A DNA stretch of 64,000 nucleotides from Octopus sinensis (taxonomy: Eukaryota). Below are positions 1 to 64,000 of the stretch, in pieces; position 1 is the stretch's first letter; each line of letters starts with the position of its first letter. The notes under the pieces are model-generated. The model saw nothing but the letters and a program-made list of their open reading frames with translations. It was not told the origin of the DNA and made no database searches. The stretch spans positions 22,444,001-22,508,000 of the forward strand of contig NC_043012.1 of assembly GCF_006345805.1 (NCBI RefSeq), given 5' to 3'. Both the position numbers and the translations under genes were made by a program.

Positions 1-307
1 TATATAGATCATCATCATCATCATTGTTTTGTTTTCTTTTCTACATTTGCATGGGTCAAGCAATATTTTTTTGAGGCAGGATATTGTGGCCAAATGCCCT
101 TCTTGTAACCAACATGCACCCGCTTTCATGCAAGATAATAATTGCCTCAGTCTATTGAACTACCAACAGCTCAGACATATTTTTGTGGAGAAATGCAAAC
201 ACATGACATTAATCACATGATCAGTAATACATCACTTACAATTGTTGTGCACATGACAAGACCAGATGAATAAACACTGTTATGTACACACACACACAAG
301 CGTGTAT

Positions 308-692
308 ACTCTTTTACTCTTTTGTTTCAGTCATCTGACTGTGGCCATACTGGAGCACAGCCTTTAGTCAAACAAATCGACCCCATAGCTTATTCTTTGT
401 AAGCCTAGTACTTATTATATTAGTCTCTTTTGCCGAACCGCTAGGCTACAGGGACATAAACACACCAACGTCAGTTGTCAAGCGATGTTGGGGGGACAAA
501 TACAGACACAAAAATACCACACACACATATATCCATTTATATTTATATGACTAGATTCTTTCAGTTTCCGTCTACAAAATCCACTCACAAGGCTTTGGTC
601 AGCCTGAGGCTATAGTAGAAGACACTTGCAGTGGGACTGAACCTGGAACCATGTGGTTGGTAAGCAAGCTACTTACCATACAGCCACTCCTG
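308..692 (-). mobile_element. tRNA-derived SINE family A (CORE-like central domain, internal microsatellite, AAAAGAGT-type tail)
   Basis: Reverse complement of the family at 12229-12656: head AGGAGTGGCTGTATGGTAAGTAGC..GGTTCAGTCCC, body CAAGTGTCTTCTACTATAGCC, tail GACTGAAACAAAAGAGTAAAAGAG. Confidence 0.85.
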
Positions 693-1417
693 TGTATGGT
701 TGAGTCATGGATATGACTTTAAAATGCATATAACAGTGAGGGCCTGGGTTGTAAATTTCAGAGTTTTTGAGGAGAGTGGAGTCACCTGTTAGCCCACCTG
801 TCGGGGTCCCATCTATAGGTTAATTAGCATATTGGGGGTTGTCTATTTATGTGTGTGAAGACTGAATCTGGCAGACTCTATACAAGAAACTTTCCCGAAG
901 GAAGGCTGTTGCAGCAATGCATTGTGGGATGCAGAGGGCAAGATGAGACAAGTGAGACACCTTGGTCGTCCACTGCATCCCTCTCCATCCCCTGGTTATC
1001 TTGACCTGGTCTTGCCACTGGACTGAAGGTGGTCACAGATGAGTGAGTGAGGCTGATGGCGTGCATGTCTTCTTCACTAGAAACAAAGTCACCCTTAAGG
1101 ATGACCGAATGGTCCTTGTTACTCTGATGGACAAACAAAATATATGTGTGTATGTGTATGTGTGTGTTTGTGTGTACACACATTACTGTAGACATTAATT
1201 TTCCTTTTTACACAGACTAATTAGTAAATTATAATTAGAACTACAAGTAATTTTGGGAATTGGAGCAATAATTGTAATTCATTGATGCATTTATATATAT
1301 TTTGGTAAGTGCTCATGTACGAAACTTTCAGTCTATGAGTCACTCTGTTGATTCTGCTAAATATTAACAAATAAAAATGTGCGTGCCTGTGTGTGTTTGC
1401 GTATGTGTGAAGTTCCT

Positions 1418-1670
1418 TGGGCAGGTGGTTAGGACATAGCACTGGTGATCAAGAGAGAGCATAGTTTCAATTCCCAGGCTGGAGGTAATGTTGTGTTCTT
1501 GAGCAAGATATTTTACTTCACATTGTCCCAGTCTACTCTGCTATAAATGGACTGGCATTCCACTCAGGGGAAAAGTTGGCCTGCATGCCTAGCTAGGGGA
1601 GGGGCATCATTCAAAAGTTAAAACAATACAAAGCATATTGTGGGGTACAATATCAGATTGTCTATCATGA
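1418..1670 (+). mobile_element. degenerate tRNA-derived SINE family C
   Basis: GGGCAGGTGGTTAGG..GTTTCAATTCCC..GTTGTGTTCTTGAGCAAGATATTTTACTTCAC, similar to 15884-16230 and 43655-43970. Confidence 0.6.
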
Positions 1671-1676
1671 TACTGT

Positions 1677-1954
1677 CATCATCATCATCATCATCATCAT
1701 CGTTTAACGTCCGTTTTCCATGCTAGCATGGGTTGGACGGTTTGACCCGGATCTGGGAAGCCAGAAGGCTGCACCAGGCCCCAGTCTTTTCTGGCAGTGT
1801 TTCTACAACTGGATGCCCTTCCTAACGCCAACCACTCCATGAGTGTAGTGGGTGCTTTTTACGTGCCACCAGCATGAGGTGCCAGGCGAGGCTGGCAACG
1901 GCCATGATTGGATTGGTGCTTTTTACATACCACCAGCACGGAAGCCAGTCAAGG
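1677..1954 (-). mobile_element. 5'-truncated RTE-clade LINE 3' UTR with (GAT)n tail
   Basis: Same 3' end as 40114-40630 (GGCACGTAAAAAGCACC..GGAAGGGCATCC..GACGTTAAACGATGATG). Confidence 0.8.
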
Positions 1955-1961
1955 ATATATA

Positions 1962-2414
1962 TTGGGTCATCCCATAAGTAATGTGTTTTTATTCAATTGC
2001 ATGAACTAAAAGTCAGAGCGGGGATGGGATAACCTACCTGCATCAACTTGCTATAAAATCAGGTAGTAATTTTACCTTGTCCTTATTCTTAGTTCAAGTT
2101 TTGAGGAGTGCAGTTCGATTTTAACAGTTATTTTTTCAAAGTGATAATAGAAGTGGTAATAAAGTGACAATGTGAGTTCAGTAAAGGCAACAATGCAACA
2201 GAAAGTGCGAGGAATATTAATGCAGTATATGGGGATCGGACAATAAGTATAAGCCAATGTCAACGGTGGTTGCAGAAATTCTGAGCCAGAAACTACAGCC
2301 TAGAAGATGGGCCTCATCCTGAAAGATCTGTAGAGCTTGACAAAGATGTCCTGCAAAGCGTGGTGGAACAACTGATGGAAGATGAACAATTACAAGAATC
2401 AAAAGAAAGGTCAT
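1962..2414 (+). pseudogene. mariner transposon 5' part with decayed N-terminal HTH domain
   Basis: TA followed by TTGGGTCATCCCATAAGT (mariner-like TIR). From 2174 it reads EFSKGNNATESARNINAVYGDRTISISQCQRWLQKF*ARNYSLEDGPHPERSVELDKDVL, a typical mariner HTH with an in-frame stop. Confidence 0.8.
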
Positions 2415-3824
2415 AAGTAATTGGGGGTCGATTTGTTAGACTAACTCCTTAATAGCGATGACCCTAACATGGCCACAGTCCAATGACTGATAAAAGATAA
2501 AAACCCAAAAATGTAAATTATTCCACAGCAATGAAAAGTGTGTTCTTGTTCTTGTTCTTGTTATGGGCAACCTGTGGCGCACACAGGACTTTCTGAATGG
2601 CACACCTAACAAAAAAAATCAACTTGGAATGTTTTTAGCAGTGTGGTTCCATGCAGCCTGCTTTTTCAAAAAGGTTACCCATTCTTAGGCTAATAACACT
2701 AGTTAATTAAGACAAGTTAAAATTTATGCTTGATTTCTTAGATTCATTCTGGTTTTGGAATCATAGACTGGATATTCTCCTTGCTTTATGTTGCATGACA
2801 TCCTCATTCCATTTCACAATTGAATGTTATAATTCATGCATCAAACTATTTCTCTTATGTACTTTCATTTTCATTTTCTATGAAATTGAGGATTCATAAA
2901 TTATTTCAACATGGCTTCTACTGTATTCCTGTGTTGAATATTTTGCATTATTTTCTAATGCTTTTTCAAATTCATTTATTTCTGTTCACGATAAATTATG
3001 TAATATTAGGATGTGCGTGTGTGTGTGTGTGTGTGTGCACAAGGTGGAGATACATAATGAATGAACTGTCTGCTAAAACTCATGCATATTATATCATCCA
3101 ATTTTCTAGCTACTGTCATGCGAGCAAGCACATTCATATAGACTTGTATTGGTTACTTGAGTGTGAAGCACCTTGTTACGTGATAAGAACCGATGGCTGC
3201 TAGCACGGCTGTGTGGTAAAAAATTCACTTCCAAACCATGTGCTTTTAGGTTCAGTTCCATTGCATGGCACCTTGGGCCAGTGTCTTCTACTATAGCCCT
3301 AGGTTGGCCAAAGCTTTTTCAGTGGATATGGAGGACAGAAACTGGACTGCTATTCATGAAATAAATTTGTAATTGGCTGAGTATCCCATAAACACAATGA
3401 ACTTAAATACAATTCTGAGTCCAACAAGCCTGGACCTCAACATTAATCTAGATAGGCAGACATGCTTTTGATGGAAGTCAGGAAATGATCAATTTCACTT
3501 GTATAATGATGAGGTTTATTTGCATCCATTGTATAATACCTAGACAAGAGTACACACACATACACACACACGATAGGTTTCTTTCAGCTTCTGTGTACCA
3601 AATCCACCCACAAAGCCTTGGTCAGTGAGAGACCACACTAGAAGACTCTTGCCTTAGGATGCTGCAGAGCAGGACCAAACCTGGAAGTACATGGTTGAAA
3701 ATTAAGCCTCCCAACCACACAGCCTCATCTGTCCCTACACAACTATATCGTTTAACATTGTAAGCAAGTATTTTACCAACTTCCACAATGAATATTCTCA
3801 TCCATCTTTTTTGACTCTTCATCA

Positions 3825-4038
3825 TTTGGATTATTGTGTCAAATGTCATCCTTATTTATTCCCATTGTTTGGTTTTAATCATGCATTGTCTTGTAGCTTC
3901 AAGATTTTAATGATGCGATTGTTTACTTTTAGAATGAAATTGTAAGATAGGTGTGAAAGGCCTGATCAGGCTAATTTGTACATAAAACAGATAGAATACT
4001 TTGGCCAGATATGGCCTGTCTAAATGCTAAAAGGTTAA
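3825..4038 (-). mobile_element. piggyBac-type MITE family 1 (degenerate)
   Basis: Reverse-complement match to 7613-7815, ending TAAATGCTAAAAGGTTAA. Confidence 0.65.
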
Positions 4039-4461
4039 AGAATTATGATGGATGAAAGAGTGGTTCTCCACTGTTTGACAATGAGGATTCAGTTGTTCAA
4101 TCAACTGAGTTACTTGCCCTTGAATTAACACGTCAGTAGACATGTTTATTCTGAGCATGGTTCTCAGGCAGAATCAGCATGGCTCTGTGGGAAGAATTTT
4201 GCCCCCACCCCACCCACATGGTTTTGGGATCAGTCTCACATCATGGAGCCTGTCTTAGTCTCGGTTGATCAAAGCCTTGTGAGTAGATCTGGTAGATGGG
4301 AACTGAAAGAAGCCTGTCATATGTGTGTGTGTTTGTATGTGTGTATGCATGAGTATGTATATGTGTGTGTGCTTGTGTGTGTTTGTATGTGTGCGTGTGT
4401 GTGTTTGTGTGTATTTGTGTGTGCATGTGTGTGTGTTTGTGTGTGCATGTGTATGTGTGTG

Positions 4462-4500
<39 letters not shown>

Positions 4501-5346
4501 GTTCGTTTGTGTCACTGCCTTTTTGTTTTATCACCATGTAATAGTTATAAATGAATGTCACCATCATGCAAGTCCTTTGTTTACAATCTCCTGCGGAAAC
4601 ATGTCTGGTCTCAAGGAAATATTCCCTTACTTGGAAACAGATGAGAGTTGGTGACAGCAAGTGCAACCAGTTGCAGAAAATCTTCCTCAACAAATTCCCT
4701 CTGACCCATGCAAACATCGAAAAGTGGACGTTAATGATGATAAAGAAGTATCAGCCTGATACAGTTCATAAGGGACAAATCTGCACCTCTGAATTACATG
4801 TACAATCCTACCAAAGAGATTCTATCCAGTTTCCATCTACCCAATTTCACTTACAAGGCCTGCAGAAATACTAGATTATGGAAAATGATGTCAACCCAAA
4901 ATGCCATGCAGAAGGATTGAACCAAAAAACTGATAACTACAAAACTGACACCATAACTATTCAGCCATATATCGATGTTAGCTACATCAAACCAGGTCTC
5001 CTTTAAAATTTACAATACAATCAGAGTAACAAGATCTTCCAGTATATGCCTCATCAGTTAAAAAGAAAAAAAAAAATCAATTTTAAACTATAAGATGGAT
5101 CAGATCTGCAAAATAGCAATCTTATTAATTTAATTTCTGACAGAAATTGTTACAATTTACGGAGCCAATTTAAATATTACAGAACACATTTCAAAATTTG
5201 TTGCCATTCTTCTTCTGTATACTTATTCTACTTGAATAAGACAGATATGTAGTTCTGCTCCCCAACTCCTAACATTGAGCCTAGAACATTCACATACTCT
5301 TGTTATTCTCAGTTTTTATATTGATATATCGATTTAGCTACATATA

Positions 5347-6125
5347 CAGGGCGTGATGGGTAAATTGTTGCCATTGTATATTTTTAATTTCCTGCATGTG
5401 CATTGTTTGGTTTTGATTTTGTTGACCATACAATATAGTAGGGTCAGTTGGGCACTGTCTGTGAGAAAAACAACACCAAGATGCAATTCACTCAGCCAGA
5501 AATTTGGAAACAACATGCTGCACTGCTTGGCATTCACACCAGAAGCTCCAATATGAACATTTCAAAGTGTTTGGGTGTCAATCTGAGGACAGTGCAGAGG
5601 ATTCGAAAAGAGTTTGATGAGTCTAATGGTGATTATGAGGGAATGGTAATTCGGAAAACTCACTCTGATCATTCTGATGAGAAAAGAACTCCTGAATTTG
5701 TTGGTGAAATCCAGGCCACGATTGACAACGATCCCACCAAGTCAATCAGGTCCATTGTCAGGGACATGGGAGCGTCTGAGTTTCTTATCAGCCAGGTAGT
5801 CCATGAAGACATTCAGTATTCCTCATACAAGATGAGAAAGGGCCAATTTTTATCCCAAGCATTCAAGGATGAGAGGAAAGACTGTGCTACGAAGCTTTTG
5901 AGCAAACTCAAGCATCCCCTCCAACCAAACACGCTTTGGTTTTTCTCAGATGAGAAAAATTTCTGCCAGGATCAGATGGGTAACACACAGTACAACCATT
6001 GGCTTGCCGTGTCCCCAAAACCTGTACTGAGAGTGATAAAAATCAAACAAACATCCAGTCAACATCATGGTGATTGGAGTGATCACCAGTGATGGTGACG
6101 TTATGCCACTATTCATCTTTCCACA
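5347..6125 (+). pseudogene. 3'-truncated Tc1/mariner-superfamily (maT-like) transposon; transposase from ATG 5481, frameshifted near 6050
   Basis: TA+CAGGG terminus; HTH segment ISKCLGVNLRTVQRIRKEF; DNDPTKSIRSIVRDMG; first catalytic D in WFFSDEKNF; continues out of frame as HPVNIMVIGVITSDGDVMPLFIF. Confidence 0.85.
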
Positions 6126-6199
6126 TACTAAAATAAATTTATATCTTTATGTTGACATAATTATTGCCTAAACTACTTTCAATAATCTAGTATACACAT

Positions 6200-6546
6200 T
6201 ATGCCAGCGCCGTCTCGACTGGCTTCTGTGCCGGTGGCACATAAAAAGCACCATCCGAACGTGGCCAATGCCAGCACCGCCTTGGCTGGCTGCCGTGCCG
6301 GTGGCACGTTAAAAGCACCAACCAATCGTGGCCGATGCAAGACTCCCCTGGCACCTGTGCCGGTGGCACGTAAAAAGCACCCACTACACTCGTGGAGTGG
6401 TTGGCATTAGGAAGGGTATCCAGCTGTAGAAACACTGCCAGATCAGACTGGAGCCTGGTGCAGCCCCTGGCTTCCCAGACCCCTGTCAAACCGTCCAACC
6501 CGTGCTAGTGTGGAAAACGGACGTTAAACGATGATGATGATGATGA
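6200..6546 (+). mobile_element. RTE LINE 3' UTR fragment with 3 tandem GTGCCGGTGGCAC subrepeats
   Basis: Family 3' end and (GAT)n tail. Confidence 0.8.
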
Positions 6547-6558
6547 CATTTATTTGTT

Positions 6559-7041
6559 GGCAGAATCCTGCTTCAAGCATGCCATACAACACCTCATAAC
6601 GGTTTTGATTTGTGGGGAATTTTCAGAAAACTTCTGCAAATTTGTGTTCTACACACAGGAACTCATGACTATGCAAAAACCAACAGCAAAAAAATTTTGT
6701 GTGTGATTTAAGGGCTATTTAGCTCTTGTTTTTAGCATACCTCATGACTTCCTCATTCCTGTGCCATTTGTTTGTCAGTCTGATGTACTGATGTTTTCTA
6801 ATATCTTTCTCCCTATAAATACATTTAACAGTCTATTGTTTGGACTTCAGCTAAAAAAATTTGGACTATCTGTATTTTAAACTAATTAAAAAAAAAAAAT
6901 TTTTAAATTAAAAAAATTTTTTGCCATAGTCATGTAATTTCTTGCGTGTAGAATACAAATTTGTAAAAATTTTCAGAAAATTCCAAAATATAAAAAAAAC
7001 GTTATGAAGGGTTATATGGTGTGCTTAAAGTAGAATTCCGC
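6559..7041. mobile_element. foldback/MITE with roughly 130-bp inverted terminal arms
   Basis: GCAGAATCCTGCTTCAAGCATGCCATACAAC..CATGACTATG matches the reverse complement of CATAGTCATG..GTTATATGGTGTGCTTAAAGTAGAATTCCGC. Confidence 0.75.
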
Positions 7042-7612
7042 TTATTTCCTATCAATGTGTTGACCATTTCCTCCATTTCATTTATCCAATTCTGTTTCTA
7101 TTTAAGTATTTATAGTTGATGATTGCTAATTCTATGATTATGGCAATCTCAATAGAGTCTCATATTATTTTCTTTTCCTTCTTTTCCCTCCCTCTCATCT
7201 GAAATTTTGCAAAGACCTTCACTATTTTCCATAAGTTATTTTTCCTGAATTGTAATTAGTTGGATCTCCCTTAATTAAAGCTAATATTCTATTAGCTCTG
7301 CAATAATTAATTGAAGCACTTTAATCAAGAGGAATTAAGTAATGCAAGAATTTATCAACCATGTCACTCTTTAATCTACCAAACAATATAACTCAATAAA
7401 TGTTTTTTTATTCTTTTTTAACAACATCAGCGTCTATCTGCTGGTATACAAGTCTGTTTCGCCAGTACCAACATTTATGAGTGAGATTGTTAAGTTTGAT
7501 AACATCTTTAGAAAAGAAATGTCTTTTAACTACTCTTTAATTTATAACTTCACTCAGCTACCCCACCCTTGTGAACGACGGATTCTAGTCCCACCCATTT
7601 TATATTTCTTAA

Positions 7613-7815
7613 CCCTTTAGTATTTGAACCGGCCACATCTGGCCAAAATATTTAATATGTTTTAGGTTCAAACTAACCATATCCAGGCTCTCACACCTAC
7701 CCTACAATGTTATTCTACATTAAGATCTTGAAGATATGAGATAATGCATGATTAATTCAAATCAATGTGAACCAATAAGCATTATGTTTGATAGAATAAT
7801 CTGAACACTAGAGGG
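7613..7815 (+). mobile_element. piggyBac-type MITE family 1, complete
   Basis: TTAA (7609-7612) CCCTTTAG ... CTAGAGGG TTAA (7816-7819): CCC/GGG termini with TTAA target duplication. Confidence 0.85.
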
Positions 7816-7897
7816 TTAAATGTTGGTACTTCTAATTAGAAGTTTCACTTGATGTTCAGTTGATTCATCAGCATGTCACTGCTTGCTTGTTTATTCA

Positions 7898-8023
7898 GTA
7901 AGCCTGATGAGTTGAGAGCTGCATAAAGTATTATGCAATCATACTGACGTTGTGCATTCTGCATATCTAACTGTATATGTTTATGTCACAATAAAGATTC
8001 TTAACGAAACAATATAGCAATAC
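7898..8023 (+). ncRNA. type I hammerhead-like motif with long stem II insertion
   Basis: CTGATGA 7904-7910; stem II GTTGAGAG/TTCTTAAC (7911-7918/7998-8005); GAAA 8006-8009; TA 8015-8016; imperfect stem I GTAAGC/GCAATAC. Confidence 0.6.
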
Positions 8024-8276
8024 AAGATGATCCATTCAACTGGTTTTTACTATGTTTTTACACCATGTTTAAGATTCCATTCATCTTTGGATACGTTTGG
8101 ATAATACTGGAGCTGAGGATTACCAAACCTCCTTTCATTGATGCATACAGTGCTATGATAATGGATTACTTAATTATCTCGTTTGTGTCATTCTGCCAAG
8201 CCAAAAGTTGTCGTGTGCTTCACTTTGATATACCTCGATCCTTTATAGATTGCCTTTAATCAAATCTATTAACATA

Positions 8277-8668
8277 TGGAGTGGCTTTGTGGTAAGTAGC
8301 TTGCTTACCAACCACATGATTCTGGGTTCATTCCCACTGCATGGCACCTTGGGCAAGTGTCTTCTACTATAGCCTCAGGCTGACCAAAGTCTTGTGAATG
8401 GATTTGGCAGATGGAAACTGAAAGAAGCCTGTTGTGTATATATATATATATATATATGTATGTATATGCATGTGTACATATGTTTGTATATGTGTTCCCC
8501 CCTCCATCGTTTTACAACCGATGCTAGTGTGTTTACATGCCCGGTACTTAGCGGTTTGGCAAAAGAGACTGATAGAATAAGTACTAGCCTTACAATTTGT
8601 TCGACTAAAGGCCATGCTCCAGCATGGCCGCAGTCAAATGACTGAAACAAATAAAAGAATAAAAGAAT
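8277..8668 (+). mobile_element. SINE family A
   Basis: Full-length match to 12229-12656. Confidence 0.85.
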
Positions 8669-8781
8669 ATATATATATATATATACATACTTGTATATAT
8701 GTGTATAGCAATATTTATATACTACTAAACATGGATATATTATTAAAATGTTGAATACTGCAGTATTTACCTTGAGAGCTC

Positions 8782-8815
<34 letters not shown>

Positions 8816-8825
8816 ATATATAGAC

Positions 8826-9225
8826 AGGCATGGCTGTGTGCTAAGAAGCTTACTTCACAATCACATGGTTCTGGGATTAGTTCCACAACATGATACTTTG
8901 GGCAAGTATCTTCTACTATAGCCTTGCATCAACCAAAGCCTTGTGAGTGGATTTGGTAGATTGGAAACTGAAAGAAACCCATTGTATGTGTGTGAGCATG
9001 TGTGTTGGTGCCTTTTTGTCCCCACCACTGCTATATAAAGGTGTTGGTGTGTTTATATCCCTGTTACTTAGTGGTTTGGCAAAAGAGACTGATAAAATAA
9101 GCATCAGGCTGCTTAAAAAAAAAGTCCTGGGGTCATTTCATTTGACTAAACATTCCTCGAGAAGGTGCCCCAGCATGGCTGCAGTCTAATGACTGAAACA
9201 AGTAAAAAGGTAAAAGATATAAGAG
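8826..9225 (+). mobile_element. SINE family A (older copy)
   Basis: Same head, body and tail with more substitutions. Confidence 0.8.
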
Positions 9226-9887
9226 TGTATACACACATAAATATATATAACAATGTGTATATATATAAATATATATATATGTGCACATACACACATATAT
9301 ATATACACACGTATACATGAAATATATGATGACTCAGCATGGTCACAAGCCAGTGCCGTAATTGAAATAAGTGTATGTATGTGTATGTCATTTGTGTGTG
9401 TTTGTGTTATGCTTGTATCTGTACGTACACACATGCATGCTCACACGTACGTTGCTGTACGCGTGGCGTGTATATATGTATCTGTAAATATCTCTGTATA
9501 AATTATATGTCAATCATAGAAAGGATTTTATTAAATAAAACACACAGACAAACGTGGACATGGGGACACACATCCTTAGATATTCAGAAACACACAAAAC
9601 GATTATGATTTTATCTCAAAATAAATTAAAACCATCTTTCTACTTGCTAGAGAAGCAAGTATATAGAGTCAATTATGTGTGTGTGTGTGTGTGTGTGTCA
9701 ACAGTAAACTGTTATTTAATCTACTCCACAGTTTGATGTAAGTATCTCATGTACATCTACAATCTTCACTGCCAGAAGAGTTGAACCAAAGGATGATCAC
9801 AGAAGATAACCACTTACACTCTACATGCTGAAAGCATCACAGTGATTTTACACTCTAGTTATATATGTTTGCTTTATACATATACTA

Positions 9888-10150
9888 TATCATCATCATC
9901 ATCATCATCATCGTTTAACGTCTGTTTTCCATGCTGGCATGGGTTGGACAGTTTGACTGGGGACTGACAAGCCAGGAGGCTGCACCAGGCTCCAATCTGA
10001 TCTGGCAAGGTTTCTACAGCTGGATGCCCTTCCTAATGCCAACCACTGCCAAGGGTGTAGTGGGTGCTTTTTACATGCTACTGGCACGGGGGAGCCAGAC
10101 AGGCAGCATTGGCAGTGACTCATGCATGAATGGTGCTTATTACATGCCAC
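9888..10150 (-). mobile_element. RTE LINE 3' UTR fragment
   Basis: (CAT)n then CGTTTAACGTCTGTTTTCCATGCTGGCATGGG. Confidence 0.8.
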
Positions 10151-10183
10151 ATATATATACGCATATACATATATGTCACGTGC

Positions 10184-10219
<36 letters not shown>

Positions 10220-10224
10220 ATAGA

Positions 10225-10403
10225 TCATTAGCTACTACACACATTTTTCTTCTCTCCTTGTTTTTTTCTGTGTATCTTTCTGTCGAAGAGCGTAGGATCG
10301 AAACGTAAAAGACTTTTTCTATTCCTGAGCGCTATACTAATACATTTGTTTGTTTGTACACCACCTGCCTTCGTCTTTTGTTTATTTTTGTAAACTTTCC
10401 CTT
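10225..10403 (+). mobile_element. (TA)n-embedded short element carrying a variant minimal hammerhead (10275-10312)
   Basis: TCTTT-CTGTCGA-A-GAGC GTAG GATC-GAAA-CG-TA-AAAGA; homologs at 33703-33925 and 40674-40925. Confidence 0.65.
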
Positions 10404-11304
10404 TATATATATATATATATACACGCATACATATATACACATATACATGTAAACATTCTGAAATTTGGGTGCATATCTGTGTGCAGACATGTGCCTCTGT
10501 GTGTGTGTATTTCTTCTGGAATAAGATAAATGAATACATTAAGAAAACTATATATGTAGTGATAGGTCTCTTGCCACTCTCCTTCTCACTTCTCTCTCTT
10601 TCTATCCTCCTTTCTCTCACTCCACAACCACATAAACGTAAGTACTATGTTTATCTAGTAAAGACTCTATTTAGTTGTTTTTGTTGCCTCCAGAAATTAA
10701 TTTGCCAATGGCTGGAGGTTATATTTAGCAAACTGTACCTGAGGTGATTAACTTCTTTTAACAGCTATTTACATTTAATTTTATTCAAAAGATAGATATT
10801 TAAATTCCCCACCCACCTGCAAAAAGAAAAAAAAGAAAGAAAACAAAACAAAAAGAAGAAAGAGAAGTAATATAATATTAACCACGAAATCTGTCTGAAG
10901 AAAGACTGGGTAAAAGAAAAAGTGCCTAGGGATGCCAGGTGTATGAAAACTTAATAGTAAAGTGATCGCTAGTGTTTTTGATGTTGTGTGTCATGAAATT
11001 TTAATTAATGAGAAATAATTAACTCTTTGGCAATTAAGCTGTCCAAATCTGGCCCAAATAATCTACTTGTTTCATGTTCAAATCAACCAGATCTGGCATC
11101 TTACACCTACCCTACAATGTCATTGTACCATGTTTATAGGAGATGTAGGATTGAGTCCTACAAGTAGACTTCAACTTCTCCTGTCCCTAAGGGTTTTCCA
11201 ACACCAATACTTACATTCTTCCAGATACAATTTCAGACAAAAATTATTCCACATTCTCTTGAAAGTTTATAAATTCTTATGACATCAACAATATATATAT
11301 AGAG

Positions 11305-11678
11305 AGAGTCAAGTACATCAACATCAAAATAAATATCAAATGGAAATTGTAGTTGTGATACCTGTGTCGGTGGCACATAAAAAGCACCATCTGAACGTGG
11401 CCGATGCCAGCGCTGCCTTGGCTATCTTCTGTGCCAGTGGCATGTAAAATGCACCAACCGATCGTGGCCGCTGCCAGCCTCCCCTGGCACGTAAAAAGCA
11501 CCCACTACACTCACGGAGTGGTTGGCGTTAAGAAGAGCATCCAGCTGTAGAAAAACTGCCAGATCAGACTGGAGTCTGGTGCAGCCTCCTGGCTTCCCAG
11601 ACCCTGGTCGAACCATCCAACTCGTGCTAGCATAGAAAATGGACATTAAACAATGATGATGATGATGATGATGATGAT
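11305..11678 (+). mobile_element. RTE LINE 3' UTR fragment
   Basis: Subrepeats, family 3' end and (GAT)n tail. Confidence 0.8.
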
Positions 11679-12228
11679 ATATATGTATATATATCTTGGT
11701 GTGCATTCCTAGCCAACAGGGAGGTGTCTAAAAGAGCATTGTGATCAGTGATGTGTAACAACATCTGTAGCCTGGTCAGTCACATGATACATATGTACAT
11801 ACACACATACATACATATATATACAGGGAGAATAAGGATAAACACAAGCTTATATTAAAGTTCCTACATGCATGGGTGTTTGAGGTTCCAAGTGCATATA
11901 GATACTCAAACACAATGGGTCCTCAGGGAACCCTTTATTGCACAAAGTTACGCAAAATTGGATGGATGGCAAGTTTTTTTACGATTATTTTAGGAAGGAA
12001 ATTGAGAGAGAGCAAAAGAATGAAAAGGCAGCATCCAAGGTACAAGAGGGAAGAGGGTTGGGAGAGATGGAGAAGACATCCAAATAAAGGGGATAGAAAA
12101 AGAAAAAGAAGGAGAGAAAGAAAAAAGTAAAGAGGACATTAAAAGGGAAAAGGAAGAAGAGAAAGGCAGGCAGAATGAATAGAGTGATTTGTCTATTAAA
12201 GTTAAAAGCACACATTAAAGTTATAGGT

Positions 12229-12387
12229 ACAGGAGTGGCTGTGTGGTAAGTAGCTTGCTAACGAACCACATGGTTCAGGTTCACTCCCACTGCGTGGCAC
12301 CTTGGGCAAGTATCTTCTACTATAGCCCCGGGCCGACCAATGCCTTGTGAGTGGATTTGGTAGACGGAAACTGAAAGAAGCCTGTTG

Positions 12388-12442
<55 letters not shown>

Positions 12443-12656
12443 TTGTGTGTCTGTGTTTGTCCCCCTAGCATTGCTTGACAACCGATGCTGGTGTGTTTAC
12501 GTCCCCGTCACTTAGCGGTTCAGCAAAAAGAGACCGATAGAATAAGTACTGGGCTTACAAAGAATAAGTCTCGGGGTCGATTTGCTCGACTAAAGGCGGT
12601 GCTCCAGCATGGCCGCAGTCAAATGACTGAAACAAGTAAAAGAGTAAAGAGAGAGT
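12229..12656 (+). mobile_element. SINE family A, young full-length copy
   Basis: tRNA-like head (TGGCTGTGTGGT A-box-like, GGTTCACTCCC B-box-like), CORE-like GGCACCTTGGGCAAGT, internal (TA)n(TG)n, tail AAGTAAAAGAGTAAAGAG. Confidence 0.9.
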
Positions 12657-12657
12657 A

Positions 12658-12870
12658 CGAGGTGGGGCTGGGAAGTCCCTGTCTTTGGGTAAAAGAAATA
12701 CAGGAGGATCAGTTAATTATGAGTTTATACAACATATTCCCCTCTCAGATTCACACCCTTATTGCAGCGATCCTTCAGTTTTTCCAATCCCTGTCAAAGA
12801 ACTCGGAAGGTTGAGCCTCCAGCCAGGCCTTTTGCGATACCCTTAAAACCAGGAAATTTTCAGCACCCTT
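12658..12870 (-). pseudogene. mariner transposon 3' end
   Basis: Minus strand reads KAWLEAQPSEFFD, then after a frameshift LEKLKDRCNKGVNLRGEYVV*, a mariner C-terminus; TA+CGAGGTGGGGCTG terminus. Confidence 0.75.
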
Positions 12871-13291
12871 TGCTTGAAATGCTAAACCCTCTTTCTTTCC
12901 TTCCCTGAACATCTGCTAATACTTTACATGTACCATGTCCTTGCGTTGTTGTTTTTTTTGTGTTTGTTCTTCATTTTTTTTTGGGGATTTAACATATATA
13001 TGTACACGTATATATAATCATGTCTATATATATACGTGCCCCAGCATGGCCACAGCTCGTGAGCTGAAACTAGATAAAATAAAAAAATATATATATATAT
13101 ACATGCATGTGTGTGTGTGTGTGTGTGTGAGTCTGAAGGCAGTTGGTCTAACGGGTGGGTGCTGACTCATAATCTCAAGATTGTGTTTTCAATACTCACA
13201 CCAACAATGTATTGTACTCTTGATGGGAACACTTCATGTTGCTCCTGTTTACTTATTCGTTAAGGTAACACTGAGACAGATTGGAATTCAA

Positions 13292-13520
13292 TTAAACCCT
13301 TTTGTTACTGTATTTATTTTGAGATGCTCTTTGTTTCTTTCAATTACTTTAAATATAACAAAGAATTTAGTAAAATAACTTGGTTATCATTCAGTTAGTG
13401 CTAGGAACATAAATTGTGACTAAGGTTTCGTGGAAGAATTTAATTCAAAACTTTTGAAAATAAGACATTTGTACTCAGAACCAGAGCCGGTTTCAGCCAG
13501 GTTGGTAACAAAAAGGTTAA
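13292..13520 (+). mobile_element. piggyBac-type MITE family 2
   Basis: TTAA(A)CCCTTTTGTTAC ... GTAACAAAAAGGTTAA; homologs at 55070-55297 and 37441-37677. Confidence 0.75.
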
Positions 13521-13700
13521 GGCAGCAAGCTGGCAGAAATGTTAGCATGCCAGGCGAAATGCTTAGTGGCATTTTGTCTGTCTTTACATTCTGAGTTCAA
13601 ATTCTGCTGAGGCTAACTTTGCCTTTCATTCTATCAGGGTCGATAAATTAAGTACCAGTTGCATAAAATTTGGGGCCTTGTGCCTTTAGTAAAAAAGACT
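13519..13700 (+). mobile_element. SINE family B (Meta/MESC-like domain)
   Basis: GGCAGCAAGCTGGCAGAA..GAGTTCAAATTC..ACTTTGCCTTTCATTCTATCAGGGTCGATAAATTAAGTACCAG. Confidence 0.75.
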
Positions 13701-13909
13701 GGGATTCAATTTTGGTGGAGTGCGGGCATTGGCCTGTCCACCTAACTAATAGGGTGGCATCATTTGAAAGCTAAAACAATGTAAAGCAGTGTGTTGTGAC
13801 CAGTGGTGAATAAGAACATCCGATAGTTTGGACAATACAATGATACAGTGATATGTATGTGTGTTTGTCTGTCTCTAACTCTCTCTAAACACACACACAG
13901 ACACACACA

Positions 13910-14320
13910 GAACATTAATGGTAAATTAATGCAGAATTTACACCTTCGGTACCCTGACTATAAATTTTCATTTGTACCAAACATCATAGCTGTATCAGGT
14001 TGTGTGCCAACAAATTTACACAGAAACCTAGAAATTCTAGGTTTTCTGAAGAAAGAGCAAAAGAAACTGACATGGATTCTCCAAATCTAATCCATTTGTG
14101 GCACAGTGAAGATCTGTAAGGCATTCCAAAAATTCGCCATCTGAAATTTTTACATGAATAGATGCATATACTTGGGTGTAGACATCTTTCAACCAACACC
14201 CTAACTCAACCACATATTTACAAACACCGGGAACCCTCTTAATGCAAAAAGTCTTGTCACTTTGTTAGCAACCAGTTTGAATTCTTTTAAGAAGAACTTA
14301 ACTAAAATTCAAAGAAAAAA
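13910..14320 (+). mobile_element. 3' end of an RLE-type (R4-like) non-LTR retrotransposon flanked by (AC)n
   Basis: Reads GKLMQNLHLRYPDYKFSFVPNIIAVSGCVPTNLHRNLEILGFLKKEQKKLTWILQI*SICGTVKICKAFQKFAI* (stop 14142-14144), then a 3' UTR and A-rich end; AC repeats on both sides. Confidence 0.7.
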
Positions 14321-15241
14321 ACCACACAAACACACGCACACACACATCCATATCTATAGAATTTGTGTATTGAACATAGCTGTCTTCTGTTTGCCTATGA
14401 ACTTAGCAAAGAATTTATTTGAACTTGAATCTGAACAGAATCCTGTGACCCAAGAACATGCAAATGGGATAGGATAGGAGTAATGGTGATGAGGAAAAAA
14501 ATAAAAAGACCTGCTGCTTGTGCAGCCAAATAAGTTTAAAAAGTGAAAACATGAACCATGGCCATAAAGTTTTGGTAGAGCATTTTTTTTTTCATTCTTA
14601 CAGCTGAAATGTACAATAAACTTTAAAATTTTTAGGATTTCTTTATTTTTTTCCCCCCAGAAAACCTAGAACTACTTTGGACAATACACATGCTGTTGGG
14701 CTAAATATAAATAAAATGTACAATAACCACATCATATGCTTGTCTATATATCTACAATTACATACACACACACACACATACATACATACATACATGCACA
14801 CATACACATAATACATATATATATCTGTGTGTATTTAGATGTATGTGCATGTTTGTGTGCATGTGTGAATATTTGAATGCACATGTAAGTGTGCTTGTTT
14901 GTATGTGTGCATGTGCATGTGTGTGTGTGTGTGTGGTGTGTGTGTGTGTGAGAGCTTTCTTGCATTCATTGATATGTTCCCTCAAAGTTGTCTTTTTTTA
15001 AGGCTTTATGACCATTTCTTTTACTGCAAATTACTTTTATTTATTTATTTATTTACTTTGTTTTCTGAAGTTAGATGTGTTCCTGATTCTAATCAATGAC
15101 CAATCAATATAAATCAATAACCTATACAACAGAAACCTCACAACACCTCCTGGTTCCTAACAAGACCGAATTGAAGTATAAAGTTATTATTATTATCATT
15201 ATTATCATTATTACTAACGTTATAATTATTGTTCTTGTTGT

Positions 15242-15274
<33 letters not shown>

Positions 15275-15781
15275 CACTACCACCACCACTACTACTGCAA
15301 AATTGTTACAAGGGAGATACAAGGTGGGAGTAAGTGTATATCTCCCTCTTTCTTGCTAACATATGACCAACCAGCTGTTGTCCACTTGGCTAGAATTTCT
15401 CTAATTCTCTGACAAGAAGAATTGCTGTCTTTAAGCCCAGCTTTCTGAATTTGATTAAAAACAGATAAATAATAAAGAAATTATGATGGTTAACTTCCAG
15501 TTCTAATCCATTCTTATAATCAATTGTGAAATAACCTTAGCAGAAACTCTACATCTAAGCTACATATCCTTACATTAATATCTTCTTGGAGGCAGATATC
15601 TTCATCACCATCATTGGATTAACTGAAGAATTAATTTACCTTCAGTAATCAGCCAACAGACTGTGACGAATAGAAGTCTGTAGCAATCAGAGTTTTTAGC
15701 CAATTCTTCAGATTTTAAAGCACTTTTGTTGGTGATATTACAACTATGATTTAAAGTATAACGACCTTGTTTTTGTGTATA

Positions 15782-15827
15782 GAGAGTCTGATGAAGGCCA
15801 GCAAGCCCTGACTTCGAAGTCACTGTC
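15782..15827 (+). ncRNA. degenerate minimal hammerhead (GAAA reduced to GA)
   Basis: GAGAGT-CTGATGA-AGGC CAGCAA GCC CT-GA-CTTCGAAG-TC-ACTGTC; stem III palindrome ACTTCGAAGT. Confidence 0.6.
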
Positions 15828-15883
15828 ACCACTCTTCTTGTGAAAGTACAATAAATATGTATTCTACTAAATGTGTTTATGTG

Positions 15884-16230
15884 AAGGCACATGGCTCAGT
15901 GGTTAGAGTGTTGGGCTCACAATTACGAGGTAGTGAGTTTGGTTCCAAGGCTGGACTGTGTGTTGTGTTCTTGAGTAAGACACTTTATTTTCATGTTACT
16001 CCAGTTCACTCAGCTGTAGAAATGAGTTGCAATGTCACAGGTGCCAAGCTGTATCGCCCCTTTGCCTTTCCCTTGAATAACATTGGTCAGTGGTGTGGAG
16101 AGGGGAGGCTGGTATGCATAGGCAACTGCTGGTCTTCCATAAACAACGTTGCCCAGACTTGAACCTCAGAGGGGAACTTTCTAGGTGCAATTCCATGGTC
16201 ATTCATGACCGACGGAAGTCTTTATCCTTC
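15884..16230 (+). mobile_element. tRNA-derived SINE family C
   Basis: A box TGGCTCAGTGG, B-box-like GAGTTTGGTTCC, then TGTGTTGTGTTCTTGAGTAAGACACTTTATTTCA. Confidence 0.8.
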
Positions 16231-16533
16231 ATCTTAATCCTTCAGTTTAATTTGAAATTGTTTTTATAACTGAATAAGAGTTGGTGAGTTGGCAGAACCA
16301 TTTCACATGCCAAACAAAATGTTTATCAGCATTCTATACATTTTTATGTTCCAAGTTCCAATTCCACTGAAGTCAACTTCACTTTTCAGCCTTTTGGAGT
16401 CAAAGAAGTAAGTACTGAGGGGTGATGTAATCAACTGGTCCTCTGCCTTCCAAAACTTTTGTAGCTCAGATGAGTGGAGGCGGAAGGTGACATGCACAAA
16501 CTGGTGTTGCTATAGTAACCAGTTTGCTTTATA

Positions 16534-16705
16534 TCATTCTTTGCTGTTGCCAATGGCTGGTCTCAGTTTGTTGATGAAGTGGGCCTCCATGATTCTGAGA
16601 TGATCTCTGAAGTGTTGAATAGCCTTGATGGATACCTTGATTGGCTTGGATCAAAGAGAACAAGGAATTTTGGTTAAATGAATAACTAAGAATGGCTGTG
16701 ACTGG
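16534..16705 (-). pseudogene. C-terminal remnant of a Penelope-type GIY-YIG endonuclease
   Basis: Reads TAILS..HL..(frameshifts)..IQHFRDHLRIMEAHFINKLRPAIGNSKE*, matching the LxIxEAxxIxKLxPxLN end motif of PLE endonucleases. Confidence 0.55.
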
Positions 16706-17087
16706 TTTTGAACTTTTGATTACTGGACAAAATCTTAAACCCAGTTGTTTGCTGCTGCCCCACAATCACAATATAAAATGTAGAGGGGCGTGTTCTAAGA
16801 GGCACAGGCATGTGTGGTCCAACATATGTTTGCTTCCCAAGCACATGGTCTTGAGTTCAGTCTCCATGTGTGACACTTTGGAAAAGTGTCTTCTACACAC
16901 ACAAACACACACACACACATACACACACACATATACAAGAGGCTTCTTTCAGTTTCTGTCTATCGAATTCACTCCCAAAGCTTTGTTTGGCCCAGGGCTA
17001 CAATAGAAGACACTTGCCACACAGTGAGACTGAACCCAGAACCATGAGGTCGGGAAGCAAACTTCTTACCACAAAGCCATGCCTGCA

Positions 17088-17123
<36 letters not shown>

Positions 17124-17126
<3 letters not shown>

Positions 17127-17634
17127 TCATCATCATCATCATCATTTAGCGTCCGTTTTCCATGCTAGCATGGGTTGGACGGTTCTACTGGGGTCTGTGA
17201 AGCCAGAAGGCTTCATCAGGCCCAGTCAAATCTGGCAGTGTTTCTACGGCTGGATGCCCTTCCTAACGCCACCACTCCGTGAGTGTAGTGGGTGCTTTTT
17301 ACGTGCCACCCGCACTGGTGCCAGACAGAGCTGGCAAACGGCCACGAACGGATGGTGCTTTTTATGTGCCACCGGCACGAGGGCCAGGCGAGGCTGGCAA
17401 CGGACACGAAACGGGGCGGTGCTGGCAACGGTCGCGAAACGGAAAGTTCTCTTACATGCCACCGGCACTGGTAACACATCTGCAATTTCCATTGATCGAT
17501 TTCGATTCTGATCCTCACTTGCCTCAATGGGTCTTCACAAGCAGGGTTTCGACATGCCACCGGCACTGGTAGCACATCCGCAATTTCCATTGATCGATTT
17601 CGATTCTGATCCTCACTTGCCTCAACACGTCTTC

Positions 17635-17636
<2 letters not shown>
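17124..17636 (-). mobile_element. RTE LINE 3' UTR fragment with an internal duplication of about 100 bp
   Basis: ACATGCCACCGGCACTGGTA..CCTCACTTGCCTCAA occurs at 17454-17527 and 17553-17625. Confidence 0.8.
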
Positions 17637-17670
<34 letters not shown>

Positions 17671-17672
<2 letters not shown>

Positions 17673-17910
17673 TAAACACCTTCAAACTCGGGTCCGTGTG
17701 TATCATGAGTTGAAGACGGGGAGGATGACTCCCCTTCACAAATACTGAGAGGACACAGATAGTGTGTCTATAGCCAGCTGGAGGAGATATCTTCCTGGGG
17801 CTACAAACTACAGTAGCATCCACCCTTAGGGGTTAGCCATATTCAAATGGCAAATATGCGTCACGATGTGTTACCGCTACTGTTTATAACTCGCTCTGAG
17901 ATTTATCATT
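17671..17910. other. (TA)n-flanked 240-bp element made of consecutive stem-loops
   Basis: GGGGAG/CTCCCC, GACACA/TGTGTC, TAGCC/GGCTA, GCTAC/GTAGC, ACCC/GGGT, GCCAT/ATGGC. Confidence 0.5.
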
Positions 17911-18163
17911 ATATATATATATATATACATATATACATATGTATATATATATGTGTGTGTGTATAACTGTCACAAGAAGAGGAATGACTGATTTTGAAGT
18001 TTCACTCTGTTAACTTTTAAAGCCACTGTCACCCTTCTTCTTGCAAAAGAAGATTTAAGAGGAAGTCTACAAAAAAGTATTGTGTAATGCTGCAGTTTAA
18101 TGTCACATTGTTTTTATAATAACTTGACATAAAAATAATCTTTAATATTTATGTGTGTATGCT

Positions 18164-18201
<38 letters not shown>

Positions 18202-18256
18202 CATAAATGTAGAATATTGGAATGAGTGCTCAACATCACATTGGTAGATAAATAAT

Positions 18257-18497
18257 TTCTTTATTTGTGAATTAAGGCTACCATTGGTTTCATGTTAAGA
18301 AGAATAGGAGAACATCCAAGTATTTTAATTTTTCAAGCTGATCACATGGAGAAAGGCGTTTTTGGAAGATTGTTTTCCAAAATGGAGGCAGAAACTTTTC
18401 TCCATGTGATCGGCTTGAAAAATTGTTAAGATACTTGGATAGTTTCCGATTCTTCTTAACATGAAACCAAAGGTAACTTTAATTCACAAAAAAAGAA
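18257..18497. repeat. foldback with about 100-bp arms containing a decayed hammerhead
   Basis: Arms 18257-18354 and 18397-18497 are reverse complements with scattered mismatches. Confidence 0.85.
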
Positions 18498-18501
18498 TAT
18501 A

Positions 18502-18671
18502 TATCTGTAAATGTAATATGTGAAAATTATTCTGTAGCCATGATAAAACTCCAAGTTTTGGATACCGAGGTGGAAATCCACGCCGCTATCTCTTCAGTTA
18601 TCTGGCCACTGGAAAAACTGGGAGTTTTATCATGGCTACCGAATAATTGTCACATATTACATTTACAGATA
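18502..18671. repeat. foldback with 58-bp arms enclosing a minus-strand hammerhead (18542-18602)
   Basis: Arms 18502-18559 and 18614-18671; minus strand GATAA-CTGAAGA-GATAGCG..CGGTATC-C-AAAA-CTTGGAG-TT-TTATC. Confidence 0.8.
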
Positions 18672-18751
18672 AATTCCTCTATTTACATAATATCAAGGTC
18701 TCTTTCATTCTTTTGTTTTCTTACATTTCTATCAATATATATATATATATA

Positions 18752-18960
18752 GTTAATCCAAACAAGAAAACAAAAAAACACAATAACGCAAGGACATGGA
18801 ACAAATAAAGTATTATTGGACGCTCAGGAAAGAAGGGAAGAAGGAGGGTTTAACGTTTTGAGCGAAGCTCTTCGTCGGAAACATAGGAGAAGGAAAGATC
18901 CCGAGAAGGGAAGACAGAGGGAAAAAAATCGCCGGTGGTACTCACGAGATCACATACTGA
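18752..18960 (-). mobile_element. (TA)n-embedded short element with variant minimal hammerhead (18848-18882)
   Basis: Minus strand GTTT-CCGACGA-A-GAGC TTC GCTC-AAAA-CG-TT-AAAC; a decayed homolog lies at about 12870-12990. Confidence 0.6.
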
Positions 18961-19387
18961 AATATATATATAAACATACACACACACACAGGCATACATA
19001 CATATATAGTTTTAAAAAATCCTTGTAGCATGCTATGCAAAGCTTGTCCACAGTTATTGGTTACCTGGTGGTATCATACAGCAGAATTGCTATTGCTACT
19101 GGATATACATCAGGAATTTCATAGCATTTGTAGAGTTTATATAAGTAGACAACTAATAGGAAATGGACTGAATGACATTGTTTATTTAGAATCACTACAA
19201 TTGTTTCCTTTAATGGATGATAGGGATTACACAATATGTTAATTATGTCATTGCACCAGTGCATTACGAGTGTAAAAATGGGTTGAAATGGTTGCAGTGA
19301 TTTTAAATAAAGAATGTCGTTCAATCCATTTTCTATTAGTCATCTGCTTATCTATCTAGCTATCTATCTATATGTATACACATATCA

Positions 19388-19450
19388 AGAGAGAGAGAGA
19401 GAGAAAGAAAGAGAGAGGAAGAGAGAGAAAGAAAGAGAGAGAGAGGAAGA

Positions 19451-19481
<31 letters not shown>

Positions 19482-19546
19482 GGGAAGAGAGAGAGAGAGA
19501 AAGAGAGATAGATAGATAAGATAGGTAGGTAGATAAATAGACAGAC

Positions 19547-19623
<77 letters not shown>

Positions 19624-19753
19624 GATAGAAAGATAGATAGAGAGGTAGGTAGGTGGGTATGTAGATAAATGGACAATTAGACAGACAGATAGATAGATAG
19701 ACAGATAGATAGACAGACAGACAGACAGATAGATAGACAGACAAATAGATAGA
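19388..19753. repeat. (GA)n followed by (GATA)n/(GACA)n microsatellites
   Basis: Direct reading. Confidence 0.95.
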
Positions 19754-22350
19754 TTTGTATACGTGTGTGAGTGTGTGTTTGAGTTTCTTTGTTTTGACCT
19801 CATGCAATAATTGTAAACAAGTGTCACTCTCATACAAGTGGAGTCATCTGTTTGTAGTCTGCCATGGAAACATATCTGGCCAAAGGGAAATATAATTTTA
19901 CTTTAGAAACAGATAAATGTTGGTGGCAGGAAATGCATCCATCTGTAGAAAATATGCTTCAACATCTAACCCATGCAAGCATGGAAAATTGGACATGAAG
20001 ATGATGATGAGGAGGAGGGGGAGGAGGATGAATATGATTATCTTCCTAAAATTCAATTCAGTTGAAGAAACTTTTAAAAATAAAAGTGTGTGTGTGTGTG
20101 TGTGTGTGGAGGGGGTAGACCTAACCATGTGATATTACAGATAAATTTACAAAGCTTTTGAAATGACAAATGTTTTGTGTAGCAAAAAGAGATTATATTG
20201 AGTGGTAATCAATAGATTTTCATTTCATTTCATATTCTACACACAGTTATAACCCCAACCCACATATATATACACACACATTTATATTTCACATATACAC
20301 ACACACACATACATACATATATACATATATATATATATACATATACATATATATATATATATACATACATATATATACATATATATACATACATACATAT
20401 ATATACATATATATACATATATATATATATATACATACATATATATACATATATATATATACATACATATATATATATATACATATATATACATATATAT
20501 ATATATACATACATATATATACATATATATATATATATACACACATGTACTATACATGCACACACGTATACATGATTATAATACACATTGTTTTATTTCA
20601 AATTTTACTTATTAACTAACAAATGTGTATACATTACAGACGCATTCATATAATATACATACATGCTGTGTATGTGTGTGTGTGTGGCATTGAGGGTAAC
20701 ACGCCAAGTATATTACCAATAGAGATAAACAAACATCTAATACATTAGTTTTTCCAGTTCCAGTGAATTTCGCTACTTCTATACAGACGTACATTAAAAG
20801 AAGTTACTCGGCCAACGTCATACTGGTGTCTGCCTGTCCAGACTGCGATATGCAACAATACTCTCTGACACATTAAGCGAAACCAATTACATTTACACTT
20901 TGTAGTAGCCAACAACAACAACAACAGCAACAACAATTACTACTATAATATCTTACCAACCAAACAATACTGAGCTTGCTTTTTTTCATTAAATTCTTAC
21001 CCCTCACTAACCCTGACCCTTCCTTTCTATGTTCCTGTCTCCCCTACCACCACCACCATCATCCTCATCATCCTCATCGCCATCATCATCATCTCCTCTA
21101 TTGCTAGCACTTCACTGCATATCTAAAAGTTTGCCCTGCCTGGAGCCATGCTGTTTAAGCTGCACAGCCACAGGAACATCCCGACCTCCTCACAAGTAAT
21201 AACATCCATTCTAAAGCAGCCGCAACCCGTTTTTCTATTCTTTAGGAATAAATTTTGGCAGATAAGGAATGAAAAGGAAGAGAAGGAGATAAAGAAGAAG
21301 GAGAGGAAGAGGAAGCTTGAGAAAAAAGAAAAAGAGGAGAAAAGGAAAATGAAAACCATAATGAAGTCTCGAGGAAGCACACAGTGTGACTGCGTTGATT
21401 TTTCATGTGTTGTTGGTTAAAAGTTTCGGTAAACAAAACATGGGCTTGGAATCGTTGGCTGTAATTCTGAAGAGTTTGGATTAAAGTTAAGATTTCCTAC
21501 ATAATGATATAACACACAGTCAATCAAAGTCGCAAACAAACCATAAATAAATGTTACTTTGAAATACTTATTCAGAATTAAACTATGACCACTGTGAATA
21601 GTCATTGGGGAGGGTGGGGGATGGGGGGGGGGGCAGAGGGAGCGAGAGAGAGATGGAATTGGTGGCTGCAAAGCATTTGATATTAAATGTTCTGTTTGTC
21701 TTTGATTTTTGCCTCAAAGTGATTGAAGCTGTGAATTACTTTAATGAAAAAAAGGATACAAAAATAAAAACTAACAAAAAGAAACAAAACAAATAAAGAA
21801 AAACAAAAGAAAATTTTTCAGCAAAATGGGAAAATTTTTGCTGACTCTTCCCCCCATTCCCTTGAATGCTAGCTAAGCCCTTCTCATTCTCTCTCCTACA
21901 TTTATGTCCTTCTCAAATGGATTTCTTTGTAAATGAAGAGGACTGGAAGGAGAATATATTTAGTTAAATTGCACTCCCCCCCCCCCACACACACACGTAA
22001 TTCTCTTACTGATAATTATTTTATTGGAAGAATTAAGACAAAGTTGTATTCAACAAAGATTGAACTTCCAAAGCAGAGATAAGCAATGAAATATTTCCTA
22101 GTCATTGAGCAGAGTGAATTACTGATTTCCCTGAAAATTCGTTATGACCAGGTGGCCTTCAAATCAAAGGTGATTGAGGTAACAAGTTAATTAACTTGTA
22201 GAAAGAGTAAAAAACAAAACAAAAAAAGTTTAAATACTTACACCACTTGCAGATATAATGGCTTCAGTACCAGGAATGTAGGCCAAATGGGTAACAAAGC
22301 TGCAAAAAGAATATCAGGGAATTATTATTATTATGATTATTATTATTATT

Positions 22351-23252
22351 TAATCAGCATGTTTGTTACAATCACTGGCCGAGACACACCCAGCATCCTA
22401 AGGTGAGTGATGGATAAGAGATGTTACAGTATGACTGAAAGCTTGAGGAGGGGAAGAAGTAGCAGGGGCAACAGCAAAGTATCTTTATGTAAAACAACAC
22501 ATATATTTAAATTGATAGGGTTTTTATAAGGATGTGGGCAGTACTTGTCAGCACAATCTTTTAGGCTTCTCTGAGACACAGTTCCTCTGGGATCTTGTTT
22601 CTGACATACTTTTTTTCATACTTAGGGCACCCACAATATTATTATAGTTATTCCTTCGTAACACAGCATAAGTAAAAATGCACCGGAGTCTTTAGTCACC
22701 TGTCAAGTCACAACAAAGACCTCAAACAGATAATACTTTCCATAAGATGTGTGCTGTGCCCAATAAGGCTGCTTTTTGCAAGACATCAATCTTGCATATA
22801 ATTTCCAGTTGCCTTAAGAAGTTTTGAAGTTTCAATGGGATTGAGCCCAATGCTCCAATCACCACTGCTATCACTTTCACATTACCCTCTCACATTCCAT
22901 ACAGTCTTGCCATTTCCACTTTCAATTCGGAGTACTTGGTGATTTTTTCAACCTCTTTACTCACAACATTCATGTCATTTGGTATAGCTACATCAATGAT
23001 CTGACAGTGTTTGTCTCTTATATTCAAAATGACAATATCCAACCGACAGTGTTCAATTACACGATTCATCTGAAAATCACAGTCCCAGAGTATCATTACT
23101 TTACCATCCTCCTGCATAACTTTACTCGGTACATGCTCATACCAGTTCTCTGTTACTTCATGTTGGTATTTAGGGCGTAAGAGCCAATGAAGATATACAT
23201 ACTTTATTGTGGTGGTGCTTGTATTCTTTTCATGCAAGGCTCTAACATCCAC
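22351..23252 (-). mobile_element. 5'-truncated R4/Dong-like non-LTR retrotransposon (RLE domain plus 3' UTR) inserted in a (TAA)n tract
   Basis: WYEHVPSKVMQEDGKVMILWD..HCRLDIVIL..IIDVAIPND..EKITKYSEL..*EGNVKVIAVVIGALGSIP..LQKAALLGTAHILWKVLSV* (stop 22722-22724); (ATT)n at 22321-22350 and 23253-23295. Confidence 0.85.
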
Positions 23253-23295
23253 TTATTATTATTATTATTATTATTATTATATTATTATTATTATT

Positions 23296-23471
23296 ACGTA
23301 AAAAGCACCCACTACTCTCAGAGTGGTTGGCGTTAGGAAGGGCATCCAGCTGTAGAAACTCTGCCAAATCAAGATTGGAGCCTGGTGTAACCATCTGGTT
23401 CGCCAGCCCTCAGTCAAAATCGTCCAACCCATGCTAGCATGGAAAGCGGACGTTAGACGATGATGATGATG
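23296..23471 (+). mobile_element. short RTE 3' end inserted in the same (ATT)n tract
   Basis: ACGTAAAAAGCACCC..GACGTTAGACGATGATG. Confidence 0.8.
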
Positions 23472-24096
23472 ATTATTATCATTATTATTATTATTATTAT
23501 TATTGAATTTCTGAAAGTTTCAGACAAATTTCCACTGCATCACCTGCTACACATCCATGCTACTGAGGTGTGTGCAGCATTGTGTGTTCTTTTTGTTGGT
23601 GTTGGGGGAGTACAGACTCTTCTCAGTACTGTATTGCATCTATTATGGGGTTTGACATGAGTCTTTTGTTGTGTTAGTGTGCATAGTGTGTGTTGTGTGT
23701 GTAATGTGAGCTGTGTTCTTCTGATGGGTATCTGACCTGTAGAGTACATGTTGTGGGGGTTTATCTTATTGGATATTCATTATATAGAATATTTCTTGTG
23801 TTTGTGGATTGTGCTTTTGAGTTGATATTGTCTTGTGTAGGATGTGGGCTGTTTCTAGCAGTGAATTTCAACAGAAATATGGTAAAAAAAGGGTTATGAG
23901 AGTCAGGTCTTCATATGACAACAATTTGCTCAATTCACAAGATTTTGTAAAATAATTCTTGCATGGTAAAATATAAGCAGTTCACAGAAAATCTTCTCAA
24001 CAAATATCCAGAAAAACTTGATTAAAAGAGTTAATTAGCTCTAATTATTATAAGTTCCACCAAATGATAAATGAAATGTCAACAGTTGGAGTTTTA

Positions 24097-24506
24097 CAAT
24101 ATTTGATGGCATAAAAGATGTATGGGCGTATTAGATGCACCCCACAATTTCAGGAGAATATTTTTTTAGTGCATTAACCACTTAGCAATTAAATCAGCCA
24201 CATCTGGTCAAAATATTCTCCCTGTTTTATGCTCAAGCTGGTCAGATCTGGCCTTTCACACCTACCCAACAATAAGAGTCTAAAAATAAACAATAATATC
24301 ATCAAAATTTCAAAGGTGCAAGTTAATGCATGATTAATTAAAAAAAAAACAATGTGAATAAATAAACATTACATTTGACAGAATAATCTGAAGGCTTAAG
24401 GGTTCAAGCATGCAACAGAGGCCCAAATTTAAATATAAGACCTGGGGTGGATTTTGTGAACCTTTTTTTGGGTCGGGGAGTGCATCTTTTATGCCATCAA
24501 ATACGG
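24097..24506. mobile_element. pogo/Tigger-type MITE with TA target site, containing a nested piggyBac MITE (about 24174-24405)
   Basis: TIRs TA-CAATATTTGATGGCATAAAAGATG and CATCTTTTATGCCATCAAATACGG-TA; interior matches 7613-7815. Confidence 0.7.
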
Positions 24507-24924
24507 TAATATCACATTGCATTGCTGTCACTTGCAAGTGAATTTGACTTCTCTAATTATTTGAGATACTGATATAATCGCTAGTTGATATCAACACCCT
24601 CTTGGCTCTCCCACCCTTGGAAATTTACAACATTGTATTGTTCTAAAAACTCATCACTGTTTGAGGATTGGTCGCATGAAATCCTGAGCAACAGTTTGTA
24701 ATGTCTTTCTGCTTCAAGAAAATATTATTTTATTCGTTTCGTATTTAAGAAACTATCTTTTCACCCTCTTTTGCACATATGAGGTCACACATGTGTACCT
24801 ATAACTATCACTCTCTCTCTATCAATCAATCAATCAATCAATCAATCAAATATATATATTATAGAATCAGGAAATGGGTTACAAGTAAATACTACAATGT
24901 ATTTACATCCCATGCTCTAATAAC

Positions 24925-25367
24925 CCTTTTTACTATAGGCACAAGGCCTGGATTTTGTGAGGAGGGGGATTGTTGATTACATTGACTCCAGTGTTTCCCT
25001 GGTACCTAATTTATCAATCCAGAAAGGATGAAAGGCAAAGTCGACCTTGGTGGAATTTGAACTCAGGACGTAGTGATGAGTGAAATACCACTAAGCATTT
25101 CGTCCAGCGTGCTAACGGTTCTGCCAGCTCACCAATTGACTCCATGCTCTAATAATGATTTCAGATTTTGGCACAAAGTCAGCAGTTTTGAGGAAGGGGC
25201 TAAATCAGTCGACCTCAGTATGAAACTGGTACTTATTTCGTACACTCTGAAAGAATGAAAGGCAAAGGTGACTACAATGGAATTTGAACTTGGAATGAAA
25301 AGATGGACAAAATGCCATGAAGCATTTTGCTCAGCACGCCAGTGATTCTACCATCTCGCTGCCTTAA
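24925..25367 (-). mobile_element. two tandem SINE family B copies
   Basis: GAAAGGCAAAG..GAATTTGAACT..GCATTT occurs twice. Confidence 0.75.
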
Positions 25368-25712
25368 CACCATGTTGTAATGATAACCTCTGATTTAAGA
25401 GAAACAACAACAACAAACAAAAAAAAAAACAAGTTCCTAAAACAAAGTAAAGACAAACCTTGAGTTTCTGACTGAAATTGAACTATGTTTCTCTTTCAGA
25501 ATAAAGTTAGTTAGAAACTTTTAATTCTGTATATTGTATAAGGGGAAAAAAATACAGCAAAGGAAAGGAAAAGTTTATATAAAATTGTATACAACAAAAA
25601 ATATGCAGAAAGTTGTCACAAGTGTTTTGACTAAAACATGAAAGACAAACAGCTAATGTATATATTATTGTATTGTCAATTATATGTGTGTGTGTGCACG
25701 TGTGTACATATA

Positions 25713-25764
<52 letters not shown>

Positions 25765-25833
25765 CATTTATTTGTATGTATGTATATATATAGATATATA
25801 TATATAATTGTATACATATACATATATAAGCCA

Positions 25834-25873
<40 letters not shown>

Positions 25874-25994
25874 TAGATAGATAGTTAGATAGAAAGATAT
25901 ACATATATGTATAGTATATATAATATATATATATACATATCTAATACATGTATATATAATTTATAAATATATAATAGATTTACATATATGCATA

Positions 25995-26047
<53 letters not shown>

Positions 26048-26204
26048 AAATAAATAAAATAATACATATCTGTATACACACAAGCATAAACACCCACATA
26101 TATAATTTCTACACCTTTTCTTGTCCTTTTGTTTGTCTCAATATTTCTTTGCTTTTTAAACTTTTCTCTTATTTGTTTTACTTTCTTTAAAGTAGCATGT
26201 GCAT

Positions 26205-26248
<44 letters not shown>

Positions 26249-26758
26249 CCCTTTGTATATTGCATCACTGATTGGTCTTCTTTTCAGGTTCAGAATGTTT
26301 TTGTGCTGAAGGGTAAAATATCTGTCATTTACCATTGTTAAAAAACAATGGAATTGTTCTATCAAGAATACTGAGTGCTAAGTAGTAGTGGTGCCAAAAA
26401 TGGTAAATAAAAAAAGAAAAAAGACAAACATTTTAGTTAGATAAAAATTTTAAAAAAGCACAGAATTTATACAAAAGTATATAAAAGTAATTTTACAAAA
26501 AAAAAAAGGTTAAAAATGTAAATTTAATGAAAGGAAAGAAAAGCAAGATGTTAAGAATCTTGCTGATATTAGAAAATGTTGAAGAAGAAAATGGAAGGAC
26601 TTAAGATCCTGTAGACGGGAAGAACAAAACTACCTTACTACAACTTCTACTGCTGGTACTACCATTTTTGAACAACGATCATAATAATCCTTTGTAGAAA
26701 AGGTACAAAGCCTGAAATTTGTATGGAGGGGTATAGGCAATTGCATCGACCCCAGTAT

Positions 26759-27071
26759 GTGTTGTTGTTGTTTGTTCCTTCTTGAGCCATGCCTGGCTCA
26801 TAAGGACCGGTTTTCTGGTTTAATTGGTGTATAGGTTCCCCACCTGGACAGGACGCCGGTCTGTCACAGGTGAGCTGCTAGTCACAGGAGGAAAGAGTCG
26901 GAGGAAGTTGTGGTGAAAGAGTCCGCAGAGGTTTGCCATTACCTTCTGCTGGAGCCATGTGGAGCTTTGATTTTTCACTCATAAACACACACATCGCTCA
27001 ATCTGAGATTCGAACCCACAATCCCTCGACTGTGAGTCCGCTGCTCTAACCACTAGGCTATGTACATCCAC
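26759..27071 (-). mobile_element. tRNA-derived SINE family D with (AAC)n tail, nested in a SINE B copy
   Basis: Head TAGCCTAGTGGTTAGAGC..GGGTTCGAATCTC; 9-bp TSD CCCCAGTAT at 26750-26758 and 27072-27080. Confidence 0.85.
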
Positions 27072-27199
27072 CCCCAGTATTTAACTGGTACTTATTCTAT
27101 CGACCCCAAAAGGCAGAATTTGAACTCAGAATGTAACAATGGATGAAATACCACAAAGCATTTTGTCTGGCATGCTAACAATTCCACCAGCTGACCATC

Positions 27200-27237
<38 letters not shown>

Positions 27238-27433
27238 CATAATAATAATAATAATAAGATAATGATAATCGTTTCTACTTAGCCTGAAATTTGTGTATGG
27301 TGGGGGATAATTCATGGCATTTAATTTGAAAAGATGAAAGGCAAAGTCAACTCTGGCAGAATTTGAAATCAGAATGTAAAAAAACTGGAAGAAATGGCAT
27401 AGAGAAAATTTTCCAACATGATTCTTCTTACTG

Positions 27434-28042
27434 CCTTAATGTGTCCAGCCCACTTATGCATGCCTTTCCTCCCTTGGACACACAAAGACCTGTTGAGGCA
27501 AGCGAAGTCGATATCGAACCTCATCCGACGACAGGCACCTATGCCTACCCCCCTTTGCTTGCGAAGACCTGTTGGGGCAAGTGAAAGCGAAATCGAAATC
27601 GGAATCGAAATTGAACCAATCCTATGACTGGCACCCAGCAGATGCCAGGACCCATGGACTGGAGATATGTAAAAAGCACTATCCAAATCATGGCCGATGC
27701 CAGCGCCGCTTCGACTGGCTTCCGTGTCGATGGCACGTAAAAAGCACCATCCGAATCATGGCCGAAGCCAGTGCCGCCTTGACTGGCTTCCGTGCAGGTG
27801 GCACGTAAAATGCACCAATCCAACCGTGGCCGATGCCAGCCTCGCCTGGCACCAGTGCAGGTGGCACGTAAAAAGCACCCACTACACTCACGGAGTGGTT
27901 GGCGTTAGGAAGGGCATCCAGCTGTAGAAACATTGCTAGATAAGACCGGAGCCTGGTGCAGCCTTCTGGCTTCCCAGATCCCCGGTCGAACCGTCCAACC
28001 CATGCTAGCATGGAGAACGGACGTTAAACGATGATGATGATG
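27434..28042 (+). mobile_element. long RTE LINE 3' UTR fragment with 4 subrepeat units
   Basis: Repeated GTAAAAAGCAC/GTAAAATGCAC units and (GAT)n tail. Confidence 0.8.
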
Positions 28043-28198
28043 ACAACAACAACAACAATAATAATAATAGCAATGACAATGACAATGATAATATTGTTAT
28101 ATTTCGGGATGGTCATTTTTATTTTCTTACCAAATAACCACACGCACTAATATATTTGTTCTTCATTTGTTTATTATTGTTTTTATTTTATGTCCATT

Positions 28199-28242
28199 GT
28201 CCAGAAATCTTTCGTCACACAACTTGTGACCTCTTCAGTGAC
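28199..28242 (-). ncRNA. minimal type I hammerhead ribozyme candidate, intact core
   Basis: GTCA-CTGAAGA-G-GTCAC AAGTTGT GTGAC-GAAA-GATT-TC-TGGAC. Confidence 0.7.
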
Positions 28243-28461
28243 TTTCCATCCCATGTGTCTCTTTCTGATATTGAAAATGGTTTCTAATTTGGCCACCAAT
28301 TTTCCATGTCTACCATCAACCTCAGTACTTGATTTCAGGGGAGATGATGGGTAAAGTTGACCATTATATATATATATAGGTACACACACACACATATATA
28401 TATATATGTATGGAGGTATTTACATATATGTATATTGTATATATACATATACATACACATG

Positions 28462-28499
<38 letters not shown>

Positions 28500-29449
28500 G
28501 GTATATATGTCTTGTTGTTAAAAGCACAAAATAGGGAGTAATATCACAATCAACAACTGACGAGGGGTTAGACTTCCTGTGGCATTTTGTCCTGTACTTA
28601 TCTCTTGTTGTATGTTTATGCATTCTTCACTCGTAGGTGGTGTCCTGTTCTTAATGTGTATTTCTTCATTTATATATATATATATACATATATATATATA
28701 CACATACATACACAGATAAATGTGAATAAATATTGAAATAGCAGGTCCATACTGGCCTTCATGATATCAACTCACCCCTTGCACTGTTGATAAACTAAAC
28801 TCATCTGCCATTAGCCTATTACAAAAAGCTTCTTGAGTAGCTAAATGTCTCTCTCCATCTACGCTAAGGATACACTTTCAACATACAAAGCATTTGTAAG
28901 TGGATTTGCTGGATGAGGTACGAAGCTAATACTGAGAAAGACAAGTGTCTCCTCGGAAAATTCTATTCTTAAATTTTGGTTCTCACCTCTACCTTGCCAT
29001 CCAAAAATTTTGTTGAGTTTAGAAATGCAATTCAGTAAAAACAGAGATTTGGCAGAAATGCTCGACACTGACAGTAAAATGATGGCATATTTTTGATCTG
29101 AAATATTCCACAGAAATGCATATATATCTAGAGACATTTTATATGCCACTGACCAAATATTATACAAGTTTCATATACTTTTTTGGTAGACTGTTATACC
29201 GATGCTGTCATTAAAATTAATATGAAACACAAATTTAACAAAATTCTAATATATACATTTATTAAAGGCATTTATGGTGATGTGAGTGTGTGTGTATGAA
29301 TATACATGTACATATATGTATGCATATATATATATATATATACACACACACATACATACACATGTTAACATCTACACACATATAAATATATGTCTATAAA
29401 TACAATATATATATGTGTGTGTGTTCATGTGTACACAAATCTGTAGAAG

Positions 29450-29486
<37 letters not shown>

Positions 29487-29514
29487 ACACATGTCCTTGT
29501 GGAAGCTGTTGTGT

Positions 29515-29592
29515 GCGGCTGAAGAAGGCCACAGACATACATTATGCATTGTTATAAATCTGTCTAATAAAGGCCCGAAACATATGTACCGC
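29515..29592 (+). ncRNA. minimal type I hammerhead ribozyme candidate, intact core
   Basis: GCGG-CTGAAGA-A-GGCC(ACAGA..TCTGT..)GGCC-C-GAAA-CATATG-TA-CCGC; palindromic stem III ACATATGT. Confidence 0.75.
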
Positions 29593-29699
29593 TGAATCCT
29601 TCGCATCATGTATTTATTTTATTTTGATCAATTTACTCCACCACCTACACCACCAAACGGTATACACAGGTGCTTATAATTATCAAGTACTCACCCCGA

Positions 29700-29737
<38 letters not shown>

Positions 29738-29784
29738 TATATTTGCACACACACACTATTTATGCATTATATATATTTATAAAT

Positions 29785-29821
<37 letters not shown>

Positions 29822-30494
29822 CAGAGAAGAAAAGAAAGAGAGAAATAGAGAGACAAACATATAGATAGATAAAAAGATAGACTGTTATGTAGATTGATGC
29901 ACACTTAAGTCATGTTTGGGTTGTGGAAAATTTCCTAAAGTAAGGAAAATATATAAAACGTGGTGTATATATTTTATTAGAAGCTGAAGCTGTATGTTTT
30001 ATATTTCTGATTGTTCAAACTACTGAAATAAGAAAGTAGCATGACAATATATAAGCAAAAATATTGAGAAGCACATCGAAGTATGATAGTGAACAGTACA
30101 TCAACATTTGATTGGTGCTCCAAAAATGTTACGCAAACCATCACACATACAACTGTTTAGTACCATTCACAGAACACATGATATTTGCATTCAATCACAT
30201 GACAAAATGTAATCTTTTCATCTGCCCAGGAGTAAGTACAAAAACAAAGAAGTGAGCAGAGGAAGAGGCTCTTATTAATGAACTTTTAGAATTAATGAAA
30301 ATTTATCACTTTTAACTTTTACTTGCTTCAGTCATTGGACTGCAACCATGCTTTAGCTGTGCTTTGAGGAATTTAGTGGAACAAACTGACCCCAGGACTT
30401 ATGTTTTAAAGTATGGTACTAATTGTATCTGTTTCTTCTTTGCTGCCACTGGCTGCCAGACATAAACATAAAGCCATAATGACATAAATATATA

Positions 30495-30823
30495 CCTGGA
30501 CTGGCTCTTGTGCAGGTAGCACATAAAAAACACCATTTGAGCCAGTTCCGCTGGACTGGCTCCTGTGCAGATGGCATGTAAAAGTCACCATTTGAGTGAG
30601 GCTGTTGCCAGTACTGCCTGACTGGCCCTTGTGCTGGTGGCACATAAAAGCACCCACTACACTCTCGGAGTGGTTGGCATTAGGAAGAGCATCCAGCTGA
30701 AGAAACTCAGCCAGATCAGACTGGAGCCTGTTGCAGCCATCTGGCTCGCCAGTCCTCAGTCAAACCGTCCAACCCACGCCAGCATGGAAAACAGATGTTA
30801 AACGATGATGATGATGATGATGA
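30495..30823 (+). mobile_element. RTE LINE 3' UTR fragment
   Basis: Subrepeats and (GAT)n tail. Confidence 0.75.
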
Positions 30824-31089
30824 TACAATGAACATTTTTCAGTTTCCATCTACCATATCCATTCACAGGACTTTAGTCGGTCTGGGGTTATAGTGAAAGA
30901 TACTTCCCTAAGGTGTGACTGAACCCAGGACCATGTGACTGTGTTGTCTGGTAGGCACCTAAATAATTTATAGATTTTACTCTAAAAATGGATTGTATAA
31001 GCTTTTAACAGTGAAAATGTTTTGTATGATCTTAACAATTTTTTAAAGCTCTCCTGAAGTCTAGTGCCTATGGAAAATACTTATAACTG

Positions 31090-31318
31090 TTTCTTTATTA
31101 CCCATAAGGGGCTAAACATAGAGAGTACAAACAAGGACAGGCAAACAGATTAAGTCGATTATCGACCCCAGTGCGTAACTGGTACTTAATTTATCGACCC
31201 CGAAAGGATGAAAGGCAAAGTCAACCTTGGCGGAATTTGAACTCAGAACGTAACAGCAGATGAAATACGGCTACGCATTTCGCCCGGCGTGCTAACGATT
31301 CTGCCAGCTCACCGCTTA
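31090..31318 (-). mobile_element. SINE family B, young copy with an alternative 3' tail
   Basis: CpG-rich body; tail CCCATAAGGGGCTAAACATAGAGAG differs from the GGCACAAGGCCTGAAATTTT tail of other copies. Confidence 0.8.
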
Positions 31319-31535
31319 TAACGTTTAGCAAAACATACACCAATAAGTACACATCATATACATTTACGCATATACATACATATATTTATGTGTGTGTGTT
31401 TGTATGTGTATGAACACACACGTAGACATGCATACATACAGACACACACAGACACACAAACACACACATATATATATATGTAGATATATATATGAAGATA
31501 TATGTAGATATATATACATACACACACACACAATC

Positions 31536-31566
<31 letters not shown>

Positions 31567-32104
31567 TGAATGCATATATGTATATAAACATATAGATGTA
31601 CACACAGACATATATATTCATATATTACTACCAAAATGGCAAGATCAAATTTGCTGCTGGAAAGTTTCAAGTAAGCCTATTCTGCCATTAGATCTGCAAC
31701 CCATCACATAAGCCGTATACATAACATAATGCCAGGAATGATTGTAAGCCTAAGCATCAAACTGTGTGTAAGTTCTGGGAATTATAATTAATGGTGACAC
31801 CTGGTTTCATGCGCGTATTAATAAAGATGGTAACAACATGGAAATGACTGCAGGATGTTTTGCAGAAAGCACGATGAACAAATGAATCTGATTTTGGTTC
31901 TGTGCAAAGCTTTTGTTGTTTGTTGCCCCTGACCAAGAGAAGGAGAAAGTTTACATCGGTAGCATTCTGGTTGGAACCAGTAAAAGTGTAAAAGACACAC
32001 ACACACACACATACACATAAATACGTGTGCATGCATGTGTGTGTCTGTATAGATAGATATACATATACAAACACAATAAATCACACATGTGTACATTAAT
32101 ACAC

Positions 32105-32508
32105 ACTCTTTACTCTTTTACTTGTTTCAGTCATTTGACTGCGGCCATGCCGGAGCACCGCCTTTAATCGAGCAATTCGATCCCGGGACTTATTCTTTTT
32201 GTAAGCCCAGTACTTATTCTATCGGTCTCTTTTGCCGAACCACTAAGTAACGGGGACATAAACACACCAGCATCGGTTGTCAAGCAATGCTAGGGGACAA
32301 ACACAGACACAAAAACACACACACGCATATATATATATATACATATATACGACGGGCTTCTTTCAGTTTCTGTCTACCAAATCCACTCCCAAGGCTTTGG
32401 TCGGCCCGAGGCTATAGTAGAAGACACTTGCCCAAGGTGCCACGCAGTGGGACTGAACCCGGAACCATGTGGTTGGTTAGCAAGCTACTTACCACAAAGC
32501 CACTCCTG
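32105..32508 (-). mobile_element. SINE family A, young copy
   Basis: Full-length match. Confidence 0.9.
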
Positions 32509-32714
32509 TATACATCCATACATTTGTATATACACACACATATATGCTTCTCCTCCAAGCCTCTGTTTAGGCAGGTCAGTCTAGGTTTCTTTGGGTTGCA
32601 CAAGACAGTTTCATTCTGAGAGTACTTGCACTGTAATTCTTCTCCAAGTGTTTTTACTCCCATTTTTGAGTAAGCATGGAATGTACTCATTTCTTTATTA
32701 TTATTTCTTTACTC

Positions 32715-32930
32715 AAATTGGTGAACTGGAAGGAACATTAGCACACCAGACAAAATGCTTAGCAGTATTTCATCTGTCTTTATGTTCTGAATGTAAATTC
32801 CACTGAGGTCGACTTTGCCTTTCATCCTTTTGGGGTTTATAGATTAAGGACCAGTTGTATACTGGGGTTGATCTAATCAACTGGTCCCCTCCCCCAAAAT
32901 TTCGGGCCTTGTGCTCAGAGTAGGAAAGAA
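32715..32930 (+). mobile_element. SINE family B
   Basis: GAGGTCGACTTTGCCTTTCATCCTTTTGGGG..CGGGCCTTGTGCTCAGAGTAGGAAAGAAT. Confidence 0.75.
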
Positions 32931-33364
32931 TAAACACACACTCATCATCATCATCCTTTAACATCCATGTTCCCTATTGGCATATGTTGGACATTTTGAC
33001 TGGATCCATGTCCCATGTCTGCTTTGGCATGGCTCCTCCAACAGCTGGATGCCCTTCCTAATGCCAACTACTTTACAGCATGAGCTGGTATCCCTTTAAA
33101 GCGCCAATGATTTTCTTTGATTGAGTGGGCAATTACAGCAGAGTGGGAAGTGCCATTATACTAAGAGATGAGAAAAGAGGATAATGGCACATCTCTCTCT
33201 ACCCTACTAACATGAAGGGCATCTCAGTGCTGGTGCCATGGAAAAAGCAAAAAGCAACCAAGGCATGCTGTTACGTGGTTGGAGTTAGGAATGAATGCAA
33301 GTCAGAAAAAATATGCACTCATATATTTGTCAATATGGTGGATATATAAATGAAAACATACAGG

Positions 33365-33456
33365 ATTATAGACCCATTTCAGCTGATCCTACCCATTGGT
33401 TTTGTTTACCAGTCAGTAACACCAATTGGTAAGATCAGTTGAAATGGATCTATAAT
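33365..33456. repeat. foldback with 36-bp arms
   Basis: ATTATAGACCCATTTCAGCTGATCCTACCCATTGGT versus ACCAATTGGTAAGATCAGTTGAAATGGATCTATAAT. Confidence 0.8.
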
Positions 33457-33702
33457 ATGATTCTGATTAATACACCCACTCTATTCCCAAATACATGAAT
33501 GCAAATTTTTTTCTCACTTATGGATTCTTAGATGGATATATATATATATATATATATATAAATACAAAATGGGACAAGAACGCAAAACATTCAGAAGATG
33601 ATACAAAAAACACGGACGGGTCATTCAATCTTCAGTCAAGAAGCGGATCATCCTCGCAATTTCAGCTGATTAATCTTGATATATTTATATATATATATAT
33701 AT

Positions 33703-33925
33703 TGTTGGAATTTACAAAAAAACAAAACAAAACAAAAGATGACGAATACGGTGTGTAAACAACAAACAGATATATTAAACTAATACATCTGTTTGCTGTT
33801 TGCACACCCGTCTTTACACACATGCTCAGGAAGTCAGAAAGTGTTTTACATTTCAAGTCTACGCTCTTCAACAGAAAAGAACACAGAACAAAGGTTTAGT
33901 GGCAAGCGATCAATCATGGCAAGTA
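33703..33925 (-). mobile_element. (TA)n-embedded element of the 10225 family with decayed hammerhead (33843-33878)
   Basis: Minus strand TTTT-CTGTTGA-A-GAGC GTAG ACTT-GAAA-TG-TA-AAAC. Confidence 0.6.
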
Positions 33926-33952
33926 TATCTATATATTTAATATGTATAAATA

Positions 33953-33991
<39 letters not shown>

Positions 33992-34000
33992 TATATATAG

Positions 34001-34036
<36 letters not shown>

Positions 34037-34167
34037 ATACATATACATATACATATATATATATATACATATATATATATATTATACATATACATATATA
34101 TATATATACATATACACACATATATATATATATAATATATATATATATATACATACATATATATAAT

Positions 34168-34459
34168 CATCATCATCATCATCATCATCATCGTTTAACG
34201 TCCGCTTTCCATGCTAGCATGGGTTGGACGGTTCAACTGGGGTCTGGCAAGCTCGAAGGCTGCACCAGGCCAGTCAGATCTGGCAGTGTTTCTACAGCTG
34301 GATGCCCTTCCTAACGCCAACCACTCCGTGAGTGTAGTGGGTGCTTTTTACGTGCCACCTGCACTGGTGCCAGGTGAGGCTGGCATCGGCCACGGTCGGA
34401 TTGGTGCATTTTACGTGCCACCTGCACGGAAGCCAGTCGAGGCGGCACTGGCTTCGGCC
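34168..34459 (-). mobile_element. RTE LINE 3' UTR fragment
   Basis: Close match to 48470-48803. Confidence 0.85.
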
Positions 34460-34480
34460 TATATATATATTATATATGTA

Positions 34481-34541
<61 letters not shown>

Positions 34542-35509
34542 TCACACAAAAATCATAATTGATAAATAATTAAATTATAAATCATGTGCTTTGTTGTGTT
34601 TTGCTATGCACATGATCCCTTGGTTGATGGGAAAACTGTCTTGAACGAAAGGAGCCCAAGGTGCAAAAAAAGATTAGAGACAACTGGTGCACAAAACTAC
34701 ATTTTTTCTTATCATATATTGGGGTAGGCAAATCAAAAAGAGAACTAGTGGACAGCAGAAGAATACAGAATAAGAGTTAAGAAAGTTAGGTCTCATAATA
34801 ATTGACCCATTCTTTAAGTTAATTAATTAAAAAAAACAAACAAAATAATGAATGTTAATGAGTATGTGTAGTTGTGTTTACTGTATGTTTTTTTTTTAGC
34901 TTCATGAAAGAAATGACATAGGCCCAAGATATGTGGCACATTGGTGTACTCAAGAAGACCCACCCATCACAGCAGAATTGATAGCCTAAAACCAAAGTGT
35001 CGAGAAAAAAACACAGGTGATAGTACCATGTATAAAGCACCCTGTACACTCTGTAAAGTGGTTGGCATTAGGAAGGGCATCCAGCTATGGAAATTATGCC
35101 AAACAGAGTATGGGACCCTGTGTGAACCCTAGCCTTGCCAGTTTCTGTCAAACCATCAAACTGTCAAACACATGCCAGCATGGAGAATGGACATTAAAGG
35201 TTTATGATGATGATGTCAGTCTTGTGAAAAGGGGGAACTTTGTTTTTTGTAAATATTTATATGTTGATTTATAACCTGTGCTAGCACGGAAAACGGACGT
35301 TAAACGATGATGATGATGATGATGAATTTTTATTGTTTGGATATCAACAGATAGCACACACACACACACACACGTATGCACAAACACATTTACATATACT
35401 CACACAGACACATGTATATCAGGACAATCACATATAAACACACAGACAATCGCAGTAATTAAAATTAGAATATAGATAAGCTGTATAAATAACACACACA
35501 CACATATGC

Positions 35510-35584
35510 ACAGACAGACAGAAAGATATATAGATAGATAGATAAACAGATAGATAGATAGACAGACAGAGAGTCAAAAATATG

Positions 35585-35630
<46 letters not shown>

Positions 35631-35631
35631 C

Positions 35632-35698
<67 letters not shown>

Positions 35699-35767
35699 AG
35701 ATAGATAGATAGATTACACATAGAGATATAGATAGACAGACAGACAGACAGATAGATAGATAGATAA

Positions 35768-35810
<43 letters not shown>

Positions 35811-35840
35811 CAGACAGACAAATAAACAGACAGATAGATG
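35510..35840. repeat. (GATA)n/(GACA)n microsatellite
   Basis: Direct reading. Confidence 0.95.
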
Positions 35841-36448
35841 GAGAGAGACTGGAAAAGTGAGTGACAAAGAGAAAAATAGAAATCCCTTAAGAACTACTCT
35901 CATGCATTTCTATCTCTCTCTCTCTTACTTTTCTTCTTCCTCACACATTGTGCCTACATCTGCAAATCTACACACACACACACACAACACACACACACAC
36001 ACAGGCACATATATATTTTATAAAGTAAAAGAAACCACCCTCCCTCCACTCACCACCACCAGTATTTCTCCCCCACAAAATCCACAAAGCACAGAGCATT
36101 GACCTGCCAGTTCTTATACTGGTCAATACTTTTACGTTCAGAAAATTTCTCACCAATTGGTTATAGTACTTCCACCCCCTTACAGGAATCTCTCTTCTCT
36201 CACACCCTCAAGCTAATTGCTTCACAACATTCATGTTCTGGGCCTGATTTACTTCCCTTGGCCTATAAAACTGCTTCAGTGCTTCTACTAACATAACTGC
36301 TTCAACAATTACACTATGCCCACACACATATATACACACACACAAATAGATAAATATATAAATAGGGTGTGCGTGTGTATATATGTTTATATATAGTGTA
36401 TATATATATATAGTGTGTATATATATGTTTATTTATAGTGTGTGTATA

Positions 36449-36486
<38 letters not shown>

Positions 36487-36757
36487 TGTATATATGTTTA
36501 TATATATAGTGTGTATATATATATATATATAGTGTGTCTAATGTTTATATTTATATATATATATAGTGTGTATATATGTTTATATATATATGTATATATA
36601 TATATATTATATATATATATACATAATATATGTATATATATACATTCGATACATATATGTATTTATAACATATTATATATGTATATATACATTCAGATAC
36701 ATATATTGTATACATAATATATATTATATATATATATATCTCAGATACAATATTTGT

Positions 36758-36798
<41 letters not shown>

Positions 36799-38191
36799 TA
36801 TTATATACATACACATTCAGATACATATATTGTATATATATATATATATATAGAATGTAGATAAGGTTATGATCCAAGCTGTGTCCTCATGAAGCACATC
36901 TGCATATGTAATGGGAAATAAATAATACCAAATTTTCCCAGTCTTATGTTTTGAGATGCACACACACACATGTACATGTGTGTGTGTGTATATATATATA
37001 CACATATACATATATATATATGCTATATGTTATGAATGGTGAGCTTGTAAATGTGTGACTGTATTTTCAATATCCAAATTTACATGAATTCACACTTTGC
37101 GCTCATAATAGCGTTTAAAGAATGTGCAGCTATAAAAATTATGCAACATATTAAATTGAGACATGCAACTTTTAAATGTATACATGCATTTAGTATTTAA
37201 ACACATTTAATCATTAGAATTTAAGCAAAGACGTGAGCTGTTATATACCATAGACAACATATAATTATATGCCAGATATGTATATACCATGTATATATAT
37301 ATATATATGCATGTTTAAGCTTACATATTCTGTGAACTTAAAAATGGTCCTGTTGCAGAGTGCAAAATATTCATATGTTTTGAGTGCATCTATGAGTGAG
37401 CCCATATATGGAGTGATATTATATAAGACTGGTTATAAAGTTGACCCCTTTTTTTGCCACATTTCTAATGAAATAATAGTGATTTTTGTTTCAATTAATT
37501 CAGAAAATAATGAAAACTTTGTGAAATAGTTTTCTCATTATTAAGCTGATGGTGTTTGTAACATTAATTCACATGGAAATTTGATGGAATGATTTAGTTT
37601 GGGCTCACTTTAAAATAGGAAGATTTTATGGAAAATCCAAATGTGGTGTTGGTCAGGTTGTCAACAAAAGGGTTTAATGGAACTGGCATATAATCTGTTC
37701 TGTCTTCCCCTCCTGTCTATCCATCTCTCTCTCTCTCTCTCTCTCACTCACATTTCATAGATAGACAGATATAAGTGTGTATGTACTTGCTTGTATGTAG
37801 CTATTTATTTATACATACATGTAGACATACACACGTATATCTATTTATCAATCTATCTAAATGCACATTTACACACACACACACACACATAAACAAAAAT
37901 ACATACATACGCTTCCTTGTCAATTATTCAATTTCCTATTACACTCTGGACTCACAATCCGTTCTGAAGCAGTATATACATACTGAGTTCTAACACCAGG
38001 TTGTTAGTATTGTGCCTAAGTGAAATCTTAAAACACACACACACACAGACATAATATAACATATATATATGTATATATATATATATATTTAAGACACAAT
38101 AACATAAAGCTCTATATATATAAAATAGAAATATCATTATTTCTAAATCTCTCAAAGAGAAATATTTAGTAACAGTTCTTTAAAGTAAAGA

Positions 38192-38299
38192 CTATTTGCC
38201 AACATAATGTGGCTGTCCTGGATAGGACAATTGTTACTGTTGTTTAACCCCAGGAAACAAACATCTCTTTCAGGACTGCCACATTATGTTGGCAAATAG
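38192..38299. repeat. 29-bp inverted repeat with a single mismatch and a 50-bp spacer
   Basis: CTATTTGCCAACATAATGTGGCTGTCCTG versus CAGGACTGCCACATTATGTTGGCAAATAG. Confidence 0.85.
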
Positions 38300-38304
38300 C
38301 CTCA

Positions 38305-38360
<56 letters not shown>

Positions 38361-39008
38361 GTGTGTGTGTGTGTGTATAATATATAAATATATATAGATA
38401 GATAGATAAATATATATATATAGATGCACTCACATACACATTTATACATGGTGTTGGACATTGGTCATTTCACAATGATGATTCAGGTGTTCAATCACCA
38501 GAATTACCTACTCCTGAATGAACCTGTAAGTGGCTGAGTATTCCAGAGAATAGTGTATGTTTAGCATTATTCTCTGGCACAATCAATGAAACATTGTGTG
38601 TGTGTGTGTAATGGGGCCATAACTTTCAAATTACAGGTGAGATTCACCCAACGGGATTCGGTACAGTTTTAATCTACCCAATTTAGACATGAGGCTAAAG
38701 AAAATTACATTTACCTAAAGAACCACAAATGGACATCTAACCTAGGACCCCATGGATGCAAAGTAAACTTCTCAGCTATTCAAACATGGCACCTAACACA
38801 TGCACACACACACACACACACACACACATTTACTATGGTTAGGTGGTTAAGAAGATTTCTTCATAATCCTAGACTTGATCCTAGACTTGATCCTAGACTT
38901 GATCTTGCTGTGTGATGCCTTAGGCAAGCATCATTCACTAGAGTCCTGGTCTAGCCAAAATCTGGTGATGGATTTGATAGAGGGAATTAAAAGATATATT
39001 ATATATAT

Positions 39009-39048
<40 letters not shown>

Positions 39049-39056
39049 ATAAAGCA

Positions 39057-39222
39057 GAGGGCTGGTGTGGTAAGAAGCTTAAGAGGCTTGCTTCCTAACC
39101 AGATGGTTCCAGGTTCAGTGTCACTGCTGGGCCCCTTGGGCAAGGTCTTCTACTATAGCCTCAGGGCTGACCAAGCTTTGTGAGTGGACTTGGTAAATGG
39201 AAACTGAAAGAAGCCCATTATA

Positions 39223-39260
<38 letters not shown>

Positions 39261-39482
39261 TGTATTTTTGTGTCTGTGTTTGTTCCCCCCCCCCCACCGT
39301 TGCTTGACAACCGATGTTGGTGTGATTATGTCCATGTAACTTAACAGTTCGGCAAAAGGACCAATTGAATAAGTACTAGGCTTACAAAGAATAAGTCCTG
39401 GGGTCAATTTATTCGACTAAAAGCAGTGCTCCAGCATGGCCACAGTCAAATGACTGAAACAAGTAAAAGAATAAAAGAATAA
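39057..39482 (+). mobile_element. SINE family A
   Basis: Full-length match. Confidence 0.85.
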
Positions 39483-39936
39483 AAAATGCGTGTGTGTGTG
39501 TATACATGTGTATATATATATATATATTATGTATATGTTTGTGTATATATATATATACATAGACATATATATATAATTCTATATATACATTCATACCTCA
39601 GTAGTACAAACCACTTTACAATGGATTTTGGAAGCAGCAGACAAAATCTGGAGCAGCTGACTCAATTTGAAAGTGCCATGTGCTTCGGATGGAGTTGAAT
39701 TTACTGTGTTATAACCTATATTTACAGTATACAGGTATTTGGCACTGTCATATTGGATTGTCTGCTTGATAAACAGAGTACCGTACTCTGTTTATTCCTC
39801 TGTCTTCCATAATGTAATTATTGATATTTACCATTCCTAATGTAACCTAACCTTAGTCTATGGACAATCGGCTTCATTGGACTGATGTTCTCTCCTTTTA
39901 GTCTGTAGTACCCATGTATGAGTGAGTATATATATG

Positions 39937-39967
<31 letters not shown>

Positions 39968-40027
39968 TGTGGTGTGTGTGTGTGCATGCATTGTATATAT
40001 ATATACATACACATATACATATATGCG

Positions 40028-40064
<37 letters not shown>

Positions 40065-40113
40065 TATATATATATCTTTATATATATATATATGTATATA
40101 TATATGTATATAG

Positions 40114-40630
40114 AGTCTCACAGAAACTATGACGAAAGACCGAGATGTCTGGAGATATGCTATGACTTCGAAGACCTGACAAATGAAGTGAGTTCATGGC
40201 TTGCGGACGGCCTGCTGTGCTAACCTTGGATCGGAGAGTGACCTGCTGTTCTTGAGGAGACCTATTGGTACATAATAAGAATTCAAAGGGAAATTGTAGT
40301 TAAGGCACTTGTACCGGTGACACGTAAAAAGCACCGTCCGAACATGGCAGATGCCAGCGCCACCTGACTGGCGTCCGTGTCGGTGACGCATAAAAGCACC
40401 AACCGATTGTGGCCGTTTGCCAACTTTATTTGGCCCCTGTGCCGGTGGCACGTAAAAAAACACCCACTACACTCACAGAGTGGTTGGCATTAGGAAGGGC
40501 ATCCAGCTGTAGAAACACTGCCAAATCAGAATAGAGCCTGGTGCAGCCTCCATGGCTTACCAGATCCCGGTCGAACCATCCAGCCCATGCTAGCATGGAA
40601 AACAGACGTTAAATGATGATGATGATGATG
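40114..40630 (+). mobile_element. RTE-clade LINE 3' end: ORF C-terminus, 3' UTR and (GAT)n tail
   Basis: 40114-40179 reads [21 protein letters not shown], the RTE DRxxWR end motif, directly followed by the subrepeat-bearing UTR shared by the truncated copies. Confidence 0.8.
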
Positions 40631-40673
40631 ATATATATATATATACATATTTATACATATATATATATATGTT

Positions 40674-40900
40674 TGTATTAGTATAATGCTTGTGAAGTGA
40701 AAAAGTCTTTAACGTTTCGAGCCTATGCTCTTCCACAGAAAGGAAGACAGAAAGAAACAAGGAGAGAAAATAAAGAATGTTAGTAGCTAGCCACTACACA
40801 TTCTTTATTTCTCTCATTGTTTCTTTCTGTGTTCCTTTCTGGGAAGAGCATAGGCTCGAACGTTAAAGACTTTTCACTTCCCAAGCGTTATACTAATACA
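40674..40900. repeat. head-to-head palindrome of two hammerhead-bearing elements (about 110-bp arms)
   Basis: Left copy (minus, 40707-40742): CTTT-CTGTGGA-A-GAGC ATAG GCTC-GAAA-CG-TT-AAAG; the right copy has 1-nt deletions in both core segments. Confidence 0.85.
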
Positions 40901-40933
40901 TTCTGTTATTGTCTCCAACACCTATGTATGTAG

Positions 40934-40964
<31 letters not shown>

Positions 40965-41583
40965 TCTTTTACTTGGTTCAGTCATTTGACTTCAGCCATG
41001 CTGGAGCACCACCTTAGAGGTTTTTTAGTGGTTAGGTTGTTACAGTCATGGTTCTGAGATTGTGGTTTCAATTCCTAGACTGGGTGGTGTTGTGTGTTAT
41101 GTTCTTAAACAAAACAGTTCATCTCGCATTGCTCTGCAATCACTTCGACACCTGATGCATGATACACAATGTACACTTGTTCAGACAGCATCGATTTGAT
41201 GGGGGGACTGGGCTAATGTGTGGCACGAAATTTGATCACGATAAACATATTTATTTGTGCAGGCCTTGTGGCAAAAGCTAAATTCTCATACGCTGTCTTC
41301 GACAGGAGTGTCTATCATACATAGTTGTGTGTTCATGTGTGTGTATGTGTATGTATCTATATATATATATATATGTACAGCAAAATTTAGATTCAAATGA
41401 ATATGGTACTTAAGTTAGATGCACCAGAATTTTGTATGGTGTTATCCATATAAATCCATGGGGTGATTAAAATCAAAATAAGCAACAAGAATAACTTCGG
41501 TAATATGGTACGATCGTTTTGCACTACATCATTTTATTAAATGTTGTAAGTATTACAACTGTTTTAAAATGCTTATTTTTCTA

Positions 41584-41614
<31 letters not shown>

Positions 41615-41748
41615 TTATATAGATGTATGTATATATATATATGTGTGTGTGTGTATGAGTGTGTGTGTATATATGTATATATATATATACTTTTTTTATT
41701 AAAACTGCAAAAACATCACAGACAGTTGTGATCAATGGACTTGATCAC

Positions 41749-41790
41749 AACTGTTTGACGAGCAAGGACGTGAAACTCTGAGTAACAGTT
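41749..41790 (+). ncRNA. minimal hammerhead with a C3-to-U substitution, inside an inverted duplication (41697-41815)
   Basis: AACTGT-TTGACGA-GC AAGGAC GT-GAAA-CTCTGAG-TA-ACAGTT; the inverted arm at 41719-41735 preserves AACTGTCTG. Confidence 0.7.
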
Positions 41791-41891
41791 TTTGTGATGT
41801 TTTTGTAGCTTTTATACAAAAAGCATATTACTCTACCTTTAGTATTCGAGTACTATTTTTTCCACCTTGTTTTGCATTTATGTGCTTACTC

Positions 41892-41927
<36 letters not shown>

Positions 41928-42179
41928 AAACAAAACTGTCTGGAGATGCAAGCAAAATATACTCAGTAGAATGTATTGGTTATAGAAAGAAAAAAGTGAA
42001 AAGAACAAAAAACAAAAAACAAAACCATCAAACCTAAATTTGCATGGACAAACACGGTAGAAAAAAGACTGAATTTCTCTGGAACTTTGCCATAAAAATG
42101 CCAAGCGAGCAATTCTGATATGCAGAGATATATTGCAGTGAGTAGGATCAACATTAGGATTTAAATGATATATATGAAC

Positions 42180-42223
<44 letters not shown>

Positions 42224-42371
42224 GTACATAGAGACATGATAGAGTAAGAGTGGTTATAGATAGAACTGTGGCAGATAATCTGTATAGTTTGCAGAAATAT
42301 ATGAGAGTCTGTGTAATTATTTGACATCATGTATATTTATACTATCTATAAGCACTAAGTTGTGCATCTGT

Positions 42372-42408
<37 letters not shown>

Positions 42409-42864
42409 AAGCTTATTATGTACATTTATATAAATTACAAGTACAATTCATATACATACACTGTATTTTCCAGCAAACAAGTTGAATTTTTCACAGCAAA
42501 ATTTACAGCCAAATATGATAGGTCAACTTATTCCCCAAGATGCCTTTGGAGGACCAAAAGTTCCATGTAAAATACTGCCGGATTTGGAAAGATGGTGACA
42601 ATGTTTGAATATTTACACATGTTTACAATATATATACCATATTGACTTGTAGGCTACAAAATACAGTGTCTATATGTTTGTCTATCTACCTATCTATCTA
42701 GCTATACACACATACACACATGTGTAGTCAAAAGGCCAGGGCTAGAGATGCTAGCTTTAGAAAACAAATTTGTCTACATAAATATATATATACATTATTA
42801 TATATATATATATATATATAATATATATTATATATATACATATATAACATATATCTATATATAC

Positions 42865-42929
<65 letters not shown>

Positions 42930-42960
42930 TATATACATATATATATACACACATATACAC

Positions 42961-43007
<47 letters not shown>

Positions 43008-43654
43008 TTGTAGATATGTGATATACTTCCTAGTATGAATTGATATATATTCCTGTATTTCAATTCCAGTATTTCTTGCCCGTCTTTTTACTCCATGTCT
43101 TTTGTATCTTTCAAAAGATGGGTGAATACATAAAAGATTACGGACATGTCTTTCTCTTTTTAATCATTTCCCAAGTTTCGGCCAAGATCCAACTTTGTCT
43201 CTTTTCTGTTTATCTTGTACCTCATCTTTGTATTGTATTTACAGTATCCTTTACACAACTTGTATATATGTGTGTGTGTGTGTGTGTCCAGCATAAAATT
43301 TCTGTGCATTTTCCTTCTTTTTCTATTTTTCACTACAATTCACCACATGCAAAAATTATTTATTCACCATTACATGTTTCATTTGGTACTAGGAATTACA
43401 GGGCTTTACACATTGGGTAAACGTATAAGAAATTTCCTATAAGAGATTCTTCAGGCAAACAATCAAATAATACATTTATGTACCCTACATCAATACAATA
43501 ACTATTACAAATACAAGCTTCATACTAGATTGTAATACAGGGATAAGCAAATAGGCTTCAACAGGACAGTTGAATTTTACACTACCTATATTTATCTCTG
43601 TCTGTCTGTCTGTCTGTCTATCTATATATATATGCATATATATGTGTGTGGGTG

Positions 43655-43970
43655 TGTGGCTTATTAGTTGGGATATTCTGTTCATGATCATAAGGTCACG
43701 AGTTCAATTCCTGGTGACGTGTTGTGTCCTTGAGCAAGACACTTTATTTCACATTGCTTCAGTTTACTCAGCTGGCAAAAATGAGTTGTACGTGTATTTC
43801 AAAGAGTCAGCCTTGTCACACTCTGTGTCATGCTGAATCTCCCTGGGAACTACATTAAGGGTACACGTGTCTGTGGAATGCTCAACCACATGTACATTTA
43901 TTTCATGAGTAAGCTGTTCTGTAGATCTAATCAGCTGGGACCCTCGTCGTCATAACCGACGGAGTGCCAA
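43655..43970 (+). mobile_element. SINE family C
   Basis: GAGTTCAATTCC..GTGTTGTGTCCTTGAGCAAGACACTTTATTTCAC. Confidence 0.75.
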
Positions 43971-44180
43971 TTCATATATTTGTGTTAATTGTCCTGTACT
44001 CTATTTTTATGTTGTTTTAAAAAATTTGTCCAGTTCCTTTGGTTTGTGTCTATGTTTTCGTTTCTCATTGTGTTCAACGTCTTTTTGGTGTCCTGTACTC
44101 ATATATGTGTGTATATGTACATGTAGAGGTAGGTACGTACATATATGTTTATATATATGCATATGTTTTTATTTTATTTA

Positions 44181-44218
<38 letters not shown>

Positions 44219-44580
44219 CAGCATGCTGTGCAACATAATGTAAAACTAAACCTAAGAGAAATGCTGCTTCAACTCTATAGTCTATATACAGTCACAGATC
44301 ACATGGCAGCAGTGAGTGAATTAGAAGACCCATACCATACCGTTACCATCCACTAACATTGCCACATGCACATAACAACAGCAACAGCAGCAGCAACAAG
44401 AGAAGCAACACAATAGCAGCAGCAGCAGCAGCTCTGACAAATGATCTTTACTATAATTCATTAGAACCATCCATTAACCAGCCATGCGTAACAAACTGAT
44501 TTAATTATTTACAACTGTCTCTTCGTTATTTATGATGACAGATGCCAACTTGCACACATCAACAGTAGAGAAAGATAGTA

Positions 44581-44613
<33 letters not shown>

Positions 44614-46607
44614 GAGAGAGAGGGAGGGGGGAGGGGAGAGATTAGGACAGACAGAAAGAGAGAAAGAAAGAGGATGGTAGTGAAATAGAGAGAGATGATG
44701 CAACGTTCTTTCATATTTATAACCATCATTATCAGTTATAGCTGCCGCAATAACTGGTATACATATATTTATTATAAGATTTATTGTTGCCATCTTATTG
44801 GATGCAGTTGCTGTCATATTCTACAGTCATTGACTTGTCATCACTCATGGCCATTATCATTATTGTCATTGTTGTTGTCATCATCTTTCTAATTTCTCAT
44901 GCTAGGATGGTGGATTGAACAAGTTTTTTTTCCCTGGCAGTGTTACCCCTTGTTGTGGTCCCTTGTCATATCCCTTACCAGGTTCAGCATCCTGAGACCA
45001 ACTGCCAACACATCTTTACCTTGTCTTTCCCCGTCTTGTATTCTTCTTTCCCGGACTCCTTCCACTTGGATCTAGAATTGGTTGACCCTTAGATAGACAG
45101 ATATTGATGTCTTGTGCAGGTGGTAGGCAAATGTCTGTAATAAGGTCACTTGAGCTGGACCCCACCCAGTATGTTGCTGGAATTGGTTTGATTAAGGGTG
45201 TTTTATTACTGCACTTAGTATGATTGCTTTTAAAGCATTATCCCGTTGAAGTCAACTTCACCTTTCATCTTTCCAAGGTTCATAAAGTAAAGAATAAGCC
45301 TGGTACTGAATGGCAATGTAGGATCTTGACCAAATTGCCCCTTCAACATTCCTGGCTTTGTGTCAAGATCAGAAACCATTGTTACATTTATACAATGTTT
45401 TGTTGCTTTAACAATTTTTATATTTAACCTGTTTCAGTCATTGGACTGCAACCTTGCTGGGGTGTGACCTAAAAGCATCATAGTCAAACAAATCAGCCCC
45501 AGTACTTAAGGGATTTTCAAAAGTGTGGTACATATTCTATCAAATCCTTTTGCAGATTATAGGGACATAAACAAGCCAACACCAGTTGTCAACCAGTTTG
45601 GGGATGTGTGATAAACACCCACACACGCACTAGGCTTCCATACAGTTTCAATCTACCAAATTCACTCCTAAGGCATTGGTTGCCCTGGGGCTATAGTGGA
45701 AGACACTTGTCCAAGGTGCAATGCTGTGGGATTAAACTCAAATTCACATTGTTACAAAGAGAGCTTGTTTACCACGCAGCCATGCCTGTGTCTATATTTA
45801 GTAATTACCGGAATAACAATAAATTTGTGACTAAAGAAAGAAGTGAAATGTTGGATTGCAGTAGTTACTGTAATTTTTTCGTCAAAATTAGATCTTGCAA
45901 AAAGATTACAATAATCACAAAATTTCAATTTTTTTTTAACTGCGATAATAATTTCTATTACAATCCATTGGCACAGAACATGGACATTAAATGTTGAAAG
46001 CAAAGAAAAAAAATGATGACCATTGAAACGGAATCATCATCATTATCATCATCGTTTTAATGTTCAATATTTTATGCTAGTATAGATCAAACAGAAAATG
46101 ATGAAACAGATTTTCTACAGCCAAATGCCCTTCTTGTTGCTAACACTCATCTGTTTCCAGGCAAGCCAAATATTTCCCAATGATCAGACATATTTCTTGT
46201 AGAAGACTGAAAATGACTGAAACTGCTTGTATGACAGTGACTCTCGTTTACAACCATCATGTGATGTCAAGATGAGGAGAAACAAGCACACATTCCCATA
46301 TACACATATACACATACAGAGGCACACACACACACATATATTTACACAGATACATCAGGCTTCTTTCAGTTCCCATCAACCAAATTCATCTACAAGACTT
46401 TTGTAGGCCTAAGACTATATATAGTAAAAGGCACTTAACCAATGTGCTACACAATGGGAATGAACCTGAAACCATGTGGCTGAGAAGCAAACTTCTTAAC
46501 CACACAGCCATGAAGGTATCTCTTTATATATACAGTAATCCTCTGACTATCGCGGGCGTTACGTTCGTTCCAACCCCCCCCCCCCTGCGAAGTAGAAACA
46601 GTACTGT

Positions 46608-46829
46608 ACTCTTTTACTCTTTTACTTGTTTCAGTCATTTGACTGCGGCCATGCTGGAGCACCGCCTTTAATTGAGCAACTCGACCCCGGGACTTATTCT
46701 TTTGTAAGCCCAGTACTTATTCTATCGGTCTCTTTTGCCGAACCGCTAGGTAACGGGGACATAAACACACCAGCATCGGTTGTCAAGCAATGCTAGGGTA
46801 CAAACACAGACACACAAACACACACACGC

Positions 46830-46860
<31 letters not shown>

Positions 46861-47025
46861 TACGACGGGCTTCTTTCAGTTTTCATCTACCAAATTCACT
46901 CAAAAGGCTTTGGTCGGCCCGAGGCTATAATAGAAGACACTTGCCCAAGGTGCCACGCAGTGGGACTGAACCCGGAACCATGTGGTTGGTAAGCAAGCTA
47001 CTTACCACACAGCCACTCCTGCACC
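46608..47025 (-). mobile_element. SINE family A, young copy
   Basis: Full-length match. Confidence 0.9.
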
Positions 47026-47271
47026 TGTATATTTTTTTTTATTATTTTTATAATTTCTATATATTTATTTTATTATAAATGCAAAACAGCACCACAGAGA
47101 AATTGATGTAAACTTTAATAAACAGTGATAGGTTAAACCGTGACAGGTGAACCACAATATGGCGAGAGATTACTGCAAATATATATATATATGTGCGTGT
47201 CTGTGTATGTGTGTATACATTTATATATATATATATATACACATATGTGAATGTGTGTATATATATATGTA

Positions 47272-47303
<32 letters not shown>

Positions 47304-48468
47304 GATATATATATATATATGTATATATAGATGTGTACATTTATATATATATATATGTATATATACAAAGTTTAAAGGACTGACCACTAAAAGTGGACGG
47401 TCAACATGCTAGATATAGACGTCAAAGTCGCTATTTTCCACAAAGAATGTGTTCTCAGGTAAATGTATTTATATGTATATATAGATGTATACATTTATAT
47501 ATATAATATATATATATATGTATGTATGTATGTATAAACACACACACACACACCTGACATATGATTCATATATCTTTCAATTATATCATTCGTAGTGCAG
47601 CAGTACTTATTCATCAACAGAATATTGGGATAATACTTAGTAATCATTTGATCATCAGAGTTACTATATTATTGTCATAAAATGTTTTAATACTCCAATG
47701 TTGTATTCAGTTATTAATGAAATATTAATGTGTTGCTTTGTTTAATGAATAATAACTCATAATAACAATTAATTGTTATTTCATTGAGTAGTATTATTAT
47801 ATTAGAATATCAATTGCTGTTTTATTATTTTCGTTAGTAGACTTAATAAGTTCTGTCTGAATTGTGATTTACGATAAGGTTCTTAGGAGCAAGGTACAAT
47901 GATGGTTGATTAAATTCTGAGGAGTAACCTTAAGGTGGTTGCTTGCCTTGCAAGAAATAGTAGCCAAGTTTCCCTCCAGTCACACTGCATCCTGTTGCAT
48001 CATCATCATCATCATTGTCGTTATGTAACATCTGTTTTTCATGCTGGTATGAGTTGGACAGTTTGGCAGCAGTTGGCCAGTCAAAGAGCTGCACCAGACT
48101 TCTATTGTCTGCTTTGGCATCTGTTTCTGCAGCTGGATTCTGTTCCAAATGCATCCACTTTACAGAGTGTGCTGTGTGCCTTTTGCTCTGTAAAAATGGT
48201 TGGTTGTTAGGAACGGCATCCAGAAATCCAGATTTTCATTTCTTAACCTCCCATATATATTTAGAGAAAGAAGTATTTGCCTGATTCATGGTGTAAGTGG
48301 AGTCATTAGCAGAAGACCAAATACCCAAAATCCTGCGAAAGTCAACTTTGCCTTAGAAAATCCTTAAGCTGAAGGACACTAAGGTTTATGAATATAAACA
48401 TTGATTAAGTGTTACACATTCAGTGTAGTAGTTGAGCTGGTGGCCATGAGTTCAGTTCCAAGGAAGTC

Positions 48469-48469
<1 letters not shown>

Positions 48470-48501
<32 letters not shown>

Positions 48502-48803
48502 TTAACCTCTGTTCTCCATGCTAGCATGGGTTGGACGGTTCGACCAGGGATCTGGGAAGCCAGAAGGCTGCACCAGGCTCCGGTCTTATCTGGCAATGTT
48601 TCTACAGCTGGATGCCCTTCCTAACGCCAACCGCTCCGTGAGTGTAGTGGGTGCTTTTTACGTGCCACCTGCACTGGAGCCAGGCGAGGCTGGCATCGGC
48701 CACGGTCGGATTGGTGCATTTTACGTGCAACCTGCACGGAAGCCAGTCGAGGCGGCACTGGCTTCGGCCACGATTCAGATGGTGCTTTTTACGTGCCACC
48801 GAC
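48470..48803 (-). mobile_element. RTE LINE 3' UTR fragment
   Basis: Close match to 27740-28042. Confidence 0.85.
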
Positions 48804-49094
48804 AATGTATAAATATATTCTGGTACAAGTGAAATTAGGTAGTGACATCACCAGAAGTAGGAAGAAGTCTAATACAAGAATATCACATTTATGGACTGTG
48901 GAATGAGAACAATTTAAATTCATGGATAGAAGTAAGAAATTACAAGTTGAATACAAAAGTCACCTGAAGATGGTTAGCGAGTATAAGGTTAGAGAGTATA
49001 ATGGTTAAAATCAGTCTGAATAGGTTAGTGTACAGTAACTCTTTTTTCATATGCCAAGCATTGGCTTTCACTAACACATGCACACATACTATTA

Positions 49095-49506
49095 CTCTCT
49101 CTTTACTCTTTTACTTGTTTCAGTCATTTGACTGCGGCCATGCTGGAGCACCACCTTTAGTTGAGCAAATCGACCCCAGGACTTATTCTTTGTAAGCCCA
49201 GTACTTATTCTATCGGTCTCTTTTGCCGAACCGCTAGGTGACGGGGACGTAAACACACCAGCATCGGTTGTCAAGCAATGCTAGGGGGACAAACACAGTC
49301 ACACAAACATATACACACACACTTATATATATATACATATATACGACAGGCTTCTTTCAGTTTCCGTCTACCAAATCCACTCACAAGGCATTGGTCGCCC
49401 CGGGGCTATAGCAGAAGACACTTGCCCAAGATGCCACGCAGTTGGACTGAACCTGGAACCATGTGGTTGGTTAGCAAGCTACTTACCACACAGCCACTCC
49501 TGCGCC
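49095..49506 (-). mobile_element. SINE family A
   Basis: Full-length match. Confidence 0.9.
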
Positions 49507-49517
49507 TATTATTATTA

Positions 49518-49555
<38 letters not shown>

Positions 49556-49569
49556 CCTATTATTATTAT

Positions 49570-49762
49570 TAAGGTGGCAAGCTGGCAGGAATGTAAGCAT
49601 GCCAGGCAAAATTTTTAGCAGTATTTCGTCTGTCTTTACATTCTGAGTTCAAATTTCATTGAGGTCAACTGTGCTTTTCATCCTTGCGGGGTCAATAAAT
49701 TAAGTACCAGTTGCATACTGAAGTCGATCTGATTGACTGGCACCCCTTGCTCCAAAATTTCT
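49570..49762 (+). mobile_element. SINE family B flanked by (ATT)n
   Basis: TAAGGTGGCAAGCTGGCAG..; ATT repeats on both sides. Confidence 0.8.
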
Positions 49763-50253
49763 TATCATTATTATTATTAAGCACTTGACACCTGCTCGAG
49801 ATGCCACACAGTGGCACCTTGAGCAAGTGTCTTCTACTACAACCCCAGTCTTGTGAGTGGATTTGGCTGACAGAAAATGGAAGAAGTCTGTTGTTGAGTG
49901 TATGTATTTATCTTGTTATCATCCTTATTTAATATTATCCTTTCATATTGGCATGGGTTAACTGGTTTGACAGGAGCTGGCAAGTCAGAAAATTGTGCCA
50001 AGATCTACCATCAGCTTTCACATGGTTCCTACAGGAGGTATGCCCTTCCTGATATTATCAAGAATCAGCAGATGTGGGGGTTCACACCAACATAAATAGA
50101 GTAATTTTAAGAGAAGTGGTTTTGTGATAAATGATAAAAGGTTACAGTATGAATGGAGGAACAGAAGTAGGTGTTGTAGTAGAGGAGATACATGACCACC
50201 TCACCTGGAGACAGAGAGAGAAGATGGTGAAGATGTGACGAGTTATGGATAGT

Positions 50254-50298
<45 letters not shown>

Positions 50299-50529
50299 TT
50301 GTACCTTTCTGCTGATATCACATGATGAGTGTAAACAAATCATACAAGGGTAGTTATTCGTTTCCAATCTCACATTGAAAATCATTTATATATTGCCTTG
50401 CCTAGAAATGGAAACAAGCAAAGGTTGGTGACAGGGAGGGCATTCAGCCATAGTAAAACTGTTTGAACAAATTCTGTATGACTTATGGATGGAAAAGTGG
50501 ATGTTAAATATGATGATGATGATGATGAT

Positions 50530-50943
50530 GAGAGAGAGGGGGAGAGAAAGGGGGGGAGAGAGAGGGTGAGAGAAAGGGGAGGGGGAGAGGAGGGGGAGAG
50601 AGGGGGAGAGAAAGGGGGGGAGAGAGAGGGAGGGAGAAAGAGGGAGAGGGAGAGGGGGAGAAGGGGGAGGGAGAGAGGGAGAAAGAAGGGGAGGGAGAGA
50701 GAGGGGGAGAGAAAATGGAGGGAGGGAGGGAGAGAAAGGGGGAGAGAAAGGGGAGGGAGAGAGAGGGGGAGATAAAGGGGAGGGAGAGAGGGAGAAAGAA
50801 GGGGGGGAGAGAGAGGGGGAGAGAAATGGAGGGAGGGAGGGAGGGAGAGAGAGGGAGAAAGAAGGGGAGGGAGAGAGAGGGGGAGATAAAGGGGAGGGAG
50901 AGAGAGGGAGAAAGAAGGGAAGGGAGAGAGAGAGAGAGAGAAG
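50530..50943. repeat. approximately 410-bp polypurine (G/A) tract
   Basis: Almost no pyrimidines on the + strand; many G runs. Confidence 0.95.
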
Positions 50944-51853
50944 ATACTTCGTCCCCTTATAATAAAGTTAGAACCAAATGATCAAGTATGCTTTTTTTTT
51001 AAAATCTCAGAACTTGAGTTCCAAAATCTTTTAAGTCAACCATCATACTTTCATACATTTAGCAATTTAATTAATTCATTTAAAATAATTTAAAATGTAG
51101 AAATATTCTGTAAGTCCACAATGCTGGATAGAATGAATATCTTTCACATGGCTTGACTCCTCACTATTTTAAAATGCAACTGCTAAGTCTTTCTAGAAGA
51201 TTAATTCTAATTAATTCATAAGTACCTATATTTACAAAAACAACTAAAAAAAACAACAACAAAAACAGAAAACAAAAACAAAAAAAAAAGAAAAGACATG
51301 GAAGTTTGGTAGTTATGAATATATATATATTTAATTTATACTTTAATGGAGACTGAGAAATCAGATTATAAATCATGTCTGTTTGCTTTTTCATATTCAT
51401 AAAAGTGTGAAGCTACTGTAACAAAAATAACAAAGTTATTTTAACAAGCTTGCACAGTTCAGACAGCATGTCAATGTTATGGATGTTTATGCACACACAC
51501 ACACACACACACACACACCACACACACATGCACACACACACATGTACGCACACAAACATACGTGTATGCATATATGAAAGTATGTATATTTGCAAACATG
51601 TGCTTACACATATAAAAACATCCATATGTATGTCGTATGTATTTAAACACACACATAAATATAAGAAATGTATGCACATAAAACAGCATTTATTATTGTA
51701 GACATGTGCTTATACATTGAAGAATACCCGTATGCAAGTATGGATGAATTATATGTGTGTACATGTATACATATGTATATACTCACATATACATATGTGT
51801 GTGTGTGTATTTAAATAAATATAGGGATGGTATTATTAAAATACTGTCACAAG

Positions 51854-51885
<32 letters not shown>

Positions 51886-52055
51886 CATGATTGATGACGA
51901 TATATATATATATATACATGTATTTAGGTGTATACATGTAAATATATATATATATATATAACAGATATAATGTATATAAATATCTATATCCATATACTTA
52001 ATTATAAATATATATAATACACATATATGCATATCTATCTATATTTCTACTTATA

Positions 52056-52095
<40 letters not shown>

Positions 52096-52947
52096 GTATA
52101 TATATATAATATATATATATATAATATATATATATAATATATTTATGTATATATATATATTTATGTATATATATATATATTTATGTATATATATATATAG
52201 ATGTGCGTGTGTGCATATAGAGAACCATTTCCTTGGAATTGCTGGACTTGTAGGATTCAAATATCTGAAGCTGTGTCTGTAGACTCATTTAAATTTCTCT
52301 CCCTAATCACCATAAAAGATGATGGGAGTCCATATTTGGAGATTTAATAAAATATAAAACTGCCTCTGGTTACCACAATGGGAAATGCTGCACATGCTGG
52401 AACAGAATGCATGCATGTGTGCATACATGCACATAATTGTGCAGGATACAGCTATAAGTGTATTTATGTGGCTTTGCATGTGTGTGAGCGAGAGACTATG
52501 TATATGCGTGTGAGTATGTATATGTGTGTGTGTGTTGTGTGTGTGTGTGAGAAAGTGATTCTGTGTTTGCCACAACTTTTGTAGGATGTATATGGATACC
52601 TACTATGCTTTTGTGTGTGTGTGTGTAGGAGTAGCAAGCATGTCTATTTTCATATGTGTGTGTGTATGTATGCATGTGTATATGTTTATGTATGTCTGTA
52701 TGTATGCATATATATATATACATGTATGTTTGTGTGTCTATATGTGTGTATGCACATATATACATACATGCATACACACACATGCATACATACATATATA
52801 TATATATATATACACATACATACATATATATATTCATACATATATACATACATACATATACATACATATATATACATACATACATATATATACATACATA
52901 TATATGTACGTATATGTATGTACATATATATATATGTACATATATGT

Positions 52948-53015
<68 letters not shown>

Positions 53016-53520
53016 ACATACATACATATATATCTTACTGTATGTATATGAGTGTTTTTAATGTTTGAAAATATGTCTGTGCATATTTGCATAAGTGTCT
53101 GAAAGAATGTGAATGCATGTGTGTATATATATGTGTGTACATGCATGTGGGGGTGTATATATGCGTATACGTTTGAATCAAAGAATATTTTTCCACTACA
53201 TGGCTTCAGATTCACTCCCACTGGTTGTCAATCAGTGGGGGGGGGGGAAAGAACACACACAAATATATATGTTGATGTTCAATAAAGAATATACACATGT
53301 ATATGATGGGCTTCCACACAGTTTCCACTTGTCCAAGGTGCCATGCAGCAGGACTAAACTTTAAGCCCCATGGTTGCAAAGCAAGATTCTTAACTACAAA
53401 ACCATGCCTACCAAACATAAAGAAAATGAATGGAGAAAGATCCTTGACATAAAATCACAGAAGCTAATGAAGGCATACATATCACTATTTCAGCTATTTC
53501 ATTTCATTATGAGAGAAACA

Positions 53521-54110
53521 CTTAGCCATTTAGCATTCAGATTACTCTGACAAATATATTTATTACCTTTGCCTAAAGCGAATGCGGAGGTATTGTTTTC
53601 AGTCATATTTGTTTGTTTGTCCATGGACAAGATATCTCAAGAACTGCTGGATGGATTTGGATGAAACATTCAGGGATGTTTGGCCACCTCATGTCTGGCA
53701 CAAAGTGATTAGAATTTGGGATCGATTTGGTATCAGACAAGGATTCTGGATTATGTTTTCCAGTTTTTTTGCTTGATTTTTAAGAGCGATTGGGTTCATT
53801 TTTAGTATTCTTGTTTGTGAGAGCAGTCGAGTTTATTCCAGATAGTCTCGTTTTAAAAATCATCTCTGGTTAATTGTTGAGAGGACATTGGTCTTACCTT
53901 GGCGGAGGTTTGCACTCTCTGAGTGCTCTTGTTTGTATAGTTTTGAATTAATCATGCATTGTCTCATAACTCTGAGATTTCAGTGATATGAATTTTTAGT
54001 TTTAGAATGACATTTCAGGGTAGGTGTAGGAAGCTGGATCTGGCCAGTTTGAAGATGAAGTGGGGAGAATATTTGGGCCAAAACATGCCAAATTTAAATG
54101 CTAATGGGTC
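53521..54110 (-). mobile_element. piggyBac MITE family 1 split by a HINE insertion
   Basis: 53521-53560 and 53935-54110 together match the reverse complement of 7613-7815. Confidence 0.7.
53561..53934 (+). mobile_element. Helentron-associated non-autonomous element (HINE/DINE-1-like)
   Basis: 5' TATTACCTTTGCC..GCGGAGGTA, (GTTT)n, 3' subTIR CCTTGGCGGAGGT (53897-53909), hairpin GCACTC-TCT-GAGTGC, T-rich end. Confidence 0.7.
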
Positions 54111-54151
54111 AGAATTCAGAATTAAGTAAGAAGTAGTTATGATTATATTTT

Positions 54152-54218
<67 letters not shown>

Positions 54219-55069
54219 AAGTAGTAGCAGCAGCAGCAGTAGCAGCAGCAGTAATTACAGTTATAGATTTGGTTATGTTTCTCTTTCATTAAAGAATCTT
54301 ATTTCAGTTTGCAGATCAATTCAGTCATAGTAAAAATTGATCATCATCATTATTGCCATCATGATTGTTGTCATCATCATCATCATCCTCTTCATTTTAC
54401 ATTTGCTTTTCAATGCTGGCATGTGTTAGACAAGTCATTACAGTCAGAGTCAATTATAATTCAGTTATTATTATTTCTCACTTGGATCCTTTTCAGTATT
54501 CTGCAAGAACATGTCAGACCATAGAGATATAATGTCTTGTTTGGAATTAAGTGAATGAAAGCAAAAGGAAGGGCATCCAACCACAGAAAACTGCCTCAAT
54601 AATTTCTGTCTGACCCATGCAAGCATGGAAACGTAAACCTTCAATGATGATGATGATGATGATGATGATCTTGCAAATACTTTTCACTTTTGACATGTTG
54701 CCTATGATTCAATGCTCTTCCTATAATGAACCACCTCACAGAGGGCTTTGGGTGCATTTTCATAATGGCACCAGCATTAGAGAGGTTATCATGTCCCCAG
54801 CAAGACTCACAAGTTCTCTCAATACTATATTGCTCCCTTCAAGGTTAAAGTCTGTAATTCAACTGATAATACTAATATTACCTCCAAAGGTACAACTGAC
54901 TGCTTTCAATGGAAGTCTTTGAGGCTGTCATGGTCACCATTCAGCTCATGGAACTTTCTAAGTGGCATGTCTAACAAAAAATTACTTCGAATGTTTTTAG
55001 TAGTGCAGCCTGCCCGATGATGAGTCATGTGTCATGCTTCTTCATGAGAAAGGTTGTCCCATATCTGCC

Positions 55070-55297
55070 TTAACGCTTTTGTTACTGTATTTATTTTGAG
55101 ATGCTCTGTGTTTCTTTTAATTATTTTGAATATAACAAAGAATTTAATAAAATAACTTGGATATCATTAAGCTAGTGTTAGGAACATAAATTGTAACTAA
55201 GATTTAGTGGAAGATTTTAATTCAAAACTTATGAAAACAAGACATTTGTACTACAGAGCCAAAGGTGGCTTCAGCTGGGCTGGTAATGAAAGGGTTC
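55070..55297 (+). mobile_element. piggyBac-type MITE family 2
   Basis: TTAACGCTTTTGTTAC..AATGAAAGGGTT; homolog of 13292-13520. Confidence 0.75.
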
Positions 55298-56130
55298 AAG
55301 ACATTATGCACTCCTTTCATAATTTCAGCTTGACCTACTTCAGAATTGGTGCTGTCCAGGGATCTTTGCCAATATTGCACACAAGATGCTCATTGTGTAA
55401 CTTTGCCCTATCATAATCTTGTCTGATCCATGCAAACATAGAAAAGTAGATGTTAAATCGATGATGACGATGATGATGATGATGAGGATGTATGAAAAGT
55501 GAATCTAATGTCATCTGTGTTACTTTGAAACTTTTAACATGAAATGTGTGGTGGTGTGGTTGCACGGTCAGAAGTTTGCTTCTGAGCCATATGGTCCCTG
55601 GTTCATTCCCACCATGAAGCAACTTGGGCAAGTGACTTTCACTGTAGCCTTGGGTCAACCAAAGCCTTGTCAGTGGATTTGGTAGATGGAAACTGAAAGA
55701 AGCCTGTCATATGTGTGTGTGTATCTGCATGTGTGTATGCTTGTGTTTGTCCTCCATAACTGATTGGCAACCATTGTTGGTGTGTTTAATGTTCCCCTAA
55801 CTTAGCAGTTTGGCATATGGTTGATCCATTTAAACAGAAATTCTTCAAGGCAGTGCCCCAGCATGGCAACAGACCAATTACTGAAACAAGTAAGAGATAA
55901 AAGATGTGTTTGTGTGTGTGATTGCACATACAAGCAAGTACATGCTTTTCTCTTGCTCTCTCTCTCTCTCTCTACATATATATATATTAGTTGGAGTGGT
56001 TCATCTGTGGTTCATATATATATTAGTTGGAGTGGTTCATATATTAGTTGGAGTGGTTCATCTGAAGCGACAAGTTCGCTGATAGGTAAAGTTCCTTCTT
56101 TTTAGTGTTTCCAAATCCAAATTAAGAAAT

Positions 56131-56193
56131 TTTGAGCTGACGAAAGAAATGCTGATTTTATTTGGCTAATCTTGAAACGTTGACGTACTCAAA
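56131..56193 (+). ncRNA. type I hammerhead ribozyme candidate with intact core and all three stems
   Basis: TTTGAG-CTGACGA-AAGA..TCTT-GAAA-CG TTGA CG-TA-CTCAAA; predicted cleavage after A56187. Confidence 0.8.
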
Positions 56194-56392
56194 CGATCTA
56201 TGTACTTGTGATATTTTTCTGTATTTACCTCCAAACCTTCGTGAGCTGTCTGGAGTAAACATTATCTGAGAGAAATTTTCTTTAAGTAGTAGAAATGGCT
56301 AAAAAAATTTTTTTTGGCTGCTATTTCTACTAAGTTCAGTATGTGGCAAAGTAATTTATTTTACTAAGCCCTAATTATATAATTACACCAAT

Positions 56393-56817
56393 CTGACCGT
56401 ACAACAGGCACCCATGCCAACCCCCTTGCTTGCGAAGACATGTTGGGGCAAGCGAAATCGAAATCGAATTGAACCAGCCAGGATCCCTGGTCTGGTGGTA
56501 CGTAAAAAGCACCATCCGACTCGTAGCCAATGCCAGCACCGCCTCGTCTGGCTTCCGTGCCGGTGGCACATAAAATACACCAATCCGACCGTGGCCGTTG
56601 CCAGCCTCGCCTGGCACCTGTGCAGGTGGCACGTAAAAAGCACCCACTACACTCACGGAGTGGTTGGCGTTAGGAAGGGCATCCAGCTGTAGAAACACTA
56701 CCAGATCAGACTGGAGCCTGGTACAGCCTTCTGGCTTCCCAGATCCCCGGTCGAACCGTCCAACCCATGCTAGCATGGAGAACGGACGTTAAACGACGAT
56801 GATGATGATGATGATGA

Positions 56818-56820
<3 letters not shown>
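56393..56820 (+). mobile_element. RTE LINE 3' UTR fragment
   Basis: Subrepeats and (GAT)n tail. Confidence 0.85.
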
Positions 56821-56855
<35 letters not shown>

Positions 56856-57641
56856 GTATATACATATATACACACACACACACACACGAGTGTTTATGTG
56901 TGTGAAACACAACCTAGTGAAAAGGTACTGAACTGACTAACATGTTGATCATGAGTTCATATTTGCTGCTAGCATTTCTTTGTATGCCAGAGCAAGGCAT
57001 TTAATTCCATTTAGATCTCTTTTCCATTATATTCCAGCCTTATAACATAGAATATATAACCAGCAAGAGACACAGATACAGCTAATGTAATCGCTTGTAA
57101 ACTTTAGTCACTTACAAGTCTTGAGGTTTACTGACTCCCCAGCTAAAGGGGAGATAATTACTGTTTACACTCCATCAATTTCTTCGTTTCTAAATATATT
57201 ATTGATGATGGTTTCATTAACCCCACCGGAAGGATAAAAAGAAAATGAGATGGAAATCCTCAAATCTTTCTTTACTCAAAGGTAAATAATACTGATGCTG
57301 TAAGATTTGAAAACACACACACACACACACACACGCATACACAAACACAGATACAGACACACAAGCACAAACACATACATAGTTTATTCATAAGTTTTAC
57401 AGTGTTTTATCAAACATTATCTTCTGATGTATGTATGTGTGTGTGTGTGTGTGTGTGCATGTACATTCATATATATATATATACACACACACACATATAT
57501 ATATAGACACACACACACATATATATATATACACATATACATACATACATATATATATGTATGTATGTATGTATACATACTATGTATATACACAATCACT
57601 AAATCTCAGATTTAATAGACTGAATAATAATATTTATGACA

Positions 57642-57713
<72 letters not shown>

Positions 57714-57719
57714 TTAATA

Positions 57720-58616
57720 ATCTTTTGTAATCTTGGCGTTGGGTCAGCAATTTTGAGTGGGTTGGGAGCTGATGCATTTGATCCTATCACACACACCCCC
57801 AGTACTCAACTGGTACTTATTTCATTGACTCTGAAGGGATGAAAAGCACACTCGACCATAGCCGAGTTTGAAGAAATGCCCCTGAGCACTTCATCTGGTT
57901 TGGCAACAACCCTAGCAGCTCATTACCTGCCCAATAATGGTAACAAATTCTTTGTATAATAGGCACAAGGCCGTAACTATTGGGGTAAGGGGCTCCTTAA
58001 TTATATCGACCCCAGTGCACAACTGGTACTTATTTTGTTAATCCCAAAAGTATGAGAGGTAAATCTGGCCTTGGCTGCATTTGAACTCAGAATCAGAGAG
58101 AGCTGGAAGAGATGTTGCTAAGCATTTTGTGCAACATGCTAACAATGTTATGAGTCTGCTGACTTCCCAATGATAATATTCTTTTCTACTCAAGGCACAA
58201 GGCCTGATATTTTTGGGGAAGGGGCCAGTCGATTAGATTGATCCCAGCATGCAACTGGAACTTAATTTACCAACCCTGAAAAGATGAAAGGCAAACTCAA
58301 CCATGGCAGAATTTGAACTCAGAACATAAAGACAGACGAAATACCGCTAGGCATTTTGCCTGGTGTGCTAATGCTTCTGCCCACTCGCTGCCTTAAATGT
58401 TCTTTTCTACTCTAGGCACAAGGCCTGAAATTTTGTGGGGAGGGAGCCAGTTGATTATATTGACCCCAGTACACAACTGGCACTTAATTTATTGACCCTG
58501 AAAAGCTGAAAGGCAAAGTCAACCTTGGCAGAATTTAAACTCAGAATGAAAAGACAGATGAAATACCGCTAAGCATTTTGCCTGGCACGCTAACGTTTCT
58601 GCCAGCTCACTGCCTT
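57720..58616 (-). mobile_element. tandem array of four SINE family B copies next to (AAT)n
   Basis: Units at about 57720-57930, 57950-58165, 58180-58395 and 58400-58616. Confidence 0.8.
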
Positions 58617-59533
58617 ATCCTAATGATAATATTAATCAACAGATGTTGTATTACCACAACAGTTAGGATAAAACATTCTTCCACAACACTGTGATGAAGA
58701 CAAATAAAAATTTCATATTGTTTTTATAATGAATTGTGGCATATATTGAAGTGAAGTGCTTTGTTTTACCTTAAAAATAATTAAAAGTGGCCCTGAGGTT
58801 ACCTTTAACAGACAATTGGCATTCACAGATACACCCTAATCCCTTATTTGTCACATTAGGGGTTTCCATTGGATATGTCTTTTATCTTTTATTTCTTTCA
58901 ATCATTGGACTGTGGCCCTGCTGGGGCACAACACTGAAGGGTCTAGTTGAACAAATCAATCCCTGTTCTTTTATTTTTAAAGTCTTGTACTTATTCTATT
59001 AGTCTTTTTTGTTGAATTGCTAAGTTATGGAGACATAAAAGAAAAAAAAAACCCTACACCAATTGCCAAGAAGTTGTGAGGAACACAAACACAAAAGAGA
59101 TAAATAAACAGATACGTATATATTTATATGATGGGTTAATTTCAGTTTTCATCTATGGAATTCACTCACAAGGCATTGTTCAACCTGGGACTATAGCCAA
59201 AGATACTCAAGGTGCTGTACAGGGGGACTGAACCTAAAACCACATGGTTGCAAAGCGAACTTCTTAACCACATTGCCATGTCTACCCATGAATTTTATCT
59301 AATCCTCATCCACGTAAGAAGCAGCTAGGCACAGAGGAGAAACTCTTGGTTACCAGTCTTTCTTCAGTTGCTCTTACAGGTGGATGAATTTAGCAGCCAT
59401 AGAGGCAAACAAGCTTTACTACAAACCTTCCCACTGTCTCACCTACCAACAACACTTCTTGATTAATTATAAATTAACTATTCACACCTCAGCCACATCC
59501 AGTCTGTTGCAATAGGTCTGCAGTTCTATCCCA

Positions 59534-59572
<39 letters not shown>

Positions 59573-59712
59573 CTATTCTGGATGACAACTGCTTAGTCAG
59601 TTCATTCATTATGTATATCAGGTGTATTTGTTTCCACACAGCAGCATTACACCACAAAACTCCTTATGCTAGCCCGTCCAACCCATGCTAGCATGGAAAA
59701 AGGACGCTAAAC

Positions 59713-59745
<33 letters not shown>

Positions 59746-60984
59746 AAGTGCAAACACGGCCGTGTGGTTCACAACCTTGTTTTGCATCCACATGGTTTTG
59801 GGTTCAGCCCCAATGCAGGGCACTCGGGCAAGTGATTTTTATTATAGCTCTTGGCTGATAAATGCCTTGCCAGTGAGTGAATTTGGCCAATGGAAACTGT
59901 GTAGAAGCCTATAAAATCACTGTTAATATCATTCTCGTTAAAGAATAGTAATTTTGTACTCTATAAAATGTATTGAGCAATTTTTCAGTTTAATGTTAAA
60001 TTGTTTTAATTATAAACTGATATAAAAATGAAGATTAATATATCTGTGTGTGTGTGTTTTTGTCTTTGATTTCCTCACTACCAACTGACAACCAGGTTCT
60101 TTAATATATATATATAAGCATATATACATATGTGCACACACACATATATATATATACATACATATACACAAACATTCCTATATATATACAAATATATATA
60201 TATATATATATATATAAGCATGTATATATACATATATACACACACACATCTATATAGATACACATACACACACATGAATATATATATATTTTTTTTACAA
60301 TTTAAAAATAGGATAAAATCTTTATAAGAAATTATCAAGCAGTTAGCGTGAAAAACCTCATAATGGAAAAATTTATTAATTATTCCCTTTAAATATATTT
60401 ATTTATATTAAGGGCATTACTATACATAAATGCCTCATGCTAGGAGGCATACACACATATATATATATATAGAGAGAGAATTGAATATACTAGGTTCCAC
60501 CTATTATATACAACTTGACATTCCTAAAATCAGAAAAAGACAACATGTATGACCTATAATAACTTAACTAAGTGAAACCATGAAGTGCCATAACTGTAAG
60601 CTGTGCAGGCAGAAGGTTACTAAATATCTTGTGACTATTTTAAAATATTTTTCTTCAATTGTTTATCAACTGGTAACAAAATAAGCTAATAAATTATTCC
60701 CTATATTACAGCTCAACCTGCCAGAAATAATAGTCTAATTTTCTTTGAATTACACCTTGTATAGTTCTTTTAAAAAACTACAAATGATTGGATAATGAAG
60801 TCCTGCATAAATAGTATTTTATTAAGAAGTAGGAAGTTTAAAGATGAAGTGTCTTGGAGCATAGAATTTCTTGATCAGAATTGATATGGCGCCAATCAAC
60901 TAAACAGCCACAAGAATTACAAAAACTGGTAACTGAATCGGTCTATCGTTTTCAGTGAATAATGGTTTCCACAATAGTTTCCAC

Positions 60985-61179
60985 ACAGCCTGAAATTTTG
61001 GAATAACAGACTAGTTGATCACATCAACCCCAGTACACAACTGGTACTTATTTCACTGACCCTTAAAGGATGAAAAGCTAAGTTGATCTTAGAGGAATTT
61101 GAACTCGGAATGAAATGGTGCTAAGCCTTTTGTCTAATGTGCTAACAGCTCTGTTAGCTCACCATTTTAAATAATAATA

Positions 61180-61235
<56 letters not shown>

Positions 61236-61540
61236 CCTTTCTATTATAGGCACAAAGCCTGAAATTTTGGGAAGAGGTTAAGTCAATTAGATTGACCCCA
61301 GAACTCATAATAATGAAGATAGTTTCCACTATAGGCACAAAACCTGAAATTTTGGAGGAGGGTATTAGTCGATTACATTGACCCCCAGCAGTAAACTGGT
61401 ATGTGATTTATCAGCCCATTCACAAAGAGTGATAGGCAAAGTTGATTCTAGCAGAAACTGAACTCAGAACATAAAGAATTGGGGAAAATGTTGCAAAGCA
61501 TGCTGTTTGACGCTTGAATGGATCTGCCAGCTTGTTGCCC
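60985..61540 (-). mobile_element. cluster of SINE family B copies around (AAT)n
   Basis: Repeated CACA..CCTGAAATTTTGG..ACCCCAG motif. Confidence 0.7.
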
Positions 61541-61956
61541 TATTTTCTGTGAATAATATTAGCAGTTTTACAGTCCTTAGTCTTCAATAATTCACACTTT
61601 CTGACACAACAATGCTGCTAGAGCACTTAATGTGTTTGCTTACATCCAGTCAACCAAGAAATCTCTTCTCCCCAACAAAATCCCTATTTTGGTTTTTGGT
61701 TTTTTTTTTATATATAGTCAGCATTTACATTATTCATTGACATGTTACACAATCAATCTGGATAAGTTTTTGGAAAGTCCTATCAATGTTGATAATTTTA
61801 TTTTAACCAATCTTTCCTTCAACTACTCTTCACTCATCTACTATTACACTCTGACCCTATTTTAATTTTTATTTTCCACCCTTCCAACACTGATTTTTAA
61901 ATGAGAGTTAGTATACACATTCAGAAATCAGGTATATATATATATATATATATATT

Positions 61957-62177
61957 TTTGTTTCAGCTCAGAGCTGCGGCCATGCTGATGCACCACCGTT
62001 TCTTTTACATATATGCAATGGGCTTCTTTCAGTTTCTGTCTACCAAATCCACTCACAAGGCTTTGGTCGGCCCGAGGCTATAGTAGAAGACACTTGGCCA
62101 AGGTGCCACGCAGTGGGACTGAACCCGGAACCATGTGGTTGGTAAGCAAGCTACTTACCACATAGCCACTCCTGCAC

Positions 62178-62178
<1 letters not shown>
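61957..62178 (-). mobile_element. SINE family A, internally deleted variant
   Basis: Intact head and body joined directly to a short tail. Confidence 0.8.
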
Positions 62179-62209
<31 letters not shown>

Positions 62210-62476
62210 CATCTATTTAATATACATGTATTTAATATATATATATTACAAATAGATATATAACATAAGATACAGCAGGTATGAACACCATGCCTAGGAC
62301 ATCTCAGTATATCTAGCAGGGCACCCCCTTTATTATGCATGTACCTGAATGAACACAAACTGCACAGACTGATGCAACACAATTAGATGCAGAAAATCCT
62401 ACTCATATCACACAGTTGCAAGATGGGTCGAAATGATCACCGTACCAAATCTATCTTCCATTTACTCCATCAACTA

Positions 62477-62516
<40 letters not shown>

Positions 62517-62517
62517 T

Positions 62518-62816
62518 AGTATTATTGTTATGATTATTATTATTATATATACATACATACTATATATATATATATATATGGCAAAAACGATCTATATATA
62601 TATATATATGGATCCATATATGGAAAAAAATGAGCTATATAGTATTATTATTATGATTATTATTATTATATATGCATACATACATACTATATATATATAT
62701 ATATATATGGCAAAAACGATCTATATATATATATATGGATCCATATATGGAAAAAAATGAGCTATATATATATATATGGCAAAAATGATCTATATATATA
62801 CATATGGAAAAAATGA
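62518..62816. repeat. tandem duplication of a unit of about 120 bp (two copies plus a partial third)
   Basis: ATGGCAAAAACGATCTATA..GGATCCATATATGGAAAAAAATGAGCTATAT repeated. Confidence 0.85.
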
Positions 62817-63689
62817 TGTCAAACTATCTAGGTGTTTGCATGTATGCATGTACTAAGTGAATATCTATGATATACACATGCATATATGAAGGAGTATTCA
62901 CACACACACACACACACACACAGTTGAGTGCATTTATTCATATGTGATGATAATGATGATGATCATCATCATGATCTCACACACACACACACGCACACAC
63001 ATTTATGATTGCATGCAAGCATGTATTTACATGCATTCATAATGTGTTTACATGCAGAAAATTCCTAATACAACTTTTTACATGTACAGCAATGGGGGTT
63101 GTGATGGATTTTGTTGTTAACAGGGAAATCTATTACAGGAAATATATATTTATTGATCACTCAATGATTAATAGATAATGTCGTAATAATGACATGAAAA
63201 TATATTCAGACATTAATGGGACAACACAGAAATATACATACATACATATTATATATATTGAATACATATAATATATATATATATATGTGTGTGTAGTAAT
63301 GTGTTTGTCTGTTTAGCACTGTGTGTGTGTGTTTATATGAAGATAGATATATGTATGTGTGTATGCATGTGTGCATGTCTCTTTTTTTTATCTTCCATAT
63401 TTTACACATTTCAGTTATTAGACCGCAGTCATGCTGGAGCACCACCTTAAAGGGTTTAGTCAAATGGATTGATGTTTTTTTTTTTTCTTTTAAGCCTGGT
63501 ACTTATTTTATTCGTTTCCTTTTTGCTGAACTGCTAAGTCATGGGGATGTAAAACAAAATCAACACTGGTTGCCAACTGTAAATGGGGAACAAAGAAGAA
63601 GACACACAAACACACACACACACACCACCACTACCACCACCACCACCACCACCACCACCACCACAACCACCACCACCACCACCACCACC

Positions 63690-64000
63690 ATCATCATCAT
63701 CGTTTAGCATCTATCTTCCATGCTTGCATAGATAGGATGCTTTGCAGGAGCTGGCCAGGTAGAAAAACTACCCTAGGCTACTTGGTCTGTTTTGGCAGGG
63801 ATTTTACAGCTGGATGCCCTTCCTAAAACCAACCACTCCACAGAGTGGACTCACTGCTTTTTACATGACACCAGCACAGGTGAGGTTAGTTTTGGCATGA
63901 TTTTTACAGCTGGATGCCCTTCCAAATAGCAACCACATTACAGCATGGTCTGGACTGGATGGTTTTAATGTGGCAGAAGCACTGGTCAGGTAACCAAGTA
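63690..64000 (-). mobile_element. RTE-like 3' end, second subfamily
   Basis: (CAT)n CGTTTAGCATC; TTTTACAGCTGGATGCCCTTCC occurs twice. Confidence 0.65.

Follow-up and report, generated by a model that had tools for sequence, protein, structure and literature searches.

A type I hammerhead sequence in Octopus sinensis lies in a truncated copy of a probable Penelope-like retrozyme family

The locus considered here lies in a 64,000-nt stretch of the Octopus sinensis genome (hereafter the window), where a type I hammerhead descriptor finds a single match on the two strands, at 56131–56193 of the + strand, with the core CUGANGA/GAAA/NUH present around three helices. The same descriptor returned a mean of 0.005 matches per window in 200 block shuffles, and none with strict settings, which confirms the motif as a genuine hammerhead-ribozyme sequence, far above chance, in agreement with its identification in an earlier note on this DNA. 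The coordinates which that note gave for stem I, CTGACGA, helix II, GAAA, helix III and GUA all hold, and are listed below with the surrounding features; those within the motif were read off the sequence.

55956–55986, no strand assigned: (CT)n/(TA)n microsatellite in the left flank, the likely target, read off the sequence
55987–56043, + strand: stuttered 5′ junction, with repeats of 21 and 17 nt and a 7-nt fragment from the start of the element, between TA runs
56044–56383, + strand: truncated one-armed copy of the repeat unit, carrying unit positions 1–339 without 340–561, 5′-truncated
56125–56127 with 56197–56199 (within 56125–56199), + strand: outer extension of stem I past the internal loop, with one compensated pair
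56131–56193, + strand: type I hammerhead (stem I, CUGACGA core, long helix II, GAAA, helix III, GUA), with 210 exact copies in the genome
56131–56136 with 56188–56193, + strand: stem I
56137–56143, + strand: core CTGACGA
56144–56173, + strand: helix II, long, with a 3×3 internal loop
56174–56177, + strand: GAAA
56177–56186, + strand: helix III strand, self-complementary (3 bp plus a 4-nt loop in the monomer, a 10-bp duplex in the dimer)
Predicted cut after 56187, + strand: GUA cleavage triplet, ending at A56187
56287–56332, + strand: long hairpin upstream of the end site, conserved across subfamilies
56369–56383, + strand: end site A, CCCT plus an AT-rich stretch, the putative start of reverse transcription
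56384–56800, no strand assigned: unrelated high-copy interspersed repeat in the right flank, from repeat comparison, which we take to be SINE-like

Rfam returned no match at the gathering score over the whole window and no hammerhead family among the eight matches at E ≤ 10 over 55900–56500, the length of helix II being the likely reason. With a relaxed descriptor (0.4 matches per shuffled window), another convincing hammerhead appears at 29515–29592, and it is likely on account of this second hammerhead that the motif had been called the best preserved, a description that stands within the window only. The second hammerhead is also of type I, with a palindromic helix III and a mismatch at the base of helix II, and sits in a fragment of another family (29484–29704, + strand) with TA-tract flanks, the 3′ end of which resembles the end downstream of a GIY-YIG frame at another locus (L135). 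Elsewhere in the window are a transposase-like remnant with weak helix-turn-helix matches (5442–6089, + strand), a fragment presumably resembling the C-terminus of a non-LTR retrotransposon (22893–23252, − strand), and two tandem copies of a 222-nt interspersed repeat (58175–58617).

The hammerhead is one member of a large repeat family (all copy counts refer to the 2.72-Gb genome). The 3′ 20-mer of the motif has 384 exact matches and related helix III versions have 115 and 3,731, with reversed controls at zero throughout, and four subfamilies together account for >4,200 exact motif matches. The repeat unit measures 561–564 nt in the window subfamily and 544–564 nt across subfamilies, which are 77–88% identical to one another; it has no long reading frame, carries one type I hammerhead, and occurs both head to tail in tandem and in inverted two-armed structures. 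The window copy itself is 97–99% identical to copies on many contigs genome-wide, with 3 differences in 337 nt from the nearest unit compared, and its 340-nt stretch was found in 20 sequencing runs from eight studies under five organism labels, none of them listed as an RNA run. The motif is identical to the majority sequence of a mobile family that is young, so that its good preservation reflects this youth, not selection at the locus. The copy amounts to 0.6 of a unit and misses 40% of it, including the second end site (site B, see below), and it cannot release a unit because it has only one ribozyme. Truncated as it is, the copy is likely a dead passenger; were a host transcript to cross the + strand, slow cleavage is the most that it would achieve. 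The stuttered 5′ junction may record repeated priming during integration; there was no empty-site joint at this insertion among the joints listed.

In an alignment of 12 family variants, the core is fixed except at N7 (C, U or A) and the cleavage base (A or U), which are the two positions that a hammerhead tolerates changing. Self-complementarity of helix III is retained in three natural versions, whose duplex energies range from −9.8 to −11.6 kcal/mol and none of which forms a stable hairpin alone. The window strand had been described as one transition away from the palindrome ACGTCGACGT. It does have a natural one-letter relative, but this is ACGTTAACGT (115 exact matches), with ACGTCGACGT absent among the helix III variants of older subfamilies examined, and as RNA the strand is already fully self-complementary, able to form a duplex of 10 bp (−10.8 kcal/mol) in which the two central pairs are G-U. 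The hint at a dimer in the earlier note is supported. The perfect 6-bp stem I noted there is likewise true of the window copy, but only four of the six pairs are conserved across subfamilies. An A-U pair stands at the base of helix II; regarded as a deviation in the earlier note, it appears to be the better case rather than a defect, given that this position (pair 10.1–11.1, purine-pyrimidine and usually G-C) is unpaired in 10 of the 12 variants. A compensated pair occurs in the outer stem I extension (G-C in six and A-U in four, n = 11 sequences), with single compensated pairs also in upper helix II and in the helix enclosing end site A. Cells of the hammerhead alignment pair in 89% of cases, compared with 30–41% for slid partners; no formal measure of hammerhead covariation rose above shuffles (191/500 to 500/500). 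In the hammerhead of a sister family (G), whose helix II is long and whose 10.1–11.1 pair is the canonical G-C, all three helices differ and the core is kept. In the window motif, near-identical 3×3 internal loops occur in stem I and helix II (56119–56205).

Taken alone, the window motif is predicted to fold into an active monomer at −9.2 kcal/mol, compared with −9.6 kcal/mol for an inactive fold (active-fold probability 0.03), and into an active dimer at −30.0 kcal/mol, compared with −19.2 kcal/mol for two monomers. Within the 340-nt fragment, the predicted probability of stem I is about 0 and that of helix III 0.01–0.02, whereas stem I does form in the predicted fold of the full unit. The ~562-nt unit RNA is strongly self-paired (z = −4.81, with none of 100 shuffles equally stable), and for two consecutive units as they occur naturally, the energies of the dimer, two-monomer and inactive folds are ≤1 kcal/mol apart, so that a dimer is plausible in the window subfamily, but the energies do not force it. 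An inactive fold is also available in which the helix III strand pairs with the core, completely in 9 of 11 variants and with one break in the other two; it would possibly represent a conserved off state. These features resemble those of the minimal dimer-type hammerheads described by Cervera and de la Peña (2014, PMC4209133), which are of type I, with a 4-bp core helix I, a long helix II and a short palindromic helix III, and for which a single motif is reported as inactive, dimers as of low activity, and a circle model is proposed. We note, however, that the G10.1–C11.1 pair described as highly conserved there is A-U in the window copy and a mismatch in most relatives, and that helix III is longer here (3 bp plus a 4-nt loop), such that some monomer activity may exist.

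The earlier note had further suggested that the motif could cut a host pre-mRNA, for which we find no support. We consider it very improbable that the window copy has a host role, whether in cutting a pre-mRNA or a non-coding transcript over the + strand: the core is intact, with an A-U pair at the base of helix II, and in isolation the active monomer lies just 0.4 kcal/mol above the best fold, but stem I is predicted not to form in context, the sequence is that of the family majority, no second family copy is present in the window and its 90 kb neighbors (154 kb in total), and the single minimal motif of PMC4209133 did not cleave. We also detected no host exon in the window and the 90 kb neighbors, a weak negative, as short exons or exons amid long introns can be missed. 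No Pfam curated cut-off was reached in the frames scanned (in the window, 147 of the 185 unmasked frames and one other; in the neighbors, 80 of 211), the clearest weak matches being transposase remnants, and crude exon scans gave no convincing exon. A gelsolin match below cut-off was unsupported by structure search. With respect to expression, the unique flank at 54700–54979 has no cover in two presumed RNA runs and is covered in two presumed DNA runs, which we do not count as evidence. Contigs of four presumed RNA runs cover 26–30 of 30 unit bins and contain no splice joint in the unit; the unit junction appears in three of the four, which genomic tandems explain equally well. Near the unit 3′ end (L015:1690–1880), these contigs, mostly those of runs X1 and X6, show loose ends together with clusters of A>G and T>C changes, which likely reflect A-to-I hyper-editing of double-stranded RNA from inverted arms.

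The ends of the family are more informative than the window copy. Of 75 distinct outer ends, 34 fall at unit positions 335–348 (site A), 31 at 428–438 (site B), and 10 elsewhere, the two sites lying about 90 nt apart (near 340 and 433), and TA repeats directly adjoin about 60 of the 65 ends at the two sites, such that the insertions sit in (TA)n tracts. Among 91 clusters, 57 are two-armed and uncut by a locus edge, and 50 of these pair site A with site B (three of which seem to be a single insertion present in triplicate in the assembly), seven have one end elsewhere, and none has the same site at both ends; in older subfamilies, the A-with-B combination accounts for 11 of 13 cases, with one B-with-B case and one case that has a different end, although neither set of counts is unbiased because the loci came from searches favoring long or well-kept copies. 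This A-with-B pairing is the "tail" signature known from Penelope-like elements, and the tail measures about 90 nt in the octopus family. For such elements, in vitro work has placed the tail between two reverse-transcription start sites and has described the cutting and extension of both target strands, with a protein-dependent ribozyme that insertion can do without (Frangieh et al. 2024, PMC11167929), and genomic work describes a 30–40 bp tail usually at one end, inverted 5′-truncated arms and a (TA)n bias (Craig et al. 2021, 10.1101/2021.04.23.441226). Both end sites of the octopus family follow CCCT (window 56364–56374), and site A in sister families F and G reads AACCCTAA, like one telomerase template repeat, which may be chance.

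None of 101 inner ends lies at the cleavage site, compared with 2.0 expected at random, so that cleaved linear RNA is not the evident template, and a circle and an uncleaved multimer both fit. Across 141 pieces from 42 insertions, minor variants are held in common at 45% within an arm, 25% between opposite arms and 3.5% between insertions, values that sub-lineage markers inflate and to which later conversion can contribute. The insertion-private variants number 23 in all units, 17 in some and 105 in one. The sharing fits one template lineage per insertion and copying of more than a unit.

A GIY-YIG scan of the genome gave 5,029 candidates, of which 150 were scored and 59 loci inspected, and several Penelope-like families with intact 775–781 aa RT plus GIY-YIG frames, ending in TA tracts, were found. 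No such frame lies in the unit or belongs to its copies, and the end-module profile matches no GIY-YIG element's own 3′ end in the 59 loci. Because none of these loci has the unit as a terminal repeat, an autonomous partner can only be inferred. Several candidates were discarded. A 5-kb interval separating arrays contained a Penelope insertion unrelated to the family, the Penelope frames located close to family copies are independent insertions from other families, and no coding frame of their own was found in 78 loci of sister families F and G. Families F and G are themselves protein-free, with about 1,900 first-look candidates each, and share the two-site end module (loci L228–L305). A young Penelope-like family (L098, L107, L143, L145–L147) has intact 781-aa frames with a Zn-finger-like linker and is of Neptune type by the labels of 10.1101/2021.04.23.441226. 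This family carries its own hammerhead variant with a U3-A8 core, with a possible intron acceptor inside the ribozyme core. A palindromic helix III is also a feature of at least four other hammerhead families, which occur in TA-flanked fragments (L094, L129, L130, L144, L145).

Judged by its sequence, the family would be a non-LTR retrozyme, that is, a non-autonomous Penelope-like element of a known kind, with cleavage and circles predicted. In the literature on octopus or cephalopod hammerheads, retrozymes and non-autonomous Penelope elements (with subscription papers and repeat databases outside this scope), we found no description of it. Like the animal non-LTR retrozymes of PMC7229834 and 10.64898/2026.07.22.740005, it has a non-coding tandem unit with one type I hammerhead, low GC content, strong folding and thousands of copies, in a genome that also holds autonomous Penelope-like elements; its ~562-nt unit compares with ~170–400 nt in the former source and 51–972 in the latter. 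RNA circles have been described for mussel retrozymes (Cervera and de la Peña 2020, PMC7229834). The inverted arms, fixed end sites and TA target of the octopus family do not feature in the retrozyme descriptions that we cite from these two sources, and the Penelope link, which in 10.64898/2026.07.22.740005 is drawn from co-occurrence and pLTR similarity, is here drawn from the insertion signature, with no pLTR match found. With the endonuclease-bearing Penelope-like elements Neptune, Penelope/Poseidon and Naiad (10.1101/2021.04.23.441226 and PMC11167929), the family shares partial tandems, (TA)n targets, an inverted 5′-truncated arm, a tail confined to one end, and a hammerhead that lies upstream of the reverse-transcription start sites. 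Unlike those elements, the octopus unit has no reading frame, and its tail is about 90 nt compared with 30–40. The octopus start sites lie in AT-rich stretches able to pair with a TA primer, whereas the anole element is described as starting without target homology (for further background, see PMC6765202 and PMC8967140).

We favor, as the somewhat more probable account, that the hammerhead is a passenger in a truncated protein-free repeat mobilized by a Penelope-like reverse transcriptase-endonuclease through a putative circle cycle. In this cycle, a tandem copy would be transcribed, two hammerheads, likely paired through helix III, would cut out a unit-length RNA, and this RNA would likely circularize. 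A Penelope-like protein would nick the TA tract on both strands and start two cDNAs, from site A and site B respectively, which would run around the template for a variable distance of up to about five units, and the two arms would join head to head; the window copy would be a one-armed product that stopped after 339 nt. The copy numbers of the family, its lack of a long reading frame, the A-with-B ends next to TA repeats, the intact Penelope-like frames elsewhere in the genome, the variants shared within insertions and the strong folding of the unit support this account, as does the retention of the ribozyme, which is suggested by the near-fixed core, the self-complementary helix III and the core of family G. 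Against it stand the formal covariation, which is not above shuffles, the predicted two-unit folds that lie within 1 kcal/mol of one another, the 59 GIY-YIG loci in which no autonomous element shares the unit, the excess of insertion-private variants confined to one or some units, and the right flank of the window copy, which is not a TA tract. In addition, only one of nine retrozyme dimers cleaved in the report of Li, Clavereau and Pollet (2026, 10.64898/2026.07.22.740005), in which the invertebrates are three insects and one anthozoan, and cleavage is described as dispensable for insertion in vitro (PMC11167929).

Alternatively, the same element would insert in the same Penelope-type manner from an uncleaved multi-unit linear transcript, with the hammerhead acting late, rarely or in a protein-dependent way and the arrays homogenized by local recombination instead of circle copying. 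Unprocessed RNA is described as the main substrate in vitro, where ribozyme mutants insert normally (PMC11167929), arms run through intact ribozymes, the helix II base pair is broken in most variants, and the inactive core/helix III pairing is possible across subfamilies. We nevertheless regard such a template as rather unlikely, since the core is intact over about 22% divergence, and several subfamilies retain arrays that are four to five units long, whereas a linear-only cycle would tend to shorten them; the absence of inner ends at the cut site, which it would explain, fits a circle equally well. Less likely still, and in our view quite improbable, is that the fragment is the pLTR of an undiscovered autonomous Penelope-like element, of which the short units would be deletion products. 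The Penelope-type ends and hammerhead would suit a pLTR, and the genome holds many autonomous families, with just 59 GIY-YIG loci inspected; however, every multi-unit copy inspected repeats at about 545–570 nt without a coding insert, the Penelope frames near family copies belong to other families, and the end-module profile matches none of the GIY-YIG elements at their own 3′ ends.

Within the favored circle cycle, we put forward more tentatively that a dimeric Penelope enzyme inserts a protein-free hammerhead circle with strictly one start site per nicked TA strand, and rolls out two multi-unit arms in one event. The single window motif matters little, being one of hundreds of identical passengers, and the part worth following is the A-with-B end rule of the family. 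How animal retrozymes move, and what role the hammerhead plays in Penelope-like elements, are presented as open questions in the literature cited here, and this family, being young, present in thousands of copies and near-strict in pairing its two fixed end sites ~90 nt apart, offers a clean substrate for an in vitro Penelope assay and a circle test. If the dimeric-enzyme proposal is true, the Penelope mechanism would be recorded in the genome by the A-with-B rule and by the variants shared within insertions, which would also provide direct evidence that animal retrozymes move by this mechanism.
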